Below, piece after piece: positions 1-11,875 of a stretch of DNA of 11,875 nt. The DNA comes from Abditibacteriaceae bacterium. GTDB lineage: Bacteria > Armatimonadota > Abditibacteriia > Abditibacteriales > Abditibacteriaceae. The notes under the pieces are model-generated. The model worked only from the letters and a program-made list of their open reading frames with translations. It did no database searches and was not told the DNA's origin. Position 1 is the first letter of the stretch, and each line of letters begins with the position of its first letter. The DNA is taken from positions 1 to 11,875 of the forward strand of contig JANMKN010000034.1 in NCBI GenBank assembly GCA_031372065.1, in the 5' to 3' direction. The position numbers and the translations under genes were made by a program.

Positions 1-68
1 ACTTTTCACTCACAGCTTATCAGTTTCGGCAGAGATTTTGCGTAGCGATGACATCGAAGCACCCTAAT

Positions 69-85
69 TTGGCAACATGGGTGCA
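69..85 (+). promoter_or_regulatory. Possible sigma-54 (-24/-12) promoter upstream of the pilin-FecR gene
   Basis: TTGGCAACATGGGTGCA has GG-N10-GC spacing and partly matches YTGGCACG-N4-TTGCW; about 130 bp upstream of the likely ATG. Weak motif match only. Confidence 0.2.
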
Positions 86-216
86 AAAATCTGATATCGC
101 TTTTGGCATATTGATGAGTCAAAGAAAAATGTCGGTTTGGCTGCTCAATAACGCGATGTAATAAGGCACATTATTCCCTATGATCCAACAGGGAATTGTC
201 TTATGATGGAGAAAAC

Positions 217-1419
217 ATGATGAATGTGGTCAGAAAACTCAAGCACAGCGCGCCCTTAGTGCGCAAGAAACTGTTGAATCAGTGCACAGAACGCCAAAAA
301 TACAAAACCACGCCCAAAACAGTGTGGCGCCGTGGTTTTACGCTTATCCAATTGGTTGTGTCATTGGGTGTGCTGTCCATGTTGGCAACGATGCTGTTCA
401 ATGTTTTCAGTGATGGACGGGCCACAGCACGGCACACTCAATGCGATGTGCAATTGAAGACCATTGCGCTGGCATTGGACGCGTATCGTCAGGAATGGCG
501 TAGGTATCCTGCGAGCTTGCAAGAATTAAAAGATAAGCATTACTTGCATGACGAAGGTGCCTTGCACTGCCCGATGGATTTGCGCGAAGACGGCACTTAT
601 GGTGACTTTTACGTCATTCGTTCCCCTCGCGACCCTGGAGATTTCCCGACCTTGGTTTGCCCATTTCATGAAAGTAAGGGCAATGCGGGTGAGCAAGTCT
701 TCAAAGACCGCTATACAAGGCAATTTTTAACGCGTCCGGCAAAACTGGAACAAGCCACCGGCGCCACAGTGGAGCGAGCTGGACAAAATCCGATGACTGC
801 TGTTGCGGGCCTCGTTTTGCATGGCGGTGACCGCATTCGCACCACAGCCAGCGGCACAGCAACAATTCGATTTGCGGATAACTCGGCCTCTGAATTGTCA
901 GGCAACGCCGATCTTACAGTGCTGCAATCTTTCGCTTTCGGCACTAACGGCTCAACCTTGTATACGTTGGTGCGTCAATCGCTGGGCACCGTAATCCATC
1001 GTGTAAATCATGGCTCCAAGTTTGACGTAGCGACTCCAACGGCTACAGCAGGGGCCTTGGGAACCGTCTTTCAGATTACTATTAATCCCAATGGCACCGG
1101 AATGCTTTATGTGATTGAAAGCAAGGTTTATGTCAGCACACTGCGTTCTCATGTTATCATTCCCGAAGGAGAACGAGTTCCTTTAACCGGGGGCGATGAC
1201 TCAAAAGCGACACCAGCACTTAATCCCAACGACAACGCGCCAAGACCAACGCCAACGCCAGTTCCCACAGCCACGCCGAGACCAACAGCAACACCAACAG
1301 CGCGTCCTACAGCCACGCCGAGACCAACGGCAACGCCGAGACCGACACCCACTCCCTGCCGTCCCGGAAATGGAAATAACTCCGGCCCCGGTAATGACCA
1401 CGGTAACGGTAGCTGCTAA
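217..1419 (+). CDS. Prepilin-type N-terminal cleavage/methylation domain protein fused to a FecR domain, with Pro/Thr-rich C-terminal linker
   Basis: RRG|FTLIQLVVSLGVLSMLATML class III signal peptide, then AR..C..QLK.IALA..AY and a CPMD motif typical of pseudopilin-like proteins. FecR-like segment GDRIRT..GTATIRFADNS...KFDVATPTATAGALGTVF..LYVIESKVYV. ORF track starts at TTG 196, but GGAG at 208-211 precedes ATG 217. Confidence 0.85.
   Translation: MMNVVRKLKHSAPLVRKKLLNQCTERQKYKTTPKTVWRRGFTLIQLVVSLGVLSMLATMLFNVFSDGRATARHTQCDVQLKTIALALDAYRQEWRRYPASLQELKDKHYLHDEGALHCPMDLREDGTYGDFYVIRSPRDPGDFPTLVCPFHESKGNAGEQVFKDRYTRQFLTRPAKLEQATGATVERAGQNPMTAVAGLVLHGGDRIRTTASGTATIRFADNSASELSGNADLTVLQSFAFGTNGSTLYTLVRQSLGTVIHRVNHGSKFDVATPTATAGALGTVFQITINPNGTGMLYVIESKVYVSTLRSHVIIPEGERVPLTGGDDSKATPALNPNDNAPRPTPTPVPTATPRPTATPTARPTATPRPTATPRPTPTPCRPGNGNNSGPGNDHGNGSC
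1240..1356 (+). repeat. Coding Pro/Thr-rich imperfect repeat (PTATPR units)
   Basis: Translates PRPTPTPVPTATPRPTATPTARPTATPRPTATPRPTPTP; the DNA contains recurring acagccacgccgagaccaac-like units. Confidence 0.85.
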
Positions 1420-1459
1420 ACCAACTTCAATACAGGTGGCTGTTGTGCAGCATTTTGGC

Positions 1460-1494
1460 AGAAAGGCCCGACTCCTCAGGAGTCGGGCCTTTCT
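1460..1494. terminator. Perfect inverted repeat, probable intrinsic terminator or RNA-stabilising hairpin
   Basis: AGAAAGGCCCGACTCCT-C-AGGAGTCGGGCCTTTCT: 17-bp perfect arms, 40 nt after the stop at 1419. The U-tract is short (TTTCTATT). Confidence 0.7.
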
Positions 1495-1570
1495 ATTGCC
1501 GGTTTGTAAAGGCAAATATAGCGATTATAGGCCGCTGTTGTAAAATCACTGTTACTTCGCATCACACAAA

Positions 1571-4500
1571 ATGGATTCACTGCGCAACTTATTCAATACA
1601 CCGCGCTTGCGCCAAGGTTTGATTATTGGCTTGCTGTGCGGGTTATTTTTGCTTCTAATCCGGCCTATTGGTAGGCTGGAGCCATTAGATCGCGCCGTAA
1701 TGGATACCATGTTCGAGTTGCGCGGCATTCGTGCTCCTTTCAACAAAATTGTGGTGGTGGCTGCTGATGAAGCAGACGTAGAAAAACTAAAGGGATGGCC
1801 TTTTCCGCGTCGCACCTATGCTAAGTTGATTGACCGCTTTCAAAAAGCGGGAGTCAAAACCATTGTATTCGACATTTTGTTTTTGCAGGATGCGCCCAGA
1901 GCCGATGATGACATTTTGTTCACGGACGCTTGCAAGCGAGCAGGAAATGTCATTCAGGCCTCGACGTTTCGATTGTCATCACGAGTCAGTTCTCTGCCGT
2001 TTGTGCCAACGCGGGTAGGCACCGACTTTCCTGCCGGGTCTCCTTACCGCCGTCTGCCTACCCAATTCAGCTTGCCCTACACGCCTATCAACTGTCAGGC
2101 CAGCGTTCGTGGCTCGGCGGCGCGCGCTCCGCTGCTGTCCACTGCCGCCGGTATGGGTCATGTTACCGTCTTTCCGGAATGGGATGGCGCCCTGCGGCGC
2201 ATTGACCATCTCATTAGCTATTCACAGCCTTCGCCATCAGGCGAAGGTGAACACATCGGACTTTATCCGTCCTTGGCTTTAGCCGCAGCACTGCATTATT
2301 GGAATGTGCCTTTGCAAAAAGTAAAGGTGTCGCCTTCTGGTATTTCTGGGGGCAGCGAAATTCGATTCTCCGATTCCACGGGAAAGTTGCACCGCATACC
2401 GATGAATCAAGATGGCGAAACTATGATCAACTGGGTCGGCACGAACGAAAATTTTCAACAGATAACCTTTGATCGTGTTTTGAGCGATGCGGGAGGCGCC
2501 GACAACCTCTTAGATGAGGAATTGAAAGACAGCGTGGTGCTGGTGGGCATCACGGCACCGGGCGCCTACGAAAAATATCCTACACCCTTTACCCCCAACT
2601 TTCCGGCGGTGCTTTTTCAAGCGAATGCACTGGACGACCTTCTCGAAAATCGCGTTATGCGTGAAGCTCCCGGTTGGTGGCAAATTATTTTACTGCTCTT
2701 GTTTCCCCTGTTGGCCGGGGCCATTGTAGGCGGGCAAAATGCCAAAATTAACGCCCTTATCTTAAGCGTTATGTGCTTTGGGATTTATACCCTGAGCGGA
2801 ATGCTGCTCACATGGGCTAATTTGTATGTGCCAGTTGGCACCACGCTTTTGGGTGTCGCGCTAACCTGCACGGCGGCTATAGGCTATCGCCAGATAAACG
2901 ACGCCACCCAATTGCGCATTGCCGAAGAGCGCTATTCTGTAGCAGTGCGTGGCGCCAATGATGGCTTATGGGATTGGAATTTAATCAGCAACGTGATGTA
3001 TTTTTCACCGCGCTGGAAAGAAATGATGGGCTGCACCGATGATGAAGTCTCTAACAGCCCCGATGAATGGTTTCGGCGCGTGCATCCCGAAGATATTGGC
3101 CCGTTGCGCACAGAATTAAAGCGGCACATCGCCGAGGAAACCGAAAATTTTGAATTCGAATACAGAATGCTGCATAAAAGCGGCACTTACCGTGAAGTTT
3201 TGACACGCGGCTTGCGCGTCAAAAGTGCGGAAAGTCGCACTACGCGTATGGCAGGGTCACACACCGACATCACGAATCGCAAACGCGCCGAACGGCAACT
3301 GCACCATAATGCTTTTTATGACGGCTTAACCGGCCTTCCCAATCGCGCCTTGTTTATTAACCGCTTGGAACAGGCTGTAGGCCGCGCCCAGCGCCGCGCC
3401 GATTATAAATTTGCCGTGCTGTTTTTGGATTTGGATCGTTTTAAAAACATTAACGACAGCTTGGGCCACAGCGCAGGCGACACCTTAATTCGCGAAATGG
3501 CTAAACGTATCGCGCTGTGCTTGCGTTTGGGTGACACGCCGGCTCGTTTGGGTGGCGATGAATTTACCATTCTGTTGGACGACATCGAAGATGTGAACCA
3601 TGCCACTCGCGTGGCCGAAAGATTTCAACAGGAATTATCGCTGCCTGTCACCATTGACGACCATGATATTAATCCATCGATCAGTGTGGGCATTGCGCTT
3701 TCGACAACGGGCTACCAAAACGCCCAAGATGTCTTGCGCGACGCCGATATTGCTGTGGCTCGCGCCAAAGCTGGTGGTTCAGGAAGACGCGAGGTTTTCG
3801 ATACACGAATGCATGAGCGCGCCGTCGCGCTATTGCGTATCGAAAGCGAACTGCGCCGCGCTTTGGAAAAACAAGCATTTGAGGTTTATTATCAAGCATT
3901 GGTCAATCTTGAAACCGGAAAACTCGCGGGGTTTGAAGCTCTGGCGCGCTGGCCGCATCCGGCGCGGGGCATGGTTTCTCCCGGCGAATTCATTCCGATT
4001 GCCGAAGACACTGGCCTGATTATCCCGATGGATCAATGGGTCATGCGTGAAAGTTGTCGCCAATTTAATGAATGGGAAGCGCAAGCAGGCCGTCGCCTGT
4101 CGCTTTTTATGAGCGTCAACCTGTCGAGCAAACAATTTTCGCAGAGCGATCTTGTCGAGCAAATTGCGCAATCGGTGGAAACCGCCAACTTCGAGCCAAA
4201 TCGCATGAAATTGGAAGTCACCGAAAGTGCCATCATGGACAACACAGAATCAGCCGCCGCCATGCTGTTGCGCTTGCGCGAACTGGGCTTCCAGTTGGCA
4301 ATTGACGATTTCGGCACCGGTTATTCGTCGCTCTCTTATTTGCACCGTTTTCCGATGGATACCCTTAAAATTGACCGAGCCTTCGTGAAAGCCATGAGTG
4401 ATCGCGGCGAAGTCGAAATTGTGCGCGCCATCATCACGCTGGGCAAGAATTTTGGTATGACGATTGTAGGCGAAGGCGTGGAAACCGCTGACCAATTGCG

Positions 4501-4606
4501 CTTGTTGCGTGAGCAAGGCTGTCATCTGGGTCAGGGTTACTTTTTCTCACGGCCCTTGACGGGTGCAGATGCCTATAATTTGATTCAAAGCGATTCGCAA
4601 TGGTAA
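1571..4606 (+). CDS. CHASE2-PAS-GGDEF-EAL membrane-bound diguanylate cyclase/phosphodiesterase
   Basis: N-terminal TM; CHASE2 motifs (IVVVAADE..WPFPR..YA.LID......IVFDILF; DGALRR; VVLVG.TA); three TM helices; PAS/PAC (GANDGLWDW..HPED..GSHTDIT); GGDEF at 3551-3565 with RLGD I-site at 3524-3535; EAL at 3935-3943; DDFGTGYSS and EGVET motifs. Confidence 0.95.
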   Translation: MDSLRNLFNTPRLRQGLIIGLLCGLFLLLIRPIGRLEPLDRAVMDTMFELRGIRAPFNKIVVVAADEADVEKLKGWPFPRRTYAKLIDRFQKAGVKTIVFDILFLQDAPRADDDILFTDACKRAGNVIQASTFRLSSRVSSLPFVPTRVGTDFPAGSPYRRLPTQFSLPYTPINCQASVRGSAARAPLLSTAAGMGHVTVFPEWDGALRRIDHLISYSQPSPSGEGEHIGLYPSLALAAALHYWNVPLQKVKVSPSGISGGSEIRFSDSTGKLHRIPMNQDGETMINWVGTNENFQQITFDRVLSDAGGADNLLDEELKDSVVLVGITAPGAYEKYPTPFTPNFPAVLFQANALDDLLENRVMREAPGWWQIILLLLFPLLAGAIVGGQNAKINALILSVMCFGIYTLSGMLLTWANLYVPVGTTLLGVALTCTAAIGYRQINDATQLRIAEERYSVAVRGANDGLWDWNLISNVMYFSPRWKEMMGCTDDEVSNSPDEWFRRVHPEDIGPLRTELKRHIAEETENFEFEYRMLHKSGTYREVLTRGLRVKSAESRTTRMAGSHTDITNRKRAERQLHHNAFYDGLTGLPNRALFINRLEQAVGRAQRRADYKFAVLFLDLDRFKNINDSLGHSAGDTLIREMAKRIALCLRLGDTPARLGGDEFTILLDDIEDVNHATRVAERFQQELSLPVTIDDHDINPSISVGIALSTTGYQNAQDVLRDADIAVARAKAGGSGRREVFDTRMHERAVALLRIESELRRALEKQAFEVYYQALVNLETGKLAGFEALARWPHPARGMVSPGEFIPIAEDTGLIIPMDQWVMRESCRQFNEWEAQAGRRLSLFMSVNLSSKQFSQSDLVEQIAQSVETANFEPNRMKLEVTESAIMDNTESAAAMLLRLRELGFQLAIDDFGTGYSSLSYLHRFPMDTLKIDRAFVKAMSDRGEVEIVRAIITLGKNFGMTIVGEGVETADQLRLLREQGCHLGQGYFFSRPLTGADAYNLIQSDSQW

Positions 4607-4631
4607 ACGAAAACGGACACCACTTGGCAGA

Positions 4632-5867
4632 GTGTTTAAGGCATACTGCAATTGGTTACCCAGAAAGAAGCATAGCGTGAACGATTCTATCCCTTCTAAT
4701 TCAATTGCTTCAGGCACGCCCTTTGGCTCGCTTGATAACGCTTGCGTAGCGCTTATCAAAAGCCTGTCTACGAATAATCGCTTTTATACACTGGCGCCGC
4801 TCGATTCGGGCATCCTTAATGCCGGCACAGTGGAAGACATCCCGCACGACCTGCTGCTGGGCATCGCTTATCCTTGTCTTGAAGATGGCCTCAACGATTT
4901 TTGCGTCATTCGCACTGCGTTTGAAACGTTGGATTTATTTCCTGAAGATAAAGAAACCCGCGCCGAACTGCGCGAAATGATTGACGATGCGCGCCGCACG
5001 CTCATGCGGCGCTTGATGGAACTGCTCGAACGCATTATCGCACGCAAGGCGCACTTTCTCGGCACCGACTTAGAGCAATTCAAAGGCTGGACGATCAAAC
5101 TCATTGAGCAAGGCGTTTCGCGCTACGACATTGACACGGCAATGAAAGTCAATGTTTTCTCCTCCGTTGCTTTGGCGGAACAAGCCCAAGGCATCGCTAC
5201 CTCACCGCGTTATCGCTACGAATTCCACAACAGCGAAAGCGCCGAGCGCATTGCGAGTCTCGAAGGCCGCGATTTTTTAGTGGCTTTGTTTGCCGATGTG
5301 CTGGATAGCGTTCTCGAAGACGACAATTACGCCAACCGCTACGCCTTCGACAAGCATATTTTTCAGCAATTCATCGCTATGCTCTTTGTGGCCTATTCAG
5401 CCACGGATGCGGTTTTCTATGGCACGCACAAAGACGATTATGGGGTCAGCGCCGATAGAAACATGGAAAACACGCCGCTTTATCGCGCTGTCAACATCGA
5501 ACTGCGCCATTTAGCGGGTCTGAGCCTGCCACGCGAAGAAAAAGCGTCGCATCTGGAAGATAACTGGGAATCTATCGCTTTAGCCGAAATCGCCGCGCGC
5601 GAAGGGCTTGATGAAAATCGCCAAGGCGCCCCGCTACCGTATCACGTTTTGCGCGTCCAGCCAGCAGCGGCCAACGACGAAACAATTTTGGCTCCCATTG
5701 CCTCCATTTGCGCCATCGCCCACCAACTCCACAAACGCGACCATAGCAACGAACTGGCGCGTGTGCTGCTCTCCGAAGCCTCACGTTTGGTGCAGGAATT
5801 AAAAATGATGGGCACCCTTTCACCCTTAGCCTACAACCCCGGCGAAGCTGATTTCGACGACAAATAA
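4632..5867 (+). CDS. Hypothetical protein, apparently soluble and helix-rich (start uncertain; GTG 4677 is an alternative)
   Basis: 411-codon open frame 25 nt downstream of the EAL gene on the same strand; no family motif recognised. Confidence 0.75.
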   Translation: MFKAYCNWLPRKKHSVNDSIPSNSIASGTPFGSLDNACVALIKSLSTNNRFYTLAPLDSGILNAGTVEDIPHDLLLGIAYPCLEDGLNDFCVIRTAFETLDLFPEDKETRAELREMIDDARRTLMRRLMELLERIIARKAHFLGTDLEQFKGWTIKLIEQGVSRYDIDTAMKVNVFSSVALAEQAQGIATSPRYRYEFHNSESAERIASLEGRDFLVALFADVLDSVLEDDNYANRYAFDKHIFQQFIAMLFVAYSATDAVFYGTHKDDYGVSADRNMENTPLYRAVNIELRHLAGLSLPREEKASHLEDNWESIALAEIAAREGLDENRQGAPLPYHVLRVQPAAANDETILAPIASICAIAHQLHKRDHSNELARVLLSEASRLVQELKMMGTLSPLAYNPGEADFDDK

Positions 5868-5897
5868 TTAGCTCACTTTGTCCTGCGTATGGATGTC

Positions 5898-6092
5898 ATG
5901 GTCGTCATATGAGCCTCATATGACGACCATATGAACCTCATATGACGACCATATGAGCCTCATATGACGACCATATGAGCCTCATATGACGACCATATGA
6001 GCCTCATATGACGACCATACGAGCCTCATATGACGACCATATGAACCTCATATGACGACCATATGAGCCTCATATGACGACCATATGGTCGT
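5898..6092. repeat. Tandem array of 8 x 22-bp units CATATGAGCCTCATATGACGAC with inverted, palindromic ends
   Basis: Units start at 5906, 5928, 5950, 5972, 5994, 6016, 6038 and 6060, with a final CATATG at 6082. Units 2 and 7 have AACCT; unit 6 has CATACG. GTCGT (reverse complement of ACGAC) flanks both ends. Lies between convergent stop codons at 5867 and 6133. Confidence 0.95.
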
Positions 6093-6132
6093 TAGGATAG
6101 GGCAAAGTTACGGCAGCAAGGAGTTATCTCCG

Positions 6133-7089
6133 TCACTCAAATAGCGCGCTCAAACTGTCGCCGGTGTGGATGCGTTTAATCGCTTCGCCGAAAAGCGGCG
6201 CGACGGAGAGGACATTTAATTTTTCGATGCGCTTTTCGGCAGGCACCGCGACTGTATTAGTAACGGTCACCTGCCTAATCGGACTTTTTTCGAGGCGTTC
6301 GATGGCCGGGCCGCATAAAACGCCATGCGTGGCGGCGGCGTAGACCTCATTGGCGCCGTATTCGAGCAGCACTTTAGCGGTGTTGACGGTAGTGGACGCG
6401 GCGGCGATTTCGTCGTCCACAATCAAACAGTTCTTGCCGCGCACATCACCCACCACGGCAGTCGCTTCGGTTTCGGTGTCGCTGATGCGGCGCTTATCTA
6501 CAAAAGCCAGCGGCGCCCGCAAATTTTGCGCGAAATCACCGGCGCGTTTGGCGTGTCCGGCATCCGGCGCGACGACGACCAAGTTTTCCACTCCGATTTT
6601 CTGAAAATGCCGCGAAAGAATCGGCGTGGCGACCAAATGATCGGTGGGCACGCTGAAAAAACCATGCACTTGCGGCGCGTGCAAAGTCATCGTCAGAACG
6701 CGATTGGCACCTGCTGTGACCAGTAAATCGGCCATCAAACGGCCCGCGATGGAAATGCGCGGCGCGTCTTTTTTGTCGCTGCGCGCATACGAATAATAGG
6801 GAATCACCGCCGTAATGCGCCGCGCCGAGGCACTGCGCAACGCATCAATCAGAATCAAGAGTTCCATGATGTTTTCATGCACCGGCGAGCCGAACGGCTG
6901 AATCACATAACAATCGCTTTCGCGCACGTTATCTTGAATCTGCACGAAGATGTTTTCATTGGAAAAGCGATTGATTTCCACCGAGGCCAAAGGCTCGCCC
7001 AAATAATCGCAAATCTCTTGTGCCAGTTGCGGATTGCCGTTGCCGCCCAAAATTTTCAATCCCCAGTTACGAGGCCCCAAGACGCTCAT
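6133..7089 (-). CDS. prs: Ribose-phosphate pyrophosphokinase (PRPP synthetase)
   Basis: Motifs FSNENIFVQI.DNVR, NIMELLILIDALR.ASARRITAVIPYYSYARSDKK, LHAPQVHGFF, VVAPDAG, KRR, V.GDV.GK.CLIVDD, ATHGVL, VTNT; AAGGG upstream of the ATG. Confidence 0.95.
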   Translation of the reverse strand: MSVLGPRNWGLKILGGNGNPQLAQEICDYLGEPLASVEINRFSNENIFVQIQDNVRESDCYVIQPFGSPVHENIMELLILIDALRSASARRITAVIPYYSYARSDKKDAPRISIAGRLMADLLVTAGANRVLTMTLHAPQVHGFFSVPTDHLVATPILSRHFQKIGVENLVVVAPDAGHAKRAGDFAQNLRAPLAFVDKRRISDTETEATAVVGDVRGKNCLIVDDEIAAASTTVNTAKVLLEYGANEVYAAATHGVLCGPAIERLEKSPIRQVTVTNTVAVPAEKRIEKLNVLSVAPLFGEAIKRIHTGDSLSALFE

Positions 7090-7194
7090 TATTTACCCTT
7101 TTGCCGTTAATTCCGCCTTGCAGTATGCCATTGCTAAGGCACTTTTTGTCCGCGCGCGTTATATTGTCCTACGAAACCCCACAGGAGCAAACCA

Positions 7195-8253
7195 ATGAGT
7201 CAATTAAAAGTTGCCGTCATCGGCACCGGACGCCGCAAAGAAAAGAAAGACGCGATGGGCTACGCAATGGCCTACGAACACGCCGACGCGTATCAAGCGT
7301 TGGAAAGTTGCAAAATCGTCGCTTGCGCCGACATCGTCGAGGAAAACGCCCAGAACTTCGCCGACAAATACGGCGGCGCGGTGTTTACCGATTACAAAAC
7401 GATGTTAGCCGAAGCCGCGCCCGATATGGTTTCGATTTGCACTTGGATGCATTTGCACGAGCCGATGGTTTTGGACGCGATTGGAGCGGGCGTCAAAGCC
7501 ATTCACTGCGAAAAGCCGATGGCCGATTCGTGGGGCGGCGCCAAGCGCATGGCTCAAGCGGCCAAAGACGCCGGTGTGCAACTGACTTTTAACCATCAAC
7601 GACGCTACGGCGCGCCTTATGTGATGGCGAAACAAATGCTTGAGGCCGGCGAGATCGGCGAGGTGATGCGCCACGAAGTCGAATGCGGCAATATCTACGA
7701 TTCGGGCACGCACTGGATAGATATGCTGTCGTTTTTCAACGGCGAAGTGCCCGCCAAATGGGTGCTGGGCCAAATTGATTATCGCAAGGAAAGTTTGGTT
7801 TTCGGCGCGCATTGCGAAAATCAGCAAGTGGTTCTCACCGAATACGAAAACGGCGTTCCGGCACTGATTATGACCGGCGTGGACAAGAAAATTGTCGGCG
7901 CGTTCAACAAAATCATCGGCACCAAGGGTTTAATGCTCATCGGCGTGCATGGCGGCGCGCCGCTGTGCATTCGTCGCAACGGCGAAACCGATTGGACGGA
8001 TATTGATACGAACGGCGAAAGCATTCACGGCCCCGGCTTCATCCAACGCGCCATTGCGGACGTGGTAAATTGCCTGCAAAGCGGCAAAAAGTGCCAGTTG
8101 GACGCGCAAAATGCTTTAATCGCCACCGAAATCATCTTCGGCGCCTATGAAAGCAGCCGTCGCCGGGGCCGCGTTGATTTTCCACTTGACATCGAAGACA
8201 ATCCGCTGCGCAGCATGGTTGAAAGCGGCGATTTGAAGCCCGAAAAAGAGTGA
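7195..8253 (+). CDS. Gfo/Idh/MocA family NAD(P)-dependent oxidoreductase
   Basis: KVAVIGTG Rossmann start, ACAD, D.VSICT...LH, CEKPMA, NHQRRY and D.GTHWID motifs; AGGAG RBS at 7183-7187. Confidence 0.92.
   Translation: MSQLKVAVIGTGRRKEKKDAMGYAMAYEHADAYQALESCKIVACADIVEENAQNFADKYGGAVFTDYKTMLAEAAPDMVSICTWMHLHEPMVLDAIGAGVKAIHCEKPMADSWGGAKRMAQAAKDAGVQLTFNHQRRYGAPYVMAKQMLEAGEIGEVMRHEVECGNIYDSGTHWIDMLSFFNGEVPAKWVLGQIDYRKESLVFGAHCENQQVVLTEYENGVPALIMTGVDKKIVGAFNKIIGTKGLMLIGVHGGAPLCIRRNGETDWTDIDTNGESIHGPGFIQRAIADVVNCLQSGKKCQLDAQNALIATEIIFGAYESSRRRGRVDFPLDIEDNPLRSMVESGDLKPEKE
8164..8247 (+). repeat. Direct repeat copy 1: 3' end of the oxidoreductase gene
   Basis: 77/84 nt identical to 9493-9576; encodes RGRVDFPLDIEDNPLRSMVESGDLKPEK. 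Confidence 0.95.
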
Positions 8254-8254
8254 T

Positions 8255-8338
8255 GTGTCGCTAAAATCTGTTTTTGGCGACACGTTTTGTTGATATGTCG
8301 CCGCCAACGACATAAAATCAAAACGTGTCGCTAAAAAC
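8255..8338. promoter_or_regulatory. Nested inverted-repeat (operator-like) region upstream of fic
   Basis: TGTCG 8256, CGACA 8278, TGTCG 8296, CGACA 8308, TGTCG 8326. 8270-8289 pairs with 8319-8338 (1 mismatch); TATGTCG-N7-CGACATA forms the inner core; GTGTCGCTAAAA occurs at 8255 and 8325. Confidence 0.65.
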
Positions 8339-8351
8339 GCAAAATGAAAAC

Positions 8352-9464
8352 ATGAGCGCTTTCCAATGGCAAGCGCAACGACCTTATAATTCGTTGCCGA
8401 GTTTGCCGCCAGCGCAAGACCTCGAAACCAAAGCAGTTTTGCGGGCTTGCATCACAGCGCGCGCTGCTTTGGGCGAGTTGAAACAAGCAGCGGAACTGAT
8501 TCCCAATCAGGCGATTTTGATCAACACCTTGCCTTTGTTGGAAGCGCAGGCCAGTTCGGAAATCGAAAACATCGTGACGACAACGGATCGTTTATTTCGC
8601 CATTTGGGACATCAGGAACAAAGCGACCCGGCGACCAAAGAAGCGTTGCGTTACAGCCAAGCGCTTTTGGAAGGCTTTCGCACTTTGCGCGACTTGCCGA
8701 TTCATACGGGGATAGCAGAAAGCGTTTGCAGCCGTATTCGGGGCGTTGATATGCGCGTGCGTCGTGTGCCCGGCACACGTTTAGAAAACGAGTCCAGTGG
8801 CGAGGTAATTTATACGCCACCCGAAGGCGAATCGCTTTTGAGAGATTTGCTGGCGAACTGGGAGAAATTTTTAAACGAAGCGCAATTAGACCCGCTGATT
8901 CGTATGGCGGCGGCGCATTATCAATTTGAGGCGATTCATCCCTTCACCGACGGCAATGGGCGCACAGGTCGGGTATTGAACAGCCTGTTTTTAATTCAAG
9001 AAAATCTGCTGACCTTGCCGATTCTTTACCTGAGCCGCTTTATCATTCGTCACAAAAATGATTATTACCGCTTGCTTTTGGGCGTGACTGCGGCGCAACA
9101 ATGGGAAGAGTGGGTGATTTTCTTGATTCACGGCGTAGAGGACACCGCGCGTTGGACAACAGATAAAATCGCTGCTATTCGCGCCTTAGCATCTCACACC
9201 ACAAATTATGTGCGTGATGCAGCACCGGGAATTTATAGTCATGAGTTGGTAAATTTGATTTTCGAGCGACCTTACTGCCGCATCAGCGATTTGGAAGCGG
9301 CGGGCATCGCCAAAAGGCAGGCTGCTTCACGCTACTTGAAAAAACTGGTCGAAATTGGCGTCGTGGAAGAAAAGCAGTTCGGCAAAGAGAAATTGTTTCT
9401 GCATCCCAAATTTCTTCGTTTGCTGACACGCAGCCACAACGATTTCAGCGACTATGTGGCCTAA
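8352..9464 (+). CDS. fic: Fic family protein adenylyltransferase, class II (SoFic-like) with probable C-terminal winged HTH
   Basis: Canonical [12 protein letters not shown] at 8937-8972; N-terminal inhibitory motif SSEIEN at 8553-8570; PYN.LP.LPP N-terminus; C-terminal [32 protein letters not shown]-like segment. ATG 8352 preferred over GTG 8325, which lies inside the palindrome. Confidence 0.93.
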
Positions 9465-9492
9465 TTCGTTTTGCCTGCTTTGCCATCAGCTT

Positions 9493-9579
9493 CGGGGCCG
9501 CGTTGATTTGCCGCTCGACATCGAAGACAATCCGCTGCGCAGCATGGTTAAAAACGGCGATTTAAAGCCGGAAAAATAG
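9493..9579 (+). pseudogene. Direct repeat copy 2: orphan 3' fragment of the oxidoreductase gene
   Basis: In-frame RGRVDLPLDIEDNPLRSMVKNGDLKPEK-TAG lacking its 5' part; begins 28 nt after the fic stop codon. Confidence 0.9.
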
Positions 9580-9609
9580 GGATGTAGGGCTTTCTGGCGA
9601 TGCCGCTTG

Positions 9610-9618
9610 TGGTATGTT
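9610..9618 (+). promoter_or_regulatory. Possible extended -10 element for the transporter gene
   Basis: TG-G-TATGTT (TGn-TAnnnT) about 40 nt upstream of ATG 9660; no clear -35. Confidence 0.3.
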
Positions 9619-9659
9619 ATTTGAGATAAAGCGTGCGCAAATTTAGGCACGCCACTTCT

Positions 9660-11681
9660 ATGAATTCATCGAACGAATCAAAGCCGCCGGTCAAAGAATA
9701 TGGCATTGACTTGTCTTACTTGCAAAAACCGGCGCGCCCGCAAGGACCATTTTTGCGCTGGCTTTTAGAAGGCCACGCGCCGCAGGGTGAAAGCTCACAC
9801 CGAGCCGTCTCTGCGCATCCGGTCCATCATACACAGCCGTGGCACAAGGTTATGTGTCTGACCGGCGTGGATTATTTTTCGACGCTTGGCTATCAACCCG
9901 GCATTGCGGCTTTGGCAGCCGGTGCGCTTTCGCCGATTGCCACTTTTATCTTGGTTTTGCTGACGCTTTTCGGCGCGCTGCCGATGTATAAACGCGTTGC
10001 CGCAGAAAGTCCGCATGGCGAAGGCTCGATTGCCATGCTGGAGCGCTTGATGTCGCACTGGAACAGCAAATTGTTTGTTTTGTGCTTGCTTGGTTTCGTG
10101 GCAACCGATTTCATTATTACCATCACGCTTTCGGCAGCCGATGCGACGGCCCACATTGTTGAAAACCCGTTCACGCCCCATTTTATGCATGGTCATAACG
10201 TAGGCATCACGCTGTTTTTGGTCATTCTTCTCAGCGCGGTTTTTCTCAAGGGATTCAAGGAAGCGATGGGCATTGCCGTCTTTTTAGTTGTGATTTATTT
10301 GCTGCTGAATACTATTGTGTTGGGTGTCAGCGTGTATCACGTTTTAACTGAACCCCAACACATTCCCGATTGGAAAGAAGCACTATTCAAAAGTCACGGC
10401 AATCCCTTGGCGATGTTAGCGGCCTCGCTGCTGCTATTTCCCAAATTAGCGCTGGGAATGTCGGGGTTTGAAACGGGCGTTGTGGTAATGCCGCTGGTGC
10501 AAGGTGCCCCCGACGACACACCAGAAAAACCCACCGGACGCATTCGCAATACGCAAAAGCTGCTGACCGTCGCGGCTTTAATCATGAGCGTTTTCCTGAT
10601 GCTCAGTAGCTTTTGCACTACCGTTCTGATTCCCGCGCACGAGTTTCAAGCCGCCACAGAATCCGCGCCCGCCGGAGCCGCCAACGGGCGCGCTTTGGCT
10701 TATCTGGCGCACCGTTATTTGGGCGACGGGTTTGGCACAGCGTATGACGTTAGCACAGTGTTGATTTTATGGTTCGCGGGCGCATCGGCGATGGCGGGCC
10801 TTTTGAATGTGGTGCCGCGCTATTTGCCGCGCTATGGGATGGCGCCCGAATGGGCACGCGCCAACCGGCCTTTGGTGCTGATTTTCACGGCGATTGCGTT
10901 TTTTGTCACGATACATTTCAATGCCGACGTGGATAAACAGGGCGGCGCCTATGCGACGGGCGTTTTGGTGTTGATGACTTCGGCGGCCATCGCCGTGGCT
11001 TTGGCAGCGCGCACCCAGAAAAATAAGGGCGCAACGATCATGTTTTCGATCATTACGCTGGTTTTTCTTTATACCACTGTTGTCAACGTCATCGAACGGC
11101 CCGATGGTTTGATAATCGCCAGCTTTTTTATTAGCGTTATCGTTTTTGTGTCGTTTCTGTCGCGCTTCATGCGCACCACGGAATTGCGCGTTGACCGCAT
11201 TGTTTTAGATAAAACGGCGCAGATGTTCATTGATGAAGTCGCGCACCGCGAAGTGCGCATCATCGCTAATAAGCGTCAAGCCGGTGACCCGCGCGAATAT
11301 GCGCTCAAAGAAGACCGCCAGCGCGAAGACAGTCACATTCCCGCTGCCTTTCCGATCTTATTTTTAGAAGTCGAAGTAATGGATGCCTCGGAATTTTCCA
11401 GCATATTGCACATCGAAGGCGTGGATGTAGAAGGCTATCGCGTTTTGCGCGCACAAAGCGCTTCTGTGCCCAACGCCATCGCCGCGTTTTTGCTCTACCT
11501 GCGTGATACAACAGACAAGCGTTCGCACGCCTATTTTAACTGGAGCGAAGGCAATCCCGTCGTTTTCATGCTGCGCTATTTGCTTTTCGGCGAAGGCGAC
11601 ACCGCGCCCGTTACCCGCGAAGTTTTGCGCAAAGCCGAACCCGATGTCGCGCGTCGTCCGATGATTCATGTAGACGGATAA
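9660..11681 (+). CDS. APC-superfamily permease, KimA/KUP-like (possible K+/H+ symporter; family often labelled amino-acid transporter)
   Basis: Roughly 12 hydrophobic helices plus a soluble C-terminal domain; motifs [44 protein letters not shown] track start is GTG 9633; ATG 9660 chosen. Confidence 0.85.
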
Positions 11682-11699
11682 AAGCAGACACGGCGATTG

Positions 11700-11783
11700 A
11701 AAAATGCCTCCGACGCCGTCGGAAGCACTTTAGAAGAGGGAAAAAATGCCTCCGACACCGTCGGAAGCACTTTAGAAGAGGGG
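11700..11783. repeat. Two tandem 42-bp REP-like units, each with a hairpin
   Basis: AAAAATGCCTCCGAC(G/A)CCGTCGGAAGCACTTTAGAAGAGGG(A/G) at 11700 and 11742; stem TGC.TCCGAC / GTCGGA.GCA around a 3-nt loop. Confidence 0.85.
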
Positions 11784-11875
11784 AAAAGTCGTGGCGCGGC
11801 CGGCGGCAGGGGGTGGTGGGAGGAGTAAATTGGGGGGGGAGGGGGGCGGGCGCTGTGTGTAAATGAATTTTTTTG

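Follow-up and report, generated by a model that had tools for sequence, protein, structure and literature searches.

A SoFic gene between two copies of an oxidoreductase gene end in an Abditibacteriaceae genome, and similar gene-end scars around unrelated cargo

Introduction

Insertions of small cargo without mobility genes, flanked by direct repeats longer than 30 bp and recognizable from an empty site in a relative, were described for restriction-modification genes as insertion with long target duplication (Furuta, Abe, and Kobayashi, 2010; PMC2853133). As far as the accessible portion of that article goes, the repeats often span a start or stop codon, most of the hosts are naturally competent, a link with breakage by restriction enzymes is proposed, and the origin of such integrase-free long-repeat insertions is left open.

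In two other described systems, incoming DNA takes the place of a gene's 3' end, while the old end persists farther downstream as a remnant whose length varies, i.e., rhs displacement (Jackson et al., 2009; PMC2935791) and T6SS effector displacement (Kirchberger et al., 2017; PMC5361080). According to the available sections of these articles, it is the variable toxin tip that is swapped, within one polymorphic family; a circular intermediate is proposed for rhs displacement, and homology-facilitated illegitimate recombination (HFIR) for T6SS effector displacement.

In Escherichia coli, DNA with one-sided homology also gave rise to integrase-free single-crossover events that left foreign DNA bordered by a duplicated gene end of variable length (PMC3240628). 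In the available part of that work, a laboratory study with a conjugation construct, 56 of 60 clones carried duplications of 109–950 bp formed via trimming, recircularization, and a single crossover, against 4/60 clones ascribed to HFIR, which normally deletes recipient DNA rather than duplicating it. Finally, the e14 prophage (15 kb, with site-specific excision) brings a replacement 3' end to its target gene icd and strands the old one as the pseudogene tail icdC, the two ends showing synonymous differences (PMC13626634, accessible part).

The cargo of the locus studied here is a gene of the SoFic family. In the available text of two reports (PMC12249575; bioRxiv 10.64898/2026.07.09.737422), SoFic class II Fic proteins AMPylate EF-Tu and give abortive-infection defense, and in the second of them the Shewanella oneidensis SoFic binds the 100 bp immediately preceding its gene.

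Results

A duplicated gene end around fic

The window analyzed is a stretch of 11,875 nt, corresponding to the entire contig G000:C90 of an Abditibacteriaceae genome (hereafter G000; 6.14 Mb, 410 contigs, 93.9% complete, 0.08% contamination). On its forward strand, an intact host gene for a Gfo/Idh/MocA oxidoreductase (7195..8253; 352 aa; Pfam PF01408/PF22725), with orthologues in the relatives G001, G002, and G003 at 80–86% nucleotide identity, is followed by the fic gene (8352..9464) and by a membrane-protein gene (9660..11681) that has no Pfam or NCBIfam match and that we take to be a transporter.

The end of the oxidoreductase gene is present twice on this strand, as a direct repeat of 93 nt (8164..8256 and 9493..9585) with 90% identity, a spacing of 1,329 bp, and zero indels. 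The upstream copy, hereafter the working copy, comprises the last 30 codons with the TGA stop and 3 further nt; the downstream copy, hereafter the relic, is a dead tail ending in TAG. Over 84 coding nt the pair shows seven differences, five at third codon positions and four synonymous, a recount that agrees exactly with the first-pass annotation of this DNA, also on the lack of indels and on each copy having its own stop. The amino-acid differences are F>L, E>K, and S>N; the stops read GAG TGA in the working copy and TAG in the relic, and both are followed by GATGT. The self-match has a score of 128 bits, whereas none of 30 codon shuffles exceeded 29.2, and the segment occurs in exactly two copies in the 6.14-Mb genome, making it a direct repeat longer than 30 bp and otherwise unique.

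Between the two copies, the 1,329-bp cassette consists of a palindromic region and a single ORF, fic; no recombinase ORF was found there in the ORF list or by Pfam. A 28-nt spacer (9465..9492) separates fic from the relic and ends at a putative illegitimate joint (9492/9493), similarity to the host gene beginning abruptly at 9493. Among the contigs listed from three low-depth DNA runs of a single study, which leave the junctions uncovered, there was neither a bridging contig nor a 1,329-bp joint, while one read contig spans fic from 9154 to 9450 with no differences.

Empty site and polarization of the two copies

Searching 41 genomes, we found the empty site in G002, which belongs to the same genus: on contig G002:C8, prs, the oxidoreductase gene, and the transporter gene are adjacent, with one tail copy and without fic. 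This is the oxidoreductase-transporter adjacency that the first-pass annotation had proposed to look for. In G001 and G003 the oxidoreductase gene is present with neither fic nor a relic behind it, and the donor state (oxidoreductase and fic without a relic) was not found among the 41 genomes. The relic runs into DNA aligning with the G002 intergenic region and with the start of the transporter gene, which identifies this downstream copy as the resident end, now displaced. The view that an integrase-free insertion displaced the resident tail, put forward from the sequence alone, is therefore supported.

Polarized against G001–G003, the relic carries four derived non-synonymous changes, one of them in the terminal codon, and one synonymous change; its F>L and E>K replacements fall at residues invariant in five orthologues. 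The working copy, which matches the proteins of G002, G001, and G003 at F, E, and S, carries three derived changes, all synonymous. Against G002 the two tail copies have three silent states in common, which places their split after the divergence of G002 and makes any donor closer than G002. One selected and one decaying copy also produce a third-position bias, and two coding alleles are thus not needed at this locus. The relic changes resemble decay, and the locus taken alone is compatible with both a donor allele and a plain duplication. The earlier claim of a coding history for both copies is, for this locus on its own, unsupported; the related proposal that the working tail is a donor allele gains its support from the other loci of G000 described below, whereas here a coding copy and a decaying copy suffice. 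We regard the working copy as probably at least partly donor-derived.

Comparison with described insertions

The locus shares with the class of Furuta et al. the small cargo, the lack of mobility genes, the direct repeat longer than 30 bp, and the empty site in a relative. Three of the four properties used to recognize that class, according to the accessible text (PMC2853133), were found here (an insert shorter than 20 kb without another mobile element, a unique repeat longer than 30 bp, and an empty site); homologues of R and M genes were not, SoFic being the sole cargo, and the locus works like the class without being a member of it. A further difference is that the cargo consists here of SoFic and, at similar loci, of many non-nuclease genes, so that the proposed link with restriction-enzyme breakage is not needed, and that the repeats would be two alleles on the pooled evidence presented below.

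As in rhs and T6SS effector displacement, incoming DNA appears to have replaced a 3' end and left the old one downstream; unlike the toxin tips exchanged in those cases, a near-equivalent tail with a passenger gene is found here behind housekeeping genes (PMC2935791, PMC5361080, available sections). The anatomy is likewise that of the E. coli construct, with the difference that the scars here are natural, and it resembles that of e14 at icd/icdC, although this cassette measures 1.3 kb and has no recombinase. The locus works like rhs and T6SS effector displacement and like icd/icdC, and is a member of none of these systems. In the literature that could be searched, we found no genome-wide description of this scar, either with cargo other than restriction-modification genes or around SoFic; closer cases may stand in the supplement of Furuta et al.

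The cargo protein and its upstream region

The fic product belongs to the SoFic family of protein adenylyltransferases, with an NCBIfam NF046030 score of 599.2 bits (cut-off 550), the Pfam domains Fic_N, Fic, and SoFic-like_C (PF21248), and a PADLOC SoFic match of 2.5e-117. An ATG at 8352 gives 370 aa, in a frame open from a GTG at 8325. The 12-residue Fic catalytic motif is intact at residue 196 and an inhibitory-helix motif, SSEIEN, is present at residue 68, as judged by the usual consensus patterns. In these respects, as in its C-terminal SoFic-like (wHTH) domain and its score above the curated cut-off, the protein corresponds to the SoFic class II proteins in the described part of the literature (PMC12249575; bioRxiv 10.64898/2026.07.09.737422), with the difference that the cassette is too small for a 47-aa AS1-type antitoxin gene. 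It is likely a self-repressing, self-inhibited AMPylating toxin with an anti-phage role.

The palindromic region (8252..8338, forward strand) folds as DNA with z = −7.0. It contains five TGTCG/CGACA half-sites (at 8256, 8278, 8296, 8308, and 8326), a terminator-like stem (8252..8286), and a predicted promoter made of a −35 box TTGATA (8290..8295), a 17-bp palindromic spacer, and a −10 box TAAAAT (8313..8318). The promoter scan on its own is at chance level (one found, 1.4 expected), and no Rfam match was obtained in the window. Of the 76 SoFic homologues for which sufficient upstream sequence was available, 65 are preceded by a −35 box with TGTC-N9-GACA, a pattern seen in 8 of 1,121 control windows. 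The palindromes are thus likely the SoFic promoter together with a likely self-repression operator, not recombination ends. The idea that they are the ends of an element was rejected, as SoFic genes of different phyla have this arrangement in front of them, with or without flanking repeats. The conserved TGTC-N9-GACA spacer is a candidate for the sequence bound by SoFic.

Other fic loci

A close fic homologue (74% or more) is present in 5 of 31 genomes of the class. The one in G003 (81–82% aa) lies inverted behind a different gene, which from its translation we take to be thrC-like, 22 nt from its stop. On the far side of fic there is a 65-bp, 74% identical, frameshifted duplicate of the thrC-like tail, followed by part of a terminator; the same terminator directly follows thrC in G000, G001, and G002. 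In both fic cases of the genus, the cassette starts at the outermost half-site, which would fit trimming to the smallest working unit. The homologues of G009 and G023 have no flanking repeat and adjoin, respectively, a tRNA-Glu and an ORF that, from its motifs, we take to be tyrosine-recombinase-like, while the homologue of G021 runs off its contig.

Among distant homologues, we surveyed 80 loci, 69 of them with both flanks, and inspected the 11 scoring 40 or more. Three are gene-end duplicates (L052, with an N run nearby, L065, and L099), one has a 250-bp duplication including the operator (L105), two look like dispersed repeats (L047 and L093), and the other five are weak. Overall, a gene-end duplicate is found at two of four testable close homologues in the family and at 3/69 distant ones. 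The survey of close homologues for duplicated ends of other genes, suggested with the first reading, was therefore successful in G003 and not in G009 or G023. These mixed surroundings suggest that fic moves by several routes, the gene-end scar being one of them. Mobility specific to fic was rejected, given the few homologues with gene-end duplicates and the unrelated cargo found in similar scars.

Gene-end scars across the genome and in relatives

When G000 was compared with itself, 427 pairs of near direct repeats were obtained; 164 of these are two-copy, and 39 overlap a gene end. Our hand-picked set consists of 20 of the 39 gene-end candidates, chosen by eye, plus the oxidoreductase locus (21 loci); the 18 candidates left out are mostly tandem paralogues, but also include about four others (C134, C225, C286, and C328). 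An automatic detector with no upper overhang limit returned 27 rows, corresponding to 25 distinct pairs in the 6.14 Mb. The duplicated segments are mostly 27–230 bp long, with a median of 76. Host genes include a gatA-like amidase, acetate kinase, a pseudouridine synthase, SelB, and a sigma-54 regulator. The cargo of the 20 hand-picked loci is unrelated (IetA/IetS, Imm5, HSDR_N_2, DUF5615, ankyrin, WD40, Gfo, and unknowns), often lower in GC, and placed in either orientation, and several mirror-image cases lie at 5' ends. The first-pass notion of a special fic unit is unsupported, since scars of this build enclose unrelated cargo at about 25 places in G000 and the palindromes belong to the conserved promoter region of SoFic genes. 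None of the 24 cargo proteins from the 20 loci matched an integrase; there are 11 tyrosine-recombinase matches elsewhere in G000, which leave room for help in trans.

By synteny, G002 has the empty site at two of seven compared loci (oxidoreductase and ackA), and at the other five G001–G003 have different downstream neighbors. At the host gene of pair C257, G003 has the host and the cargo found in G000 without a relic, a donor-like state, G000 has host, cargo, and relic, and G002 has another cargo with its own relic.

Applied to relatives, the detector gave one row in 0.8 Mb of G002, four in 0.4 Mb of G009, two in 0.4 Mb of G012, and three in 0.4 Mb of G011. We judged 3–4 of these 10 rows real, i.e., about 1.5–2 per Mb over the 2.0 Mb sampled, against about 4 per Mb in G000; these relative tiles were counted without genome-wide copy number, and among the fic loci the detector missed three cases found by hand. 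The 3–4 real rows among the four sampled relatives suggest a family-wide scar of a similar order of frequency. An excess specific to the G000 lineage was considered and is not shown, the rate in relatives being of similar order.

Divergence of the copies in the pooled loci

In 19 of 20 detector rows at 3' ends, similarity ends at most 11 nt from the stop. Over 17 cases, 435/510 bases match before the stop (85%), against 131/495 after it (26%). Mismatches at codon positions 1, 2, and 3 number 46, 27, and 99 across the 21 loci, and 81 of 146 differing codons are synonymous. At the seven loci that could be polarized, 19 of the 39 changes derived in the relic are synonymous, against a neutral expectation of 0.26, an excess whose p value is 0.002 when ts/tv is set to about 1, as observed, and 0.03 when it is set to 8. 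Of 31 differing residues at the same loci, relatives are matched only by the working copy at 20 and only by the relic at nine. These tests rely on hand-selected loci, only seven of them polarized, with other species as outgroups.

The boundary at the stop codon, the codon bias, and the synonymous changes of the relics suggest that the copies diverged as coding sequences before insertion, and that the relics decayed further afterwards. Judged from sequence comparison, the pooled data speak for donor alleles rather than for a plain duplication of the target. Uninterrupted identity over at least 20 nt is found in 18 of 22 pairs, and the perfect runs sum to 616 against 506 expected, an excess confounded by uneven conservation that lends weak support to a single crossover.

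Discussion

The locus has one homologous end and one sharp non-homologous joint, no recipient DNA was lost, and there is no recombinase. In our opinion, the insertion is probably, if far from certainly, the work of host recombination, by which DNA of a relative with fic directly behind the same gene would have entered as a trimmed, recircularized donor fragment through a single crossover. The donor would be a close relative carrying the cargo right behind the same gene. A fragment made of gene tail, stop, and cargo would be cut back to some random position within the gene; an illegitimate joint would then circularize it, and the circle would enter by one crossover in the shared tail of 30–230 bp, restoring the gene and stranding the other tail behind the cargo, where it would decay as a relic. 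Similarity would end at the stop because donor and recipient cease to be alike there, and the inner boundary would vary with the trimming point. Since a gene stays functional only if the event falls at one of its ends, selection would retain such insertions. The advantage of this insertion would come from SoFic defense, SoFic being cargo and not mobilizer. The integration of a small circle by single crossover, which the first-pass annotation had named among the possible routes, appears the best route here as well, and has its parallel in the E. coli experiments (PMC3240628, available part). NHEJ was also considered and rejected, since Ku was not found in any of the four genomes of the genus.

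A donor allele could also arrive without a circle, by HFIR with its anchor in the gene body and its joint inside the resident tail. This explains the boundary at the stop codon and the divergence of the alleles equally well, ComEC is present in all four genomes of the genus, and the locus does have one homologous anchor, the tail, and one sharp illegitimate joint. Joints formed in this way are expected to be GC-rich, and the one observed begins at a 10-nt run of G and C only, but the GC enrichment of inner joints is not significant (0.61 vs 0.56, p = 0.15, 18 cases). Moreover, recipient DNA is duplicated here, with no deletion, and the relic continues into the intergenic region of the empty site, whereas HFIR normally deletes recipient DNA, and in the E. 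coli experiments it accounted for four clones against 56 duplications. We consider this route rather improbable.

The insertion via a single crossover of a donor circle has also to be weighed against a true duplication of the target, in which the resident tail would be copied by break repair or template switching at cargo entry, giving identical copies, one then selected and the other decaying. Furuta et al. interpret their insertions in this way in the accessible text (PMC2853133); a true duplication fits the oxidoreductase locus alone, with its three synonymous changes in the working copy and four non-synonymous and one synonymous in the relic, and pair C305 is 100% identical. However, it predicts similarity extending into the intergenic DNA and mostly non-synonymous changes in the relics, contrary to the drop in matches behind the stop and to the nearly half synonymous changes reported above, and it leaves unexplained the relic residues of gatA and ackA that match relatives. 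We therefore hold it unlikely in general.

About as unlikely, in our judgment, is an eroded integrative element, i.e., an integrase-bearing element with a replacement gene end, of the type of e14, that later lost everything but fic. The anatomy is that of icd/icdC (PMC13626634, accessible part), with a restored target gene and a stranded old end, and fic homologues of the family do lie beside the tyrosine-recombinase-like ORF of G023 and the tRNA-Glu of G009. Against it, no integrase was found in this cassette or in the 24 cargo proteins, and about 25 target genes, at 3' and 5' ends and in both orientations, would call for as many integrase specificities and clean erosions; the two fic cases, G000 and G003, use different genes. 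Lastly, a chimeric assembly of a fic-bearing strain and a strain lacking fic could be suspected from the 410 contigs and from the lack of a listed junction-bridging contig in the three low-depth runs, but it is very improbable given the 0.08% contamination, the relic changes at residues invariant in five orthologues, the same anatomy in the separately assembled G003 and G002, and the sharp joint 28 nt behind fic, where a chimera would not cut the second copy.

Taken singly, the locus is an unremarkable instance of a scar already described; the useful additions are the allele test and the second site of fic, and the SoFic family gains a testable operator. The approximately 25 dated and oriented insertions, with tails that can be polarized against relatives, form instead a countable genome-wide record. 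This record tests the origin of integrase-free long-repeat insertions, left open in the available text of Furuta et al. (PMC2853133), and points to donor alleles and host recombination, not to nucleases in the cargo.

More tentatively, and with doubts that outweigh our confidence, gene-end replacement may be a general, cargo-blind, and integrase-free host route by which accessory and defense genes are gained, with dozens of insertions per genome in the family; the long target duplications would then usually be two alleles, and the cassettes could loop out as small circles, here of 1,329 bp, that re-target the same gene end in relatives. If general, such a route would explain how lone defense genes such as SoFic and IetAS reach new loci with no mobile element to carry them, through insertions that island finders keyed on integrases would miss.

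Like scars in the source genome and genus

Scars of a similar kind, in which a cargo gene is flanked by the working copy and a relic of the host gene's end, were found elsewhere in the source genome (G000) and in its genus. At L121:2165-5992 (contig G000:C157), an IetA/IetS defence pair is the cargo, located behind an aldehyde dehydrogenase gene with a 46 bp tail duplicate. The comparison of the host gene on contig G000:C257 with its orthologues (L128, L157, and L159) revealed three states at one host gene: cargo plus relic in G000, the same cargo without the relic in the same-genus relative G003, and a different cargo pair with its own relic in the relative G002. From the translations, we take the cargo shared by G000 and G003 to be nucleotidyltransferase-like, and that of G002 to be a HigB/HigA-like pair.

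Gene starts are also duplicated. In G002, a 5'-end duplicate of a presumably alanine-racemase-like gene lies upstream, 3.6 kb away from the working copy (L179:2755-6518). In the source genome, an ankyrin gene is surrounded by a 70 bp gene-start duplication (L130, G000:C305:11177-12464), and as its copies are 100% identical, this would be the youngest of the scar cases. It is also the most suitable one for detecting circles or empty sites in reads.

Other features of the window

The first candidate-operator palindrome (8252-8286) also scores as a terminator-like stem, which could block read-through from the oxidoreductase gene into fic and the putative transporter gene. The latter (9660-11681) encodes a conserved membrane protein that is common across the family despite having neither a Pfam nor an NCBIfam match; the 411-aa ORF at 4632-5867 likewise matched neither database. 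Directly 3' of the putative transporter stop lies a 42 bp tandem duplication (11700-11787), with a short inverted repeat inside each unit. Between the 411-aa ORF and the prs 3' end, a strongly self-complementary array (5884-6125) repeats a 22-bp unit 8.3 times, each unit being composed of 11-mers containing CATATG; the array had no match in the Rfam search, and the read contigs showed one loose end and one backward joint there.

fic homologues at other loci

In Alcanivorax quisquiliarum, fic is flanked by an apparently non-coding 250 bp duplication (L105:2677-4419), which includes the candidate-operator half-sites themselves. In G021 (L026:6735-6945 and L027:5367-5633), one fic copy is split by a 211-bp element, found a second time 3.7 kb upstream, and the second fic is a fragment ending after ~90 codons. 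The G023 homologue (L025:631-4188) has an IS-like element as well as a tyrosine-recombinase-like ORF next to it. The G009 homologue (L024:5666-7059) adjoins tRNA-Glu; these two settings are a possible mobile-element reservoir.
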